DNA of 64,000 nucleotides from an uncultured Thermoplasmatales archaeon (lineage in GTDB: Archaea; Thermoplasmatota; Penumbrarchaeia; Penumbrarchaeales; Penumbrarchaeaceae): assembly GCA_964445525.1 (NCBI GenBank), contig CAYULA010000018.1, positions 36-64,035 on the forward strand, written 5' to 3'. The notes under the pieces are model-generated. The model was given only the letters and a program-made list of their open reading frames with translations, was not told the DNA's origin and searched no databases. Positions 1-64,000 of the stretch are shown in pieces. The position numbers and the translations under genes are program-made. The number at the start of each line of letters is the position of its first letter. The stretch's first letter is position 1.

Positions 1-103
1 TTGTTTGTGCAACACCCTGTGGTTTATTACGACCGTACTGGTTGTCAATATCACAACAAAAGAGAACAGGATCCGGATGATAACCGATCATATGATCTTC
101 CAT
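1..103 (-). CDS. hypothetical protein, 5' end only (gene runs off the window start)
   Basis: ATG at 103-101 (minus strand) opens a frame (MEDHMIGYHPDPVLFCCDIDNQYGRNKPQG...) that stays open to position 1. It starts 4 nt after the stop of ORF 107..319. No family recognised. Confidence 0.25.
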   Translation of the reverse strand, partial: MEDHMIGYHPDPVLFCCDIDNQYGRNKPQGVAQT

Positions 104-106
104 TCA

Positions 107-319
107 TCAGCGATAACCTATATCATCTGGGAAAACCTGGATCTGTATTTGAGGAACCTCTTCCAGAAGCTTGTATTCCTCATCCTGTTCCTGATCACAT
201 TTTCGGTATTGAGGACCCTTGTAGAAAATGAGAGGAGATTTGTCCATAACCGCCACTAATAACTTTCGAACCGACCCAGGATCGAAAAGAGCCGTATTCC
301 ACCCATATCTATTTAGCAT
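107..319 (-). CDS. hypothetical protein (70 aa)
   Basis: ORF-track entry. Its composition looks coding and it is tightly followed by the partial ORF at 1..103. No motif recognised. Confidence 0.3.
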   Translation of the reverse strand: MLNRYGWNTALFDPGSVRKLLVAVMDKSPLIFYKGPQYRKCDQEQDEEYKLLEEVPQIQIQVFPDDIGYR

Positions 320-352
320 AGGGTCTTTTATGAGTTACCAGGAAGCCTCGCC

Positions 353-862
353 ATGGAACAAAACATTTTTTCTATATCCCTGCAAGAGTACAATGGATTC
401 AAAGTCTGGGAACTCGATGACATTCCAAAACCAAATGAGGTTCGTTCCGGTACTGCCAGGTATCATGGACAGAGGTACGTTGAACAGTTGATGAAAAGCG
501 TGAACAGGAAGGTTTTCATGAACAAGGAAGACCGGTTTTTAGCCCCTCTTTATTCTATTTTGGAGAACAGCCTGGAAAACGGAGTGGAGGACGAGGCATG
601 GATCAAATGGGATGACAGATCACATTATACCCGTATCAGCTGGACTGGTTACTTATGGAAGCTTCCTCCCGAGATCAAGAGAAGGTCTGTTCTGATAGAG
701 ATCCTGAAGATCGGGACGGAGATCCCTCCTGCTGAGTTGAAGGTCACCCTGAAAAAGATCGCTGATGATAAGGGAGATATCCTGATACCTCCAAAGGTGG
801 TCTCCAAGTTGAACCTGAAAAACGGCGATCCAGTGAATGTTAGGATGAGGATCTGCAAATAA
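353..862 (+). CDS. hypothetical protein with C-terminal AbrB/SpoVT-like swapped-hairpin domain
   Basis: The C-terminus ILIPPKVVSKLNLKNGDPVNVRM resembles the AbrB/MazE/SpoVT DNA-binding motif. The N-terminal 120 aa are unassigned. Confidence 0.55.
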   Translation: MEQNIFSISLQEYNGFKVWELDDIPKPNEVRSGTARYHGQRYVEQLMKSVNRKVFMNKEDRFLAPLYSILENSLENGVEDEAWIKWDDRSHYTRISWTGYLWKLPPEIKRRSVLIEILKIGTEIPPAELKVTLKKIADDKGDILIPPKVVSKLNLKNGDPVNVRMRICK

Positions 863-870
863 AAAAATTA

Positions 871-896
871 GGATCCCGGATAATGTTTCGGGATCC
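871..896. terminator. bidirectional hairpin between convergent genes
   Basis: Perfect 8-bp stem GGATCCCG (871-878) / CGGGATCC (889-896) with a 10-nt loop. An A-run lies upstream (861-868) and a T-rich tract downstream (897-912). Confidence 0.45.
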
Positions 897-959
897 TGTT
901 TCTTTTCTTCTAAATATGCCAGAATGTGGCAGTATCAATCGGAATATGTATGAGATTGA

Positions 960-1226
960 TTACCAGGAACGATTTCCTCTTTCTTCCCTGGGACGTGCGA
1001 CATTGACCTTCAATGTCCTTCCGTCCAGTTCCTTGCCGTTAAGTCCGGAAATGGCTTTTTCGCCTTCTTCATCATCGCTCATTTCCACAAAACCGAATCC
1101 CTTGGACCTGTTTGTATACCTGTCCATGATGATCTTCACATCATCAACCGATCCGAATTCTTCAAAAGCCTTTCTCAGTTCGCCTTCTCCCGTATCGAAG
1201 GAGAGATTTCCAACGTATATATTCAT
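960..1226 (-). CDS. RRM-type RNA-binding protein (88 aa)
   Basis: RNP-2 motif IYVGNL at the N-terminus and RNP-1 motif KGFGFVEM. The size and layout are those of a single-RRM protein. Confidence 0.85.
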   Translation of the reverse strand: MNIYVGNLSFDTGEGELRKAFEEFGSVDDVKIIMDRYTNRSKGFGFVEMSDDEEGEKAISGLNGKELDGRTLKVNVARPREERGNRSW

Positions 1227-1342
1227 TCAAATACCCCCTTTGCCTGATATCGGGGGCCTAAAGCACCAAATCTCAAGCCTAGAGCAGGTTAGCTAAACAT
1301 AGGTTATACTTATACTAGTCGGCCAAAAAACCGATTTTTGTC

Positions 1343-2338
1343 CTAATCGATATAAATCGTATCAGGTCCCCTCTCCCAGGGTTTCTCTCGTTTCCAATCC
1401 TCTATCCACTCTTCCGGGATTGCCAAAGATATTGCAGCAACATCTCCCAGATGCTTCCCCAATCCCGTAGATTCTATTCTTACCTCCTGTGAAAGCAAAG
1501 GAAACGATCTGTAGAAAACCTCTTTCACCATTGGCAGGAGCAGTTCCTCATTATTGAGAAAAACACTGCCTCCGATCGTGATCATGGAGGTATCCAGGAC
1601 AGCATTCAGGGAAGCTATGCCCTTTGCGAAATAGGTGGCAGTCCTCTTCACAACTTCAACTGCCTTGTCATCACCCTGATGATACCTATCGAAGACTTCG
1701 GCAGTGGTGACATCCTTTCCATACCGGTTTGCGATCGAGGTCCCCGAAGACCACGCCTCCAGATCACCCACATTGCCGCATCCGCAGGTGGGGCCCTCCA
1801 ATCCGAGGTATATGTGCCCTCCGTGAGGGGCGTTTCCGTTCTTTCCCTTGATCAATCTCCCATCCACATAAGCTCCTGTTCCAATTCCGGTGCTCCAGGT
1901 GACATACATCAGATCATCGATTCCTTCCCCCTTTCCGAATATCTTCTCCGCAACAACTCCTGAAACCGCGTCATTTTCGATCTGGAGAGCTTCATAATAT
2001 TCTCTTAGGACCTTCTCGAGGGGAACGGAGTTCCAATCATTGGGGAGAACTTCCCTTTCGGGAGCCATCCCTCCGCAGATGTTTGGTGATACCAGTTCTA
2101 TCATTCCCTCGGTCCTCCTGAAAGGACCCGCGGAACTCACACCCACTGAATCTGGCTCCTCCCTCCCGGATTCCTCCATGCACATGTCAATGAGGTCCTT
2201 GACCTGCAGCGGTATGGAATTCGGCTTTCCCTTCAAAACAACCGGCTGCTGGACTCTTACAATTATACCCTCCCTGTCGGAAATCGAGACGGCCACCTTT
2301 GTGGCACCGATGTCAACAGCGGCGATGATTTCAGCCAT
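1343..2338 (-). CDS. ROK-family sugar kinase (probable glucokinase)
   Basis: N-terminal ATP motif AVDIGATKVAVS and ROK zinc motif GHxxxxxxGPxCGCGNxGDLE. I prefer the ATG at 2338, which has GGAG 8 nt upstream. The track ORF extends to a TTG at 2395. Confidence 0.85.
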   Translation of the reverse strand: MAEIIAAVDIGATKVAVSISDREGIIVRVQQPVVLKGKPNSIPLQVKDLIDMCMEESGREEPDSVGVSSAGPFRRTEGMIELVSPNICGGMAPEREVLPNDWNSVPLEKVLREYYEALQIENDAVSGVVAEKIFGKGEGIDDLMYVTWSTGIGTGAYVDGRLIKGKNGNAPHGGHIYLGLEGPTCGCGNVGDLEAWSSGTSIANRYGKDVTTAEVFDRYHQGDDKAVEVVKRTATYFAKGIASLNAVLDTSMITIGGSVFLNNEELLLPMVKEVFYRSFPLLSQEVRIESTGLGKHLGDVAAISLAIPEEWIEDWKREKPWERGPDTIYID

Positions 2339-2391
2339 GGAAACTTCTCCTTTCTTTAAAAGGAAGTTTGCAGGGCTTAATAATTGATCGG

Positions 2392-3615
2392 TCAATTGCC
2401 ATTAAGGGATGAGAACAGGTCCAGATAGTCGGACATCAATCTGGTTATCAGGAAATTCTCCCTGACGTGCTCTCGCCCCTTTTTCCCCATCTCTTCTCGC
2501 AATCCATCATCTTCAAGCAAATCGACTATCCTCTCAACGAAACAGTCGTTATCTCTTGGATCACATAGGTATCCAGTCTCTCCGTCCATAATTTGAAGAG
2601 GTATTCCCCCGACCCTTGAGGTTACGACAGGAGTGCCTTTCCAGAGGGCCTCCGAAACCGTCAACCCGAATCCTTCACGAAGAGATTTCTGAATTACGAC
2701 ATGCGAGATCCTCTGAAGTGCATTCACGAACAGCTCCTCGGCGTTTACAACGAGAATAATATCTCCGGAATCGATCAGCTCTCTCGCCTTCTCCTCCACC
2801 CTCTTGAAGATCTCCCACCCCTCGGGATCGTCGGAGGCCATGCTTCCGCAGAGTATCAGTCTGCAGTCGAACCTCTCCTTCACTTTCTTGTATACTTCAA
2901 TTACTCCCTCGGGATCCTTCCATATGTCGAACCTGGATATCTGGGATATTATGGGTTTGTCCAGGGGTATCTCGTGATGGGCCATCTGCTCTCGGATCTT
3001 CTTTTGATCCAGATCCATGTTCTTCTCGGTGAGTGGATCGATAGCCGGATGGATGATCACATCATCCATATAAAGATCGTCCTTCCTGTAATCCTCATGG
3101 GAGATGATCATTTTATCGTATTTTTCGATGTATTTTTTCGCGAATTTCCACAGTTCTGGATTAGGGTCGGTGATATCGATATGGAGCCTCCAGATCCAGG
3201 GCTGTTTCTTCTCAACGAAAGATATCAAAGGCAGAGGCTGCGGATCGTGTATTACCACTACATCATAGTCAAAATCATTGTATGTGGTGAATTCCTCATT
3301 CGTTCCGAGATAGAGCTCCTTTACCCTTTCCGTTAAATCGATCTCACCGCCCTGAAGCGCGTTGTGGAAGCTCTTTGTAACCTCGAAGAATTCATGGAAA
3401 CCCCTGAGTATCTTCCATTCGATGTTGAGGCCCAAATGATTGAGCATGGGAACCATGGAGTTCAGCATCTCCGCCACACCCCCGCCGTCCGAGGTTGAGT
3501 TCACCATCAGGTATCTCTTGCCGTTTTGTGCGTTGGCCTTTTCAATCAATTCGTCCAACTTCTTATCACCGATAACTGGTCTGTACTGTTCGAGGTCGAT
3601 CATGGAGGATCCCAT
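2392..3615 (-). CDS. treT: GT4 glycosyltransferase, trehalose glycosyltransferring synthase (TreT)-like
   Basis: The N-terminus (LEQYRPVIG...VNSTSDGGGVAEMLNSMVPML...IEWKILRG) closely resembles Thermococcales TreT. It has a C-terminal GT-B E-x7-E region (REGFGLTVSEALWKG) and sits next to the OtsA-OtsB fusion. Confidence 0.75.
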   Translation of the reverse strand: MGSSMIDLEQYRPVIGDKKLDELIEKANAQNGKRYLMVNSTSDGGGVAEMLNSMVPMLNHLGLNIEWKILRGFHEFFEVTKSFHNALQGGEIDLTERVKELYLGTNEEFTTYNDFDYDVVVIHDPQPLPLISFVEKKQPWIWRLHIDITDPNPELWKFAKKYIEKYDKMIISHEDYRKDDLYMDDVIIHPAIDPLTEKNMDLDQKKIREQMAHHEIPLDKPIISQISRFDIWKDPEGVIEVYKKVKERFDCRLILCGSMASDDPEGWEIFKRVEEKARELIDSGDIILVVNAEELFVNALQRISHVVIQKSLREGFGLTVSEALWKGTPVVTSRVGGIPLQIMDGETGYLCDPRDNDCFVERIVDLLEDDGLREEMGKKGREHVRENFLITRLMSDYLDLFSSLNGN

Positions 3616-3683
3616 CCCTGTGTCAACACTAAAAGAGAAATCGATTAAAAAGTTTGCATATGATTTCCATTATTGAGAAAGAC

Positions 3684-5915
3684 TCAGAGGTCTGCCATCT
3701 TTTTTAGAAAGAACCTCACATCCTCAACGTTCTTCACGTTGAATCTGGCCTTCGAGGTTCTGTATCCCACTCTTATGGAATAACTTTTCTCCGGCATCTC
3801 CTCGAACATGTCCTCATCGGTCCAGTCGTCCCCGACAGCCATCAGAAAATCCCATTTACCCCTGTCCAGCCAGTTATTTATCGCCCTGCCCTTGTTAATC
3901 CCGATGTTTTTTATCTCGATAACCTTGTTGCCGTTCAGGATACCCACGTTCAGATTTGATATCATATTGTGGAGGGTCTCCTTCATCTCGCTTATCTGGG
4001 CATGGGCCTGATGTTGATCCGCTCTCCTGTAATGCCATGCGAGAGAGTAGCCTTTCTCTTCGATGAAAGCTCCTGGTGTCTTGATGACATATGATTCAAG
4101 GACCGGACGGATCTTCTCCTTCCAGGATTTCTCCAGATGTTCGATCATCCTCCAGTCCTCACCCCTTGGTCTGATCCAGACACCATGCTCGGCAACAATA
4201 TTCAGTTCCAGGTCCCCGAACCATTCGTTGAGGGTTTTTTTATCCCTTCCGCTGACGATAATTACTTCTGTATTTTTCTGGACTATCAGTTTCTTGAGGC
4301 ATGACAGGAGCTCCTCGTCCGGTACAGCTTCTCCGGGAAGCTTGCGAAAACCGGTCAAGGTTCCGTCATAATCAAGCATCAGTAGACGTTTTCCTGCCTT
4401 TTGGAAATCCTTTACCATTCTATCGATCGCGGGTCCGTCCATCTTCCTGAAACTCTTCTTAACCTGTATCTCCTTAACCTTCTCCAGTTCCGAGATGAAA
4501 TCCGAAGCCCATCTGTCCACATCGTACTTCCTTATCCTGTCCCTCATTATCCGATTGCTCTTGATCTGTTTTCTCCTGGGCATCTCCAGGGCCTCGTAAA
4601 TGGAATCTGCAACCTCTTCGATGTTCTTCGGATTGACATGAAGAGCCTCCCCGAGCTCCTTTGCCGCACCTGCCAGTTCTGAAAGTATCAGGACTCCCGT
4701 ATGTTCCGATCTGGATGCTATGTATTCCTTTGCTATCAGGTTCATACCATCCCGAAGCGGTGTTATCAATGCCACATCAGCAGTTGAATAGAGTGCTAGT
4801 AGCTGGTTCTGGGGAATGTTCTGGAATATGTACCAGATCGGGACCCATCCAAGTCGGGTGTATTTTCCGTTGACCTCCCCCACCAACTGTTCCACCTCCA
4901 CCCTGAGATCTTGATAGGTGTCCACTCCTATTCTGGAGGGACTGGCGACATTTATCAGTGTGACCTTCTCGTGATATTCGGGGTATTTTTCCAGAAATCT
5001 TCCGTAAGCTTTGATCCTCTGGGGAATGCCTTTTGTGTAATCCATCCTGTCGATGGACATTATGATCTTCCTGTTGTCCACCATCCTCAAGATATCCTTT
5101 TTCTCCTTCACCACATCCGGAGACTTTGGTGCGACCGAGAAATATTCGAAGTCTATACTGATGGGGAATGAGCTGACCTTCACGGTCCTGGAACCAATCT
5201 GAATGTAACCCAGGGAATTCTCGTATCCGAGGAGCCTCCTTACGCTGCTCAGAAAATGCAGCACGTAATCATATGTGTGAAAGCCAATCAGGTCCGCTCC
5301 CATCATTCCCCTTAGAATCTCGTTCCTCCAGGGGAGGGTCCTGAATACTTCGGAAGATGGGAAAGGGATGTGGAGAAAATACCCGATTGAAAGCTCCGGC
5401 ATCTTCTTCCTGAGCATTCTGGGAAGAAGGAACAGGTGATAATCATGTATCCAAACGGTGTCCCCTTTTTCGGCAACTTCCAGGATCTCCTCTGCGAATT
5501 CCTCGTTTACCCTCCTGTACGCTTCCCAATCCCCCGGATCCATCTTGGTATGGGTTATGAAATAATGAAACAGGGGCCAGATGGTTTTGTTGGAAAAACC
5601 TTCGTAATACATTTCCACGTCGCAGCCGGAAAGAAAGACACCCCTGCACCTTTTCTCCATGAGTCCCGATCTGATCTTTTCCTTATCCTCTTGTGATAGT
5701 TCCTCGGAATTCACTCCCGACCATCCCACCCATACCGAGTTGTAATCTCTGTAAAAGGATGAAAGGGCCGTTGCCAGTCCACCTATGCTCGGAGTGAATT
5801 CAAAATCATTGCCACCCCTGTCTATCTTGATCGGAAGTCTGTTCGACACCAGGATCATTTTTCCCATTTCAGGTCCCCGCAACTGAAATCCGGAACCCTG
5901 ATCCCTCTGCAGCAT
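3684..5915 (-). CDS. bifunctional trehalose-6-phosphate synthase/phosphatase (OtsA-OtsB fusion, TPSP)
   Basis: GT20 motifs are present (ILVSNRLP, VWIHDYHLFLLP, LREGMNL-like RDGMNLIAKEY). The C-terminal HAD domain begins LMLDYDGTL and has GDDWTDEDMF. The likely true start is ATG 5867 (MGKMILVSNRLP). Confidence 0.9.
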   Translation of the reverse strand: MLQRDQGSGFQLRGPEMGKMILVSNRLPIKIDRGGNDFEFTPSIGGLATALSSFYRDYNSVWVGWSGVNSEELSQEDKEKIRSGLMEKRCRGVFLSGCDVEMYYEGFSNKTIWPLFHYFITHTKMDPGDWEAYRRVNEEFAEEILEVAEKGDTVWIHDYHLFLLPRMLRKKMPELSIGYFLHIPFPSSEVFRTLPWRNEILRGMMGADLIGFHTYDYVLHFLSSVRRLLGYENSLGYIQIGSRTVKVSSFPISIDFEYFSVAPKSPDVVKEKKDILRMVDNRKIIMSIDRMDYTKGIPQRIKAYGRFLEKYPEYHEKVTLINVASPSRIGVDTYQDLRVEVEQLVGEVNGKYTRLGWVPIWYIFQNIPQNQLLALYSTADVALITPLRDGMNLIAKEYIASRSEHTGVLILSELAGAAKELGEALHVNPKNIEEVADSIYEALEMPRRKQIKSNRIMRDRIRKYDVDRWASDFISELEKVKEIQVKKSFRKMDGPAIDRMVKDFQKAGKRLLMLDYDGTLTGFRKLPGEAVPDEELLSCLKKLIVQKNTEVIIVSGRDKKTLNEWFGDLELNIVAEHGVWIRPRGEDWRMIEHLEKSWKEKIRPVLESYVIKTPGAFIEEKGYSLAWHYRRADQHQAHAQISEMKETLHNMISNLNVGILNGNKVIEIKNIGINKGRAINNWLDRGKWDFLMAVGDDWTDEDMFEEMPEKSYSIRVGYRTSKARFNVKNVEDVRFFLKKMADL

Positions 5916-6020
5916 ATATTATGATTTTAGCTGGTAAACGATATTTGAAACCATAATCTTATATACAAAAATTTTCAAATCAAGTGATATTTGTATTATA
6001 TATCCTGATGTTTTCCATAT

Positions 6021-6239
6021 ATGGTTGAAGGAGTCGAACTCGTTTTAACAATAATTCATCTCATTTTTTCCATATCTGCGGTGGCATGGGGGGTATACGG
6101 TATTGCCTATAGGATATTCATCTCGTCCAAAAACCATATCAGATTCCTGGAAGTTGAGACGCCGGGATGGTATAATGTGGCTTTCTGGATCATCATCATT
6201 CCGTTTTTGATCGTCGGTGCGGTTTTGATGTTAATGTGA
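6021..6239 (+). CDS. small 2-TM membrane protein, hypothetical
   Basis: Two hydrophobic segments. It follows an AT-rich divergent promoter region (5916-6020). Confidence 0.35.
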   Translation: MVEGVELVLTIIHLIFSISAVAWGVYGIAYRIFISSKNHIRFLEVETPGWYNVAFWIIIIPFLIVGAVLMLM

Positions 6240-7262
6240 TCATCGTCTTGGAGGTTTTTTCGGAACTCTACTCACCCTCCCGGGGGAGGTCCTTCCTCTC
6301 CTCTTTTCCGCGATCCTGTTCTTGTCCTTGTTTCCCTTGAGAACTAGCCAGATGACAAGGATCAGTACTCCTGCGAATCCAATTATCGGAACCAGGAAGA
6401 TCAGAAGGTAGAAACACATCATGGCCCCCATCAGACCAAGCAGCGCTTCCTCACCCAAAAATCCCTCCTCGAAATCTATATCGATTTTGTATTCTCCCTC
6501 GCCCCAGACGGAGAGATATACATTTTCTTCCTCATCACCGTAAGGGTACACATCCTCTTCCAGGGTCCTCCTCTCTCCTGGATGGGAGAGCTCCACCTCC
6601 TCGCTTACGCACTCCGAATAGATATCCATTCCCGCATATACGGAGCCATTTCCGGGATCGGTTTTTTCGATTCTCACTTTCACGGATCCTTCCCGGTCGC
6701 AGGGAATTCTATATCTGTCCATATCTTCATATTCGAGATAGCCGTATTCGAACTCGTATACTCGACCTTCCCTCTCGTCTCCGATCCCCAGTACGTCTGC
6801 TCTTTCATTGTATCCGGGAGCATCTTCGGGATCATTCATCTCCTCTATGAGGACCTCGACGGTGTAGTTGCCATTTCCGGAAACCGCTATGAAGAAATAA
6901 TCCTCTGCATCCCTGTTTAATAGCATTCCCCTCACCATTTCTCCGGCTATGGTCAATTCATCGATTGTTTCTTCTCCGGGTCCCTCTATGTTGATGCTTC
7001 TCCTGTAGGAATCGAAAACGTTCATTTCCAGTCCGTCCAGGCCAGTATCGGTTTTTTTAAGGGAGTAGAATATGACAGTATCTGCGGGAACATCGATCCT
7101 GTAAACATCCGGATCCCCGGTACCGTTAACCGATCCGTTAATATTGCCTTCCAGGAAGGATTGGGGCTCGTCCATTGAATCGTTTGGCTCCTCTTCCTCC
7201 ATGCCTAGTGCTGCACCTATCATTACCAGAAACATAATTGCGGCAGGTAATACCAGTTTCAT
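6240..7262 (-). CDS. secreted acidic protein with two PPC (pre-peptidase C-terminal)-like modules and a C-terminal TM anchor
   Basis: Signal peptide MKLVLPAAIMFLVMIGAALG. It has a repeated D-x-D-x-Y-R-I motif (GDPDVYRIDVPADT, YEDMDRYRIPCDREG), then a C-terminal hydrophobic helix and an Arg/Lys tail. Confidence 0.6.
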   Translation of the reverse strand: MKLVLPAAIMFLVMIGAALGMEEEEPNDSMDEPQSFLEGNINGSVNGTGDPDVYRIDVPADTVIFYSLKKTDTGLDGLEMNVFDSYRRSINIEGPGEETIDELTIAGEMVRGMLLNRDAEDYFFIAVSGNGNYTVEVLIEEMNDPEDAPGYNERADVLGIGDEREGRVYEFEYGYLEYEDMDRYRIPCDREGSVKVRIEKTDPGNGSVYAGMDIYSECVSEEVELSHPGERRTLEEDVYPYGDEEENVYLSVWGEGEYKIDIDFEEGFLGEEALLGLMGAMMCFYLLIFLVPIIGFAGVLILVIWLVLKGNKDKNRIAEKRRGRTSPGRVSRVPKKPPRR

Positions 7263-7266
7263 GTCA

Positions 7267-7560
7267 TCAATCCCCCACGAATCTCAAACTCCCCGTGTCA
7301 TCTCCGCTCACGAACTCCTTGTCGGGATCATTGACATATATCCTGGTCAATGTCCCGCAGTCCCTGCAGATGTCGCAGAAAAGGTAGGACCCGGCTGAGA
7401 AAATGCCGAAAGGACCCTTTGACCTCGGTCCGAGTGAACGGTTCTGGGTGGTCCTTATCTCCACCATCTTCTGAATGTTTGATCCACCACAGTGTAGGCA
7501 GAGATCCTTTCCCGTCATGTAATTCTCCTCCCATTCCCCGATGAGATAGGGACTCACCAC
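7267..7560 (-). CDS. zinc-ribbon protein, hypothetical
   Basis: Cys pairs CLHCGG ... CDICRDCG. Its stop lies 5 nt from the start of the downstream gene at 7262. Confidence 0.5.
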   Translation of the reverse strand: MVSPYLIGEWEENYMTGKDLCLHCGGSNIQKMVEIRTTQNRSLGPRSKGPFGIFSAGSYLFCDICRDCGTLTRIYVNDPDKEFVSGDDTGSLRFVGD

Positions 7561-7635
7561 TACTTCATTATTTCCTGAGTTTCACATGTATATCTGTACG
7601 AATAGCCTAAATATCCATAATCAGTTGGCCCGCCA

Positions 7636-7842
7636 ATGAACAGGAGGATCGTCACATGGGGGATCTCGCTTCTGATCTTGACCTTTCTTCTACCATTGGT
7701 CTTCTTTCTCCTTTCATTGACAGGATTTGAACTAATCGAAGGGCTTCTGCTGGGACTTGATTGGTTCTGCTGTATCGGCTGGTCCGTTCTCTTTATGTTG
7801 CTTGGACTGTTCCTTCTCATAATCGGTCTGAGAACAGAGTGA
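7636..7842 (+). CDS. small membrane protein, hypothetical
   Basis: Two clear TM helices. I prefer it over the low-complexity antisense ORF 7560..7820. Confidence 0.35.
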   Translation: MNRRIVTWGISLLILTFLLPLVFFLLSLTGFELIEGLLLGLDWFCCIGWSVLFMLLGLFLLIIGLRTE

Positions 7843-7844
7843 TC

Positions 7845-10229
7845 TCAGCTGGGGTTTCTTTTGGTAAGCCTCACAACTCCGAAGATCACAACAAGTCCCA
7901 CTATTATCACCATCGATATGATAAGCAAGGAATTCAGACCTATTCCTTCCCGATTCCCGCCTTCAATCTCATTTTCCGATGGGGCCTGGACAGTGAATGT
8001 TATGGAAGATGTTGAAGTCCTTCCCTCCGTATCCACGGCCAGTACCTCGATTTCATAGGTTCCCATCTCGAGGTCCTTCACGGGAGGAAGCTTACCCGTG
8101 TATTCATTGTCCTCTGCCTCGGGATCAGGTTGTTTTCCATCATCCTTCAGCTCCAGAAGCTGTTCCTCTCCCGTGGTGGAGATGTCGGCAAAAACCCTGT
8201 CTATGGGAGATTCCATCCTGACTATCCTGGCTGTAATGATCACATCGACATTTGATGTGCCTTCCCTTATCCTGTCCGGCTGAAGGGAGAGTCTTTCTAT
8301 GTAGGGTGAACTGCCGACCGGACCCTCGAACACTGTCAATCTCAATGTTTCCGAATCCTCGGCTCCGTAAGGATCCGTCACCCTGAGGTCAATGGTAACC
8401 GTTCCCGCTTGATCGGGGGCCTCAAAATCCACATCGCTTCCGGATCCTGTAATTGCCCCGGAGGAGGATTCCCAGAAATAATCGAGGGAATCTCCGTCGG
8501 GATCCTCTGCCGAGGCAATAATGGAGGCAGTCATTCCGACTTTTACCTCGGCTGGTATGGAGTACAACTCAATGATTCTGGGAGGCCTGTTGGGTTCTCC
8601 CTCCTCCACCTCCACCTCCGCTATCCTGGAAGCGCTTGCTCCGAAGGTGTCGGTGGCTGTGAATGATATAACATAGGTTCCTGGATCAGAGGGAGCTATG
8701 TACCTGTATTCGGGGTAATCGCCGGTTAGCGAACCTCCGTCAGCCGAGATCTCGTAGGTCAGCCGATCCTCGTCGGGGTCGTAGGCTTCAACGGTCACCC
8801 TGCATTCCGATCCGACGGTGGTTGTTCCGGGAACAATTTCAAGGGATCTTATGACCGGGGGGAAATTGGAATCCAAATATCTCTCGGCTTCTCTAACCGT
8901 TTCGTAAGAATCCAGTATGCCGTATCCGTAATGAACATTGTATTTTTCCGAAAGCGAGTCATCATATGGCTCTCCCCTTGCCTCTGCTGTCTTGTGGAGT
9001 ATTGTCCTGATCGGATTCTTCCCCGGCCTGGGTTTCAAATCCGGATTTGCCTGGAGCATCAATGCCACAGATCCCGATACATGAGGTGTCGCATATGAGG
9101 TCCCGGATGCCACTGACCAACCCATAATAGGACCAGGAGAGTTCTTATCACTCGCCTCGGCCACCATTATGTTTGATGCAGGTGCGGATATGTCCGGTTT
9201 GAGTTCATCATAGGGGTTGTCATCACCGTCATCGGACCTGGGACCCCATGTTGATTGGGGCCAGTACTCATCATCCGATCTGTCCACGGTATCCTTGTCT
9301 TCCGTCCCTCCAACAATAATTGAATCGTCGGACCAGTAATTGGGACCGTTCGGATCGGACTCGAACGGTTCCCCGCTGTTTGTTGCGGCAGATATCACCG
9401 GCATTCCGTTTTCGACACAAGCTTTGATCAAGGAATGAACCGGTCCGTCGGGATTCCCCAAACCAGCCGAGATCGAAATGACATCAACTCCCCTGAATCC
9501 GTTTCCCCAGTCCGTATCCTTGTTGTCCATACACCATTCAAGTGCTGCTGCGATCGGGTTTTCCATTGTGGGGCCCAATTTCCTGATCCTGAGGTCAATG
9601 AGTCCTGCTTCGGGAGCAATTCCCATATTGGTTATGGTGCCTGTAGAATCTCCTTTTCCAAGAGCTACCGATGCCACCCCGGTTCCGTGTCCGTCAAGGT
9701 CATCAGGGTCAACGGAACCGTCCCTTGGATTCAGGGGAGATTCCGGAGAAGAAAAATCCGCTCCGGCTACGAATGAGCCGATGAAAGTGGGATGATTCTC
9801 ATTATCCACTCCGGAATCTATGATGGCAATCGTCATGCCTTCTCCCCTGTAGCCGAGATCGTGAGCTGTGTCCGGAGAATAATTGCTCGAAGGAACCGCC
9901 TTGACACTTTTCGCTGAAACGTATATGGAGTTTTCCACGGAAGCCTCTTCAATAATTTTTTCAACTCCTTCGATTGACAGGATCTCTGATCGTGTCTCAT
10001 ACGAATCAATTGATATTTTCTGGTATGGGACATATCTCAGGGGTTCTCCCATTTCGAGATTCAGTTTTCCGAGTTCTTCTCTTATGCTTCCCATAACATC
10101 CAGATTCTCACCTACCACGAAGAGATCCTCTTTGAAACATTGATCTGATTGGTTTCCTGGCAAGAAGCTCATGATGGGTGCCGAAAGTAAAATAACAGCC
10201 ATCATCATTAATCGGATTTTGGGGAACAT
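7845..10229 (-). CDS. subtilisin-like serine protease (S8) with PKD-like repeats and C-terminal TM anchor
   Basis: The catalytic triad contexts are present: IAIIDSGVD (Asp), DGHGTGVAS (His) and SGTSYATPHVSGS (Ser). It has a signal peptide, two approximately 90-aa Ig/PKD-like repeats (DPDEDRLTYE, DPDGDSLDYFW) and a terminal hydrophobic helix. Confidence 0.9.
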   Translation of the reverse strand: MFPKIRLMMMAVILLSAPIMSFLPGNQSDQCFKEDLFVVGENLDVMGSIREELGKLNLEMGEPLRYVPYQKISIDSYETRSEILSIEGVEKIIEEASVENSIYVSAKSVKAVPSSNYSPDTAHDLGYRGEGMTIAIIDSGVDNENHPTFIGSFVAGADFSSPESPLNPRDGSVDPDDLDGHGTGVASVALGKGDSTGTITNMGIAPEAGLIDLRIRKLGPTMENPIAAALEWCMDNKDTDWGNGFRGVDVISISAGLGNPDGPVHSLIKACVENGMPVISAATNSGEPFESDPNGPNYWSDDSIIVGGTEDKDTVDRSDDEYWPQSTWGPRSDDGDDNPYDELKPDISAPASNIMVAEASDKNSPGPIMGWSVASGTSYATPHVSGSVALMLQANPDLKPRPGKNPIRTILHKTAEARGEPYDDSLSEKYNVHYGYGILDSYETVREAERYLDSNFPPVIRSLEIVPGTTTVGSECRVTVEAYDPDEDRLTYEISADGGSLTGDYPEYRYIAPSDPGTYVISFTATDTFGASASRIAEVEVEEGEPNRPPRIIELYSIPAEVKVGMTASIIASAEDPDGDSLDYFWESSSGAITGSGSDVDFEAPDQAGTVTIDLRVTDPYGAEDSETLRLTVFEGPVGSSPYIERLSLQPDRIREGTSNVDVIITARIVRMESPIDRVFADISTTGEEQLLELKDDGKQPDPEAEDNEYTGKLPPVKDLEMGTYEIEVLAVDTEGRTSTSSITFTVQAPSENEIEGGNREGIGLNSLLIISMVIIVGLVVIFGVVRLTKRNPS

Positions 10230-10305
10230 CCATACACCGCCTGGGAGTTCTCAACTATCGATAAATAGTCTTTGATATCCCGATGAAAAAAAGCACATAC
10301 CGATA

Positions 10306-12156
10306 ATGGAACGGAAACATATTAAAAACCCATCCCAGCTGAAATTTCAATATCCGGAGTTGTCAAAATTGAAGTATAAGCCAGGACCCGTTGAGGATCT
10401 TGATATGGAGGTCTTCAGGCAATTTGCTGAAAACTCGATCCAGGGTGTTGGCATAGCGCAATTCGATGGAAGGATCATCTTCATGAACTTCACTCTGATG
10501 GAGATGCTGGGGATATCATCGCTGGAGGATGCAGTTGGTATGAATCTGGAGGAAGTATATCCTCCAGGTGAATGGGATGATATCAAAAAGCAGATGTTTG
10601 ATTCTGTTGAGGCCGAGGGCAAGTGGAAGGCTCCGGTTCGCATGAAAAGATCCGACGGAGATACGATCCTTACGGAACAAAACGTTTTCAAAATCGGGAT
10701 CAAGGGTAGAAGATATCTGGGGAACCTGGTGAACGACATATCACACCTCAAAAAAATCGAGACCGATCTCAGAAACGAGAAGGAATTCTACAAGAGCTTC
10801 ACGGAATCTCTGGGTGACTGGGTATGGGAGATGGATCTGGAGGGAAACCACACATACTCCAACGGTGCTGTTAAGGACATACTTGGATATTCGGTGGAAG
10901 AAACTGTTGGAAGAAATACAATAGATTTCTGGCTGGATAGGACCCTCACGGAGAAACAGCTTGAAAGACATAAAAAATCACTCAGGAGCGGGGAGGGTTG
11001 GACGAATTTTCAGGCGGTTTTCCGCCATAAGACCGGTCGTCCTGTATACGTTCTTTCATCTGCTGTTCCGATTTTCGATGAGAGCGGATCTTTGAAAGGC
11101 TACAGAGGAATCGACAGGGATGTAACCCAGAGAGTGGAAGCAACCAATAAGCTGAATGAATCCAGGAACAAGCTGAATTCCATAATTGAGACTGCAAAGG
11201 AGATCATATTCACCTCGGACAGGGAAGGTATACTGGATTTCATCTCTCCCGCCCTGACCCCGACATTGGGTTACGAACCGGATGAACTTCTGGGCAATAC
11301 CATCTTTGAATATGTACATCCCGATGACAGAAAACTACTTCTGGAATCCGGAAGGGCATTGGTTGCAAGCGGCAGGGGTTTCGATCATGTTGATTACAGG
11401 TTGAGAAAAAAGGGAGGCGGATATCTCTGGCAGAGGATGACAATGTCACCTCAGCTAGATGCTAACGGCAATGTTGTAAAGATAGTCGGAGTCACCCAGG
11501 ATATTACGGATAGAAAGAACAATGAGACGAGAATACTTCAGTACAACGATTTGTTGAGGATAATCAACAGGATACTCCGTCACGATCTCACCAATAACCT
11601 CTTCATGATAAAGACCGCTTTGGACCACTACAGGATAGTGAAGGAAGACAAGTGGCTCGAGTCCGCCGAGGCAAAGGCGGACAGATCCTTCGAACTTATT
11701 GATCAGATGAGATCGCTGGAATCGATTGTAGCCTCCGGAGGATCCATGAGACCGGTGGACCTTAGGGAGGCAATGGAGAGGATAAGGACCGGGTTCGAGA
11801 TACCGATAGAGATTGACTGCGATGTCAAGGTAATGGCTGATGATGCCCTGTACTCGGTCATTGAGAACATTATCAGAAATGCCATAAAGCACGGTGGAAC
11901 TGACAGGATGGAGGTCGTCTGCTTTGACGAAGGCGACAACGATGTTCGACTCGATATGATCGATCATGGAAGCGGTATTCCGGATGAAATAATTGACAGG
12001 ATTTTCGACGAGACCTTCAAGTACGGAAATACTGCAGGAACCGGTATTGGACTCTACATTGCAAAAAGGACCGTGGAAAGATACGGTGGAAGAATAAAAG
12101 TGTCGAATACTCCCGGAGGAGGTGCCACCTTATCAATATGGCTGGCCAGGGTATGA
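10306..12156 (+). CDS. multi-PAS sensor histidine kinase
   Basis: It has three PAS-like modules (repeated DITxRK / DVTQR ends), the H-box region ILRHDLTNNL, and HATPase N/G boxes (NIIRNAIKHG, DHGSGIP, GTGIGL). Confidence 0.85.
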   Translation: MERKHIKNPSQLKFQYPELSKLKYKPGPVEDLDMEVFRQFAENSIQGVGIAQFDGRIIFMNFTLMEMLGISSLEDAVGMNLEEVYPPGEWDDIKKQMFDSVEAEGKWKAPVRMKRSDGDTILTEQNVFKIGIKGRRYLGNLVNDISHLKKIETDLRNEKEFYKSFTESLGDWVWEMDLEGNHTYSNGAVKDILGYSVEETVGRNTIDFWLDRTLTEKQLERHKKSLRSGEGWTNFQAVFRHKTGRPVYVLSSAVPIFDESGSLKGYRGIDRDVTQRVEATNKLNESRNKLNSIIETAKEIIFTSDREGILDFISPALTPTLGYEPDELLGNTIFEYVHPDDRKLLLESGRALVASGRGFDHVDYRLRKKGGGYLWQRMTMSPQLDANGNVVKIVGVTQDITDRKNNETRILQYNDLLRIINRILRHDLTNNLFMIKTALDHYRIVKEDKWLESAEAKADRSFELIDQMRSLESIVASGGSMRPVDLREAMERIRTGFEIPIEIDCDVKVMADDALYSVIENIIRNAIKHGGTDRMEVVCFDEGDNDVRLDMIDHGSGIPDEIIDRIFDETFKYGNTAGTGIGLYIAKRTVERYGGRIKVSNTPGGGATLSIWLARV

Positions 12157-12162
12157 TCATTG

Positions 12163-12489
12163 TTAATTTCCGGAGATTTCCAAAGATCTCCGGGACCATT
12201 CAAGTAATTCGTCGTCATCCTCCAGCACCTCCGGGGGAACCTCGAAATAGGGCATGGTCATCTTTCTGTTCGGATAAGGTATGAACCTTCCCATGCCCTT
12301 TTCAATGAAATCTCCCTCGATCGTGCTGTCGGTCTTCAGATAGAGATCGGATTCGTACACAATGCCGAATATTTTGTTATCCATGTAAAGACCAGCTCCT
12401 CCGAACATCTTTTTCACGTGGAATCCTTCCAGTTTTGACAGGATCCCGCTGATGTAATCCAGGAAGATCTCGTTTACGGTCATTTTCAT
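12163..12489 (-). CDS. TfoX N-terminal-domain protein
   Basis: KKMFGGAGLYMDNKIFGIV matches the TfoX_N core. I moved the start to ATG 12489 (MKMTVNE), which overlaps the TGA of the upstream YHS ORF in an ATGA arrangement. The 131-aa track ORF is an N-terminal over-extension. Confidence 0.7.
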   Translation of the reverse strand: MKMTVNEIFLDYISGILSKLEGFHVKKMFGGAGLYMDNKIFGIVYESDLYLKTDSTIEGDFIEKGMGRFIPYPNRKMTMPYFEVPPEVLEDDDELLEWSRRSLEISGN

Positions 12490-12656
12490 CCCATTTTTAC
12501 CTGTGCTTCCTTGCTTGCCAGGTATTTTTCGGGTTCCTTTTCGAATAGGTACCTGCATCCTGGTGCGCAGAAGTAGTATTTCCTGCCTTTGTAATCACTC
12601 GTCCATTTCGCATTTTTCGGATCGACCTTCATGTGGCATACCGGGTCCTTTTCCAT
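12486..12656 (-). CDS. YHS/TRASH-type metal-binding protein (56 aa), absent from the ORF track
   Basis: Hand translation gives MEKDPVCHMKVDPKNAKWTSDYKGRKYYFCAPGCRYLFEKEPEKYLASKEAQVKMG. The pattern DPVC-x-M-x-V ... YYFC-x2-GC-x3-F is the YHS signature. The start lies 2 nt after the copA stop. Confidence 0.75.
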   Translation of the reverse strand: MEKDPVCHMKVDPKNAKWTSDYKGRKYYFCAPGCRYLFEKEPEKYLASKEAQVKMG

Positions 12657-12657
12657 T

Positions 12658-15096
12658 TCATTTCCTCCTTTGGACTTTGAATCTTTTTAATGTCAATGAT
12701 AGCGTTACAACCGTTACCGAGCTTGCGGCCATGGCCAGACCGGCGAATTCGGGACGGAGGTCGATATTCCACGGGTGCAAGGCCCCGGCCGCAACCGGAA
12801 TGAGTATTGTATTGTAGGCAAATGCCCAGAAAATATTCTGTTTTATCCTCCTCATAACCTTCTTGGATAGTAGAAGTCCGTCCACGCCATCTTCCAGATC
12901 ATCCTTCACAAGGATGATCTCCCCGCTTTCCATTGCGATGTCGGTTCCGCCCCCCATTGCTATTCCAACATCGGCTTGAGCAAGTGCGGGTGCATCATTT
13001 ATTCCGTCACCAATGAAAGCCACTTTTCTTCCTTTCTCCTGGAGTTCTTTTACCTTTCTGGATTTATCATCCGGGAGGACCTCTGCAATCACATTCTCGA
13101 TTCCAACCTCCGAGGCCACCGCCTTCGCACCTACCTCGCTGTCTCCGGTGATCATGTAAATATCAATACCCAGCTGTTTCATTCTCTGAACGGCATTTTT
13201 CGAGGATTCCTTTACGCTGTCGGATATTGCAAGACCGCCGACAGCTTTTCCATCGATTGATACAAGGGAGACGGTCATGCCCTTACCCTGTTTTTCCTGC
13301 TTCCATCTTTCGATCTTACGGGGTATCCTGATTTTTTCCTGTTCCAGTAGCTCCTTTTTTCCGATCAAGACCTTTTTTCCGGATACTTTGCCGCCTATTC
13401 CGAAACCCTCCCTCGCCTCTGCCTCTGAAGCTTCCGGCAGTTTGATCCCTTTTGCAGCGTCCAGTATTGCAGCGGCGAGAGGGTGCTCCGAACCGGACTC
13501 AAGAGATGCGGATATCTTGAGGAGCTCCTTTTCTTCGATATCATGACTCAAAACCTCCCTCAAAACAGGTTTTCCCCTGGTTATGGTTCCGGTCTTGTCA
13601 AGGACCACAGTATCAATGGAACCGGACCTCTGGAGTGCTTCACCGTTCCTGATCAGGATTCCGAGCTCCGCTCCTCTTCCTGTTCCGACCGTCACAGCAG
13701 TGGGCGTTGCCAATCCCAGGGCACAGGGGCAGGCAATGACCAGTATGGAAACCAGCCTGGTGAATGCGAAGAGCAGTTCCTCCCCGAGTATCAAGTACCA
13801 CAGGATGAAGGTCACTATTGCGACTGTGAGCACGGCAGGAATGAAATAGGTGACCACCTTGTCTGCGATTCTCTGGATGTCAGGTTTTGTTGCCTGCGCT
13901 TCCTCAACGGACCTTATGATGTTTGCCAACAAAGTGTCAGCTCCAACGCCTGTGGCCTCCACCACCAGCGCTCCCTTCCCGTTTACGGTCCCGCCCACAA
14001 CCTTTTCATTCTCTCTCTTTTCCACGGGAATCGGTTCCCCTGTCACCATGGATTCATCCACAAATGACCTGCCCTTGCGAACAAGACCGTCAACCGGAAA
14101 CCTCTCTCCGGGTTTCACAAGTATGAGATCTTTCCTCTTTACAACCTCGATATCAACCTCGACATTACCATCCTCAGTAACCAGAGTCGCTTTGTTGGGT
14201 CTGAGGCCAATAAGTTTTTTTATCGCGGTATTGGTCCTGCCCTTTGCTCTGGACTCTAAGTATCTTCCTAGCGTAAGGAATCCCGCAAGCATCAGAACAG
14301 TGTCGTAGAACATGAACTCCTTGGAAAGTCCCAAACCGAAAGTTCCCAGAACCGATGCGAGGTATGCGGAACCCATTCCGAGGGAGTACATGACATCCAT
14401 ATTCAGGTTCCCGTGTCGGAGGTTCTTGAAAGCGGCGGAGAAGATGGGATGGGATATGAAAATGAAGATGGGAGAAGTAAAAATGAACAGGGCCAATCCC
14501 ATGTCGAAGGGAAACATGATCCCGGACCACATGAGTATCATAAGCGGTAATCCTATGCCCAATCCAATCATGGCACGTGCCAGTCTGACTCTCTGGCCCC
14601 TGTTGAATATCCTCTCCTCCTCATCCATGTCGATTTCCTCTTCCCTTCCAAGGAAGCTGTAACCCAGTTCTTCGATGGAATTCTTGATATCGCCAACCGA
14701 AACCAAAGATGAGTTGTATGATGTCTTCACACTGCCGGAAGAGAGATTGACCCTTGCCTCGGATATGCCTTCCATCTCCTCCAATCTTTTTTCAATTGCC
14801 GCGGAACATGCGGCACAGGTCATTCCGCCCACTTTCACCGTAATTGATTCGTGAGTTGTTCCGTAACCGATCTTTTTTATTGCATTTTCCATTTTCTCAA
14901 GATCTACGATCTCAGGATCGTAATCGACAATGGCCTTTCCGGTTCCGAGGTTAACCGAAGCCCCCCCTACTCCTTTTGTATCCTTCAGTACTGATGATAC
15001 TGCCTGTGAGCATACAGCACAGGTCATGCCGGTTACGTTGATCTCAACACGGTCCAATTGATTACCATAAATCCATAGTATGGATTCGTTAATCAA
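12658..15096 (-). CDS. copA: copper-translocating P1B-type ATPase
   Basis: It has two N-terminal HMA domains ([22 protein letters not shown]) and the membrane CPC motif ([11 protein letters not shown]). It also has DKTGTIT, the TGEP-like TGEPIPV, and GDGINDAP. Confidence 0.95.
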
Positions 15097-15112
15097 TTAG
15101 TCCCCTTAATAT

Positions 15113-15595
15113 TCAAGATCCTTTCATTTCCTTCAGAGTTTGCAGGACCTCTTCCGCATGCCCCTTAACCTTGACCTTCCTCCATTCTCTCTTGACATCG
15201 CCGTCCGGATCAATGAGGAAGGTTGACCTTTCAACCCCCATGTATTCCTTTCCGTACATCTTCTTTTTCTTCCATGCACCATATTCCTCAAGTGCCTTAT
15301 GGTCGGGGTCGGAGAGCAGGGTTAACTTCAGCTCATGCTTGCCTATGAATTTCAGGTGGCTCTGGATGGAATCCGGGCTTACTCCCACAATTTTGGCCCC
15401 TTCCTTGCTGAAATCTTCCACCATGCAGGTAAAATCAACCGCTTCTGTGGTACAGCCAGGGGTGTTGTCCTTGGGGTAGAAGTAGAGAACCTTCCAATCA
15501 CCCTTCATATCATCAAGGCACACTTCCTTCTCTTCCTGATCCTTCAAACAGAAGGATGGAGCTTTCTTTCCTGTCAAATCCATATCATCTGTCAT
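15113..15595 (-). CDS. bcp: thiol peroxidase / peroxiredoxin Bcp
   Basis: FYPKDNTPGCTTEA is the peroxidatic Cys motif. I chose the start at ATG 15595 (MTDDMDLTGKKAPSF). The track ORF adds 30 poorly coding residues. Confidence 0.9.
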   Translation of the reverse strand: MTDDMDLTGKKAPSFCLKDQEEKEVCLDDMKGDWKVLYFYPKDNTPGCTTEAVDFTCMVEDFSKEGAKIVGVSPDSIQSHLKFIGKHELKLTLLSDPDHKALEEYGAWKKKKMYGKEYMGVERSTFLIDPDGDVKREWRKVKVKGHAEEVLQTLKEMKGS

Positions 15596-15674
15596 ATTGA
15601 TTCCTCGATATGAAAACGTACAGGTAATATTCAGCTTTGCTCCCCTACATATTCGGTTTGTGATTCCAAGCTTT

Positions 15675-16247
15675 CTAGCCTTCATTGGGAGTAGAGGGCA
15701 TAGGAGGTATGAATTCCTTCAGCTTGTTCACATTGGGATTGACCTTACCCCACCTGATCATGGAAAATGCCACATCGATTATCTCCGGCCTGTCCTCGAG
15801 GTATCTGTCGTATTCGAGCCTGATGGAATCATAATATTTTCTGGCGGTCATCCAGTTTGGTGCGGCGAAAATAACCAAAAGATCGTACTTTCCGTTGAGA
15901 TAATATGTGTCCATAAGCCTGATGTTGAGTTCGCCAGGTGCGTTTGTGAGATGTCTCTTGATTAGAAGCTTTGCCTGATCGGCCGTAAGTGGTTTGAGCT
16001 TGATAAGCAATATGAATGATTTCCAATCGATCACATTCTCGTCCACAACGGCGGTGTAGCCCCAAATTGCTTCCATATCCTCCAACTTCCTCTTCTCTCT
16101 CCAGACCTTCTGCCTGTAGGATCCGCATGAACGAGCGATCTCCTCCAGAGATCTTGTTGGATCTCTCAGTAGTTCGTTGAGGATCTTGTGACCTTTGAAT
16201 TCTGTTGTCAGGGTGGGCTTCTCATCGAGGGACATAATATCGACCAA
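15675..16247 (-). CDS. Lrp/AsnC-like HTH transcriptional regulator (long form)
   Basis: N-terminal HTH ILNELLRDPTRSLEEIARSCGSYRQKVWREKRKLE, followed by an alpha/beta region with the same layout as an RAM domain. Confidence 0.55.
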   Translation of the reverse strand: MVDIMSLDEKPTLTTEFKGHKILNELLRDPTRSLEEIARSCGSYRQKVWREKRKLEDMEAIWGYTAVVDENVIDWKSFILLIKLKPLTADQAKLLIKRHLTNAPGELNIRLMDTYYLNGKYDLLVIFAAPNWMTARKYYDSIRLEYDRYLEDRPEIIDVAFSMIRWGKVNPNVNKLKEFIPPMPSTPNEG

Positions 16248-16290
16248 ATGGTCGAATGTAGTCTTACACTTAATCGTTTCGGTCCGAATT

Positions 16291-16306
16291 CGGACCTTTG
16301 TAACTG
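16291..16306. promoter_or_regulatory. 16-bp perfect palindrome GGTCCGAATTCGGACC, candidate operator
   Basis: It sits 44 nt upstream of the regulator start (16247) inside a 315-bp divergent intergenic region. Confidence 0.3.
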
Positions 16307-16563
16307 TTTTTTGAAAAATTTGTTACCCTTTCTTGGATAACAATAGGCAACAGCACCGTTGATAACAACATTTGCATCAATGTACGAAACAATCCGGATA
16401 TTTCTTCTTGGATATTGTATCTTTCGAGGGCTTCAAACCGAAACAATCCATGATATTCACATATCCCTCTGAAAAACATTTAAAGAATAGAAGACCACTA
16501 TCCGCAATAGGCTGCCCTTGATATGTGGGGAAAGACGGGACCCGAGAGCAAAGAGGGATATAG

Positions 16564-16914
16564 ATGCTCACAGAGATAACTCAACTGGAAGGTCTTGAGG
16601 TAATAACGGACAAGGGATTATCCCTTGGATACGTAGAAGATGTGATTGTGGACCTGGACAACGAGGAGATCTATGAACTGCTCGTTTCAGAGACCAATGA
16701 AGAGCTCGTGGAAGACGGAGCAAGCGTCGGGGTGCCCTACAGATGGATCCAGTCCATCTCCAGGGTTGTTTTGCTGAAACACTTCCCTGGGAAGATAAAA
16801 AGGAAGGAACAGTTCGAGATTCCTGCCATGGCCCAGGATGGAAGAAGGCGGAAGCTCCGGGTGGTCAAGAAGGACCACGGTGAAGGAGGAGTTGGCCGCC
16901 TGGGCTGGAGATAG
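16564..16914 (+). CDS. PRC-barrel domain protein
   Basis: LEGLEVITDKGLSLGYVEDVIVDLDNEEIYELLV is a typical PRC-barrel N-terminus. Confidence 0.7.
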   Translation: MLTEITQLEGLEVITDKGLSLGYVEDVIVDLDNEEIYELLVSETNEELVEDGASVGVPYRWIQSISRVVLLKHFPGKIKRKEQFEIPAMAQDGRRRKLRVVKKDHGEGGVGRLGWR

Positions 16915-16918
16915 ATGG

Positions 16919-17146
16919 GTGAGAATTTTGGCCTTCAAAGACCTGACACCTGCCGAAACTAGGGTCTATGAATACGTCAGGGACAATGATTTCGAGTCCA
17001 TGCCCTGGGTCACGGCATCCGCCGCCAGGGATCTTGGAATGACCGAGGAAGACGTTTACAAGGCACTCTCCGAATTGACAAAGAAGATAAGGGATAATAT
17101 CTGGATCCATTATGATTCGGGAGAACTCCATATCTCCGCGGATTAG
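16919..17146 (+). CDS. small winged-helix DNA-binding protein (75 aa)
   Basis: LTPAETRVYEYVRDN ... ASAARDLGMTEEDVYKALSELTKK has a MarR/TrmB-like wHTH pattern. I prefer the GTG start at 16919, which has GGAG 8 nt upstream and lies 5 nt after the upstream stop. The track ATG 16838 overlaps the PRC-barrel gene by 77 nt. Confidence 0.5.
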   Translation: MRILAFKDLTPAETRVYEYVRDNDFESMPWVTASAARDLGMTEEDVYKALSELTKKIRDNIWIHYDSGELHISAD

Positions 17147-18942
17147 ACCGCTTCGCTAAGGATTATATTTACTTCGGTTCCATGGTCGGCATTTTCCAGC
17201 CAGACCAATCCGTTGTAGCGGCTGATAATCTTCTTTACAAGATAGAGTCCAAGCATCTGTGAGCCCCACTCCGTTGATGTGGGCCTCTCCATTAGCGCAA
17301 TCTTCATCTCCTCGGGTATACCTCCTCCGTTATCCTTTATCGTGATCTTAACAGGTTCCGGTATGAGGTTCGATTTGGAGGGATCCCTTGCTATTTCGAT
17401 CTCCATTCTGAGGTCATTCTTCCTTGAATTCTGATATGAATTCTCGACTATTCGGATCAGGGCCTCTTCCAGAAGTTCGTCGCCCATTACATGGATATCC
17501 GTCCTTTCCCAATCGATGATCGGCAGCCCCTCCTCATCTTCATGGGATTCCCTCCACCTGGAGATCGCATTCTCGATGGTCCCGTCCAGGTCCACCGGCA
17601 TCTGCTCGATATCCGGTCTGCACTGTGACATAACCTTGACATCCCTGATAATTGTGGAACTCTTTTTCACCTCTGATATGGCCCGTCTGAGATAGTCGTC
17701 CTTCTTTTCCTTGGATATTCCCGCCATGGAGATGAGTTCAAGATAGCCCAGTATGCCGGCGTTTGCATTGTACATGTCGTGTATCATCAGATCGTTGTAA
17801 AGGGTCAGCTCCTCCATTGCATCTGCCAGTTTCTCGGATTGTTCTCTGAGGGTTTGTTCGAGCCTTTTGGTCTTTGTCACGTCCTGACCGACCATCAGCA
17901 CCATGGAGACGTTTCCTTCCTTGTCGAAGATAATTGTGTTTTCCAGAAGTATCGTGATGGTCTTTCCGGATGCAGCCCTGACCCTGCTTTCATACTGGGT
18001 CCTGAATCCTGTACCGATATTCCACTGAAAAACCTCCAGTTTCCCGCTCTCGGCGTCCTTGTCCACCAGGTAGTCGAACCATATGGTCCCTATTGCCTCC
18101 TGAGGATCGTAACCAAGGGTTCTCTTGGCCCCGCTATTGAACATCTTGATATTTCCTTCCATATCGATACCGATTACAATTGCGTTTGAATTCTCCAGCA
18201 ACTCGTCGCCGATCCCCCTTGGTATTCCATCGGTGGAAGGTTCTTCCAAAGCGGATGACTGATCCATCCAGATCTCCATGACCTGGTCAGGTTTGCTTCC
18301 TCTGAAGATAGGGGCCACGATCACATCGAACTCCCTTTCACCGTCCTTAAGTGGAACAGAGACCCCTATGGTTCCTCCAACACCTTCTGTAAGAGCCTGT
18401 ATCAGAAGACCTTTCAGGTCCTTCCTGGGATATTTGACAGGGTCCCTCCTCCTGGAAACGAGGCTAATCTGCTCGTCGGTGGCAGAATTCTGAAAGATGG
18501 GTTCGAGCCTTTTGTTTAGGATGGTTATGGGAAATGGAAGGTCCTCGAGGGTCCTTCTCGGTATATCTGCTGTCTTTGGCTCCCTGTCCATCTCGGTAAA
18601 GACACCGATAAGCTTTCTTTGGTCCCCTCTGCCCGACCAGGAGAAGGATCCCATCAAGGGTATCGGAGCACCTTTATCGGATGACCAGTTCATGGTGATC
18701 CTCTGTGCTTTTCTGGCTCTCTGTGCCTTCACGATCTTCAAGACTGCGGGTATGTCCGAGGCATCAACCAGATCGAAGATCAGTTTTCCCCTGATATCCT
18801 CTCTGTTGATGGAGAGCAGATCGCACATCGAATGGTTAACCTCTTCCACCTTTCCATCCTTGTCCAGCATCATGATTCCAGTTGGCAGGTCCTCGATCAG
18901 GTTCATATACTCGCTTTCGAGACCCGTGTCCTTTTTACTCAA
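17143..18942 (-). CDS. multi-PAS sensor histidine kinase
   Basis: It has PAS modules, the H-box region MIHDMYNANAGILGYLE, and HATPase boxes (ENSYQNS, DNGGGIP). The 3' end overlaps the convergent gene by 4 nt. Confidence 0.85.
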   Translation of the reverse strand: MSKKDTGLESEYMNLIEDLPTGIMMLDKDGKVEEVNHSMCDLLSINREDIRGKLIFDLVDASDIPAVLKIVKAQRARKAQRITMNWSSDKGAPIPLMGSFSWSGRGDQRKLIGVFTEMDREPKTADIPRRTLEDLPFPITILNKRLEPIFQNSATDEQISLVSRRRDPVKYPRKDLKGLLIQALTEGVGGTIGVSVPLKDGEREFDVIVAPIFRGSKPDQVMEIWMDQSSALEEPSTDGIPRGIGDELLENSNAIVIGIDMEGNIKMFNSGAKRTLGYDPQEAIGTIWFDYLVDKDAESGKLEVFQWNIGTGFRTQYESRVRAASGKTITILLENTIIFDKEGNVSMVLMVGQDVTKTKRLEQTLREQSEKLADAMEELTLYNDLMIHDMYNANAGILGYLELISMAGISKEKKDDYLRRAISEVKKSSTIIRDVKVMSQCRPDIEQMPVDLDGTIENAISRWRESHEDEEGLPIIDWERTDIHVMGDELLEEALIRIVENSYQNSRKNDLRMEIEIARDPSKSNLIPEPVKITIKDNGGGIPEEMKIALMERPTSTEWGSQMLGLYLVKKIISRYNGLVWLENADHGTEVNIILSEAV

Positions 18943-19084
18943 ACGTTGACCCCCGTATCCGTTCAGAATTGCACTTATCCTGGTTAACCAGGCGTAGATT
19001 ATTTAAATCTACTTCAAGTGTTATCTTTCATTTGCGGACCTCTCCCCGCAAACGGTTTAGTAAGACAGTATCCTTCAACCTTTC

Positions 19085-20605
19085 ATGGGCGAGGCCGATT
19101 CCGGAACCCTGAACCTGTATTGGACGGAAAAATACAGGCCCCGAAGGCTCGTTGATCTAACAGGACATATCAAAGTGATTGATCAGATGAAAGCCTGGGC
19201 CAGATCCTGGACGTTCGGTACTACCCCTAAAAAGAAAGGTCTTATTCTGGAGGGGGAAGCAGGGGTAGGCAAGACAACAGCAGCTTTGGCCCTTGCCTCT
19301 GAAATGGGATGGGAGGTCATTGAACTCAATGCATCGGACTCGAGGAATCAGGAGGCCATCAGGTTGATGGCCACAAGGGGTTCACTCTCCCATGATATAA
19401 CAGATTCCGAGGGTTTCGCCGGTAAAAGATCAAAAAGATTGAAGATGATACTTCTGGATGAGGCGGATAATCTCCATGAAAGAAGCGCCTCGGTCGGGGA
19501 AGGAACCGATGTTGGAGACAGAGGCGGAAAGAGGGCCATAGTAGAATTGATCAAGATGACCAAGCAACCCGTTGTTCTGATCGTCAATGATCTTTACGGA
19601 TTGACCTCTGGTTCGGGCCAGTCTCTCAATTTCACCTGTGAGAGGATAAAATTCAGGAGATTGTCTCCGATTTCCATATCCCGGAGACTCAGAGAGATCT
19701 GTGATCTCGAGGGGATAGGCTATGAAGACGAGGTGATAAAGGCCATTTCCGAACGCTCGGGCGGTGATATGAGATCTGCGGTCGGTGATCTCCAGATGAT
19801 CTCCTCGGGAAAGGATAGAATAACCCTGGATGATCTGGATGTACTTGGATTTCGGGATGTCAAGGAGAATATCTTCGGTGTCTTGAACAGACTCTTCTCG
19901 GCCTCTTCCATCAAGGAATCCAGGTCGGCGCTCATGGAGGTTGACGAGGATATAAACTCATTGAAGCTCTGGGTGGCCGAGAACTTGCATGTTGTAATGG
20001 TTCATCCAAAGGACCTGGACGCCGCTTACCGGCTTCTTTCCAAATCGGACATATATCTTGGAAGGGTCAGGAGGAAACAAAACTACAAGCTATGGTCATA
20101 TGCAAAGGATCTGCTTGCGGCCATTTCGAACACAAGGAAACACTCCAACAGACGGGCGGGCAGATATTCATTTCCATCATACCTGAAGGCGATGTCAAGA
20201 ACCAAGGATTCAAGGTCGAGGTTAAAGGAAACCGCTTCAGCCCTAGGTCGATTGACCCACACCTCAATCAGATATCAGAAAGAGGATGCTTTGAGAAGGA
20301 TCGGCCTTTTATGTCAGAGAGATCCCGAGTTCGCCTCCCACATCATGGCTGAAACCGATCTCGAAAAGGATCATCTGAAGCTTCTAACTGGTGAAAAATT
20401 GGACGACAAAGAACTCAGGGCAATCATGAAGCGGGCCGAGGCAATCAATAGAAACAACGCAGCTCCCAAGACCCTCGAAGGAGGATTGATGGATTTCATT
20501 GAGAAAGATGGAGATGAGACTTCCTCCCGGCAAGAACTTGTTGAAGAAGAAAAAAAGGAGGAGGAGAATACCGGCCCACATCAATCCAGTCTCTTCGAGT
20601 TCTAG
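19085..20605 (+). CDS. rfcL: replication factor C large subunit
   Basis: WTEKYRPRRLVDLTGH is the RFC box, GEAGVGKTT is Walker A and ILLDEADNL is Walker B. The C-terminal QSSLFEF is a PCNA-interacting PIP box. Confidence 0.9.
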   Translation: MGEADSGTLNLYWTEKYRPRRLVDLTGHIKVIDQMKAWARSWTFGTTPKKKGLILEGEAGVGKTTAALALASEMGWEVIELNASDSRNQEAIRLMATRGSLSHDITDSEGFAGKRSKRLKMILLDEADNLHERSASVGEGTDVGDRGGKRAIVELIKMTKQPVVLIVNDLYGLTSGSGQSLNFTCERIKFRRLSPISISRRLREICDLEGIGYEDEVIKAISERSGGDMRSAVGDLQMISSGKDRITLDDLDVLGFRDVKENIFGVLNRLFSASSIKESRSALMEVDEDINSLKLWVAENLHVVMVHPKDLDAAYRLLSKSDIYLGRVRRKQNYKLWSYAKDLLAAISNTRKHSNRRAGRYSFPSYLKAMSRTKDSRSRLKETASALGRLTHTSIRYQKEDALRRIGLLCQRDPEFASHIMAETDLEKDHLKLLTGEKLDDKELRAIMKRAEAINRNNAAPKTLEGGLMDFIEKDGDETSSRQELVEEEKKEEENTGPHQSSLFEF

Positions 20606-20609
20606 AAAC

Positions 20610-21911
20610 TCAGAGCTCCAGTTCTTCGACGTCCTTTTCAGGTATTTCAGGGGAACCCTTGTAAACTGATGTTTTGAAGAGGTTGAATTCCCTTTCCCTC
20701 ATCTCGTCTTCGTCGGGAACCTCATCCTCGTCCACTACCCTGTCGAGTCTGTTTTCCTTCAATCTTTTCTTCCTCTGTTTTGCAAGGTCCTTCCAGGCTC
20801 TCTTCTTATCCTTCCTGCTTTTCGTTTGAATGTCCGGAGGAAGTCTTCCGAACCTTCTTCTCCAGACCTTCTTCCTGGCTCTGAGGACCGTAAAAACAAT
20901 GATCAACACCAGTAACAAAATGACGATTAGAATGATATTGCCCGATATCAGATTCTGAATGTTTTCGAGTTCGAACCAACTCTGTCGTTTCTGTGTGATC
21001 TCCACCACCCTCTGCTGGGAGAGATTCTGATCCATGGTATAACCGATCGAGGCGAATACGGTATATTCACCAGAGCTGCTTTTTCTCTCCCAATGGATCT
21101 CCCTTGTGTAGTTCAGGCTGTTCATCATCGATGACATGTCCTGATTGGGTATCTTGACCCTGTCTATCTCAATAATAACATGCAGCTGGGTCCAGGGAAC
21201 CATGAAGGCATCCCTGTATTCCATTATGACTTCCTCTTTGGTCATGTAAACCGTATTGATCTCCAATGCATTGGAGGAGAAGGTGAACTTGGAATCGTAC
21301 TCCCTGGTTCCGAACCTCAATGCCGCACCGCCGCCGTTGGATTTCGCATATACCTTGAAGGAAAGTCTAACCCCGGCTTCCACGGTGGTGTCATTTCCCG
21401 GTGGAAAATTCCCGGTTCCCCCAACCGTGAGTTTTGTTTCCAGGGGAATGTTGTAGGTCTGTGTCGTGATCTCAAGCAAAACCTCGCTTTCCTTTCTGAT
21501 CTGGAACCTGAACTGGCAATTGGGAGTTACCTGGTCGGAGGCTTCCTTGTAGGCTAAGGCTTCCACCTTAACCGTGCCTCCCAGGTTGATCTCGTTCTTG
21601 AGGGGTTCGGTATACCAGGTTCCCACTTCGATCCATATGGTTGAACCCACGGGTATTATTCCGTACCCTCTGAACCCTGTCTGTCTGTAACCGTTGGGAA
21701 TGGCCACTGCTGAGAAGACATCGGTTTCGGGAGGGTCCAGAGGACTCAATGTCATTCCTTCGCTGAGGTGAAGTGTCATTTCATTGAGTTCCTTTCCTTG
21801 ATCCAGCTCCTGAGCCTCGACAGGAGAGATTAGCATGGTGAATGATCCCAATATCATAATCGCCGATATTTGAAGCAATAATAATTTCGGAACCATTCCA
21901 TTTTCATTCAT
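20610..21911 (-). CDS. membrane-anchored exoprotein, unknown family (paralogue A)
   Basis: Layout: signal peptide, approximately 300-aa ectodomain, one TM helix, then an approximately 95-aa Lys/Arg/Glu tail ending EELEL. It is roughly half identical by eye to 22011..23354. Confidence 0.7.
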   Translation of the reverse strand: MNENGMVPKLLLLQISAIMILGSFTMLISPVEAQELDQGKELNEMTLHLSEGMTLSPLDPPETDVFSAVAIPNGYRQTGFRGYGIIPVGSTIWIEVGTWYTEPLKNEINLGGTVKVEALAYKEASDQVTPNCQFRFQIRKESEVLLEITTQTYNIPLETKLTVGGTGNFPPGNDTTVEAGVRLSFKVYAKSNGGGAALRFGTREYDSKFTFSSNALEINTVYMTKEEVIMEYRDAFMVPWTQLHVIIEIDRVKIPNQDMSSMMNSLNYTREIHWERKSSSGEYTVFASIGYTMDQNLSQQRVVEITQKRQSWFELENIQNLISGNIILIVILLLVLIIVFTVLRARKKVWRRRFGRLPPDIQTKSRKDKKRAWKDLAKQRKKRLKENRLDRVVDEDEVPDEDEMREREFNLFKTSVYKGSPEIPEKDVEELEL

Positions 21912-22010
21912 TATAGGTCTCTCCTTTGATATTACCTGGATCCTTTTGTTAACTTCCGATATATCTTTTGTGGAATCGCCCTGTTAAGGTAAGTGGCCTT
22001 CAATATGTCA

Positions 22011-23354
22011 TCATAGTTCGATATCATCCATATCCTTATCCGATATGAGGTCATCCGGATCAATTTTCGGAGCGGTTCTCTTCTTTTTTCTTTTGAAGAT
22101 CCTGAACTCCCCGTCGTCTTCGATGATTTCCTCGTCCTTTTTTTCGATTACCCTTCTCTCCCTTTGCCTGGATATTCTTTCCTGTCTCCTTCTTTGAAGT
22201 TCTTTCCAGGCTTCCTTTCTTTCACCCTTTTCCTTCTTTTTAAGGGGCGGAGGTAGCTGTTGTAACCTCCGTTTCCACATTCTTCTTCTGTGTCTACCGT
22301 ACATTATCATTGCGGCAAGGAAGAGTATGATCAGAACTACGACTCCGAAATGATTGGTGACCATTTTTCCCACGTTTTCCAGTTCGTACCAGTCCTTCTT
22401 GACCTCATTGATCTCAAGGAATCTCTGCTGGGATATGTTCTGTTCGTGAAGATAGCCAATGGATACGAATACCTCGTAATCTCCTGGTTTGCTCTTCCTT
22501 TCCCAATGAAGTTCCCTTGTGGTGTTCTGGGCGTTCATCATGGATGTGACGTCTTCGTTGGGAATGAGTTCCTTGTTTATGTATAGCTGGGTATGCAGTT
22601 GGGTCCAGGGTACCATGAACGCATCCTTGTATTCCAGGACGAAATGGTTCTTGTTCATCAACATGTTCCTGATCTCCAAAGCATTGGAGCCGAATGTGAT
22701 GCCTGAGGGGTATGTCTTTGACCCGAACTTTATTACAGCCCCTCCGCCGTTGCATCTGGCGGTAACCCTTAAAGCAAGGGAGGTACCAGCCTCAACAGTG
22801 GTATCGTTACCGGGCGGGAAGGAAGCGGCCACCGTGACCTTTACATCCTGTCCTTCGGTGATCCTTATTCCCCCCTGGTAGAGGTCCAGCAGGACCTCGT
22901 TGCCCCTCATTATCTCGAATCTGAAATCGCAATTGGGCGAACCGTCTCCTGTCATCTCCTTGAAAGCGATGATATTGACCTCGGCTCTTCCTCCGAGATT
23001 TACCTTTTGTTTAAGGGGCTGAGTATACCAGGTTCCCACGGCCTTCCAGTAGGTGTGCCCAACGGGTAGTATGTTGAATCCTCTGAAACCGTCTCTAATG
23101 AAACCGTTTGGTATCGATACCGCTTGGTGCTCATCCGTGGCTTCCAGTGCTGCAGGATTCAGCTCCATTCCCTCGACCATGTACAGATTCATCATGTTCA
23201 GCTGCATGGGCTGGGTGGCCTGTCCATCTGCAATATTATCGGTGGGAATCAGAACTCCCAAAAGGAGTGCTGTTAGGATGGTGATGATGACCGTTGGAAT
23301 AAAGCCGGGTGCTCTCATTTCTTCAACTCCCAAATACGGACTCTTGTTCCGCAA
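22011..23354 (-). CDS. membrane-anchored exoprotein, unknown family (paralogue B)
   Basis: It has the same architecture as paralogue A. Shared blocks include IPNG(Y/F)..GFRG, VGTWYT(E/Q)PLK, FPPGNDTTVEAG, DAFMVPWTQLH and HWERKS. The tail ends DDIEL. Confidence 0.7.
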   Translation of the reverse strand: MRNKSPYLGVEEMRAPGFIPTVIITILTALLLGVLIPTDNIADGQATQPMQLNMMNLYMVEGMELNPAALEATDEHQAVSIPNGFIRDGFRGFNILPVGHTYWKAVGTWYTQPLKQKVNLGGRAEVNIIAFKEMTGDGSPNCDFRFEIMRGNEVLLDLYQGGIRITEGQDVKVTVAASFPPGNDTTVEAGTSLALRVTARCNGGGAVIKFGSKTYPSGITFGSNALEIRNMLMNKNHFVLEYKDAFMVPWTQLHTQLYINKELIPNEDVTSMMNAQNTTRELHWERKSKPGDYEVFVSIGYLHEQNISQQRFLEINEVKKDWYELENVGKMVTNHFGVVVLIILFLAAMIMYGRHRRRMWKRRLQQLPPPLKKKEKGERKEAWKELQRRRQERISRQRERRVIEKKDEEIIEDDGEFRIFKRKKKRTAPKIDPDDLISDKDMDDIEL

Positions 23355-23428
23355 ATGAATTCAGGTGTGGATGTCAATAAACTGGAGAGCCTTATAAGTT
23401 TTATCGCTTTATACTAGAACAATCCGCC

Positions 23429-23458
23429 ACCGATTAATCACCGAAACCGATTAATCAC
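23429..23458. promoter_or_regulatory. two copies of ACCGATTAATCAC (17-bp period), each containing the palindrome GATTAATC
   Basis: The copies are at 23429-23441 and 23446-23458, 20 nt upstream of the Pop5 ATG and downstream of a TATA-like TTTATACT at about 23408. Confidence 0.35.
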
Positions 23459-23477
23459 ATCATCACCTCGCTACTTC

Positions 23478-23834
23478 ATGGTCCGGCAGAACAGAAGGAG
23501 ATACGTGGTATTTCATGTCCTTCAGCCTGATGATGTGGGCAAGGGTCTGCTCATAAAACTGGTTAGGGATATGACCAGAAAACTTCCCCAGGAGGAGTTC
23601 GATCGGATAAAACCCTGGTTCGTTTACTATAAGAATAAATGGTGCATAGTAAGGACGGGACATACGGGAGTTGAACGGCTGATAAGAATGATCGAATCAC
23701 TCGATGGTTTGGAATTAAGAGAGGGAGTCCTGATGTTGAGGGTTACAGGTGTATCGGGAACCCTCAGAGGAGCTTTCCATAAGCATATTCCGGAAAAAGG
23801 GAGGCAGGGACTCCATTACAGAGTCGAGGATTAG
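23478..23834 (+). CDS. rnp2: RNase P protein component 2 (Pop5/Rpp14 family)
   Basis: RRYVVFHV near the N-terminus and VTGVSGTLRGA near the C-terminus match archaeal Pop5 (RYIAFEI ... VLGVSGTIKKA). It occupies the canonical position upstream of psmA. Confidence 0.7.
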   Translation: MVRQNRRRYVVFHVLQPDDVGKGLLIKLVRDMTRKLPQEEFDRIKPWFVYYKNKWCIVRTGHTGVERLIRMIESLDGLELREGVLMLRVTGVSGTLRGAFHKHIPEKGRQGLHYRVED

Positions 23835-23865
23835 GTGGTCGTCATCTTGTGCCTTCAAACCCAAT

Positions 23866-23877
23866 AAGTATATAATT
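23866..23877 (+). promoter_or_regulatory. TATA-like box AAGTATATAATT upstream of psmA
   Basis: An AT-rich box about 80 nt upstream of the ATG. A GGAGG Shine-Dalgarno sequence lies at 23943-23947. Confidence 0.4.
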
Positions 23878-23955
23878 CATTAAGAAACTCAGCGTAAGTC
23901 GATCCGAAGGTTCGACCCCAAATTACCCCACAGGGTCCACAAGGAGGAACACATC

Positions 23956-24675
23956 ATGCAGCCAGGAAACATGGCCTATGACAGAGCGATAACAGTATTC
24001 TCACCCGATGGAAGGCTCTTCCAGGTGGAATATGCCAGGGAAGCCGTCAAGAGGGGTACCACCACCGTGGGTCTCAAGTTCAAGGACGGCGCCATACTGA
24101 TCATTGACAAGAGGATAACCTCTCCCCTGATCGAACCCACATCCATCGAGAAGATATTCAAGATTGACGAGTTCATAGGATGTGCAACATCCGGGCTGGT
24201 TGCGGATGCCAGGGTTCTGGTGGACAGGGCAAGGATCGAGGCCCAGATAAACAAGATCACCTACAGCGAGAGGATCCCGGTGGATGTACTCGTCAAGAGA
24301 ATATGCGATTTCAAGCAGAACTACACCCAATACGGTGGTGTGAGACCTTTCGGAACGGCTCTTTTGATTGCCGGTGTTGACGATAAAGGAATCCACCTCT
24401 ACGAGACCGATCCTTCCGGTGCGATGATGTCCTACAAGGCAGGGTCCATCGGATCGGGGAGATCCGTTGTAATGGAGATCTTCGAGGATAAATACAAGGA
24501 GAACCTGACACAGGATCAGGCCATACAGCTTGGTCTTGAGGCGCTTCTCGGAGCCACAGAAGAAGGAAGCCTGAACACTCTCGCTGTGGAGATAGGTCTT
24601 GTAAATAAGAAGGATGTTTTCCAGAAAGTTGACACTAAAAAGGTGGCCAAATACGTCAATCAGGCCAAGAAGTGA
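23956..24675 (+). CDS. psmA: proteasome subunit alpha
   Basis: The YDRAITVFSPDGRLFQVEYAREAV signature is present at the N-terminus. Confidence 0.95.
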   Translation: MQPGNMAYDRAITVFSPDGRLFQVEYAREAVKRGTTTVGLKFKDGAILIIDKRITSPLIEPTSIEKIFKIDEFIGCATSGLVADARVLVDRARIEAQINKITYSERIPVDVLVKRICDFKQNYTQYGGVRPFGTALLIAGVDDKGIHLYETDPSGAMMSYKAGSIGSGRSVVMEIFEDKYKENLTQDQAIQLGLEALLGATEEGSLNTLAVEIGLVNKKDVFQKVDTKKVAKYVNQAKK

Positions 24676-24689
24676 GGTGAAATCGTAAC

Positions 24690-25391
24690 ATGGTATCCCT
24701 GGACGATGCAGTGATCGCAAGGCTCGACAGGGAAGGTGAGAGGTTCGAGATTTTGGTGGATCCCGACCTGGCCCATGCAGTCAGGGAGGGGGAGGAAAAA
24801 GAACCTGACCTTTCCGAGCTACTTGCCGCCGATGAGGTCTTTCTGGATGCTCACAAAGGAGACCGGGCCCCTTCAGACCTGCTCTCCAAGGTTTTCAAGA
24901 CCCAGGATATCAAGGAGATTGTCCATATTATCCTTTTTAAAGGGGAAATCCAGCTAACAACAGAACAGAGAAAGAGAATGCAGGAGGAAAAGAGAAAGAA
25001 GATTGTGGCTCTTCTTTCCCGTAACTGCATCAATCCCACAAACAAGGCCCCTCATCCTCCGGCAAGGATCGAACTTGCAATGGAGGAGGCCAAGATTAAC
25101 ATAGATCCCTTCAAGAGTCCCGAGGCCCAGATAAATGAAATCATCAAGGCACTTAGACCAATCCTGCCTATTCGAATGGAGATGGCCCAGATAGCCATCA
25201 AAGCTCAGGCCTCTGATTACGGAAAACTTGTGGGGGATGTAAGGTCCTTCGGAAAGGTCCTGAAGGAAGAATGGACTAAGGGCGGGGAATGGTTATGTCT
25301 TGTGGAGATTCCTGCAGGTCTTCAGTTGGAATTCTTCGATATGGTCAACGGAAAGACCCATGGTCAGGCGGATACCAAGCTTATTGATTGA
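24690..25391 (+). CDS. SBDS-family ribosome maturation protein (Sdo1)
   Basis: The N-terminal FYSH-domain pattern ([18 protein letters not shown]) is present. The length and position after psmA are typical. Confidence 0.85.
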
Positions 25392-25417
25392 TAACTGCAG
25401 TCATTGGTTTGCGGAAC

Positions 25418-25427
25418 TTATATATAA
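25418..25427 (+). promoter_or_regulatory. TATA box TTATATATAA upstream of the L37Ae-RpoP-Pcc1-PfdB block
   Basis: Located in the 95-bp intergenic region, 60 nt before ATG 25487. Confidence 0.4.
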
Positions 25428-25486
25428 GGTAATCTAATGTAGGCTCCTCCCCGGGAATTGTATTGCCCAGGTCAGGGGGCCCCAAG

Positions 25487-25747
25487 ATGAGCAGAAGAAC
25501 CAAGAAGGTCGGAAGTTCGGGCAAGTTCGGTCCCAGATACGGGATCAGCGTAAAGAAGTCCATTCGTTCCATTGATCAGAACAAGAAGAACCGCTACATC
25601 TGCCCGAGGTGCACAAAAAAGAACGTCAAAAGGGTGGCGGCCGGTATATGGGAGTGCAGGTCCTGTTCCCTGAAATTCTCGGGTGGCGCATATTCACCAA
25701 GGACCGGCAAATTCAAGACCCTTGAGAACCGCTTGTCGAGGTTATGA
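25487..25747 (+). CDS. rpl37ae: 50S ribosomal protein L37Ae
   Basis: MSRRTKKVGSSGKFGPRYG N-terminus and the C4 zinc ribbon CPRC...CRSC. The start is trimmed by 8 codons relative to the track. Confidence 0.9.
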   Translation: MSRRTKKVGSSGKFGPRYGISVKKSIRSIDQNKKNRYICPRCTKKNVKRVAAGIWECRSCSLKFSGGAYSPRTGKFKTLENRLSRL

Positions 25748-25748
25748 A

Positions 25749-25883
25749 ATGTACAGATGCGGTAGATGCGGAGAGAAACTGGTCACCGAGTTCAGCCCAA
25801 TAGGTATCCAGTGCTCAAAATGCGGTTACAAGATCTTCTACAAGGAAAGACCCAACAGGAAGAAGGTCCTCACCACAAAGTGA
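25749..25883 (+). CDS. rpoP: DNA-directed RNA polymerase subunit P (Rpo12)
   Basis: MYRCGRCGEKL...CSKCGYKIFYKERP is the Rpo12 zinc ribbon. The ATG lies 1 nt after the L37Ae stop. The N-terminal 22 aa in the track ORF are a spurious extension. Confidence 0.85.
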   Translation: MYRCGRCGEKLVTEFSPIGIQCSKCGYKIFYKERPNRKKVLTTK

Positions 25884-25895
25884 GGGTGGTCCCGC

Positions 25896-26138
25896 ATGGA
25901 AGCGGTGGTGGAGTTACGGATGGACCTTCCCGAAGGTGTTTTTGAAAGTATTTCCAGATCCATGAGGATAGAGTCCAAATCATCCCCGCCCGACGGGACT
26001 GTTGAGGTAGGAATTGGAGACCCGAATTCGAATCCTCTCCTAATCATGAGATCATCCGATCTTTCCACATCCCGGGCAATGCTGAATTCATATCTGGGTT
26101 TATTGTCCGTGGCCCTTGGAGCCGCCGGGGAAGGGTAA
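25896..26138 (+). CDS. pcc1: KEOPS complex subunit Pcc1
   Basis: SSDLSTSRAMLNSYLGLLSVA matches the Pcc1 C-terminal helix motif (D-x-SALR-x-x-VNSYLRW). The size and position are typical. Confidence 0.65.
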   Translation: MEAVVELRMDLPEGVFESISRSMRIESKSSPPDGTVEVGIGDPNSNPLLIMRSSDLSTSRAMLNSYLGLLSVALGAAGEG

Positions 26139-26186
26139 AAAGATATTTATCGATCGCGGTAATAGCACCCGAAAGGTGGTTACCAC

Positions 26187-26531
26187 ATGGCATACCAGTT
26201 CCCAAAGGAAATCCAGGAAAAACTTGCGAACTTCGAGCAGCTCAAATCCCAGCTTCAGGCTATCATGTCCCAGAAGGGGGAGATAGAAGTCAGGAAGAAG
26301 GAGTTAGATTCCTCCATAGATGCTTTGAAGAAGAGAGATGATGGCGATGTGTTCAGAAGGGTGGGGGATATCCTGATCAAGGTAAAGGACACGGAAACAC
26401 TGGTAAAGGAACTGGAAGAGGAATCAGAAACCCTTGGAGTCAGGATCCGTTCACTTTCCTCACAGGAAAAGAATGCAAAAGAGATGTATGAGAAACTTGC
26501 AAACGAGATAAACGAGTCCATCAAGGGATGA
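26187..26531 (+). CDS. pfdB: prefoldin subunit beta
   Basis: It has a coiled-coil / beta-hairpin / coiled-coil layout with VFRRVGDILIKV in the hairpin, in its canonical neighbourhood. Confidence 0.9.
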   Translation: MAYQFPKEIQEKLANFEQLKSQLQAIMSQKGEIEVRKKELDSSIDALKKRDDGDVFRRVGDILIKVKDTETLVKELEEESETLGVRIRSLSSQEKNAKEMYEKLANEINESIKG

Positions 26532-27628
26532 ACATGGTTCCCCCTTCAGGACGGCGCCCCGCTCTTTCCCAGGTGGGATGGACATTTGGAAGGGGTTATC
26601 TGCCCTTTCCCGCTGACAGGGAGCTCTTGTGGGAAATCATCTCGGAAATAATGGATCCGGGAGAAGGGGAGGTCCTCGTTCTTGCTCATCACAATGCCGA
26701 TCTCGATGCGGTTGCCACCGCCCTTGTAATCAAGTGGACATTTCCCTGGGTCAGGTTGGGAGCCTTCAAATCCGTCTCCCAGGCCGGGAAGAAGCTTCTG
26801 AATTTTTTCAACGAGGAAATGGAGATCAATCCTTCTGTAGATGGAATTTCCCTGATCATAATAGTGGATTCATCATCCCCACTGCAGGTCATGGAAGGAG
26901 AACCGGAGGATTGGCCCAATTTTCGAGTTATTGATCACCATCCAGATCACTCTCACTGGGAAGGCAATAATTACATAGATGACACCAAAGGGGCATGTGT
27001 GGAGATTGCCCTGCAGATGGCGATGCTGACAAACAGTCCCCTGACGAGGGAGATGGCTATGGCCGGGATAGCGGGTATAGTGGCGGATACGGGAAAATTC
27101 AGATTCGCCTCACCCGTGGACCTGGAGGTAACCTCCTTCCTCCTTGGATTATCGGACACCTCGATGGAAGATGTTCTTACCGTTATCGAGGGTGAGGATT
27201 ATTTTGACGTCTCCAAAAAAATTGCCCAGTTAAAGGCTTTGAAGAGGGTCCAGTACAGAAAGATCGGAGATCAGATTATTGCCGCATCCCGTGTAAACTC
27301 CTTCGAAGCTGCTGCGTGCAGAGCCCTCCTGGTTGCCGGTGCCGATGTTTCATTTGTTTCAGCAGAGAAGAAAAATGAGCTCAGGGTTTCAGCGAGGGCG
27401 AAGCCGCATATTCTAAAGATGGGAATCCATCTTGGACAGTTCATGGAGATGGTGGGTGAGAAAACCGGTAATCAGGGTGGAGGTCATGACGGAGCAGCGG
27501 GGTTGAACGGCAAGGGAAAGCCCTCCGAGGTCTTGAGGATCTGCATGAATGAGATGTGCTCCTTGCTGGAAGAAAAACTGAATATCGATGGGAAGAAAGG
27601 TAAATCCGGAAATGATCCGAAAAAGTGA
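26528..27628 (+). CDS. DHH/DHHA1 phosphoesterase (NrnA-like)
   Basis: Motifs HHNADLDAV, IIVDSS, IDHH and GGGHDGAAG are present. Confidence 0.85.
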   Translation: MNMVPPSGRRPALSQVGWTFGRGYLPFPADRELLWEIISEIMDPGEGEVLVLAHHNADLDAVATALVIKWTFPWVRLGAFKSVSQAGKKLLNFFNEEMEINPSVDGISLIIIVDSSSPLQVMEGEPEDWPNFRVIDHHPDHSHWEGNNYIDDTKGACVEIALQMAMLTNSPLTREMAMAGIAGIVADTGKFRFASPVDLEVTSFLLGLSDTSMEDVLTVIEGEDYFDVSKKIAQLKALKRVQYRKIGDQIIAASRVNSFEAAACRALLVAGADVSFVSAEKKNELRVSARAKPHILKMGIHLGQFMEMVGEKTGNQGGGHDGAAGLNGKGKPSEVLRICMNEMCSLLEEKLNIDGKKGKSGNDPKK

Positions 27629-27650
27629 TGATCCGTATAATGCAGGCCAA

Positions 27651-28319
27651 TTAACCTGTGCTTGCCGCAGGATATTTAACCGCAAGTTCAACCGTATCCC
27701 CGTCCTGAAGTGAAAGTTCCTCTCTCAGATTGGTGTCTGATATTATCTCCAATGTCCCGACATGGAGGGTCCTGTTCGGTACCATTACAACCGCTCCGGT
27801 ACCATTGACTTTGCAGGTATAGCAGAGACAGGAACCGAAGGTTCTCTCTCCCGAGCGAAAACCTTTGATTTCCATGCCCGGTCCCCTCCTCAACAGGTCC
27901 ACAAGCGGTGAGTCTTTTCTCGAGAGCCTGACATTCAGGGTTCCGGGAAAAGGATTCATGGAGAAAAGCTCTTTCAATTGATCTATGTAACCTTCCTGTG
28001 ATAGATAATAAGCTCCCTCGCCCAGACCTGTGTTGATCGTTCCCTGAACGATTATCTCCCTTTCCTCATCGAATAGGCCCCTGAACTCCTGATAAAGGCT
28101 TTTGAGCTTCTCTAATCCATCACTGGTTATCCTTATGCTGGAACCTGCTCTTTTTTGAGTCCTGTCAATTAATCCCCTCTCTTCCAGTCTTCTGAGATAA
28201 ATGGAAGCCGATTGCTGGCTTGAATCGATGAGCTCCCCGATCCTTTTGGTTGTTATGGTCACATACTTTTCCATGGCTCCGAGGCGCGCCAGCTTGAGAA
28301 GGAGTATGTCATCGTCCAT
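27651..28319 (-). CDS. ribK: HTH-fused CTP-dependent riboflavin kinase (archaeal RibK)
   Basis: An N-terminal wHTH (ITTKRIGELIDSSQQSASIYLRRLEERGLI) is joined to the RibK core GTINTGLGEGAYY...PFPGTLNVRL. Confidence 0.8.
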   Translation of the reverse strand: MDDDILLLKLARLGAMEKYVTITTKRIGELIDSSQQSASIYLRRLEERGLIDRTQKRAGSSIRITSDGLEKLKSLYQEFRGLFDEEREIIVQGTINTGLGEGAYYLSQEGYIDQLKELFSMNPFPGTLNVRLSRKDSPLVDLLRRGPGMEIKGFRSGERTFGSCLCYTCKVNGTGAVVMVPNRTLHVGTLEIISDTNLREELSLQDGDTVELAVKYPAASTG

Positions 28320-28899
28320 TTATTTCACCACGATTCTTGAATATTGCACCGGCTGCCAAATGGGAAATACGGATCGGTTCGGGAGTTCTTCCCCTTTTGG
28401 TTATTTTTCTCACCAACCATTCGGCTCTTTTTTTTGTTATTCCTTCGTATCTTATGTGGCAGATCCCATCATCCAATTCAATTCTCTCGGGGGTCCAATT
28501 TTTGATCAATTCCAATCTGTACTCCCAATCATCGAAATTGTGTTCGAGGGCCTTTTTCACGGAAGGAGTGTCCGGTTCTTCATCAGAACAGGTCAGGACC
28601 GGAACGCCGCATGCTGAATTCAGTTGTTTTAGGTCCAGTACATTGAATCCCGCCAGACAGGCTCCATCTGAAAGAATGGCCATGATCTGCGTCCCGAACC
28701 TGGAACTGTTCAGGGTATGTGAGATGATCTCCGATGAATCGCTTCCATCGGTTTCGATATATGCGGAAAGGAATCCCTCTATGTAGCCATCCAGTCTCAT
28801 AATGGTAATTACTATGGGGGTCTTCTCGGATTTCCTCATGTAAGGGCCATCGTCAATGCCCGCGACCCTGGCCTGACTTTTCATGGGCCATTTCGCCAT
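28309..28899 (-). CDS. DUF99 / UPF0215 (endonuclease V-like fold) protein
   Basis: VAGIDDGPY near the N-terminus and the overall approximately 190-aa layout are typical of the family. Confidence 0.7.
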   Translation of the reverse strand: MAKWPMKSQARVAGIDDGPYMRKSEKTPIVITIMRLDGYIEGFLSAYIETDGSDSSEIISHTLNSSRFGTQIMAILSDGACLAGFNVLDLKQLNSACGVPVLTCSDEEPDTPSVKKALEHNFDDWEYRLELIKNWTPERIELDDGICHIRYEGITKKRAEWLVRKITKRGRTPEPIRISHLAAGAIFKNRGEINGR

Positions 28900-28908
28900 A
28901 AATATCCC

Positions 28909-29280
28909 TCACAACAGTGGAAGCGAGCCCGTTACCTTGTCGATTTCCGGATTCGGTCCAGGTCCTATCCCCAGGCAGGTAACCGTACCAGGTTCCACTT
29001 CCGTCATGCCCGCATCCTGGATAAGAGAGGTTTCCAGGTTTAGTGTTTCTGCAATGGCCTTGAGTTCATGTAATTCGGAGAGGTTTTCGCACTTTACAAC
29101 CACTTTCTTCTGCCCCTCCCTGTACCAGGCTTTGAACCACCTGTCATTGTTCTTCTTGCTGGAAAGGGCGCAGTTGACAGCGGCATGTGCCACCTGGACT
29201 GCCAACTTTCCCGGTGTCATCTTAATATCCTTTCTTATTACAACCACCAGTTTATTGTTGAAAGTCTCCCTTGCCATCAT
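28909..29280 (-). CDS. pth2: peptidyl-tRNA hydrolase Pth2
   Basis: KLVVVIRKDIKMTPGKLAVQVAHAAV and LIQDAGMTEVEPGTVTCLGIGP are present. Confidence 0.9.
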   Translation of the reverse strand: MMARETFNNKLVVVIRKDIKMTPGKLAVQVAHAAVNCALSSKKNNDRWFKAWYREGQKKVVVKCENLSELHELKAIAETLNLETSLIQDAGMTEVEPGTVTCLGIGPGPNPEIDKVTGSLPLL

Positions 29281-29567
29281 GCCTCACTCCAAAGTGGATC
29301 CAGTTCCTTCTTCTTCCATCCCTCTCCTTTTTTTCTTGCCCTTTCCCAGTCAATCTTGGTGATGGCCCTCAGTATCCTTCCATCGAGTTTGAATGACTTG
29401 AGGGGGGCTTTGAAGAAATCGGGTCCGTCCTTGATGACGATTTGATCCCCTTCGACACCTATGGTCTCGCCTCTCCGCTTATCTTTTCTGTCTTTGACAA
29501 AAAGAGAAAGATATTCATCTTTGGGATCCTCGGTTACCATCTTGCGGCTCTTCTTTCCCCTGGCCAT
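29277..29567 (-). CDS. small basic protein, hypothetical
   Basis: A 96-aa Lys/Arg-rich ORF whose stop overlaps the pth2 start by 4 nt. No family recognised. Confidence 0.5.
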   Translation of the reverse strand: MARGKKSRKMVTEDPKDEYLSLFVKDRKDKRRGETIGVEGDQIVIKDGPDFFKAPLKSFKLDGRILRAITKIDWERARKKGEGWKKKELDPLWSEA

Positions 29568-29603
29568 GGAGGTGGAGGGAGGTATCCGATTAAAACCGTT
29601 TCC

Positions 29604-30104
29604 TCACTCTTTTTTCCTAATGTATACGGGGGAGGGAAGTTTCTGCGACGCCTTCTTCAATGCCATCTTGGCCTGAAGCTCCATCTGTTTGGGAATCTGT
29701 ATGGTCATGACCTCCTGTCCGGCCTTGACCCTGGCAGCCGTTCCCACGTTTTTTCCGAATGATTTCCTCATACCCTGGGATACCCTGTCAGCTCCAGCTC
29801 CGGTTGCCTGCTTGTTCTCCCTGAGAATGTGGTGAGGATACACCCTTACGATCAGCTTGTAGTTCTGCGCACCGGCTCGCTTGGAGATGTACTTGTTTGC
29901 CGCGATACGAGCCGCCTCCAGGGCAGTGTGTCTAATCTGGCACTGTTCCTTCACAACCAGATTGTAGGTGCTAGGGAAGTCAATTTGCCTGTTACCGCTC
30001 ACGAACTGCTGGATCCTGGGAACCGGAATTCCACCTGTATAATCCTTTCTGGTGAATGCCTGTCCCCTAATCTGGCGGTACATTCTGTTGGGCTTTCTTG
30101 CCAT
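29604..30104 (-). CDS. rpl10e: 50S ribosomal protein L10e (uL16)
   Basis: MARKPNRMYRQIRGQAFTRKDYTGGIPVPRI is the canonical N-terminus. Confidence 0.95.
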   Translation of the reverse strand: MARKPNRMYRQIRGQAFTRKDYTGGIPVPRIQQFVSGNRQIDFPSTYNLVVKEQCQIRHTALEAARIAANKYISKRAGAQNYKLIVRVYPHHILRENKQATGAGADRVSQGMRKSFGKNVGTAARVKAGQEVMTIQIPKQMELQAKMALKKASQKLPSPVYIRKKE

Positions 30105-30284
30105 TTATTTCACCTTCTGTCAGGTTGTGAGGGCCATGCCTCGGTGCCGCCCACTAAGAAAGAGGTCATATATAACTGTAATCATGGGATATGAAGAAAG
30201 ATTCCATGATGAACTTTGGAGCCGGCAATTATCACCCCATTGTGCATTGCGTTTAAATAATTAGGTGATATCTAATAGATCATT

Positions 30285-30851
30285 ATGGACAATATTGAAG
30301 CAATCAGGCCCAAGACATTATTCATGACCACGGGAATCGGACGCCACAGGGAGAAACTGGCGAGTTTCGAGCTTGCCTTGAGAAATGCCGGTATTGAGAA
30401 GTTCAACCTGGTCAATGTATCTTCTATATATCCTCCGGATGCGGCGATCATTGACCGTCAGGAGGGTTTGGAAGATCTTCAACCGGGACAGATAGTCTTC
30501 TGTGTGATGGCCAAAGCACAATCCAACGAGCCCGGGAGGAGATTGGCGGCATCCATCGGTGTGGCCATACCCCAGATTCCAAGCATGTACGGGTACCTTT
30601 CCGAGCATCATTCATACGGGCAGCAAGCCAAGGATGCGGGTGATTACGCAGAGGACCTCGCAGCTGAGATGCTGGCTTCTACCCTTGGAATACCATTTGA
30701 CATAGATTCCGATTATGATGAGAAGAGGGATATATTCAGGATGGATGGAAGGATAGTGAACACCAGGAATTTTACATCCTTCACGCAGGTGGATGACAAG
30801 GGACGATGGACAACCTGCGTGGCAGCAGCCGTCTTTGTACCCAAAAGGTGA
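30285..30851 (+). CDS. pdaD: pyruvoyl-dependent arginine decarboxylase
   Basis: ASFELALRNAGIEKFNLVNVSSIYPP contains the self-cleavage Ser-Ser site. Confidence 0.9.
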   Translation: MDNIEAIRPKTLFMTTGIGRHREKLASFELALRNAGIEKFNLVNVSSIYPPDAAIIDRQEGLEDLQPGQIVFCVMAKAQSNEPGRRLAASIGVAIPQIPSMYGYLSEHHSYGQQAKDAGDYAEDLAAEMLASTLGIPFDIDSDYDEKRDIFRMDGRIVNTRNFTSFTQVDDKGRWTTCVAAAVFVPKR

Positions 30852-30856
30852 TTGGA

Positions 30857-31921
30857 ATGGATAGGTCCAAATCCACGCGCGAGGAGCTGTTGAAGACACC
30901 GATAAGGATGCTCGACCTGTCAGAGAGCAGATCCCTTGGTGATCTGGTGGAACAGTTTTCGGGTACCTCCTTCCAGGCCAGGAGAATGTCCGAATGCGTG
31001 AGGATCTACAGAAATATGACAGATGTTGACCGGTCCCATACCATCTTCCTTGGTCTTGCAGGATCCATAATAGCGGCCGGATTGAGAAAGGTCGTGAGGG
31101 ATTTGATAGAGTTCCGTTTGGTAGATGTGATATGTACTACAGGCGCTGTAGTCTATCAGGACTATTATCAGTCCATGGGATACAAACATTACAAAGGGGT
31201 CGTCGAATCCGATGATGTGCTCTTACATGAATACATGATCGACAGGATCTACGATACCTACGTGGATGAGGAGAAGTTCAGGGAAACCGATGTCTCAATC
31301 GGGAAATTGCTTGAATCACTGGGCGGAGGAAGGTATTCCACCAGGGAATTCCTCTCAATACTGGGGGAACGCTGCAAGGATGACGAAGAATCCATACTGG
31401 GTGCGGCTTTCAGGCAAGGTGTACCTGTGTACTGTCCCGCCATTGCGGACTCTTCCATCGGCATAGGTCTTTCCACCTCCTATGAAAGACAGAGAAGATC
31501 AGGTATTGAGGAGAATGACATCTTCGTTCTGGATACCATTAGGGACAATTACGAGATGGCGCAGATCATGCATTCCTCCAAAGCTACAGGGGCGGTATAT
31601 CTTGGCGGGGGTGTCCCCAAGAACTACATCAACGACGCTGTGGTAATGTCGGACATGATCTTTGGTGATCAGAAGGGACACGAATATGCCATCCAGATGA
31701 CAATGGACAGACCGGATTGGGGCGGTCTTTCTGGATCCACCTTGGGAGAAGCCCAGTCATGGGGAAAGATAGATGCAGAGGCAACTCACCAGACAGTTCA
31801 CGTGGAACTTTCCGTATCACTGCCACTCATAGCTGGTGCGGTAATGGAAGCTAGGAATTGGTCGAAGAGGAGGGGTCCGAAATTTATCTGGAAGGGTGAT
31901 CTTCTCGAGGAGATCCAGTAA
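30857..31921 (+). CDS. dys: deoxyhypusine synthase
   Basis: The motif series FLGLAGSIIAAGLR, DVICTTGA, GGGVPKNY and WGKI is present. The start is ATG 30857 (GGTGA upstream), 5 nt after the pdaD stop. Confidence 0.9.
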   Translation: MDRSKSTREELLKTPIRMLDLSESRSLGDLVEQFSGTSFQARRMSECVRIYRNMTDVDRSHTIFLGLAGSIIAAGLRKVVRDLIEFRLVDVICTTGAVVYQDYYQSMGYKHYKGVVESDDVLLHEYMIDRIYDTYVDEEKFRETDVSIGKLLESLGGGRYSTREFLSILGERCKDDEESILGAAFRQGVPVYCPAIADSSIGIGLSTSYERQRRSGIEENDIFVLDTIRDNYEMAQIMHSSKATGAVYLGGGVPKNYINDAVVMSDMIFGDQKGHEYAIQMTMDRPDWGGLSGSTLGEAQSWGKIDAEATHQTVHVELSVSLPLIAGAVMEARNWSKRRGPKFIWKGDLLEEIQ

Positions 31922-32055
31922 TCCAGATATCGGATTTCGTGCATGATAATCATTATAAAGGAGTAGTAGTTTAACCTCCTCCCCTATGCTATCTATTTAA
32001 ATACAGGTAGTATATCCCGCCGTGGGAAACCCCTATCCGGCAGAGGTGGAAACCA

Positions 32056-32649
32056 ATGTACAAGATGATCAAGCGCGAGGATGTCATACGCATTCCCCCT
32101 CACTATCTGGGACAGGACCTGGATATAGTCTCTGACTACCTGACCAGGAGGAATTTCGAGGGAAGGATGGACAACCTCAACCGCCTTGTTATAGAGGCTA
32201 CTGACGTGGGAAGGATAGGTGAAGGAAGAATAGTCCACGGTGACGGAGCCATCTTTCAGAGGGTTTCATTCAAAGCCCTTGTATTTCAACCTCTTCTCCA
32301 TGAGGTCGTGGAGGGGAATATAGTTGAGATACTGAAGTTCGGTGCTTTCGTGAGATTCGGACCTCTTGACGGGCTTGTTCACATCTCACAGGTCATGGAC
32401 GACCACATTGATGTGGATCTTGGGAACATGAGACTTGTCGGTAAAGAGACCAAGAGAGATCTTAAGGTCGGAGACAGGGTCAGAGCGAGGATCGTCTCGA
32501 TGTCCATGAACGAGAGGTCCCCCAGGGAATCCAGAATAGGCCTGACCATGAGACAGGCGGGACTGGGAAAGACTGATTGGCTCGAGGAAGAGTATGCGGA
32601 GAGGCACCACGTGGAAGAGGAGCCCTCCAAAAAGAAGAAAAAGAAGTGA
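32056..32649 (+). CDS. rpoE: DNA-directed RNA polymerase subunit E' (Rpo7)
   Basis: An Rpo7 N-domain followed by an S1 domain (VEGNIVEILKFGAFVRFGPLDGLVHISQV), then a Lys-rich tail. Confidence 0.9.
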   Translation: MYKMIKREDVIRIPPHYLGQDLDIVSDYLTRRNFEGRMDNLNRLVIEATDVGRIGEGRIVHGDGAIFQRVSFKALVFQPLLHEVVEGNIVEILKFGAFVRFGPLDGLVHISQVMDDHIDVDLGNMRLVGKETKRDLKVGDRVRARIVSMSMNERSPRESRIGLTMRQAGLGKTDWLEEEYAERHHVEEEPSKKKKKK

Positions 32650-32654
32650 TCCCG

Positions 32655-32834
32655 ATGATGCTGGCTTGCAAGAAATGTATGTTCCTTACCGACCAGGAAA
32701 AATGCCCCCTCTGCGATGGAGAGCTCTCCAAGGAATGGCAGGGGATGATAGTCATCCTGGATTGGGAATCTTCCGAAGTGGCAGCACATATGGGAATAAG
32801 GGCAAATGGAAAATATGCCCTGAAGGTAAGGTGA
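32655..32834 (+). CDS. spt4: transcription elongation factor Spt4 (RpoE'')
   Basis: MMLACKKCMFLTDQEKCPLCDG is the zinc ribbon and the C-terminus is GKYALKV. The start is trimmed from the track ORF 32577. Confidence 0.85.
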   Translation: MMLACKKCMFLTDQEKCPLCDGELSKEWQGMIVILDWESSEVAAHMGIRANGKYALKVR

Positions 32835-32842
32835 AATCACAG

Positions 32843-33361
32843 ATGTTGTTCAGGCTAACGGACCACCTCAGAGTGGTTCTCAAGGACCCGCTTGGGGAAC
32901 TTGTCCCCAACGAGGAGAGGACCAGGTCCAATCTGGACGATCTGGTGTCATCCCCTCTGGTCCTTGTGGGCGATGTAACCGCATCCGTGATGACCAAGAT
33001 GGGATACGATGCGTCCCTCATTCTCGTTGATAACCATACAAAGAGGGGTAAGGAGATACCAACCCTCACTGTCAAACCCTCAAGGATAATGGAAGTCGAG
33101 AACCCGGCGGGTATGATAGGCGGAGAACTCTTCGAGACTCTCGAGGAAGCTGTCAGATCGATTGTGACCGAGGACCTGGAAGGTCCCATCATGATAGAGG
33201 TTGACGGGGAGGAGGACCTCTCCACACTTGTTGCGATCAAGCTAATGCCGAACGGATCCACTGTTGTTTACGGCCAGCCCGATGCAGGTTTGGTTGTGGT
33301 CAGAGTGGATGGTGAGATAAAGAAAAAGGTCGAGGATATGCTCCAAGAAATGGAGGTTTGA
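32843..33361 (+). CDS. DUF359 protein / GTP-dependent dephospho-CoA kinase
   Basis: LVGDVTASV and LILVDNHTKRG motifs are present. It has the conserved position after rpoE'-spt4. The start is ATG 32843, so the track ORF 32594 is an over-extension. Confidence 0.7.
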   Translation: MLFRLTDHLRVVLKDPLGELVPNEERTRSNLDDLVSSPLVLVGDVTASVMTKMGYDASLILVDNHTKRGKEIPTLTVKPSRIMEVENPAGMIGGELFETLEEAVRSIVTEDLEGPIMIEVDGEEDLSTLVAIKLMPNGSTVVYGQPDAGLVVVRVDGEIKKKVEDMLQEMEV

Positions 33362-33365
33362 TCCC

Positions 33366-33674
33366 ATGGAGATTGAAGTCACCGAGAAACACGATAACCT
33401 TCTTCTGGAAAGGACCGAAGTAAGGTTGGTTGCCAAACACCCGAAAGAAGCCACTCCCAAGAGGAAGGAACTCAAGGATGCGATCATGGAATCCCTGGAT
33501 GTCAAGAAAGGGGTCCTCGTGATCGATTCCATGAATTCAGAGTTCGGCAAGAACCAGACAGAGGTATTCCTCAAGGTCTATGCAAATGCCGACAAAGCAA
33601 GGGCCGTGGAGAACGAGCATATCCTGAAGAGGAATGGCCTGTATCAGGAAAAGAAGAAGGAAGAGGGATCCTGA
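33366..33674 (+). CDS. rps24e: 30S ribosomal protein S24e
   Basis: NLLLERTEVRLVAKHPKEATPKRKELKDAI is present. Confidence 0.9.
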   Translation: MEIEVTEKHDNLLLERTEVRLVAKHPKEATPKRKELKDAIMESLDVKKGVLVIDSMNSEFGKNQTEVFLKVYANADKARAVENEHILKRNGLYQEKKKEEGS

Positions 33675-33683
33675 GGTGATATC

Positions 33684-33836
33684 ATGAGAAACAACGAGCT
33701 ATACGAGATCAAGGGAGACAAGCTCGAAAGAAAGAGGAAGTTCTGTCCCAAGTGCGAGGGAGCTTTTCTTGCCCAGCACAAGGACAGGCTCCATTGCGGC
33801 AGATGCGGTTATACCGAGATGATCAAAAAGGAATGA
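33684..33836 (+). CDS. rps27ae: 30S ribosomal protein S27ae (50 aa), absent from the ORF track
   Basis: Hand translation gives [50 protein letters not shown]. It has the C4 zinc ribbon and the canonical position after S24e. Confidence 0.85.
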
Positions 33837-33840
33837 GCCT

Positions 33841-34134
33841 CTACTGGGATTCTATCCTTCCAGCCTCATTTGCGTCTTTCAATGTTTGAAGTAGTGTTTC
33901 ACCAAGTCTTTTTGCCGCAACATGGGATAGGTAGATCCGGGTTGTTTTTGCCATGGTCCCGTTTTCACTGGGTATGCCGGGTAACTGGAGGAAATCTACC
34001 TGAACATCCCGCTGATTTACCTGGATGTATGCTACATTCGAATAATGTACGTGGTCCACATCCAGCTGGATATTATCAGGGTCCACCTTGAAAAGTCTGC
34101 TTATGTCTATTGTAATTATTCCTTTTTCTTCCAT
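33841..34134 (-). CDS. DUF3467-family protein
   Basis: HYSNVAYIQVNQRDVQVDFLQ ... IYLSHVAAKRLGETLLQTL matches the DUF3467 pattern (YAN...v.DF ... sp..AK.L...L). Confidence 0.6.
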   Translation of the reverse strand: MEEKGIITIDISRLFKVDPDNIQLDVDHVHYSNVAYIQVNQRDVQVDFLQLPGIPSENGTMAKTTRIYLSHVAAKRLGETLLQTLKDANEAGRIESQ

Positions 34135-34761
34135 TCATGCACTCCCCTTCGAGATTGTAACCGGGAAACTTTCATCCTGGCCTTCTATTGTGATTTTATC
34201 CACCTTATCTGCCTTAATTGCTATCAGATTGACCCTGCCAATAATGTCCTGGTATTTCCTCGATAGATGCTCATTGTAGTAATTGATGATCGCACGATCC
34301 ATTGTATCGGTTCCGTCCCTGTCATCATTGATCGCATCCATCAGAAGGGACAAAGCGATGATTTTTTTGGATTCAAAATTGACCCTGTATCTTGGTCTGG
34401 CTTTGTCACTTTCATCCTTGATCAATAGTTGGGAATCGACCAAACCCGTAAAATGAGACCTGAGAGTGGGGTATGTTGTTTCAAGAAGGTCGGCCATTTC
34501 CTTTGGTCTGAATTTGTGATACGGATCCGAGACTATCTCTTCAACCAACCTGCTTCTCATCTTGCTGTTGAAAAGTCCATCAAATGGCTCATCGCATGGT
34601 AGTTCAACCCCATTAGGAAGTTCCATAATATCTTGGTCCAACGTTGCCACCATCCTCAAGTATTCCTTTCCTGCGTAATAAAGATTTGGTATTTTTTCAC
34701 TTACTAATAAAATTCTTTCACATGGGATGATGGTGTCTATGATGTGGAATGTCCACACCAT
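34135..34761 (-). CDS. winged-helix (ArsR/TrmB-like) protein, hypothetical
   Basis: FRPKEMADLLETTYPTLRSHFTGLVDSQLLIKDESDKARPRYRV is the wHTH region. The start is uncertain; ATG 34653 would avoid overlap with the upstream ORF. Confidence 0.55.
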   Translation of the reverse strand: MVWTFHIIDTIIPCERILLVSEKIPNLYYAGKEYLRMVATLDQDIMELPNGVELPCDEPFDGLFNSKMRSRLVEEIVSDPYHKFRPKEMADLLETTYPTLRSHFTGLVDSQLLIKDESDKARPRYRVNFESKKIIALSLLMDAINDDRDGTDTMDRAIINYYNEHLSRKYQDIIGRVNLIAIKADKVDKITIEGQDESFPVTISKGSA

Positions 34762-35053
34762 GGTATTCTGAGAGATCTTGTGACCATGTCTTGTCCTTCA
34801 GGAGTACAACCTTTTCTCCTCGGGACAGATAAACCTGAATGATATCCTTTCCAAGAGGTTTCAGGATGTCTTCATCAAGGTCAAGATTCAGTTGGTTGCA
34901 TTTCAATTTACATTTTGTAATATTTTGACAGTACCCTCTTTTCTTCAACCATGCAATGAAGCATGCCACTTCAAAACCGGGATTGGGGACAGGTTCCTTG
35001 GTGTTCCGATTTCGAATCCCTTTCAATCTTTGAATTACGGGATCATCATTCAT
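34718..35053 (-). CDS. hypothetical protein (111 aa)
   Basis: ORF in the operon array, 8 nt after the DUF45 gene. The C-terminus is His-rich. No family recognised. Confidence 0.4.
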   Translation of the reverse strand: MNDDPVIQRLKGIRNRNTKEPVPNPGFEVACFIAWLKKRGYCQNITKCKLKCNQLNLDLDEDILKPLGKDIIQVYLSRGEKVVLLKDKTWSQDLSEYHGVDIPHHRHHHPM

Positions 35054-35061
35054 TTCAATCC

Positions 35062-35766
35062 TCAGGCTATTTGATACAACTCGAGTTTTGTTTTATATTC
35101 CTTCCAACTGGGAAGAACCAGGTCCAGTAATCGATAATACTCTTTCTGATGGTTCGGAACCTTCAAATGAACCAATTCGTGGAAAATGACGTATTCAATG
35201 CAGTAGGAAGGTGTCCTTATCAACTCGAGGTTGAGGTGTATTCTATTCTTTCCATGAACACAGCTGCCCCATCTCTTTTTCATTCTCTTGATTTTCATCT
35301 CCGGTCGTTTTATTCCGTGTTTGGTTACAACCTTCATCGCTTCATCCAGTATCTCATTGAACTTTATCCGGGCGTGATGTCTGTACCAATCATATAGAAG
35401 AAGTTCTACCATCTCGGGAGATCTATTTCTGGTATGAACCTCGATGAATCTCCCCTTCATTTTGACATTGATTGTTTCTGATTCGATGACCTTCAACCTG
35501 TACTGTCTTCCGAGGTAGCGGTGTGTTTCTCCACTGACATATCTTTTATTCAGATCCTCCTTCGGATACTGTCTAAAGTGAAGTCTTTTCTTCACAACCC
35601 ACCTGCCCCTCTTGTTGACGATTTCCAGTACCTTCTTGATATCGAGGTCCTCAGGTGCCCTGACTTCCACCGATCCATCCGGTTTGACCCTCGTTTCAAG
35701 GGTTTTTCTATTTGATCTCACAAGCTTGAAGGGGATCCTCTGATTTCCGTATCTTATCTCGTTCAT
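35062..35766 (-). CDS. DUF45 / YgjP-like (M48-related) zinc metallopeptidase
   Basis: HExxH in FHELVHLKVPNH, preceded by RWGSC. Its start overlaps the hsdR stop in an ATGA arrangement. Confidence 0.8.
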   Translation of the reverse strand: MNEIRYGNQRIPFKLVRSNRKTLETRVKPDGSVEVRAPEDLDIKKVLEIVNKRGRWVVKKRLHFRQYPKEDLNKRYVSGETHRYLGRQYRLKVIESETINVKMKGRFIEVHTRNRSPEMVELLLYDWYRHHARIKFNEILDEAMKVVTKHGIKRPEMKIKRMKKRWGSCVHGKNRIHLNLELIRTPSYCIEYVIFHELVHLKVPNHQKEYYRLLDLVLPSWKEYKTKLELYQIA

Positions 35767-38700
35767 GAAGCGTACCTTCTCCTTGCAATGTCCATTACCC
35801 TTTCCAGGATCAGATCGATATCGTCGAATTCGAGATGGAGGTTTTCTTTGTCCATCAAAAAATCCGATATTTCCCTCATCATCTTCTTCTGAACATCATC
35901 CCTCTTCTGCCAATCAACGATCCTGTTATCCCTGATTATCTGATCAATGGCCATTGCCAGATTGGCGGAGAGCTCTTTTGCGGGTTGCATTGTATTGTCT
36001 TTGTTCTTTGGGTCGGAGAGAACGCTGAAAGTAACTCCATAGAATGCTTTAGCGATGTCATTTCCTTCCAGGATCTCCGGTTCGTCTTCGTCCTTTCTGT
36101 TGATCACATGATCCCTGATCCTCATGGCTCTTCTGAAGTATTCGTTTTCATCGATCCTCTGCTGGCGATAGCTGTCAATTGCTTCCTTAATCAGATCGGA
36201 GAATTTCTTGTAAAAGGCCGGATCCTCTTCCCATTTATCCTGAATGGATTTGAGTGTTCTATGGGCTATTGTGTCTGCCTGGGATGCTTTACCTCTTAAT
36301 TTTGCGATCTCCTTTTCGAATTTCTCCTTGTCGAAGATGTCCACTTCCTTGGTGATTATCTCCACCTTGTCAGAGGTCACGTAGGTGTCCAGAAGTTTCT
36401 TGATCTTCGGTTCGTACTCGCTGATATCAATAACTTCGGCATATCTCTTCTTGACTGAGGCTCTGAGTTTCTGGAAGAAATGAAGGTCATCCTTGTATCT
36501 TTGAATTGTTTCGGGTTTTTGGTCCTCGAAGAATTTGGGAGTGGATAGTGCAACGGAAAGCGTTCTGGAAAACAATGAGAGTCTTTCGTAGAATGCATCC
36601 CGTATCTCTTTGTCCCCGAGAAATACCTCGTACTCCTCCTCGTCTTTTTTATTTTTTATTTCCTTGAATATGTCCCACACATCCGAATGTCTCTGAGGGA
36701 GTTTCCTGATTTCTTCCAAAATATTTGTAAGAGTGCCTTCGAGGTCTTCCTGTTCGAATTCTTCCAGCGCAGAGTAGGTTGTAAGTGCCTTGTCAAGTTC
36801 TCCCAGAATACCTGAGTAATCGATTATGTAACCGTGGTCCTTTCCTTCCTTGATCCTGTTGACCCTTGCTATAGCCTGGAGTAGAGTGTGCTCCTTCATC
36901 TGCTTGGCCAGGTATAGGATTGTATTGTTGGGGGAATCAAAACCGGTTAGCAGTTTGTCAACCACGATCAGGATCTCCGGTTCCTCCCCGTACTTGAAAT
37001 CGTTGACTATCGTGTCGTTGTAATCATCCTCGTTTCTGAATCTCTCCATCATTTTGGACCAGAACCTCTGGACCCTGTCCTCCACTTCATCCAATGGGTC
37101 TTCATGACCTTCCCTGGTGTCCGGTGATGAGATCACAACCTCGGAGATCACATCCCCGAAATCATCCAGATATTCCTTGTATTTCAATGCGGCAAGCTTT
37201 GAAGGGGTTGCTACCTGAGCTTTGAATTGTGTTCCCTTCCAGTTCCTTCTGTAATGTTCGCTTATGTCGAACGCAATCATGTGTATCTTCTGATCGGAAG
37301 AGTTCAATTGGGATATTCTGGAATATTTCTTTTTGAGATCGGTTTTCTGTTCATCGGTGAGGCCTTTGGTAACTATATCGAACCAGCTGTCAAGGGAATC
37401 CATGTCAACCTTTTGGGGAACATGTCTTCCCTCGTAAAGTAATGGAACAACCGCTTTGTCCTTTACAGCCTGGTCAATGGTGTATTCGTCGATGAACCCG
37501 CCAAATCTCTGGGCTGTGGACTTTTCACTCTTCATCAATGGAGTTCCCGTGAATCCGATGTAGCAAGCATTGGGAAGGATCTGCCTCATCCTCGCATGGG
37601 ATTCGCCGTACTGGGATCTGTGACTCTCATCCACGAGAACGAAGATGTTGGGATCCTCGATGGGAGATTTTTGTGATTTCTTCAGTGCCGAGACGAATTT
37701 GTCGATGACGGATGTGATCACAGTGGTTTTATTCTGTTTTAACTGCCTGTAAAGATCTTCCCCGGTCCTTGCTTTGTGAGGTTCCATTCCGCAGTTCTTG
37801 AAGGTGCCTTTTATCTGCTTGTCGAGATTGATCCTGTCTGTAACGATCACGATCCTGGCATTGGGTATGTCCCTGTCCATGGCGAGGACCTTTGCAAGCC
37901 AGACCATGGTAAGTGATTTTCCGGATCCCTGCGTGTGCCAGATGACCCCTCCCTTTCTCTTCTTTGAATCCTCAAATGTCTTTAATCTCCTCATGGTTTT
38001 TTTCACTGCGAAATACTGCTGGTATCTGGCGATCTTCTTTATTCCTCCGTCGAATATGATGAACTTCCTTGTCAGTTCCAGCAATCGATCTTTTCTGAGT
38101 AGGGAATGGATGGTCCTGTCCTGTTCCGTTATCTTTCTCCCTTCCGTTTCAAAGCTGTCAAAATAATCCCAGACGTAGCGAAACCTGTCGCTGAAAAGTT
38201 TATTTTTTATTGCCTGTGACAGGGGGGTGTTAATCAGATGTTCTAGCTCTTCTTCGAAATCTTCCTTTTCCTTCCATACCGACCAGAACTTCGCGGGAGT
38301 GGTTGCTGTTGCATATTTTGCTTCATTTTTGGATATTCCCAACAATATCTGTGAGTAGATAAAGAGCCTCTGGATCTCGTTCTTTTTCTGATTTCTTATG
38401 TGCTGTGAGACCGCTTCATCGATGGAATCCTTTTCATCGGGCCTCTTGCATTCGATGACCACCAGAGGTATTCCGTTTACGAAGAGCACGATATCCGGCC
38501 TTCTGTGGCCCTTTCCGTCATCTTTTTCGACCTCGAATTCCTCGGTGACGTGGAAATAATTGTTTTCAATATTATCCCAGTCGATGTAGTTCATGGTGAA
38601 ACTTCGAATGTATCCCTTTATATTCTCCTCGAAGCTCTTTCCGAGACACATCAGATCGTAGAGGTCCTGATTGGTCCTCCCCACGTTATCTATCATCACA

Positions 38701-38945
38701 TCGTCCAGGGCCTTTACCGCGTTTGTGATATTCCTGTTGGAGAAGGCATATTCGTCTTCAAGATATTCGAATCTGTTCTCCCTGAGCTTTTTTTCGAGTA
38801 TTGACGTGAGAACGACCTTCCCTTTCTTGTTTTCGCGAAGGTCAAGGGCCTCCTCCGGTGTGAGATATTCATACCCCATTTTGATGAGTAATTGTAATGC
38901 AGGTATCTGCGAGATATGATCCTCGATAAATGATGGGATGTCCAT
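35763..38945 (-). CDS. hsdR: Type I restriction enzyme, R subunit
   Basis: N-terminal PD-(D/E)xK (RPDIVLFVNGIPLVVIECK) and helicase motif I (HTQGSGKSLTM). Motif II (VLVDESHRSQ) and later SF2 motifs follow. The start is ATG 38945, with GAGGAGG 7 nt upstream; the track start 38981 overlaps the upstream gene. Confidence 0.95.
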   Translation of the reverse strand: MDIPSFIEDHISQIPALQLLIKMGYEYLTPEEALDLRENKKGKVVLTSILEKKLRENRFEYLEDEYAFSNRNITNAVKALDDVMIDNVGRTNQDLYDLMCLGKSFEENIKGYIRSFTMNYIDWDNIENNYFHVTEEFEVEKDDGKGHRRPDIVLFVNGIPLVVIECKRPDEKDSIDEAVSQHIRNQKKNEIQRLFIYSQILLGISKNEAKYATATTPAKFWSVWKEKEDFEEELEHLINTPLSQAIKNKLFSDRFRYVWDYFDSFETEGRKITEQDRTIHSLLRKDRLLELTRKFIIFDGGIKKIARYQQYFAVKKTMRRLKTFEDSKKRKGGVIWHTQGSGKSLTMVWLAKVLAMDRDIPNARIVIVTDRINLDKQIKGTFKNCGMEPHKARTGEDLYRQLKQNKTTVITSVIDKFVSALKKSQKSPIEDPNIFVLVDESHRSQYGESHARMRQILPNACYIGFTGTPLMKSEKSTAQRFGGFIDEYTIDQAVKDKAVVPLLYEGRHVPQKVDMDSLDSWFDIVTKGLTDEQKTDLKKKYSRISQLNSSDQKIHMIAFDISEHYRRNWKGTQFKAQVATPSKLAALKYKEYLDDFGDVISEVVISSPDTREGHEDPLDEVEDRVQRFWSKMMERFRNEDDYNDTIVNDFKYGEEPEILIVVDKLLTGFDSPNNTILYLAKQMKEHTLLQAIARVNRIKEGKDHGYIIDYSGILGELDKALTTYSALEEFEQEDLEGTLTNILEEIRKLPQRHSDVWDIFKEIKNKKDEEEYEVFLGDKEIRDAFYERLSLFSRTLSVALSTPKFFEDQKPETIQRYKDDLHFFQKLRASVKKRYAEVIDISEYEPKIKKLLDTYVTSDKVEIITKEVDIFDKEKFEKEIAKLRGKASQADTIAHRTLKSIQDKWEEDPAFYKKFSDLIKEAIDSYRQQRIDENEYFRRAMRIRDHVINRKDEDEPEILEGNDIAKAFYGVTFSVLSDPKNKDNTMQPAKELSANLAMAIDQIIRDNRIVDWQKRDDVQKKMMREISDFLMDKENLHLEFDDIDLILERVMDIARRRYAS

Positions 38946-38947
38946 TT

Positions 38948-39793
38948 TCAATCCTCCTCTTCTTCTTTGATTATTTTCCAATGACCTCCTCTTGGAGGGC
39001 CTATACGTTTTATGAATCCTTTTTGTTTAAGTTCAGAAATAACTTTTTGTGTGTTTCTGTGATTTATTCCGATTTTCTTGGACATCTTCCTTGTTGTAAT
39101 TTTATTGTTTTTCTCAACCAGTTCCAAGATTTTTAGTTGTGTCGAATTAAGGACCATTACGTTCTGATCTACGTCCTTTTCTATGTCCCAATTAATGGAA
39201 TTGTCCATCAGTTTATTTATCTGAACAGGATTCAATTGCCAGTATCCGCTTCTATCGGAACCAACTCGCAGAAGGCATTTATTTTTTTTCAGAAATGAAA
39301 GATATTTCTGGATATTTCGTTGATTAATTCCAATTATTTTTGATAATTCCCTTGAAGTGATCTCGCGGTTTCCACCGATCAATTCCAGGATGGAAATATG
39401 AGTATTATTCAATTTCTTTACGTCTTTTTCTATGTCCTGATCTACGTCTTTTTCTACTACCTTTTCATGTTCACCCATGGGACGTAGAAAAGTGGTGTAG
39501 AACGCCCTCCCGATCTCTTTGAATTCTGAATCAGGTTCAAGTTTCAATATTTTCATTATTCCTCTTCCCCAGTTCTCCACGAAATGAATATCCTTGAACT
39601 TCTGTGCAAGGAGAGGATTCCTTCTGTCCGATACGTTTCCTTTTCTTATCTCCTCTACAGTCATTCTATCCTTCGACAGAATGGGATCAGACGTGATTGG
39701 GTCTATCACATATCTCATTTGGGAAGTTGAACGCTTTAACTCCGTTGTTTCCGTTTCCGTTACGTAGAATCCATTGATCATTTCAATTTTCAT
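38948..39793 (-). CDS. AlbA_2-family C-terminal fragment-like protein with two tandem wHTH modules
   Basis: RRNPLLAQKF...ENWGRGIMKIL resembles the HATPase_c_4 tail of AlbA_2/RecG-like regulators. It is followed by an internally duplicated approximately 65-aa wHTH (LN(N/S)T.(I/L).ILEL...ITxRxxSKxIGIN.RN.QK). The N-terminal AlbA_2 domain is missing. Confidence 0.65.
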   Translation of the reverse strand: MKIEMINGFYVTETETTELKRSTSQMRYVIDPITSDPILSKDRMTVEEIRKGNVSDRRNPLLAQKFKDIHFVENWGRGIMKILKLEPDSEFKEIGRAFYTTFLRPMGEHEKVVEKDVDQDIEKDVKKLNNTHISILELIGGNREITSRELSKIIGINQRNIQKYLSFLKKNKCLLRVGSDRSGYWQLNPVQINKLMDNSINWDIEKDVDQNVMVLNSTQLKILELVEKNNKITTRKMSKKIGINHRNTQKVISELKQKGFIKRIGPPRGGHWKIIKEEEED

Positions 39794-39802
39794 CTCCTCA
39801 TT

Positions 39803-41131
39803 TCATGTATCATCAACCTTAACCCTCGTCTTCCCCGTCAGAAGTTGTTGCATAAGTCCTTTCTTTATTTCCGATAGGACCTTCTTTCTTTCATACAAAT
39901 TTTCGATCACACCATCAAGATCGAACAATGTTTTTGCAATCATTTTTTGTTCATTAATTTCAGGCATTGGTACCTGTATTCTCTTTAAACCACTTGGGTA
40001 AATATGAACTACAGAATGTCCTTGCCCCTTCTTTCGACTTTGTGAATAGAATATTTGGCTATTTAGAAGAAATGAGAGGAATTGAGAATCAGATTCCTTG
40101 TTTCTTAAAATAACGATATCTCCACCCGCAAAGGCATCTTCATTTCCTAGGTAGGCTATGGATTTGCCTATTTCATCAAGTGTTTCACCTGAACCTGCAA
40201 ATAAGACATCACCTGTTTTAATAGGTTCAGATTCATAAGTTGATTGTTCACTGATGTATGTTTTAAAACTATGAGTATAGAACCGATCAGTTGTATATAT
40301 TTGGCCATACGTGATACATGGAAAGCCTTCTGACCTCAGTTCACTCTTTGAAACTCCTTTTCCCCTATAGAATTGACCAAGTTCATCAAGAGTCACCACA
40401 TCCCAATCCAGAGGGACCTCTCCGATCTTTGTATCCTTGAATCCCTCTTTCTCGATGAATTCCTTGAACCGGACCTTCCCCGTGAGAAGCTGCTGCATCA
40501 ATCCTTTCTTGAGGTTCTCCTTCTCCTTGATAAGGGCCTCCGTCTTTTCAATAGCAAGGTCCCACGTTGAGAGGACCTCTGCGATCTTTTTTTGTTCAGG
40601 GAGTGGTGGAATAGGTATTAATAATGACTGGATTCTTGATAAGGCCAACTTTGGTTGGGCATTATTAGTTCCTGATTTTTTGATTAAGTATTGAATAGAA
40701 TTTGACATCATAATATATTTCAAAAAAACTTTATTAATTATGATATTTGTTAATTTATTTGCGTTTTCCGTTAGATTGGCACCATCTAGGTCAAGGGGAA
40801 TTTCTCCAACAATTCCTAATGTTCCAGCAACTGAAATAAACAAATCATCTTTTGATATTGTGTATCTTCGTATTGATGGAAAAACCTCCTCTGGGACATA
40901 ATGAATATCATCTGTTTTTACTCCTCCCATGTGCATGTCAACAACTCTGATATATGGATGTGAAGTCTTAATATCTGTAACAAATGTCCCTTTTGGTAAT
41001 CGTTTTCCACCTTTTACTTGGCAGATATCTTCAATTCTTTTTACATCCCAAGCCTTAGGAATCATACCAATTTTTGTCTCTTTATAATCATTACTTTCTA
41101 TCGACTTCATAATTCGCTTCACCTTCTTCAA
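39803..41131 (-). CDS. hsdS: Type I R-M specificity subunit (two target-recognition domains)
   Basis: Two variable TRDs are separated by conserved helices LPEQKKIAEVLS...LKKGLMQQLLTGKVRF and EQKMIAKTL...IKKGLMQQLLTGKTRV. Confidence 0.9.
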   Translation of the reverse strand: MKKVKRIMKSIESNDYKETKIGMIPKAWDVKRIEDICQVKGGKRLPKGTFVTDIKTSHPYIRVVDMHMGGVKTDDIHYVPEEVFPSIRRYTISKDDLFISVAGTLGIVGEIPLDLDGANLTENANKLTNIIINKVFLKYIMMSNSIQYLIKKSGTNNAQPKLALSRIQSLLIPIPPLPEQKKIAEVLSTWDLAIEKTEALIKEKENLKKGLMQQLLTGKVRFKEFIEKEGFKDTKIGEVPLDWDVVTLDELGQFYRGKGVSKSELRSEGFPCITYGQIYTTDRFYTHSFKTYISEQSTYESEPIKTGDVLFAGSGETLDEIGKSIAYLGNEDAFAGGDIVILRNKESDSQFLSFLLNSQIFYSQSRKKGQGHSVVHIYPSGLKRIQVPMPEINEQKMIAKTLFDLDGVIENLYERKKVLSEIKKGLMQQLLTGKTRVKVDDT

Positions 41132-41603
41132 TTCCTCTTCTAGCGATTATAAACGCCCATTTAGGAGGTTGGGGGCTTTTCTTGTTCAGTTCATCTCGTT
41201 TGTTATTAAGGTCCATAAGTTGTTGATATGGCTCATTTTTTGGTTTTTTCCGATCAATTCCAATCTCACGGAATATTCTAGCTCTATTTCTTAGTGAGTT
41301 GTATTTATTACCAGCTTCCAGATGAGAGCTAGCTCTTCCATTTGGATTAAGGAAAGTAGCGACGGCTGTTAGAGCTGTTACAATAATTGCTAGTATTCCT
41401 GCAATCAAAGTATGATTTGAAAAATCGGAAAGAGCCGATGCACCAGAAATAGCTGCTAAGATGGCTGTTGGAACTCCGATCCAAATGTGAAATCTTCTCC
41501 AAAAGGAAGCTGTGACAAAATGGCCTTTTGCAGAATAGAGGCTATCTTCCTCAATTCTCTTCGCTTCCTTCTGAATTCTATTCTTATCCATATTATCAGA
41601 CAT
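41091..41603 (-). CDS. SLATT-domain 2-TM protein (predicted membrane effector)
   Basis: The N-terminal helix with YSAKGHF is followed by two TM helices (HIWIGVPTAILAAISGASAL, LIAGILAIIVTALTAVATFL). A helical tail (AGNKYNSLRNRARIF) follows. It starts 3 nt after the SMODS stop. Confidence 0.7.
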   Translation of the reverse strand: MSDNMDKNRIQKEAKRIEEDSLYSAKGHFVTASFWRRFHIWIGVPTAILAAISGASALSDFSNHTLIAGILAIIVTALTAVATFLNPNGRASSHLEAGNKYNSLRNRARIFREIGIDRKKPKNEPYQQLMDLNNKRDELNKKSPQPPKWAFIIARRGIEEGEANYEVDRK

Positions 41604-41606
41604 CCG

Positions 41607-42476
41607 TTAATAAGCTGGGAATTTTTCAGCAAAGACCATATTCCACCAATAAAATGCATCTTGGATTTTACCTGCCTGCTCAGCATTTCTTGCCTTATCG
41701 GCTCGGATTAAAGCAGTTTCGATTTTAGATAGAGCATCTTCTCTTTTCGCCTCAGTGTTGCATGGATGAATATATCCAGAGATCCCGACTGGATCATGTA
41801 ATGATGCAAGACCACAATCTCGAAGAATCTTCAATATCTTCCTCACATCATATGAATATTGTATTCGGTCTTCTCCATAGGCATACTTTGCAATCTTCAT
41901 CTCAAGATATATTGATGATATGGGAACATTTCGTAGAAATTTCCAAGCCTTCGCGAAACGGATCAATGGTTTTACCTTTTTACTCAGTGCTTTATTTACT
42001 TCTGTAACATATGCATTCTGAGCATCTGGGGAGGTTCTCATCCATCCGTCAAAACTATTAGGAATTTCATAGATCTTGTATCCCCCAATTGTTTTATTTA
42101 TGTCATCAGCAGGTACGACCTCAGTGCTTTCACAACCATTTGTGCCGAAAGGAACAAGTACCGCAGGTTTTCGAACTGTCACCCCAGTATAAGGAAATCT
42201 TACATCTAGTGTATTTCGGATTTTCCTCAAAGTTGATGCAGAGTTTTGATTGAGGTTCTCAGTTGGGATCACAGCAAAATAATCTACATCGCTGTATCCG
42301 TGTATACTTGTACCATTCCCAAATGAACCGGTTTTAAAGAAACGAGTCATTCCATAGTTATTCATCAAACATTGTTTAATGGTCAATCGATGCCTCTCTG
42401 CTGCCTCGGATTCTCCACATGTGGGTATTAATCTTTGATGAAAGATTCGAAAACCTTCTTCAACGGTCTTAGCCAT
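41607..42476 (-). CDS. SMODS-type (pol-beta fold) nucleotidyltransferase
   Basis: FKTGSFGNGTSIHGYSDVDYFAVIP provides the GS-x9-13-DxD catalytic motif. A third acidic strand STEVVPADD follows. The N-terminal helix pattern F..F...L.PT..E is typical of SMODS. Confidence 0.7.
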   Translation of the reverse strand: MAKTVEEGFRIFHQRLIPTCGESEAAERHRLTIKQCLMNNYGMTRFFKTGSFGNGTSIHGYSDVDYFAVIPTENLNQNSASTLRKIRNTLDVRFPYTGVTVRKPAVLVPFGTNGCESTEVVPADDINKTIGGYKIYEIPNSFDGWMRTSPDAQNAYVTEVNKALSKKVKPLIRFAKAWKFLRNVPISSIYLEMKIAKYAYGEDRIQYSYDVRKILKILRDCGLASLHDPVGISGYIHPCNTEAKREDALSKIETALIRADKARNAEQAGKIQDAFYWWNMVFAEKFPAY

Positions 42477-42876
42477 ATAATTTCACCCCTCTTCCAATTA
42501 TTTCATTTTGAATGTAATAATAAGATTGAGGTACAACAAATCCCTTCGATTGATCGATCAGTCCATCATCTATTGAACACCGATCGAGATCAGTAACCTG
42601 AATAGCATAACCAGAGTTGGAATTTCGGAAATATTCTTTGAACTCTCTTTCTGATACACCTGAACCTTCTTTAAAGCGATCCCATAAGTCATCAGGAGGA
42701 CCTTCAACGATTTCACCAGGTTTGAATGATGCAACGATCCTCTTCACCGGCGATGTTGAATAAATAAAGACTCGGTCAACATCCTTCTTCCAGATCCTTT
42801 TCCGGAACTCATATTTCTTCTCTCCGGAGAGGACCTTCTCAACATATTTTGGTTTCATGGAAAGGAGGACATTCAT
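42469..42876 (-). CDS. ASCH (PUA-like) domain protein
   Basis: MNVLLSMKPKYVEKVLSGEKKYEFRKR is the characteristic ASCH N-terminus. Its stop overlaps the SMODS start by 8 nt. Confidence 0.8.
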   Translation of the reverse strand: MNVLLSMKPKYVEKVLSGEKKYEFRKRIWKKDVDRVFIYSTSPVKRIVASFKPGEIVEGPPDDLWDRFKEGSGVSEREFKEYFRNSNSGYAIQVTDLDRCSIDDGLIDQSKGFVVPQSYYYIQNEIIGRGVKLYG

Positions 42877-44024
42877 TGGAGGGCCTCCTCTTCATTTATT
42901 CCACTTTCATGATTCTCCTTCTTCTCAGTCTGCTTTCTCATCTCTCTCTTAAGCTCCCCCACCGTTGGTAAATATCCCTTCAATTCTTTGGGCATCTCAG
43001 CTGTCAAATTATATTCCGATACTCCAATGGGAGTAGAGTTGTTCCTGAGTGCATATTCGGCTATCAATTCCTTCTTTGTTTTGCAGAGGATCAATCCGAT
43101 ACTTGGGTTGTCGGTAGGGTGCGTTAGCAGATCATCCACGGCTGAAAGATAGAAGTTCATCTTACCGGCAAACTCGGTCTTGAACGTACCGGTCTTTAGA
43201 TCTATTACAATGAAGCATCTGAGTTTCAGGTGATAGAACAGCAGGTCTATGTAGAAGTCGTCACCTTCGAGTTCGAAATGATATTGGTTTCCGACGAAGG
43301 AGAAGCCTACTCCAAGTTCCAATAGAAACTTTCGAATGTGATCTACCAGAGCGTTCTCAAGTTCCCGCTCGGATGCATCAGTGGAAATGGTTAGGAAATC
43401 AAAGACGTACGGGTCCTTGATCGTCTGTTTTGCAAGGTCTGATTGTAATGGAGGTAGGCTTGCATCGAAGTTCGTCACTGCTTTGTCCTGGCGGTGGTAG
43501 AGACCGGTCTCTATCTGGTGAACAAGGACTGCACGGGACCAGCCGTATTCAATGGTCTTCTGCGCATACCAGAGACGTTCGATAGGCTCTTTTACCTTTT
43601 GTACCAGAACAATATTATGACCCCATGGTATTTCTGTCACAAGTTGTGACAGTTTTAATGTGGATGGGTCTGTCACAGCCCGTGACAGTTCTTCAATATC
43701 TTCTGTCCAGGCAAGGAAAAAAGCCCTCATACGCCATATATTCAGGGAAGAAAATCCCCTGATACCTGGGAACTCTGATTGAATATCCTTTGATAATCGC
43801 TCAACCACAAACTTGCCCCAACCCTGTTTCTTTTGCTGTGCAACGATAGATCTTCCGATCTCCCAGTATAGCTGGATCAATTCGCGGTTGACAGTGATTG
43901 CTGCTTTCACCTGTGCCGTTCTGATCCTGTTTTTCAGATCCAACAGCAATTCATAATAGCCCTCTGGTAGGCCTTGAACGTGTTCTCCCTCTGGGAAAGA
44001 TAACTCTGGTTCTTTATCTTGCAA
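42873..44024 (-). CDS. DUF1016 / YhcG-family PD-(D/E)xK nuclease
   Basis: The N-terminal NRELIQLYWEIGRSI...GWGKFVVERLSKDIQSEFPGIRGFS is present. The C-terminal nuclease core is YIDLLFYHLKLRCFIVIDLKTG. The start codon is apparently TTG at 44024. Confidence 0.85.
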   Translation of the reverse strand: MQDKEPELSFPEGEHVQGLPEGYYELLLDLKNRIRTAQVKAAITVNRELIQLYWEIGRSIVAQQKKQGWGKFVVERLSKDIQSEFPGIRGFSSLNIWRMRAFFLAWTEDIEELSRAVTDPSTLKLSQLVTEIPWGHNIVLVQKVKEPIERLWYAQKTIEYGWSRAVLVHQIETGLYHRQDKAVTNFDASLPPLQSDLAKQTIKDPYVFDFLTISTDASERELENALVDHIRKFLLELGVGFSFVGNQYHFELEGDDFYIDLLFYHLKLRCFIVIDLKTGTFKTEFAGKMNFYLSAVDDLLTHPTDNPSIGLILCKTKKELIAEYALRNNSTPIGVSEYNLTAEMPKELKGYLPTVGELKREMRKQTEKKENHESGINEEEALQ

Positions 44025-44141
44025 TCATTTCTCCTCCCAGATAATATTTTGACTTGGTCCCCGTTTCCGGAACTCGTATCGTTTATCTCCGGAGAGGACC
44101 TTTTCAACGTATTTTGGTTTCATGGAGAGGAGGACGTTCAT
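44025..44141 (-). pseudogene. ASCH gene 5' fragment (38 codons), duplicate of 42763-42876
   Basis: It translates to MNVLLSMKPKYVEKVLSGDKRYEFRKRGPSQNIIWEEK. About 80 nt align with the intact ASCH 5' end with about 10 mismatches. Confidence 0.6.
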
Positions 44142-44347
44142 GTGAGTACCTCCTTCAAACTATGTGTGGCAATTTCTGAAAGATTCTTGAAAGGGATAAT
44201 CGCCAAGTAATCACCAACTAATCGCCAACAGGACCTAATCTGCCATTTATTCAGCCCAAGATCGAATAGGAGAACGTTCATTGGAGGTCCTTCATTTCCC
44301 TTATGGTTTTGATCCGGTTTTCCGTTCACTTTTTCTCCTCCTTTCAC
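44138..44347 (-). pseudogene. doubtful ORF containing a third, shorter copy of the ASCH start junction
   Basis: An internal GPPMNVLL is encoded at 44266-44300, a region that resembles the RBS + ATG junction of the ASCH gene. The rest has no recognisable family. Confidence 0.3.
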
Positions 44348-44359
44348 AAGATAATTCGA

Positions 44360-44797
44360 TCATTCCGATCCGCATAATATGCAGAAATATGTCCCTTTAA
44401 AAACAGAATATGGGTCCCTCGCTCTATCAATCACTCTTCCACAAACCGAGCACTTCTCCAATTCGAATTTCGGTGGGTCCTTCAGCTTTGTATGATTGTA
44501 TTCATTGGTTCCAAGATATGCATACATCTCGGCGTCCAGTTCCTCCCTGCATTTCTTGCATGTTTCCCATTCTCCCTCATGCTTGTGTATATAATGGTAT
44601 GAACATAATGTGTAGTGATCATGGTTCCGATAGCATGAATTACGGGCATATGAAAACATAACATATTCATCCTCATCATCGCAGATAGGCATATCACAGC
44701 ATGGGGTTCGGGTCAGGTTCTTTGTTTTCCCACAGATGAAACAGCGTTCTTTTTCCGGTTCTTTCTTTTGGTCCTTCATCTTTCTTCTGTGTGACAT
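44360..44797 (-). CDS. Cys/His-rich putative zinc-binding protein, unknown family
   Basis: CFICGK...PCCDMPIC...CYRNHDHYTLCSYHYIHKH...CKKCREE...CSVCGR...CILCG. The start is ATG 44797, 4 nt after the upstream stop; the track start 44893 overlaps by 92 nt. Confidence 0.55.
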   Translation of the reverse strand: MSHRRKMKDQKKEPEKERCFICGKTKNLTRTPCCDMPICDDEDEYVMFSYARNSCYRNHDHYTLCSYHYIHKHEGEWETCKKCREELDAEMYAYLGTNEYNHTKLKDPPKFELEKCSVCGRVIDRARDPYSVFKGTYFCILCGSE

Positions 44798-44801
44798 TTT
44801 C

Positions 44802-45191
44802 TCACTCCGTATCATCAAATGAGATGAAGTCGACAGGTTCATCGAAGGTCTTCTCTGTTGCTTCTTTGATCTTACTTCGGGTCCTTCTGTCAAAGCTCAA
44901 AATCCTCTTTTTCAACTCATCAGCAAGTCTGTTAACCTCATCGTCATCCTCCAGATCCATCTCAACATCATCCTCGGAATAGACTGTAATCATGTTGTAA
45001 TACGGATCACTGTATATCGTGATGTTACCAAGCGGGAAGGTAATCGCCTTGATGTAATCATCACCGACTTCCCCTCGACCTGTCAATATCATGCTTATTT
45101 CAAGAAATCCATGAACCCTGGAAGACGGCAATCCGTGTGATTCATCCTCGACTTTCCGTATCATGCTTTTCAATCCTTTCATGATAATCAC
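44802..45191 (-). CDS. hypothetical acidic protein (129 aa)
   Basis: ORF in the coupled array. No family recognised. Confidence 0.5.
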   Translation of the reverse strand: MIIMKGLKSMIRKVEDESHGLPSSRVHGFLEISMILTGRGEVGDDYIKAITFPLGNITIYSDPYYNMITVYSEDDVEMDLEDDDEVNRLADELKKRILSFDRRTRSKIKEATEKTFDEPVDFISFDDTE

Positions 45192-45200
45192 CCCGTTTCA

Positions 45201-46100
45201 TCATCTCTTCAACTGGAACATGAAAACATGTTCACTTCTTTTCTCCGGTACTATGCCATTTAAATTATCGGTCAATTCCTTCTTTGTCTTTCCGCATCCG
45301 ACAATGATGCCATCAAGTACTCCGAACCAGCCATTTTCAATACCAGCTTCCTTCAGTATCTTCTTGAGGTCCCTGGAATGGACCTTCCCCATCTTCTGAT
45401 GATAGTAGACCTTCAACCGTTCATCCTTGTTTTTCAGTTCCTCTATCTCCTCCCAGTACACATCACGATTGTACTGGCTCTTCAGATATACCTTCAACAA
45501 CTCCAGATCATCCGTTTTCCCTTCTCTTCCATCGTAGGGCAACGAGGTGACAATTCCATGCCTGGCTTCTGCTTTCTGAAATGAAGCGTTGAAACTTTTC
45601 TTGATCCCCGCCCCGAACCTGATGTTGTAAGGATTGATCACTCCATCATAGACGATCTTTCCCTTGAACGGAAGCAAGGTTGTTTCCATTGGCACAGGAA
45701 GATAAGGACCGAGCATATCCTCGAATGTGTTGTTCAATGTGAGTACTCCGTATGGTATCCCATCATCCTCATTCTGAGACAGAACAACAGCATATTTTTT
45801 CAGATATTTTACAATGAGAAACCTTCCTCTGATGTAATGCTTGAAGTTGCTCACGATCTCCAGTTCCTCATCATTAAATCCAATTGGATTATCTGCTACA
45901 TATTGATCGATGATGTCTGGGTCATCATAAATTGCCATTCTCATATCAAGAAGATACTCCACGGGGAAATGGAATATGTCATCCGGTTCGAGTTCTTTTT
46001 TCAAGTTTCCTTTTTTCAGATTTGCATATATCAGAAGAGAGTGAAACAACCTTAAGAATTGATCCTTGTCCTTTTTTGATAATTTCATTTTTTCAACCAT
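45201..46100 (-). CDS. hypothetical protein (299 aa)
   Basis: A long ORF in an AT-rich context, overlapping its upstream neighbour by 16 nt. No family recognised. Confidence 0.6.
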   Translation of the reverse strand: MVEKMKLSKKDKDQFLRLFHSLLIYANLKKGNLKKELEPDDIFHFPVEYLLDMRMAIYDDPDIIDQYVADNPIGFNDEELEIVSNFKHYIRGRFLIVKYLKKYAVVLSQNEDDGIPYGVLTLNNTFEDMLGPYLPVPMETTLLPFKGKIVYDGVINPYNIRFGAGIKKSFNASFQKAEARHGIVTSLPYDGREGKTDDLELLKVYLKSQYNRDVYWEEIEELKNKDERLKVYYHQKMGKVHSRDLKKILKEAGIENGWFGVLDGIIVGCGKTKKELTDNLNGIVPEKRSEHVFMFQLKR

Positions 46101-46621
46101 CCTTCAAAATTAGCATCAACATATTCATCGACCATTTCAGGGTCCTCGCTCAATTCCTTCCATTCATCAACCACAGTTTCGAAGGTTTCCTTCGGAGCAT
46201 CCGGGACATAATCTTTGTAGCTTGATGTTGATTCGTTCTCAAATTTATTAAGACCTTTCAGGATTCCCATAAAATATCTGTCTCTTTCACGGGGAAGCTT
46301 CAACTTATTGAGTTTTCTTGCTTCCTTCAAGAAGGGTTCCACCTCTTCTTCGAACAATTCCCAGGCAAGATCGTTTGGATCGACGTAACCGTTTCTCGTT
46401 CCTCCGGAATGGTCCCAGATGTACTCGACCTTGATCATATCCAGCACGCAGAACAAATTGTCACCAATGTCATCCTCATGTATATCTGTAATGAATTCTA
46501 GGGCAATCTCTTCGACCTGTTCCACCAATTCATTATTCCTTTCCATCAATGTCATCAAAATTCCGATTGAATGTCTGTTGATCAGGTCACCGAGGATTTC
46601 GGGAGGCATTCCATTTTTCAT
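46085..46621 (-). CDS. hypothetical acidic protein (178 aa)
   Basis: ORF in the coupled array with a 4-nt overlap at its start. No family recognised. Confidence 0.55.
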   Translation of the reverse strand: MKNGMPPEILGDLINRHSIGILMTLMERNNELVEQVEEIALEFITDIHEDDIGDNLFCVLDMIKVEYIWDHSGGTRNGYVDPNDLAWELFEEEVEPFLKEARKLNKLKLPRERDRYFMGILKGLNKFENESTSSYKDYVPDAPKETFETVVDEWKELSEDPEMVDEYVDANFEGWLKK

Positions 46622-46899
46622 GCTGACGCAGCTCCTTCTAATTTGAAGTGATCACATAAGATGACCATATTGCGGAGATTCGCAATATGGTTGTACTGAA
46701 TCTGGACCATTTTGTCCGATTGGACAATATTGTGTGAAGGGGTTAGAACCATTTCGTTGATGTCAACAAAATGGTTTTGAGGTGGATTGTTGACCAATTC
46801 GTGTGGATACACGATATGGTTCTGGTGTTTGTGTGTAATCATATATCGGAAATGCTCGCAATGGTCTGAAATTGAACGAGTAAAGTCAATATCACTCAT
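46618..46899 (-). CDS. hypothetical 93-aa protein with 14-15-aa internal repeats (NH(I/F)V...(M/L)V), coincident with DNA palindromes
   Basis: The frame is open across an AT-rich region and overlaps both neighbours (8 nt and 4 nt). Its coding status is uncertain because the repeats are dyad-symmetric at the DNA level. Confidence 0.4.
   Translation of the reverse strand: MSDIDFTRSISDHCEHFRYMITHKHQNHIVYPHELVNNPPQNHFVDINEMVLTPSHNIVQSDKMVQIQYNHIANLRNMVILCDHFKLEGAASA
46664..46820. repeat. four phased imperfect palindromes with conserved ACCA(T/A)(A/T)T ... A(T/A)(A/T)TGGT ends
   Basis: H1 46664-46691: ACCATATTGCG-gagatt-CGCAATATGGT, 11/11 pairs. H2 46706-46733: 10/12 pairs. H3 46747-46776: AACCATTTCGTTGA-tg-TCAACAAAATGGTT, 13/14 pairs. 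H4 46793-46820: ACCAATTCGTGT-ggat-ACACGATATGGT, 10/12 pairs. The centres are 42, 42 and 45 bp apart. Confidence 0.75.
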
Positions 46900-48259
46900 C
46901 CTCTATCACCTCCCAATTTCCTTTCTTTGTTGAACCCGACCTTCTAATTTTACCCCTTCTTTTTAAATTTCTGATATGGTAATACACACCATAATAGGAA
47001 AGGTCAAGCACCTTTGATATCTCATTGATAGAGATGTCTGGATTATTTATCATCAAAGCCATAATTTTCTCAGGAATATCTCTTGTAGTTTCTTTTGTAG
47101 TTTCTTTTGTAGTTTCTTTTGTAGTAGCCTCAATTTCTGTTATCTTTCTGAAAACCACATCAAAATTATTTCCATTCTCGAAAAGGTCCAATTCAATCTC
47201 CGGATAATCTATCAATTCCCTTCGGATACGGACCATGCCACTTCCGTATTTCTCGATCTCTTTTACCAAATAAAAGCATTCTGCGATGAGAACATTTCTC
47301 AATGAAGATGAATAATTATCTCTTTTCAGATCATCAAGTGTGATGTCACCATACAATTTTCCAGGGCTGGATATCAGGATGTGATCATCGAATACCTTGA
47401 TGATGATATCGGAAGGATTCCGATAATCTCTATGAACTATTGCATTGATGACAGCTTCCCTTAAAGCTTCCAGGGGATACTCCCAGATCTCTTTCCTCTC
47501 CGGTTCTCCTGTAAATTCAAACCGTATACTGATCTGCTTTTTGATGGCCCACATCACCTCATCGACCGCTTCAAGAAGAGGCAGATGGATCATGATGTCA
47601 TCAATTATGACCGTCGGGGTTTTAAATCTTCCAATATGTATTCCATGAACTGGCCTGCTCTTTGAAAAAAGAAGCTCAGCTGCCACTGTGGGCCTATCAT
47701 CTTTTACCAGTTCGATCTTTTCAAGGGATCCAATTGGAGTCCCATCAAAATGGAACCTGCCGACCTTATTTACTTTATCAATGAACTTCTCTATTTTGTC
47801 AAGATCAAGTTGTTCAAATGTACGACAATAGTGAGATGGAGAGGAATCCCAGGAGTATTGGATTGCCATCATGTAAAGTTCTGTTACCTCATCTATCTCC
47901 TTCTGATGGTCGCTGTTATGCTTTCTAGTATAGTATCTACCTTTGAAAGAAATCGGCTTGAAGGAAGATTCCTTCACATCTATTATTACTACACGTTTTC
48001 CGTTTGCTTCAGAGATTGCCATGTCTGGAATTATTGAAGGATTTGTTTTCGTCTTGATCTCATTGGTCCAACTCTGCAATGATTCTGGACCAACATCAAT
48101 ACCCAATATTCTACCTTTGTTATTCACCCCCAAAATCACTTTCCCACCCTTTGAATTGGAAAAAGCGGAAAGAGTCCTGATAGTTTCAGCTCCGAATGAG
48201 GATTTGAATTCGACCTCCCCGTTTTCAAGGTTTTCTAGCAACTTATCCAGTTCATTCAT
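46892..48259 (-). CDS. AlbA_2 (Schlafen-like) + HATPase_c_4 + C-terminal wHTH protein (RecG-like putative regulator)
   Basis: The N-terminal ENGEVEFKSSF...LSAFSNSKGGKVILGVNNKGRILGI is an AlbA_2 motif. The central region has REAVINAIVHRDY and EKYGSGMVRI, followed by a C-terminal wHTH. Confidence 0.8.
   Translation of the reverse strand: MNELDKLLENLENGEVEFKSSFGAETIRTLSAFSNSKGGKVILGVNNKGRILGIDVGPESLQSWTNEIKTKTNPSIIPDMAISEANGKRVVIIDVKESSFKPISFKGRYYTRKHNSDHQKEIDEVTELYMMAIQYSWDSSPSHYCRTFEQLDLDKIEKFIDKVNKVGRFHFDGTPIGSLEKIELVKDDRPTVAAELLFSKSRPVHGIHIGRFKTPTVIIDDIMIHLPLLEAVDEVMWAIKKQISIRFEFTGEPERKEIWEYPLEALREAVINAIVHRDYRNPSDIIIKVFDDHILISSPGKLYGDITLDDLKRDNYSSSLRNVLIAECFYLVKEIEKYGSGMVRIRRELIDYPEIELDLFENGNNFDVVFRKITEIEATTKETTKETTKETTRDIPEKIMALMINNPDISINEISKVLDLSYYGVYYHIRNLKRRGKIRRSGSTKKGNWEVIEDE
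47085..47125. repeat. 12-bp tandem repeat GTAGTTTCTTTT x3.4 inside the AlbA_2 gene (encodes (TKET)n linker)
   Basis: Read directly at 47085-47125. The repeat is in frame and lies between the HATPase_c_4 region and the wHTH. Confidence 0.85.
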
Positions 48260-48274
48260 TTACTCAAATCCCAC

Positions 48275-49783
48275 CTATTCATACAATCCCAGCTCCTTCA
48301 GGTATCCTACCATCTTCTCCCGGACCTCTGCAAGCTCTCCCTCGAGTTCCTCTATCCTTCTCTGGGTCGCAGGGATGTCGATCTCTTCCTCTTCCTCGAA
48401 AGTATCCACGTATCTTGGTATATTGAGATTGAAGTCATTCTCCCTGATCTCATCGAAGGTTGCCCTGTAGGAGTATTTGTCAATGGTCTTGTAATCCTTG
48501 TAGGTGTTGTGTATCTTATCGATATCCTCGTCTCTCAGCTTGTTCTGCTTTTTCCCCTTCTGGAATTCCCTGGAAGCATCTATGAAAAGGACATCGGTTG
48601 TATCCCTTCCCTTTTTATAAACCAGGATCGCAGCAGGGATTCCCGTTCCAAAGAACAACTGTGATGGAAGCCCTATCACAGCATCGAGGAGGTTCTCCTC
48701 GATAAGTTTCTTCCTGATTTTCCCCTCGCTGGATCCTCTGAAGAGGACCCCATGAGGAACGACAACCCCCACTCTTCCATCATTTTCATTCATTGTCTCG
48801 ATCATATGAGTTATGAATGCATAGTCTCCCTTGCTTTTTGGAGGAACTCCCCTGTGGAACCTCCTGAACCGGTCGTCTTTTGCATCTTCGGCGCCCCATT
48901 TATCCAACGAAAAAGGAGGATTGGCAACCACAATGTTGAATTTCATCAGTGTGTCGCCCTCGAGCAATTTGGGGTTGTTGATGGTATCTCCCCATTCGAT
49001 CTGGGCATTGTTGACACCATGCAGGAACATATTCATCTTGCAAAGTGCCCATGTTGAACCATTGAGTTCCTGACCGTAAAGGGCAAAATCCTCCGAACCC
49101 ACCTCCCTTGCCACCTTGATCAACAGAGAACCGGATCCGACGGTGGGATCACAGATCCTGTCACCTTCTTCCGGGTCCACAAGTTTCGATATTAATATGG
49201 ACACTTCAGCCGGAGTGTAGAATTCTCCTCCCTTTTTTCCAGCGTCACTTGCGAAGTGGGAGATAAGATATTCATAGGTATTTCCGATTACATCGATGTT
49301 TCCGATACGTGACGGCCGCAGATCCAGCTTGGGATTTGAGAAATCTTCGATGAGATTCTTCAAGCGCCTGTTTCTATCCTTTGTCTGCCCGAGGGCGGTC
49401 TCCGAATTGAAGTCGATATTCCTGAAAACACCCTCCAATTTCGCTTTATTTGCCTCTTCTATCCTTGCCAGGGCTATGTTTATTTTCTCTCCTATATCAT
49501 TGTCATTTCTGTGTTTGTAAATGTAATCATAGGAACAATCTTCAGGCAGGATGAAGTTCTCGAACCTCATCATGTATCTGATCCTTTTCTCATCCCTTCC
49601 GTATTTTTCCTCATATTCTGCCACTCTGTCCTTCCACAGATCGCTGATATATTTGAGGAAAAGAAAGACCAGTATGTAATTCTTGTATTCAGAAGGATCA
49701 ATGACACCTCTGAAGGTATCACAGGCTCTCCATGCGACATTGTTTATCTCGGTTTGATCAATATTATCCCCCACTCTAATCAC
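48275..49783 (-). CDS. hsdM: Type I R-M DNA methyltransferase subunit
   Basis: It has an HsdM N-domain, the SAM motif DPTVGSGSLL and the catalytic motif VVANPPFS. Confidence 0.95.
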   Translation of the reverse strand: MIRVGDNIDQTEINNVAWRACDTFRGVIDPSEYKNYILVFLFLKYISDLWKDRVAEYEEKYGRDEKRIRYMMRFENFILPEDCSYDYIYKHRNDNDIGEKINIALARIEEANKAKLEGVFRNIDFNSETALGQTKDRNRRLKNLIEDFSNPKLDLRPSRIGNIDVIGNTYEYLISHFASDAGKKGGEFYTPAEVSILISKLVDPEEGDRICDPTVGSGSLLIKVAREVGSEDFALYGQELNGSTWALCKMNMFLHGVNNAQIEWGDTINNPKLLEGDTLMKFNIVVANPPFSLDKWGAEDAKDDRFRRFHRGVPPKSKGDYAFITHMIETMNENDGRVGVVVPHGVLFRGSSEGKIRKKLIEENLLDAVIGLPSQLFFGTGIPAAILVYKKGRDTTDVLFIDASREFQKGKKQNKLRDEDIDKIHNTYKDYKTIDKYSYRATFDEIRENDFNLNIPRYVDTFEEEEEIDIPATQRRIEELEGELAEVREKMVGYLKELGLYE

Positions 49784-50372
49784 TCCCCTGAATGATATTC
49801 AATGATACCTTTTCAATGATTTTTTTCTTATGGTCGATTATATCTTCTGACAGCCTCTGTTCTTCTTTTATTAGCTTGTCCAGCATAATTATCCTCTCCT
49901 GGTTTTTCAATGATGGGACGGGGATCTCCATATTTTCAATTGTTGTTTTTTTCAAGAAAGGAACACTTGTTCCTCCCATTCTATTTTTCAGGTATCTCTG
50001 TATCTTCCTGGTTTTGAAGTACCAAAGAAGATAGTCAGGATCAATGATATTCTTATCAATGTTAATTATGAGAAATTGATCCGTTACGGCATATGATCCT
50101 TTTGGAAAATTCACTTTAAAAAATATGGGTCTTGATGATTTGGATTTTACGATGACGTCATCCGGCCCGATTATTGCAGATGTTTTGATGTCTGAAAACC
50201 TCACCCTGTGCAGTTTATGAAATTCAATATCCGAGGCCTGATCAACATCAGATGGTTGAATCAGGTTGACCTCTCCTCTCGGGAGATTCCTGATGCCATT
50301 CCTGAAAAGATGGCCCTGCCTTATGGTTGCAATATCAGCCATCTTTTTGTTGGAAGTAAATGAATACTTCAT
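49776..50372 (-). CDS. half-size Type I specificity subunit (single TRD)
   Basis: One variable domain followed by the conserved helix PSLKNQERIIMLDKLIKEEQRLSEDIIDHKKKIIE. Its stop overlaps the hsdM start by 8 nt. Confidence 0.7.
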   Translation of the reverse strand: MKYSFTSNKKMADIATIRQGHLFRNGIRNLPRGEVNLIQPSDVDQASDIEFHKLHRVRFSDIKTSAIIGPDDVIVKSKSSRPIFFKVNFPKGSYAVTDQFLIINIDKNIIDPDYLLWYFKTRKIQRYLKNRMGGTSVPFLKKTTIENMEIPVPSLKNQERIIMLDKLIKEEQRLSEDIIDHKKKIIEKVSLNIIQGSD

Positions 50373-50391
50373 GGATTGGATATGGAAAAGC

Positions 50392-50401
50392 TATTATTTA
50401 A
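50392..50401 (-). promoter_or_regulatory. TATA-like box (minus strand TTAAATAATA) for the island operon
   Basis: The proximal edge is 20 nt upstream of ATG 50372, which suggests a leaderless or very short-leader transcript. Confidence 0.35.
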
Positions 50402-50438
50402 ACTCGCCCTATAAAAAACGAAGTAAAACCATACTTCT

Positions 50439-51755
50439 TCATTTCTTTTTGGGGATGATGTATCCCGGTCTCTCCTTTCGGACCACGTCAGGAACCTCTT
50501 TGATGATCGCATCCCTCTTGATGTTGAACTTCTCCGACCTCTTACCGGAGATGGTCTCTATGAATTTCAATACAAGCCATTCGATGGATCCTTTGTAACC
50601 GACCTTATCCCAGAGATGCACTATCAGGGTCCATATCAAGAGATGGAACAGACCCGCAAGTAAAACTATACCCATGCTATTTTTCCAACCCCCCATCCCG
50701 GGGATCTGATCCAGGAATACTATAAAAATCGCCCATACGAATCCCTCAATCAGATATATCGTCAATGACACCAGAGAGAACTTCCTGAGTATCTCGAATC
50801 TCTTCTGCCTCTTCTTTCTTCTTTCCACCGGCAGCATATCGAAAATTACCAATCCGATAAGGACAAATATCATGAACAGTCCCAGCTGGGATACCTGCAG
50901 GAATGTCTTGTTGAATATTGCCTGGTGTGTTACGTCTCTATACAAAGTCGGATCCGGCCCTCCGTAATAGATATTGCCGACCCAGCCGACCGCCATCCAG
51001 AATATACCAAGAACAAGCAGGAATCTCATAAGTCTGGAATGATTTTTTTCCTTCGTTAGAGCCAGACCGATAATCGCCCCGTACAGTCCGTAACCCAGGT
51101 AGGGGAATATGGGAAAGAGGTCGTAAACAAAAGCTCCGAGGGCAATTGCAGGCAGGTAATTTCCGTTTGCTATCCAATCCACGACATATCCAACCAGACT
51201 GTCCCTGATAACCGGAGTGGCCAGGATCAGGACAGTCGCTGATATTCCCAGTATCCAGTAGTTCCTTCTCATCTTGTTGATGCCGTTCCCATGAAATAGA
51301 CCGGCAAGTATCAATGGAACAAGGATCGATATCCATCCCAGCATGGCCAGTGTCGAGGTTCCAATGATCCATTTGGCTGCAGGTTCTATGAATTCCCCTT
51401 CCCTGACGTAAAAGTACAGGATGCCTGAATCCGCACTGAAGAGGGCCCTGAAAATGTAATGGGATCCGATTAGGAAGACACCCATCACGACACTTGAAAG
51501 AAGCATCTGCCTTTTTGTGTTTCTCCCGGATTCGAGACGATGATACATCATGTAAGCGTTGACAGCACCCATCACCACATAGAATAATCCCGCCATGGTA
51601 AGGAGATAGAACATGAAAAGAACCAGGAAACCCGGCTCCTCCGTACCGCCTTCCACGGCAGATGTGCTTGTCCATGTATGCATCAGGGTGTGGACGTAGA
51701 CCACACCGATTATGGCAACGGCTCTTATAATATCGAAAGTGAAGATCCTTTTCAT
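50439..51755 (-). CDS. polytopic membrane protein, acyltransferase-3 / DUF1624-like (tentative)
   Basis: The N-terminal FDIIRAVAIIGVVYVH resembles the acyltransferase_3 opening motif, and there are about 10 TM helices. The antisense/alternative-frame ORF 50938..51807 is rejected. Confidence 0.55.
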   Translation of the reverse strand: MKRIFTFDIIRAVAIIGVVYVHTLMHTWTSTSAVEGGTEEPGFLVLFMFYLLTMAGLFYVVMGAVNAYMMYHRLESGRNTKRQMLLSSVVMGVFLIGSHYIFRALFSADSGILYFYVREGEFIEPAAKWIIGTSTLAMLGWISILVPLILAGLFHGNGINKMRRNYWILGISATVLILATPVIRDSLVGYVVDWIANGNYLPAIALGAFVYDLFPIFPYLGYGLYGAIIGLALTKEKNHSRLMRFLLVLGIFWMAVGWVGNIYYGGPDPTLYRDVTHQAIFNKTFLQVSQLGLFMIFVLIGLVIFDMLPVERRKKRQKRFEILRKFSLVSLTIYLIEGFVWAIFIVFLDQIPGMGGWKNSMGIVLLAGLFHLLIWTLIVHLWDKVGYKGSIEWLVLKFIETISGKRSEKFNIKRDAIIKEVPDVVRKERPGYIIPKKK

Positions 51756-51882
51756 TTGAAAACCCTGATTTTATTAACATATTCGAGATAAGCTTCTCTG
51801 TAACCAAAATACGGAAATTAAACCCCCAAAGGATGATTTGGGAAGGCTGAACTATCTTAAAAATACTTCGGGGCCAGAATCT

Positions 51883-52905
51883 TTATCCTATCAATGGATG
51901 AATGATTGTCCTTACAAGGCAATAGATACCAAATATCACACCAAAAAAGAATGAGAGCAGAATGAATACGATTCCGGCTCCCGTCAAACCCATAATCAGT
52001 GAAATGAGGGTATACATTATGAAGAGAACCAAGGGAAGCCGGTAGCCGATCCTCCATCGGGTTTCGGTTCTATCGCCTATCCATTCTCTCCGTGATGTCC
52101 TGATGTTCAGATGCAGGAGGATCAAGAATAATGCATAGAGGGCCAGTATTATCAGATGTCCCACGGCCCCCGGCATCCTTCCGGGATTCCAGATTATTCC
52201 GAATAGCATGTACATTGCAAAAATAACGGAAAAGAGGATCCAGAACTCCTTTCCCTCGGGGAGGAGCTCATTCAAAGAATATTTCGTTCCCACAAATTTC
52301 CGGTACAGGATAACTGCCATTGAGAGCACCGTCAAATTGATTCCAAGTGCAACCGGAGCAACCCAGAATCCCGGCATGTTCGACCCCATGAACAGCGCTG
52401 CCCAGATAACGAATACTGAAAGAAGGATTGAGAAACCCCTTCTGCTTGAGAGGAGCTCTCTTAATCTTTTTGGCATTGCCGATTGAATATCATCCGAATT
52501 TGTAAGGAGGACCTCTCCTGCAAGAAGAGGGATCATGAAAGCGAAGAATACATGCCACCATAGTACCAGTATGAGGATCCAGAGAAAATCCACTCCCAGA
52601 TATTGGAAAGGAGAAGCTCCCCAGTGAGGATCGAAGAGGACCTTTGTGATGTAAGCTTCGTACAATCCGAATATGCATCCGGCTGCAAAAAGGGAGGTGA
52701 AAGTCGGCTTCCCCCTGAATACAAGTCTTGCAAGCAGAAGGGTATGGATTCCATATAAGGGCATGAGGACCAATGGGTTCCAGGGTATGACAAGAGCGAA
52801 AGGTTCCGACCCGGAGAGGACCTCTGCAAAAAATACTGATAGAAGTGAAATAACCGCCCAGAAGAAGAGCTTCTCTTTGGTTGTGGGTCCTTTTCCTTTT
52901 CTCAT
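51883..52905 (-). CDS. polytopic membrane protein, hypothetical
   Basis: About 9 hydrophobic helices. No family recognised. Confidence 0.55.
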   Translation of the reverse strand: MRKGKGPTTKEKLFFWAVISLLSVFFAEVLSGSEPFALVIPWNPLVLMPLYGIHTLLLARLVFRGKPTFTSLFAAGCIFGLYEAYITKVLFDPHWGASPFQYLGVDFLWILILVLWWHVFFAFMIPLLAGEVLLTNSDDIQSAMPKRLRELLSSRRGFSILLSVFVIWAALFMGSNMPGFWVAPVALGINLTVLSMAVILYRKFVGTKYSLNELLPEGKEFWILFSVIFAMYMLFGIIWNPGRMPGAVGHLIILALYALFLILLHLNIRTSRREWIGDRTETRWRIGYRLPLVLFIMYTLISLIMGLTGAGIVFILLSFFFGVIFGIYCLVRTIIHPLIG

Positions 52906-52976
52906 CGTTCGAAAAAAGCCCCATTTTCATTATTTAAATGGATATGAAACAAAGTTACTGAATTTTGTTTCCACTT

Positions 52977-53567
52977 TCATTCAAATATATGATGATCAAG
53001 CTTGAAATTCAGCAATGTGACCATACGAGCAAGCCTTCTTTTTCTGAATCTCCAGTCTGGCATCATCCGATCGAGACAACCATAGAACATATCACCGTGG
53101 TCAGGATGCACGAGGTGGCAAAGTTCATGATAGACAACATATTCTATGCATCTTTTTGAAAGTTTTATCAGGTCCAGATTCAAATATATTCGATTCACAT
53201 CGGAAAGAGATCCCCCAACCCTGAGTTTCATCGGTTTTATGAGCATCTCGGGCATCTCTATGCCCATTCTTTTGAATCTTGGAACTGCCTTTTTGAGGAT
53301 CTCATTAAACTCTTCCTTTGCATTCATGGCAAGGAGATGATTGAATATCCATCTATTGTGCGATGGGTCCTCCGGAAATCTCGATCTTAGAAAGATCTTT
53401 TCCTTTTCCACTTCAGCCTCGTCACGATCGGATTCCATGATCCTCAACCTGCGGGGTTTTCCCATGAAATACTGAATATCACCCTCTATGAATTTCCCCG
53501 GTTTCACCCAGGGGATCACCGGCATTGGGGGCGGAGGCGGTATGGTAAATGAGGACCCGTTTATCAT
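52977..53567 (-). CDS. DUF45 / YgjP-like zinc metallopeptidase (second copy)
   Basis: HExxH in YHELCHLVHPDH, with the same family layout as 35062..35766. Confidence 0.75.
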   Translation of the reverse strand: MINGSSFTIPPPPPMPVIPWVKPGKFIEGDIQYFMGKPRRLRIMESDRDEAEVEKEKIFLRSRFPEDPSHNRWIFNHLLAMNAKEEFNEILKKAVPRFKRMGIEMPEMLIKPMKLRVGGSLSDVNRIYLNLDLIKLSKRCIEYVVYHELCHLVHPDHGDMFYGCLDRMMPDWRFRKRRLARMVTLLNFKLDHHIFE

Positions 53568-53645
53568 TGCAGTACGAACTTATCATTCCTGTGTATTTTT
53601 AATGAATCCCGGAAAATGGAGGGGAATGAAGGAATGAAATTGAAG

Positions 53646-53719
53646 CGGACCCACGGGGATTCGAACCCCGGTACAAAGCTCCGGAGGCTTCGATGATATC
53701 CAGGCTACATCATGGGTCC
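53646..53719 (-). tRNA. tRNA-Arg (anticodon CCG)
   Basis: Hand-folded 74-nt cloverleaf. The acceptor stem is GGACCCA/TGGGTCC (7 perfect bp) and the D-loop is AGCCTGGATA. The anticodon stem is GAAGC/GCTTT with loop CTCCGGA. The T-arm is CGGGG-TTCGAAT-CCCCG and the discriminator is G. No CCA is encoded and there is no intron. Confidence 0.85.
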
Positions 53720-53742
53720 TATCTTCCGGGAGAAAGATGTCA

Positions 53743-53752
53743 TTTAGATAAA
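53743..53752 (-). promoter_or_regulatory. TATA-like box (minus strand TTTATCTAAA) for the tRNA-Arg gene
   Basis: The proximal edge is 24 nt upstream of the tRNA 5' end. Confidence 0.4.
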
Positions 53753-53841
53753 TCCTTCCTCGGAATGGTCCGGTTCACCCATTGGAAATCTTTAATATTT
53801 GAAAACTCATGTAAAAATTGCTACAAAAGGATGGGAGTACT

Positions 53842-56800
53842 ATGTATTCGACCAAGTTAGCCGCTTATGCAATTATGATATTTTTGCTTGCATCTTCCTT
53901 CCCTTTCCTCCAGGATTCTTCCATTGATGGAGATGGAATCCCGGTCAGGAATGGAGAGGACCTCTTGACCGAAAGGAGTGATTCCGATTTCTTCCCCGGG
54001 GAAATGAGAAATGAGTATTTCCAAGATGTCACGGGAGACGGTATTAAGGATGCAATAATCAGATCAAGGACCTATCCTCCGAGCAGATATCATCTTACGG
54101 TTCTGGACCTGACCACAGGAGAGGTTGTTTACAATTACACATCGACATACGAAAATCTCAATCTCAAGCTGTTCAATGTCGATGATGATCCGGAAATGGA
54201 AATGGTCGTTGATGATTACGACTGGTATATAACCCATACAAAATATTTCATCTACGATTTTGGAACCTCTTCGACAGTTTTCGAGCCCCCTGTCATAGAT
54301 GGAAGATATTATTGCGAGATCATCGAAGGCGAATTCGTTATGAAGGTTACTTTGCAGCCCGCATCTTATGTGTCAGAGAGGACAGAATGGTGGGAGACCT
54401 ACGATATGTCAACGTGGACAAAAACCTGGGAAACTCCGAGATTTGCCAGGGGTTCCGGTATATACGAGGATATCGACGATGACGGAATAAATGAATACAT
54501 CTACTGGTCCAACTGGATCGACCACACTCCCAATCGGGGAAATGTATACCTCATCGATCTTGCGGATCATCAGATCAAATTGAATACCACGGATGTTGGA
54601 GAAATAGGCTATGGCGGATCGGGCCTCACCCGGGTGGATAGTCTCGATCTCGAAAACGATGGATATTCCGAGGTCCTGATCCATGCTTTCTGGGATCATA
54701 ATTCCACATCAAGAACATATCTCTACTCGGCCAAAACCAACGCGAGAGTATGGTCAACCATAAATCTCAGCGGGTACAGAATGAGGGAGGACCCGATACT
54801 TGAGGATATGAATGATGACGGGATACCCGAGATAATTCTTATCCTTTCAGCTCCCGGAACCGAATATGATTCGAAACTGGTCGTTCTTGACCCTGAAACC
54901 GGAGAGGTACTCCTTGAAGATGAGATAGATAATAGATTGTATCAGAGCCAGATCTATGCTCTGGATCTTAACGGAGACGGAAACAAGGACCTGTTCGTAT
55001 TCAATGCAACCGATTACAGAAACGGAATCATGACCATAAGGGCATACGATCCTGCAGATTCCTGGAATTATTTGTACAATATCAGCAAACCGGATATGCT
55101 TTCCTACAACATCCACGATTACAATGGCCAAGGGGAGCTTGTATTGCTGATCGTTGAAATAGGTGGTAATAGTGATCAGATAGTTTTGAACTATTATGAT
55201 CCCTCCGATATGGGGATAAAGTTCGGATTCGGTGATTTTGCAGTGGGGGATTCCGGCACCCATCAAATCAGTCATCATCACTACCACGGAGCTGATGATA
55301 TCGTTTCCGTTCAAACCGATTTCAGGGACTCTTCAGGAGGTAATCACTCAAGGGTCCATCTCTGCAACCTCGGTAATGGCCAGGTGGAGTACTCATCCCC
55401 AATGTTCAGTTCGGAGATCACATCCAGCGTACAGGTTTCCACCGCTAATCTTAATAATGACACCGTCCCGGATTTTTTCATCAGAGGTTACTGGGAGGAT
55501 CCAATCAATCCGGTCAGGAGCGGAAGAATGATCATGTTGAACGGAGCGAATTTTTCCGTATGGTGGGATTCGGGTGAGTTGGTCGGTCTGATCTCTCCTC
55601 AAATGGATAGCTATTCCGTTGAAAATCTGGGAGGATTCCAACGTCTTTCCTTCGATTATCTTGATGGAACGGAATCGGTCTACAACAGCTCTCTTATCAA
55701 CACTTCCGGAGATCGACCGGTACTGACGTTCTCTTTCGAATCAAATTCCTACAACTCCATCAAGGATATGGACCTCCAGATGGATGGGGAATATGAACTG
55801 GAGGTTAGATGGTCGGAAAGCGGCACCGTCTATTTCGAATATTTCGACCTCTCCACGGGAGTTCCTGTTCTGGAGGATTCAAATGAGATCCCTGGAAGCT
55901 ACGGTTATACCGGCGATGTCCACGCCAGGTCCGGTGGAGGAACGCTTTTCGAAGTCTGGACCTCCGATACATACAGGATCTTCCGGTATCCCGAAATGAA
56001 TGAGATCCACTTCCACAACTGGACCGATTACCCCACAAGGAACAAGGTTGACATGAACCAGGACGACTCCGAGGAATATTTCTGGTCCCTATCAGAGGAC
56101 CTCGGCTCCACGGGAATATCGGATCTTATCATTCTGGATATGTCAACGGGAGAAAAGGCCTGGGAGCTCCCCGGTGTGAATTACAGCGCAGAGATTTTCA
56201 TCGATGATATCGACTACGACGGATACTTTGAACTTATCATGTACAAGCAGCTTGACTGGGACGATCCCGAGATGTGGGGGATCACGGTTTACAACATCAC
56301 AACCGACCTGAAGCCCGAGCTAATTGCTCCTTTGGAAACAATGGAACTGATCGAGGACGGTGATCCCGGAACGCTTGCTCTGGAACCTCTATTTGAAAAT
56401 GACGGACCGATGGAATTCGCAGCGGAGGACCTCTCGGGGGACCTTGATGTTTCCGTTGATGAAGGCACAAATATTCTCACGGTCGCTCCCCTGCCCGATG
56501 CCTTCGGAATGAAGGAGGTTGACATCATAGTGTCTGATGAAAAATGGGACCTCCACTTCATTCTGGAGGTAAATATCTCTCCCGTGGAGGATGCTCCTTT
56601 CATTGTGAATATCTCGGGAGTCCCGCCAATAAACAATACCATTGAATTATATGCCGAACAGGAAGTGGAAAACACCTATCAGATCCATGCGGAGGACCCT
56701 GATTTGGAAGAGATACCATTCTTCCATTCAGATCGTGATAGGTTCAACATATCAGAGGAAGGTCTGGTCAGATTCCTTCCACTTCCGGAAGACGGCCCGA

Positions 56801-57819
56801 TTGTGGAATTGAATTTGACAGTCGGACCGCTTTCCGGCCTGAATACGTTTTATTCCATGATATTTGAAATCGAGAGGAAGCCGCATCCTCCGATGGATGT
56901 AAACATCACAGACCCCTTCAATGGAAGCGTCTCCTTTGGGACCTGGACATTCAACGCATCCGCCTTAAACATAGATGAACCATGGGGCGATATCCTTTCT
57001 TTTGATTGGAGCTCGGACATAGACGGATATCTCGGAAACGGATCCGAATTCGCATACACCGGATTGACACCGGGCGATCATACCATAACCCTGAATGTCT
57101 CCGATACAGACGGATTATGGGTGACGGAATCGATCATGATCGAGGTCCTCTCATCCGTTGTATTCGAGGACCCCTGGGAAGAGGAAGCCACAGCCGAATC
57201 ATCGGTTGAGATAGACTATATTCAACTGGATGCATCGGTTCTTGTCAACGGAACCGAGATCATGGTCAGGGAGACATATTCACTTGAAGGAACCTACGAT
57301 CAAAGGATTGAAGATCTGGATATCTATCTAAAAACAATTCACAGTGGGAATACGGTCCTCCATGGACTTCTGACAAACGAGGAAGGTATCACTTATGATC
57401 TGTCCATGGAAGAAGGATCCTGGACAATGATATACGAAATTGAATATGATCCGGATGAACCGTTGGATTCCATGATCTTTTCTTTGGAAAATACCACCTA
57501 TTATTTCATTGTCGCAGCCTGGACAGACACAGGGCTATTCGATCTGGCAGAGGCATCTTCGGAGCTGAACATCTCAGTAACGGATATCACGGATGGCCCT
57601 CCAGATGACGATGACGACCCGGATGACGACGACACCGATGACGATACGGATGACGACGATGATGATGACGGAGAGGATGATGATGAAAGAGGACTCGGGG
57701 CCCTTTTGGCGGTCTGTGCGATCCTTCTGATCCTTGTTACACTGGTGATTGTCATAGTATTTGCAATAATCGTCAAGAAGGCATCGGGAAAGAAAGAGGA
57801 AATGGACTGGGAAGAATAA
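53842..57819 (+). CDS. giant FG-GAP/VCBS-repeat surface protein with poly-Asp tract and C-terminal TM anchor
   Basis: It has a signal peptide from ATG 53842 (MYSTKLAAYAIMIFLLASS). Calcium-loop motifs D-x-(D/N)-x-DG recur (DVTGDGIKDAII, DIDDDGINEYIY, DLENDGYSEVLI, DMNDDGIPEIIL, DLNGDGNKDLFV). Residues encoded near 57600-57690 are almost pure Asp, and a terminal TM helix follows. Confidence 0.8.
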   Translation: MYSTKLAAYAIMIFLLASSFPFLQDSSIDGDGIPVRNGEDLLTERSDSDFFPGEMRNEYFQDVTGDGIKDAIIRSRTYPPSRYHLTVLDLTTGEVVYNYTSTYENLNLKLFNVDDDPEMEMVVDDYDWYITHTKYFIYDFGTSSTVFEPPVIDGRYYCEIIEGEFVMKVTLQPASYVSERTEWWETYDMSTWTKTWETPRFARGSGIYEDIDDDGINEYIYWSNWIDHTPNRGNVYLIDLADHQIKLNTTDVGEIGYGGSGLTRVDSLDLENDGYSEVLIHAFWDHNSTSRTYLYSAKTNARVWSTINLSGYRMREDPILEDMNDDGIPEIILILSAPGTEYDSKLVVLDPETGEVLLEDEIDNRLYQSQIYALDLNGDGNKDLFVFNATDYRNGIMTIRAYDPADSWNYLYNISKPDMLSYNIHDYNGQGELVLLIVEIGGNSDQIVLNYYDPSDMGIKFGFGDFAVGDSGTHQISHHHYHGADDIVSVQTDFRDSSGGNHSRVHLCNLGNGQVEYSSPMFSSEITSSVQVSTANLNNDTVPDFFIRGYWEDPINPVRSGRMIMLNGANFSVWWDSGELVGLISPQMDSYSVENLGGFQRLSFDYLDGTESVYNSSLINTSGDRPVLTFSFESNSYNSIKDMDLQMDGEYELEVRWSESGTVYFEYFDLSTGVPVLEDSNEIPGSYGYTGDVHARSGGGTLFEVWTSDTYRIFRYPEMNEIHFHNWTDYPTRNKVDMNQDDSEEYFWSLSEDLGSTGISDLIILDMSTGEKAWELPGVNYSAEIFIDDIDYDGYFELIMYKQLDWDDPEMWGITVYNITTDLKPELIAPLETMELIEDGDPGTLALEPLFENDGPMEFAAEDLSGDLDVSVDEGTNILTVAPLPDAFGMKEVDIIVSDEKWDLHFILEVNISPVEDAPFIVNISGVPPINNTIELYAEQEVENTYQIHAEDPDLEEIPFFHSDRDRFNISEEGLVRFLPLPEDGPIVELNLTVGPLSGLNTFYSMIFEIERKPHPPMDVNITDPFNGSVSFGTWTFNASALNIDEPWGDILSFDWSSDIDGYLGNGSEFAYTGLTPGDHTITLNVSDTDGLWVTESIMIEVLSSVVFEDPWEEEATAESSVEIDYIQLDASVLVNGTEIMVRETYSLEGTYDQRIEDLDIYLKTIHSGNTVLHGLLTNEEGITYDLSMEEGSWTMIYEIEYDPDEPLDSMIFSLENTTYYFIVAAWTDTGLFDLAEASSELNISVTDITDGPPDDDDDPDDDDTDDDTDDDDDDDGEDDDERGLGALLAVCAILLILVTLVIVIVFAIIVKKASGKKEEMDWEE

Positions 57820-57823
57820 TCAA

Positions 57824-58123
57824 TCACTCGGCCAGTGTGAAAAGCTGATCGTCCTCGTCAACATCGAAGAGACCCATCCGGGCACCGGCATCAAGCCAGC
57901 CGTGTGCATAGTTCACCGCACCATAGGCAAGGACATAATTTCCGTCATTTGCGAAGGCCTTGGCATCCATGAAATACGACATGGCCATTGCCAGAAAATC
58001 CTCACCCAGCTTCTTCAGGTGACTCCGGGGAGGAGGGGCGATGCTCACCTTCTCGATAGCCTTCTGCGTCGTGTTTAGGTACTTCTGCATCCGTTCCTCT
58101 GTAATCACGGTGGTCTTTTCCAT
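57824..58123 (-). CDS. DUF357-family protein
   Basis: AMSYFMDAKAFANDGNYVLAYGAVNYAHGWLDAGARMGL fits the DUF357 pattern. Confidence 0.6.
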   Translation of the reverse strand: MEKTTVITEERMQKYLNTTQKAIEKVSIAPPPRSHLKKLGEDFLAMAMSYFMDAKAFANDGNYVLAYGAVNYAHGWLDAGARMGLFDVDEDDQLFTLAE

Positions 58124-58185
58124 GACCTTGCCCCGACTTTGAATCGCCGGGGTTCTACATAATCTTTGTCAAGCAAATCTCAACT

Positions 58186-59730
58186 CTATCCATTATGGAG
58201 CTCCCTGAGATCGCCCAAAATATCCACCGATTCCCCTCCGTGTCGCGTCATCCTGGTCCTGACCTCGACCAATATCGGCTCTGATAGACTTCCACCGACA
58301 ACAATGGCAACCGCAACCGGAAGTCTCTGCACCTCCTCCGACATCCTTGTGGTGAGGCCCTCGACAGACGCTATTACAGCCTTGTGATCATTGGGATTGG
58401 TTACCTTAAGTATCATCTGAGTTCCGCATTGGGAAAGAACATTCTTGTCAACCTTTGCGGGCCTCTGGGAGACAATTGTCAACCCCATCCCGAACTTCCT
58501 GCCTTCGGAAGCCACGGTCTTGAGTATCTTCGATGTTATCGCGGGACCTGATTGCGGACAGAAATTATGCGCCTCCTCGACAACAAGCATGAACGGAGGT
58601 ATCACGCCCTCCTTTCTAGCTTTGAAAAGCTGAATCAACAGGGATGCGGCACCCACCTGCTGCATGTCCAGGGAAGCATTCCTCAAACCTATAACGGAGA
58701 TCTTACCCTTGGAGACTATCTCCTGAAGCGGTGTAGGCGGATTCGAGAAAAACGGCATTCTGTAGAGATGCTCCAGCCCGTTGAGTATATTCCATTTTGC
58801 GGGATTTGGATCGGTCTGGACTGCCGCTATGATATCTGACAGTTCCAGATCGTCTCCGAGGATCTCTTTTGCCTTCTGGTAGCAATTATACAGTATGGAA
58901 GAACCCGCTCCCAGGTTCTTTACTCCCATGAGGTCCATCAGGTCCTCGGGCGACAGCGATCTTATATCAACTCCAAGCGGAGTCCCCTCAATTTCAGGGG
59001 ACTGGTTACCTCCGATATGGAATTCCCTCAGGGAATCACCCAATCCCTTTGGAGATATCCCGAACCTGTTCATCCTATCATAATCATCCCTGTCAAGGTT
59101 GGGGGATATCATTGACCTGTATTCTCCGTGGAGGTCCAGGATGATGACCGGTATTCCATGCCTGTTAAGTTCCTCCGACAGGACACCGCAGGCATATGAT
59201 TTCCCTGATCCGCTCTTGGCAATGATGGATACATGATTCTGCACAAGTTTCGAAGGATCCAGAACAACATCAACATCCGTATGCAGGAGCTTTCCCACAT
59301 AGGCTCCCTGATCCCGGTCAAGTCCCAGGCCAAGGACCGATCCGATGCTCTCTTTTTTAGGTGTGTATATGTTCGAGGAAGGAAGCACAGGTGTCAACGG
59401 CCGTCTCAACCTGCCGTCGCTGTCCCTCCTTCCGATAACCTTGACGGATGCTATCCTCCTGTATGTTATCTCTCCCATCTTTCCTGCAAGCTTCAGGACC
59501 GCTTCCTCCTGTCCCACATCGGACCGGAGCTCTATGTCATCCACCAGGCCCAGGACCCACCCTTCTGCCGGGTGATGGAATTCCACGTAATCCATCTCCC
59601 TTAGATCAGGATCGGTGACCATGCACTTGAAGGATCCCGAAGAAACGTTACCATAAACCGCCCCTATGGGGCCTCCCGGATGGCCTGGATCGGTTGGACC
59701 ATCCACCGTTTCCCTCCCTCTCTTGGACAA
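58186..59730 (-). CDS. HerA-like (DUF87/FtsK-HerA superfamily) ATPase
   Basis: It has an N-terminal HAS-barrel-like region, Walker A (IAKSGSGKSYACG) and Walker B (MLVVEEAHNF). No NurA partner is adjacent. Confidence 0.8.
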   Translation of the reverse strand: MSKRGRETVDGPTDPGHPGGPIGAVYGNVSSGSFKCMVTDPDLREMDYVEFHHPAEGWVLGLVDDIELRSDVGQEEAVLKLAGKMGEITYRRIASVKVIGRRDSDGRLRRPLTPVLPSSNIYTPKKESIGSVLGLGLDRDQGAYVGKLLHTDVDVVLDPSKLVQNHVSIIAKSGSGKSYACGVLSEELNRHGIPVIILDLHGEYRSMISPNLDRDDYDRMNRFGISPKGLGDSLREFHIGGNQSPEIEGTPLGVDIRSLSPEDLMDLMGVKNLGAGSSILYNCYQKAKEILGDDLELSDIIAAVQTDPNPAKWNILNGLEHLYRMPFFSNPPTPLQEIVSKGKISVIGLRNASLDMQQVGAASLLIQLFKARKEGVIPPFMLVVEEAHNFCPQSGPAITSKILKTVASEGRKFGMGLTIVSQRPAKVDKNVLSQCGTQMILKVTNPNDHKAVIASVEGLTTRMSEEVQRLPVAVAIVVGGSLSEPILVEVRTRMTRHGGESVDILGDLRELHNG

Positions 59731-59837
59731 TTGATTGACCTCCCGGTCACTTTATCGGGGATATAGATAAAGGTTGTCGGGGGGGTGCGAGAAAGTGCAA
59801 CAACAATTGGAAATAGTCTCCGACCAATCCGATAAAT

Positions 59838-60482
59838 ATGGGAGCTCCAAGACGAATTAACCTTGAAGGCAAGATTTTCACACTTGACAGAGAGGGGGGA
59901 AGATCTGTTTACGGGGAGTCATTGATCCAGTTCGACGATAATCATTACAGGGAGTGGATTCCCTGGAGATCGAAGCTCGGGGCCCTGATGAACAAGAAGG
60001 AAGTCACACTGCCTGAAGGAGATGTTCTCTATCTGGGGGCGGCCCAGGGTACGACAGTATCTCATATGTCCGATATTCTTGAAGAAGGGACAGTATATGC
60101 CGTGGAATTCTCCAAAACCGCATTCAGGAAACTCTCGGATCTTTCCAGAAGAAGGGATAATATCGTGCCAATATTGGCAGATGCTTTTCATCCCGAACAA
60201 TATCAAGTCATTGTTCCTCGAGTTTCAATGGTCTATCAGGATGTGTCCCAGAAGGATCAGCTGGGTTTGCTGTTAATTAATGCTGAGAAATTCCTGAAAA
60301 AAGGAGGGATAGTATACCTTATGCTGAAAGCCAGGTCCGTGGACGTTACGGCGAGACCTCTGGATATCTACCAGAAAGCAGCTTCCCTTTTGAAGGATAA
60401 TGGCTTTGTTGTCGAATACATAGAGGACCTTTCCCCTTTCCAGAAGGATCATGCCGCAATCAAGGTAAAATCTATCACCTGA
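59838..60482 (+). CDS. flpA: fibrillarin-like rRNA/tRNA 2'-O-methyltransferase
   Basis: REWIPWRSKLGA, VLYLGAAQGTTVSHMSDI, VYAVEFS and DVSQKDQ motifs are present. Confidence 0.9.
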   Translation: MGAPRRINLEGKIFTLDREGGRSVYGESLIQFDDNHYREWIPWRSKLGALMNKKEVTLPEGDVLYLGAAQGTTVSHMSDILEEGTVYAVEFSKTAFRKLSDLSRRRDNIVPILADAFHPEQYQVIVPRVSMVYQDVSQKDQLGLLLINAEKFLKKGGIVYLMLKARSVDVTARPLDIYQKAASLLKDNGFVVEYIEDLSPFQKDHAAIKVKSIT

Positions 60483-60531
60483 ATTGCAGTTTTTAGAAAG
60501 ATTTAAGGAACCCTCCAACATACCGCCCACC

Positions 60532-61860
60532 ATGGTCAGAGTCATCCCTTTCAAGGCATACAGATACAACAAGGAAAAGGTCGAGGACCTCTCCAAGGTC
60601 GTCGCCCCTCCGTATGATGTGATTAAGGGAAAGAAACTGGACATGGTCCAGTCCCTCTCCCCTCACAACATAGCATGGATAACGAAAAACAAACCCCGGG
60701 ATTCCGATACCGAGGAAAGCAATCAGTATACGAGGGCCAGGGACCTCCTCAACGAATGGATGGAGAAGGGCATACTCAAACAGGATAATGCTGAGTCCTT
60801 CTACGTCTACTCCCAGGATTTCGAGGTGATGGGAAAGGTCCTGACAAGGTTCGGTTTCATCGGACTTCTCGAACTTGAGGAGTTCGCCAAATCGGCTCCC
60901 GAGGAAGGCCCTTTCACAGGTATCCTTCAGCATGAGGAAACCCTTCCCAAGGATATCGAGGACAGGCTGAATCTCTCCAGGAACACCCTGGCGCAGTTTG
61001 GCCAGATCTTCGTGATCTACCCCGATCACCAGGGAAAGGTGGATTCCATACTCAACAAGAACATGGAAAAGGATCCCGTGATCGATGTAACCGATAACGA
61101 GAGCATCCGCCATCGCCTGTGGAAGGTCGATTCAAAGGAGGATACCGATTCCATCACCGAGGCCATGTCCGATAAGTTCGCAATAATAGCCGACGGACAT
61201 CACAGATACAAGACCGCACTTGCCCTTAATAGGGAAAGGCCGGACCTGCCCTCGACGAACTACAGGATGCTCACATTCGTGAACATGTCCAACCCGGGAC
61301 TTGTCATACTTCCGACCCATAGACTGGTCCAGAATTTGGAAAACTTCGATCTGGAAAAATTGCTTGATGGTCTGAAGGAAAATTTCGAAGTAAAATCATT
61401 CCAGGAGAAAGAGGGGATGTTTTTAGAGATGGACAGACTCTTCCGGGAAGGAAAGCACGCCTTCGGCCTTTATGCCAACGATGGCAAATTCCATTCCATG
61501 GAACTGAAGGATCCAACTCCGATGGAGGACCTCAGACCCGATGCCTCTCCGGAACTGAGAAAACTGGATGTGGCCATCCTTCACTCAATGGTCCTTGACA
61601 AGGTACTGGGAATCGACAAGGAGAAGCTTCTCCACGGGACCATGACAGGGGGCGGCTATGTTGTCTATATCAAGGGCATTGGAGATGCGGTTGACGAATC
61701 GATACAGGCTGTCGATGAGGATGCCCAGTGCGTCTTCTTCATGAATCCCACCAGGATAGAGGAGGTAGAGGCGGTATCAAAGAACTTCGAATGCATGCCT
61801 CAGAAATCAACCTTCTTCCATCCCAAGGTATGGACCGGTTTCACGATAAACAAACTCTGA
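60532..61860 (+). CDS. DUF1015-family protein
   Basis: VIPFKAYRYN...VVAPPYDVI N-terminus and IADGHHRY motif. I prefer ATG 60532 over the track's TTG 60484. Confidence 0.8.
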   Translation: MVRVIPFKAYRYNKEKVEDLSKVVAPPYDVIKGKKLDMVQSLSPHNIAWITKNKPRDSDTEESNQYTRARDLLNEWMEKGILKQDNAESFYVYSQDFEVMGKVLTRFGFIGLLELEEFAKSAPEEGPFTGILQHEETLPKDIEDRLNLSRNTLAQFGQIFVIYPDHQGKVDSILNKNMEKDPVIDVTDNESIRHRLWKVDSKEDTDSITEAMSDKFAIIADGHHRYKTALALNRERPDLPSTNYRMLTFVNMSNPGLVILPTHRLVQNLENFDLEKLLDGLKENFEVKSFQEKEGMFLEMDRLFREGKHAFGLYANDGKFHSMELKDPTPMEDLRPDASPELRKLDVAILHSMVLDKVLGIDKEKLLHGTMTGGGYVVYIKGIGDAVDESIQAVDEDAQCVFFMNPTRIEEVEAVSKNFECMPQKSTFFHPKVWTGFTINKL

Positions 61861-61876
61861 GGTTAGGTGATCTGTC

Positions 61877-62965
61877 ATGACAAAAAGGGTATACAATTTC
61901 TATGCGGGGCCTGCCACCCTCCCCCTCCCCGTTCTGGAGAGGGCAAGGGAAGAATTCCTGGATTTTGCCGGAACCGGGATGTCGGTGATGGAGATCTCAC
62001 ACCGATCCAAGGAGTACGACAAGGTCCACCACGAGGCAATGGACCTCGTCAAAGAGCTGATGGATCTCAAGGACGACAGGAAGGTTATGTGGCTTCAGGG
62101 AGGTGCTTCCTCCCAGTTCTACATGGTTCCCCTGAACCTTCAGATTCCCGGTAAGAGGATGCAGTATGTAAATACCGGAGCCTGGTCCAAGAAAGCCATC
62201 AAGGAGGCTGGTTTTTACGGGGATGTCGATGTGGTAGCATCCTCCGAGGACACAAACTTCTCGTACATCCCCAAGGATGTTGAGTTCAGTGAGGGATCGG
62301 CTTACGCGCACATTACTTCCAACAACACAATATTCGGAACCGAGTGGCATAACATGCCAAAGGTTCCCTCCGACGTGCCGCTTGTAAGCGATATGTCATC
62401 TCATCTGATGGACAGGGTCCTTGATTTCAATGCCTTTGATGTTATCTATGCCGGAGCCCAGAAGAATCTTGGACCCGCAGGGGTTACATTGGTTATTGTA
62501 AGGGAGGACCTCCTTGACAGGGTTCCGGAGAACACTCCAACCATGCAGAAATGGATGACTCATGTGAAGAAGGATTCTCTCTTCAACACCGGACCCGTTT
62601 TCCCCATATACATGTGCAAGCTTTCTCTTGATTATCTGAAGGAGATGGGAGGGATAGGTGCCATGGAGAAGTTAAACAGGGAGAAGGCCAGGCTTCTCTA
62701 TGATCTCATTGATGATTCTGGAGGCTTCTACAAGGGACACGTCACCGACAAGGATTCGAGGTCCCTCATGAACGTGACTTTCAACCTCCCGACACCCGAG
62801 CTGGAAGCAAAGTGCGTGGAGGAAGGCAAACAGAGGAACCTCGTGGGTCTGAAGGGCCACAGGTCCGTGGGTGGAATGAGAGCCTCCATCTACAACGCAA
62901 TGACACTCGAAGGCGTCAAGGCCCTCGTGGAGTTCTTAAAGGAATTCCAGGAAAACAATCAGTAA
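61877..62965 (+). CDS. serC: phosphoserine aminotransferase
   Basis: YNFYAGPATLP N-terminus, and GAQKNLGPAGVTLVIVR containing the PLP lysine. Confidence 0.92.
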   Translation: MTKRVYNFYAGPATLPLPVLERAREEFLDFAGTGMSVMEISHRSKEYDKVHHEAMDLVKELMDLKDDRKVMWLQGGASSQFYMVPLNLQIPGKRMQYVNTGAWSKKAIKEAGFYGDVDVVASSEDTNFSYIPKDVEFSEGSAYAHITSNNTIFGTEWHNMPKVPSDVPLVSDMSSHLMDRVLDFNAFDVIYAGAQKNLGPAGVTLVIVREDLLDRVPENTPTMQKWMTHVKKDSLFNTGPVFPIYMCKLSLDYLKEMGGIGAMEKLNREKARLLYDLIDDSGGFYKGHVTDKDSRSLMNVTFNLPTPELEAKCVEEGKQRNLVGLKGHRSVGGMRASIYNAMTLEGVKALVEFLKEFQENNQ

Positions 62966-62980
62966 TCGGAAATTGAAAAA

Positions 62981-63000
62981 CCCCGCCGATATCGGCGGGG
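62981..63000. terminator. perfect 20-bp palindrome CCCCGCCGAT/ATCGGCGGGG between convergent genes
   Basis: It is flanked by an A-run (62976-62980), which is a T-run on the minus strand. On the plus strand it is followed by aattcatcccattttt. It could terminate both serC and the PKD-protein gene. Confidence 0.5.
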
Positions 63001-63049
63001 AATTCATCCCATTTTTCACAGGGATCTCTCCGCAGAATTAAATCTCCTA

Positions 63050-64000
63050 TCATGATCGAATCAGGGTATTTTCCTGTTCAGCAATGGCATCGGTTGAATC
63101 AGGTTTTTCAACATCAACGATCTCAGTTTTCTTGTTTTTCATGATAAAGAAGATCGCCAACCCGATTCCGACAAGAAGCAAGATTACCACAATAACTATG
63201 ATCAATACGATCGGAGATCCTCCATCACCTTCGGATTTCTTCATCATCGTATCGGAGGTTGATAGGTCGGTATTTTCCATTATTTCTATATTTGAGGTCC
63301 CTTCCAATTTACCGTAACCGCTCTTCTCTATCGTCCAGGTTACCTGACCGTTCGGAATCGAGAGAGAGAAGGATCCATCGGTCTCGGTGGTTGCAGTGTG
63401 TTCCTTTCCAGAGCTATCGATGACGGTAACCTTGGCTCCCTGGATCGGGTTACCATTTCCATCCAGAATAGTTCCGCTCAATGTACCATTGTCAAGGACC
63501 TTGATAGTCAGCTTGTCTGTTCCTCTGTTCAGGAACTGATCGGTCACTGTCAATTCTATCTCGTATTCTCCAGCACTATCAAAGGTGAAGGTAACAATTT
63601 CCCCATCCAATACCTGGTCCTCTCCATTGTAATTGAATTTCCATTTCCAGGTGGATATCTTTCCGTTGTCAGTTGAAGAGGACCCGTCCAGTGTGACGGT
63701 GGTTCCTTTCTTCACTGTCAGATCGTCTCCTGCTACCACCTTCGGCTTCTCATTGTCAGGGACCTCGACTGTAACAGTCTTGGAAGCAGAATTGTTCCAC
63801 TGGTCGAATACAGTCAATGTTACATCGATGTAACCCTGCCTCTCGAAAGTGTGGTTCAGGTAAGGACCTTCGACCATCACATCCTCTCCGTCCGTGAAAT
63901 TCCAGACATACTTCACTATCCGTCCGTTGTCTGTGGAAGATTTTCCGCTCAGTTCCAGAGGATCGCCTTCGATCAATTTTGTACTACCAGTAATCACGGC
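63050..64000 (-). CDS. PKD-repeat / CarboxypepD_reg-like surface protein with TM anchor (N-terminus outside the window)
   Basis: Three PKD-like repeats (SSTDNG(K/R)I..(W/Y).W.F) are followed by the GTLSGTILDGNGNPIQGAKVTVID module. A TM helix and cytoplasmic tail follow. The frame is open to the window end. Confidence 0.75.
   Translation of the reverse strand, partial: AVITGSTKLIEGDPLELSGKSSTDNGRIVKYVWNFTDGEDVMVEGPYLNHTFERQGYIDVTLTVFDQWNNSASKTVTVEVPDNEKPKVVAGDDLTVKKGTTVTLDGSSSTDNGKISTWKWKFNYNGEDQVLDGEIVTFTFDSAGEYEIELTVTDQFLNRGTDKLTIKVLDNGTLSGTILDGNGNPIQGAKVTVIDSSGKEHTATTETDGSFSLSIPNGQVTWTIEKSGYGKLEGTSNIEIMENTDLSTSDTMMKKSEGDGGSPIVLIIVIVVILLLVGIGLAIFFIMKNKKTEIVDVEKPDSTDAIAEQENTLIRS

Follow-up and report, generated by a model that had tools for sequence, protein, structure and literature searches.

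A coding array of DinD-type palindromes in an archaeal defense island belongs to a palindrome family spanning archaea, bacteria, and phages

The REP/BIME sequences of enterobacteria are short imperfect palindromes that lie in tandem clusters between operon cistrons, show compensatory stem changes, affect mRNA stability, and bind proteins; REPs are non-coding, occur as hundreds of dispersed copies per genome, carry a 5' GTAG, and are mobilized by RAYT transposases. Baculovirus hrs are tandem 30-bp imperfect palindromes that are bound by IE-1 dimers, often lie beside bro genes, and function as origins and enhancers. Lambda-type origin iterons are several phased dyad-symmetric sites inside the initiator ORF, with inner sequences that show no compensatory variation, and phages are known to carry mimics of type III toxin-antitoxin (TA) arrays. 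The palindromic elements of Rickettsia reside in frame within protein-coding genes and do not disrupt them; these elements are 100 to 150 bp long, dispersed, and genus specific (PMC1166351, PMC1458961).

Here we describe an array of 30-nt palindromes from an uncultured Thermoplasmatales archaeon, found in a stretch of 64,000 nucleotides (the window). The array occupies positions 46663 to 46866 and consists of five units, four good palindromes and one decayed, each exactly 10 codons long and in frame within an ORF on the minus strand (p93). The features of the locus are as follows.

46892..48259, minus strand: upstream (regulator) gene, 455 aa, with AlbA_2 (Schlafen-type), HATPase_c_4, and wHTH domains (5e-20, 7e-18, and 7e-07)
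46906..46914, minus strand: Shine-Dalgarno-like GGGAGGTGA, 6 nt ahead of the p93 ATG, within the end of the upstream gene
46618..46899, minus strand: ORF p93, putative carrier of the array, 93 codons, in an archaeal restriction-modification operon
46837..46866, minus strand: unit U0, peptide DHCEHFRYMI, degenerate in the window, with E/L-type orthologous palindromes resembling that of E. coli dinD
46792..46821, minus strand: unit U1 (H4 of the first-pass annotation), NHIVYPHELV, inner arms CGTGT/ACACG, 36.9 bits, -11.5 kcal/mol
46747..46776, minus strand: unit U2 (H3), NHFVDINEMV, V/N type, GTTGAC/ATCAAC, 37.5 bits, -14.7 kcal/mol
46705..46734, minus strand: unit U3 (H2), HNIVQSDKMV, inner arms TGTCC/GGACA, 34.0 bits
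46663..46692, minus strand: unit U4 (H1), NHIANLRNMV, A/R type, TTGCG/CGCAA, 38.8 bits, -16.2 kcal/mol
46693-46704, 46735-46746, 46777-46791, and 46822-46836, minus strand: four spacers of 12 or 15 nt, G-poor on the coding strand
46693..46836, minus strand: span holding U3, U2, U1, and all four inter-unit spacers
46632..46638, minus strand: GAAGGAG, Shine-Dalgarno of the downstream 178-aa gene, within the p93 tail
46085..46621, minus strand: gene for an acidic 178-aa protein with no assigned function, first in a variable cargo block

The units have their ends alone in common (ACCAT...ATGGT; consensus rACCAT-N18-ATGGTy), copies being 61 to 71% identical to the reference copy, and this divergence upholds the dissimilarity to type III antitoxin arrays that the first-pass annotation had pointed out. 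That annotation had placed four palindromes at 46664-46691 (H1), 46706-46733 (H2), 46747-46776 (H3), and 46793-46820 (H4), and we find them there with 11/11, 10/12, 13/14, and 10/12 pairs, respectively; H3 reaches 14/14 on the coding strand if a U·G pair is counted. Its degenerate fifth copy corresponds to U0 (46837-46866), which is a true unit in that its orthologues in four related archaeal loci (L001, L004, L005, and L008) pair at 9 to 10 of 13 positions. The window units are spaced 42/42/45/45 nt from center to center, and the idea that a 42-bp period reflects helical phasing does not generalize, as archaeal arrays have spacings of 42, 45, or 48 nt (all multiples of 3) and phage arrays have spacings of 41 to 46 nt (11 of 18 not multiples of 3).

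Within the 64 kb, ACCAT-N18-ATGGT with at most one mismatch occurs 9 times against 2.95 expected, 5 of these matches being this array. Palindromes whose 12-nt arms form 10 pairs or more number 17 against 5.4 expected, and the 4 in the array are the only ones with the shared ends. A covariance model of the unit found no further copy elsewhere in the 64-kb window, operon promoter included, and an Rfam 15 scan of positions 44000-49000 with E values up to 5 gave no match. Two further candidate features, pairing at a distance between the decayed U0 and the regulator gene (I2) and an everted ATGGT...ACCAT repeat (I9), are not kept in L004, L008, or L005 and were rejected as chance. Type I restriction sites have gaps of 5 to 8 nt, and with a gap of 18 nt the unit was rejected as a recognition site of the type I enzyme.

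Translational coupling links p93 to both of its neighbors: the p93 ATG (46899-46897) overlaps the stop of the upstream gene (46894-46892), and its stop (46620-46618) overlaps the ATG of the downstream gene (46621-46619). The core TGGGAGGT of the p93 Shine-Dalgarno is kept in L001, L004, L005, L008, and L271, with TGGGAGG in L272. The frame-keeping spacings, the conserved start/stop overlaps, and the conserved Shine-Dalgarno sequences indicate that the ORF is constrained to stay open, and it is open in 7 of the 8 related arrays, the p93 counterpart of L272 containing an in-frame TAG. This coupling on both sides, the archaeal host, the lack of a general 42-bp phasing, and the reach of the unit family across archaea, bacteria, and phages are points that go beyond the first-pass annotation.

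The array lies between cistrons of a long minus-strand operon, in a defense island with type I restriction-modification (R-M), CBASS, and a YhcG nuclease. Pfam, PADLOC, NCBIfam, and PHROG gave no match for the 178-aa downstream protein, which is very acidic, and these searches identified no ToxN/AbiQ/CptN/TenpN-type protein beside the array. Scans of p93 and four uncharacterized downstream proteins with Pfam, PADLOC, NCBIfam, and PHROGs gave nothing useful, the one RaiA match (18 bits, cut-off 158) being noise, and querying a genome collection with the 299-aa protein returned no match. Hairpin arrays were absent beside distant homologues of the 178-aa protein (about 35 loci), so the array is not tied to this gene.

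At slightly less than even odds (a probability of about 0.45), we read the array in general terms as a nucleotide-level cis element in a carrier ORF. Across 25 distinct archaeal units, 82.7% of cells are paired versus 71.4% in shuffles, with a covariation score of 0.321 versus 0.127 that was reached by 0 of 500 shuffles, and arm complementarity holds across six different inner stems. The suggestion of the first-pass annotation that the dyad itself is maintained is thus borne out. Rather than keeping the peptide while losing the dyads through synonymous changes, which that annotation had linked to selection at the protein level only, the homologues hold the dyads through non-synonymous changes, and E/K and H/Q changes track the pairing partner. 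Among arrays whose regulator genes share only 39 to 70% amino-acid identity, third-position identity is 0.70 to 0.82 in the units versus 0.33 to 0.46 in the regulator gene, and synonymous-site identity is 0.76 to 0.84 versus 0.42 to 0.56. Residue 2, where it is His, is always encoded by CAT, and the codon before it ends in C while its first base varies (N, D, S, Y, or H) (20 units from the first five arrays; L046 agrees). Each unit type, loops included, is 87 to 90% identical between lineages that show saturation at synonymous sites of the neighboring gene and whose spacers are unrecognizable, the spacers being conserved in neither nucleotides nor residues (amino-acid identity of 8 to 33%). 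Since enforced complementarity ties third positions to the first positions of partner codons, selection on the peptide could still contribute and part of the synonymous-site conservation could be indirect; template-switch mirroring could also yield part of the covariation.

The same ORF raises the prospect that p93 is a functional peptide, presenting multivalent DinD-like 10-residue motifs ([DN]H[FI]xxxxx[ML]V) on linkers rich in Pro, Gln, Ser, and Thr, with palindromy as a relic sustained by arm mirroring. The linkers between units do have this composition, the ORF, its strong Shine-Dalgarno, and its coupling are all conserved, every archaeal spacing keeps the frame, second codon positions are the most conserved in the units (0.90 to 0.97), and the motif also forms a conserved part of DinD, a real protein family, with which hhalign pairs p93 at a probability of 53%, aligning the motif only. 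However, the AlphaFold model of p93 has no fold (pLDDT of 47.6, from a shallow alignment), a search of 5.8 billion proteins yielded only 6 relatives, and p93 diverges faster than its neighbors, being 46% identical between the window and L004 compared to 69 to 87% for the neighboring genes. The E/K and H/Q changes that obey the pairing partner, the in-frame stop in L272, and phage copies that are often non-coding or in another frame also count against a functional peptide, which we find quite improbable. The real repeat protein proposed in the first-pass annotation is the weakest of its three readings, given the free spacers, the conserved third positions in the units, the lack of an AlphaFold fold, and the stop at one locus.

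Folding of the 301-nt region (z-scores of -5.6 for the coding strand and -4.4 for its complement) leads to a second possibility, that the units are REP-like hairpins in the polycistronic mRNA that shield the upstream segment from exonucleases, flag where the transcript is processed, or set the pace of ribosomes passing from the regulator gene to the cargo genes. The intercistronic position, the stability of three units (-11.5 to -16.2 kcal/mol), the G-poor coding-strand spacers, the single U·G that makes U2 pairing perfect on the coding strand only, and the several phage units that lie 0 to 3 nt past a stop codon are all consistent with this. Yet G·U and A·C mismatches number 6 and 14 on the coding strand of the archaeal units and 12 and 5 in DinD genes, with no consistent strand bias, and structure alone would not require conserved sequence or unit types, Rfam is without a match, and ribosomes would melt stems within a translated ORF; we regard mRNA hairpins of this kind as quite unlikely. 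RNA hairpins as proposed in the first-pass annotation are possible, but nothing singles out RNA, as the transcribed strand shows no bias of G·U over A·C.

Arrays of 2 to 6 units are present at eight related archaeal loci and have gained or lost units as whole blocks. In 8 distinct loci the array lies directly behind the AlbA_2/wHTH gene, with three different downstream partners, and the AlbA_2/HATPase_c_4/wHTH gene is the only one constantly linked to it. L001 and L046 have lost the AlbA_2 domain and kept six units, and in L006 the 3' end of the regulator gene (all that the contig holds) is joined straight to the 178-aa gene, with the array absent. This constant linkage lends some support to the operator reading of the first-pass annotation, in which the adjacent wHTH protein would bind the array as a dimer. 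Dimer binding would neither require nor explain the complementary inner arms, and the palindromes also turn up at loci that encode no such protein in their vicinity. The outer ACCAT/ATGGT are conserved, but no site lies near the operon start and the spacing is not helically phased.

The turnover of units would also suit a functionless insert that maintains itself, in which template switching mirrors arm changes in a tandemly duplicated DinD-type quasi-palindrome that persists because two frames are stop-free and the coupling is unbroken. Quasipalindromes are known to undergo correction by template switching, a well-established source of mutation (PMC7202029), and whole-block gain and loss, the absence of the array from L006, the TAG in L272, freely drifting spacers, mismatches without strand bias, and phage copies in any context, read in frame 0 or 2 and never in frame 1, are in line with such an insert. 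Mirroring preserves complementarity but not sequence, yet unit types are 87 to 90% identical across lineages, and the same types recur in E. coli dinD, phages, and archaea, which makes a functionless insert unlikely in our view.

In genes for DinD (Bro-N) proteins, the DHFxxxxxMV segment is likewise encoded by a palindrome of this type, in which the codons of residues 4 and 7 are reverse-complementary. The E. coli K-12 dinD unit, GACCATTTCGAGGAGATCCTCGATATGGTC (codons 59 to 68; an example synonymous recoding is GATCACTTTGAAGAAATTTTAGACATGGTG), is identical to the archaeal U0 of L005 at 26 of 30 positions. In DinD genes picked irrespective of the motif, pairing is 10.5/12 compared to 7.7 in synonymous-codon resampling, and 95.2% of cells are paired (0 of 500 shuffles). 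We define a DinD-type coding palindrome as an in-frame 30-nt unit encoding [DNS]H[FI]xxxxx[ML][VI] with at least 9 to 10 of 12 arm pairs, a class that contains 4 of the 5 window units and 28 DinD genes. The array is not embedded in a Bro-N domain with a GSG...SRYACYL stretch behind it, and p93 has no Pfam match. In phage genomes, same-type palindromes are single or in arrays of 2 to 4, often between genes, and cluster in lysogeny and accessory regions; their end conservation is ascertained and not measured, because the search patterns fixed the unit ends. The units of the window thus belong to a palindrome family that spans archaea, bacteria, and phages, of which the V/N type of U2 is the commonest among DinD genes and phages. 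No common neighbor gene of the phage units was found, the flanks showed neither conservation nor a signal like target-site duplication, and within about 6 kb of these units nothing related to the regulator or to the other island proteins was found. The family is defined here; no earlier description was found, our literature search found neither the unit sequence nor a link between dinD and a palindrome in any paper, and a sequence search of the PDB found no DinD structure.

The phage copies suggest that the array might act as a decoy or sensor, offering DinD-type palindromes to a viral or mobile-element factor (e.g., Bro-N/DinD-like) and thereby titrating it or signaling its presence to the defense cargo, with phage arrays as mirror-image anti-defense decoys. 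One array unites the E/L, V/N, and A/R types that are found separately in DinD genes and phages, it resides in a defense island, and the phage copies cluster where accessory functions lie. Against a decoy or sensor, no reader protein was found, no Bro-N gene was detected in the parts of the window scanned against Pfam, and DinD occurs within only about 5 of 129 phage loci (fetched with about 5 to 7 kb on either side), and we consider it very unlikely. It is also unlikely, though less so, that the 30-nt unit is an undescribed cross-domain cis element with its own trans-acting reader, kept in dinD, phage accessory regions, and archaeal defense islands, with the archaeal array as a multivalent ligand for Schlafen-type AlbA_2 or Bro-N/DinD-type proteins (an antitoxin-like buffer, sponge, or infection sensor). 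As a corollary of such an element, the DinD segment and its hairpin would co-evolve under a reverse-complement codon rule.

We favor the nucleotide-level element in a carrier ORF. Established are the palindromes, their arm complementarity, the synonymous-site conservation, the open coupled ORF, the constant upstream linkage, and the family membership. Constraint would act mainly on the nucleotides of the hairpin-forming 30-nt palindrome, and p93 would be a carrier that bridges the AlbA_2/HATPase_c_4/wHTH gene and any next gene via stop/start overlaps, kept open so that ribosomes traverse the array and re-initiate downstream, and probably not a folded repeat protein. The array is predicted to be a cis-acting structured element at the border of a constant hsdS-hsdM-regulator module and variable defense cargo, forming hairpins in vivo, whether as DNA or RNA. 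It may be a multivalent ligand (RNA double-stranded stems or DNA) of the co-inherited upstream protein, and binding is predicted to gate that protein or the expression of downstream genes. AlbA_2 domains are defense-associated nuclease domains of the Schlafen/SAMD9 type that act on double-stranded nucleic acids and tRNA (PMC12680541), and the AlbA_2/wHTH protein is a putative, rather doubtful candidate for the specific partner. Counting against this explanation are the lack of a unit at the operon's promoter, the loci that lack the array (L006) or keep six units without the AlbA_2 domain (L001 and L046), and the phage loci that carry palindromes with no regulator relatives within about 6 kb.

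If the nucleotide-level reading holds, the ORF is kept only as the vehicle of a structured element, which bears on the annotation of small ORFs in defense islands, and dinD, a conserved and easily manipulated gene in E. coli K-12, has palindrome arms that dictate two covarying residues, which would offer a clear and testable example of a protein sequence shaped by nucleic-acid structure. Recurrence of the module in phage accessory regions and beside a Schlafen-type AlbA_2 gene would then suggest that virus-host exchange may involve it as a hairpin ligand, a decoy, or a recombination module. If template switching is instead responsible, the locus represents natural concerted evolution of palindrome arms over deep time and a warning that covariation alone proves no functional structure.

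Compared to known systems, the array resembles type III TA arrays (ToxI, CptI, and TenpI) in its tandem organization with a period of about 40 nt beside a defense-associated gene with a possible nuclease domain, but it lacks their near-identical direct repeats (34 to 45 nt), lies behind its candidate partner gene and not ahead of it, and shares overlapping stop and start codons with its neighbors. It is not a CRISPR array, as its units differ from each other and are separated by spacers of 12 to 15 nt, whereas CRISPR arrays have identical repeats of 28 to 37 nt and unique spacers of 30 to 40 nt. Like lambda-type iterons it consists of phased dyad-symmetric sites inside an ORF, although no replication initiator was detected adjoining it. 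Baculovirus hrs likewise consist of arrayed imperfect palindromes, each about 30 bp long, and are linked to the Bro-N family, but differ in sequence, have a period of about 70 bp, are non-coding, and belong to eukaryotic viruses. The likeness to Rickettsia palindromic elements is limited to in-frame tolerance, the array units being 30 nt long, in tandem, and making up most of the ORF. With REP/BIME the array shares clustered imperfect palindromes of 20 to 40 nt within operons, but it is translated, the window contains no further copy of it, and its unit is shared across domains of life. The dinD coding palindrome differs in being a single unit within a folded Bro-N domain that is followed by the GSG...SRYACYL stretch, while the arrays come from archaeal hosts, have 2 to 6 tandem units with free spacers, and lack a Bro-N domain; the two nevertheless have the same 30-nt unit, frame, ends (GAC CAT ... 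ATG GTy), inner-arm types, and pairing between the codons of residues 4 and 7.

The 93-codon open reading frame p93, which carries the palindrome array, belongs to a long type I restriction-modification operon with nested cargo on the minus strand. The window is of archaeal origin, as shown by its gene for a replication factor C large subunit.

Genes of the minus-strand operon, in order
49776-50372, half-size hsdS, 198 aa, one target-recognition domain, preceding hsdM
hsdM
46892-48259, AlbA_2/HATPase_c_4/wHTH gene (the regulator gene)
46618..46899, p93
four genes without assigned function
YhcG nuclease
42469-42876, ASCH/PDC-M11B gene
41607-42476 and 41091-41603, CBASS pair of SMODS cyclase and 2TM effector
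39803-41131, full-size hsdS, 442 aa, 9 kb downstream of the half-size hsdS
second wHTH gene, then hsdR

A strong Shine-Dalgarno-like GGGAGGTGA lies six bases upstream of the p93 ATG, which overlaps the regulator gene stop; the p93 stop in turn shares bases with the ATG that starts the following gene, and the GAAGGAG of that gene is encoded within the p93 tail. Relatives of the 178-aa protein encoded downstream come mostly from Methanosarcinales and ANME genomes, which likewise marks the window as archaeal. We note that the CBASS pair and the ASCH/PDC-M11B gene (41091-42876) are nested between hsdM and the full-length hsdS, and that the gene for a 177-aa protein rich in cysteine (44360-44893), which has several CxxC pairs and no family match, overlaps the end of a 129-aa gene by ~90 nt.

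The first-pass annotation had described four palindromes in p93 and a degenerate fifth copy. Both the coordinates and the pair counts of the four were reproduced, and the fifth was recovered as a decayed unit at 46837-46866.

Units of the array in the window, in coding order
U0, 46866-46837, minus strand, fifth unit, decayed
U1, 46821-46792, minus strand, 30-nt unit in p93
U2, 46776-46747, minus strand, 30-nt unit in p93
U3, 46734-46705, minus strand, 30-nt unit in p93
U4, 46692-46663, minus strand, 30-nt unit in p93

All five are exactly 30 nt, or 10 codons, and in frame with the ORF. By several tests the cluster is well beyond chance: allowing up to one mismatch, the 64 kb contain 9 matches to ACCAT-N18-ATGGT where 2.95 would be expected, five of these in the array, and 17 comparably good palindromes occur in the window against 5.4 expected, with four in the array and only those four sharing common ends. 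Folding of the array region gives z-scores of -5.6 for the coding strand and -4.4 for its complement, and a covariance model of the unit found no copy in the window besides the array. Nearby, the stretch of the regulator gene that encodes the wHTH contains an everted ATGGT...ACCAT repeat (46968-47000), and 46831-46853, in the decayed U0, shows 23-nt complementarity with 46967-46989 in the same gene; neither feature is conserved in the related loci L004, L008 and L005.

Protein and contig look-ups yielded eight distinct archaeal arrays (the window, L001, L046-48, L008, L004, L005, L271 and L272), counting once the window array, identical in L002 and L003, and the L004 array, identical in 11 further contigs. 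Each has 2-6 units of six recognizable types (U0, U1, U2, U2', U3 and U4) with type-specific inner arms, and L001 has an additional unit with inner arms CCC/GTG. Units are gained or lost as whole 42- or 45-nt blocks, and since all spacings are 42, 45 or 48 the reading frame is kept in every array. In L272 (2100-2190) an in-frame TAG precedes the last unit (ACCATATTGCGTACCTCCGCAAAATGGT), which is intact, still pairs well and has not shifted frame. The array directly follows the AlbA_2/HATPase_c_4/wHTH gene in every case, even where the regulator is only 31-39% identical to that of the window, while what comes after it varies.

Gene(s) after the array
one arrangement among related loci, 178-aa cargo block
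L271, ASCH and CBASS cyclase
L272, ASCH fragment and YhcG
L005, ASCH fragment and 178-aa gene

L006 lacks an array, and the 3' end of its regulator gene, which is all that is present on the contig, joins the 178-aa gene directly; no arrays were found at ~35 distant loci with 178-aa homologues. In L001 (7484-8008) and L046 (2164-2688) the regulator has lost its AlbA_2 half, leaving 174 aa (HATPase_c_4 and wHTH), and the six-unit array downstream is intact. Because the cargo just past the array varies, and numerous phage ORFs start or end at a unit, it is conceivable that the array is a recombination junction for cargo exchange; the recurrent junctions here, however, are ASCH 5' fragments rather than units. 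Short fragments of this kind lie at the borders of differing cargo blocks (L001 10661-10729, L004 8044-8109, L005 1131-1304 and L272 2217-2279), and it looks as if cargo may be exchanged by recombination at ASCH sequence.

Across 25 distinct archaeal units, 82.7% of cells are paired against 71.4% after shuffling, with a covariation score of 0.321 compared with 0.127 (0/500 shuffles), bearing out the earlier proposal that the dyad itself is selected. Sliding the partner columns lowers pairing to 35-45%; U-A, C-G and G-C alternate at pairs 9-12, and 15 of the 25 have a mismatch at pair 7/24. Between arrays whose regulator genes share 39-70% identity, third-position identity is 0.70-0.82 in the units versus 0.33-0.46 in the regulator gene, and identity at synonymous sites in conserved residues is 0.76-0.84 versus 0.42-0.56. 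Wherever residue 2 is histidine its codon is CAT, and the preceding codon ends in C with a variable first base and hence a variable residue (N, D, S, Y or H), a rule tabulated from 20 units of the first five arrays and with which L046 agrees. Spacers share 8-33% of residues between arrays, and their nucleotides are unconserved too. Taken together, these comparisons indicate that the units are held at the level of nucleotide sequence and arm complementarity, with spacers unconstrained except in length and absence of stop codons. The open frame fits ribosomes having to cross the array and re-initiate.

Covariation-like patterns may also arise without selection for a hairpin, because template switching during replication transfers changes between the two arms of a quasipalindrome (PMC7202029). 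That the array is a self-maintaining neutral insert is nevertheless unlikely, and some selection on the units is needed, since template switching cannot keep type sequences and loops while spacers and neighboring synonymous sites randomize. Mismatches on the transcribed strand comprise 6 G·U and 14 A·C in archaeal units but 12 G·U and 5 A·C in units of DinD genes (8 of the 12 from one lineage), so that the preference for G·U is inconsistent and RNA is not singled out. We consider it decidedly unlikely that the units are simply REP-like hairpins of the mRNA, and a functional repeat peptide is a shade less likely again. The p93 protein is 46% identical between the window and L004, where neighboring genes reach 69-87%, and therefore diverges faster than its neighbors; AlphaFold returned a pLDDT of 47.6 on four p93 sequences, a value weakened as evidence by the shallow alignment. 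Complementarity, if enforced, ties each third codon position to the first position of the partner codon, and peptide selection may thus contribute. Among the three readings first offered, the repeat protein is now the least likely, while an operator array and RNA hairpins stand as alternatives.

Beyond archaea, the unit in annotated phages often lies within genes named DNA-damage-inducible protein D (DinD), which encode Bro-N domain proteins whose DHFxxxxxMV segment it specifies. An independent look-up of E. coli K-12 dinD gave GACCATTTCGAGGAGATCCTCGATATGGTC, encoding DHFEEILDMV.

The dinD palindrome
NC_000913.3 3817934-3817963 (L190 3935-3964), E. coli K-12, codons 59-68, 30 nt

Positions 1-14 are all paired but one, and 26 of 30 nucleotides are identical to the archaeal U0 of L005. 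An unbiased set of 80 loci, fetched by peptide patterns upstream of the segment, gave 31 distinct 30-mers, 28 with the motif. These average 10.5/12 paired versus 7.7 after synonymous-codon resampling with each gene's usage (P below 0.05 for most). DinD units have 95.2% of cells paired versus 83.6% in shuffles, a covariation score of 0.375 versus 0.140, and changes on both sides at six pairs (0/500 shuffles for each). Residues 4/7 use reverse-complementary codons across the 28 distinct genes: V/N GTT-AAC, G/T GGT-ACC, A/G GCC-GGC, E/L GAG-CTC, A/R GCG-CGC and S/G TCC-GGA. Three DinD variants (L253, L265 and L270) lack the DHFxxxxxMV...GSG segment entirely (…AGATHKDIGDIMLSRYACY…), indicating that at least some members of the family can do without it. 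The archaeal array unites types that are single in DinD genes (E/L, V/N and A/R), and the phage array L060 unites similar types. Searches of the literature and Rfam found no paper or family describing this palindrome, and a family spanning archaea, bacteria and phages, which raises the interest of the array and is directly testable in E. coli dinD, is apparently undescribed so far.

In viral contigs, two adjacent copies of ACCAT-N18-ATGGT, a pattern that left the inner arms free and so did not require inner palindromy, occur at 11 loci, 10 of them truly palindromic inside (10-12/12 pairs); these ten are arrays of 2-4 units, mostly intergenic. A single-unit search gave at least 120 matches. Among the matches listed, 129 loci comprise 106 with one unit and 22 with 2-4, and show array spacings of mostly 41-46 (11/18 of those not multiples of 3), and a consensus of ACCATTTTSNTGAY followed by RTCANSAAAATGGT with covariation at positions 10/21 and 11/20; its end conservation is ascertained rather than measured, as the search patterns fixed the ends. 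Units are intergenic or inside ORFs, where frame 0 encodes [DN]H[FI]xD[VI]x[KE]MV, frame 2 is also used (e.g., in signal peptides of lipoproteins), and none among the matches listed is read in frame 1, where a TGA occurs. Many units lie in lysogeny or accessory regions. Among the same matches we found neither conserved flanks nor a common neighboring gene, and no relatives of any window protein were found near phage units. It is very unlikely that the archaeal array serves as decoy or sensor for viral proteins that read DinD-type palindromes. The phage contig L061 has an 83-codon ORF (5882-6133, minus strand), largely three units, that takes up the gap separating two genes on one strand and, like the archaeal bridging ORF, has a stop that overlaps the start of the following gene; its third unit is in a different frame.

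We favor, with a probability of about 0.45, the reading that the array is a cis element that works at the nucleotide level, forms hairpins and is carried within a bridging ORF that is translated. The array lies at the boundary between a constant hsdS-hsdM-regulator module and variable cargo. More tentatively, the stems may be a ligand of the upstream AlbA_2/wHTH protein, with binding that would buffer this protein or gate the downstream genes; this is possible but doubtful. The upstream protein is the favored partner because its gene is the only constant companion of the array and encodes a wHTH domain besides an AlbA_2 domain of the Schlafen/SAMD9 class. In this class the AlbA_2 domain carries the ribonuclease site, with tRNA cleavage in SAMD9/9L, sensing of double-stranded nucleic acids is reported for SAMD9, and in bacteria AlbA_2 domains are linked with defense systems (PMC12680541). 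Against an AlbA_2 partner, L001 and L046 keep the array without the domain, L006 has the regulator gene without an array, and units also occur at loci that encode no such protein in the vicinity.

In agreement with the first-pass annotation, the array does not belong to the type III antitoxin arrays, nor is it a CRISPR array or a known Rfam family. In form and position it is similar to REP/BIME clusters, and with Rickettsia palindromic elements it shares a tolerance of lying in frame, but it lacks defining features of both. Baculovirus hrs are likewise arrays of 30-bp palindromes, and the array lacks defining features of these as well. The coding palindrome of dinD described above is its closest relative.
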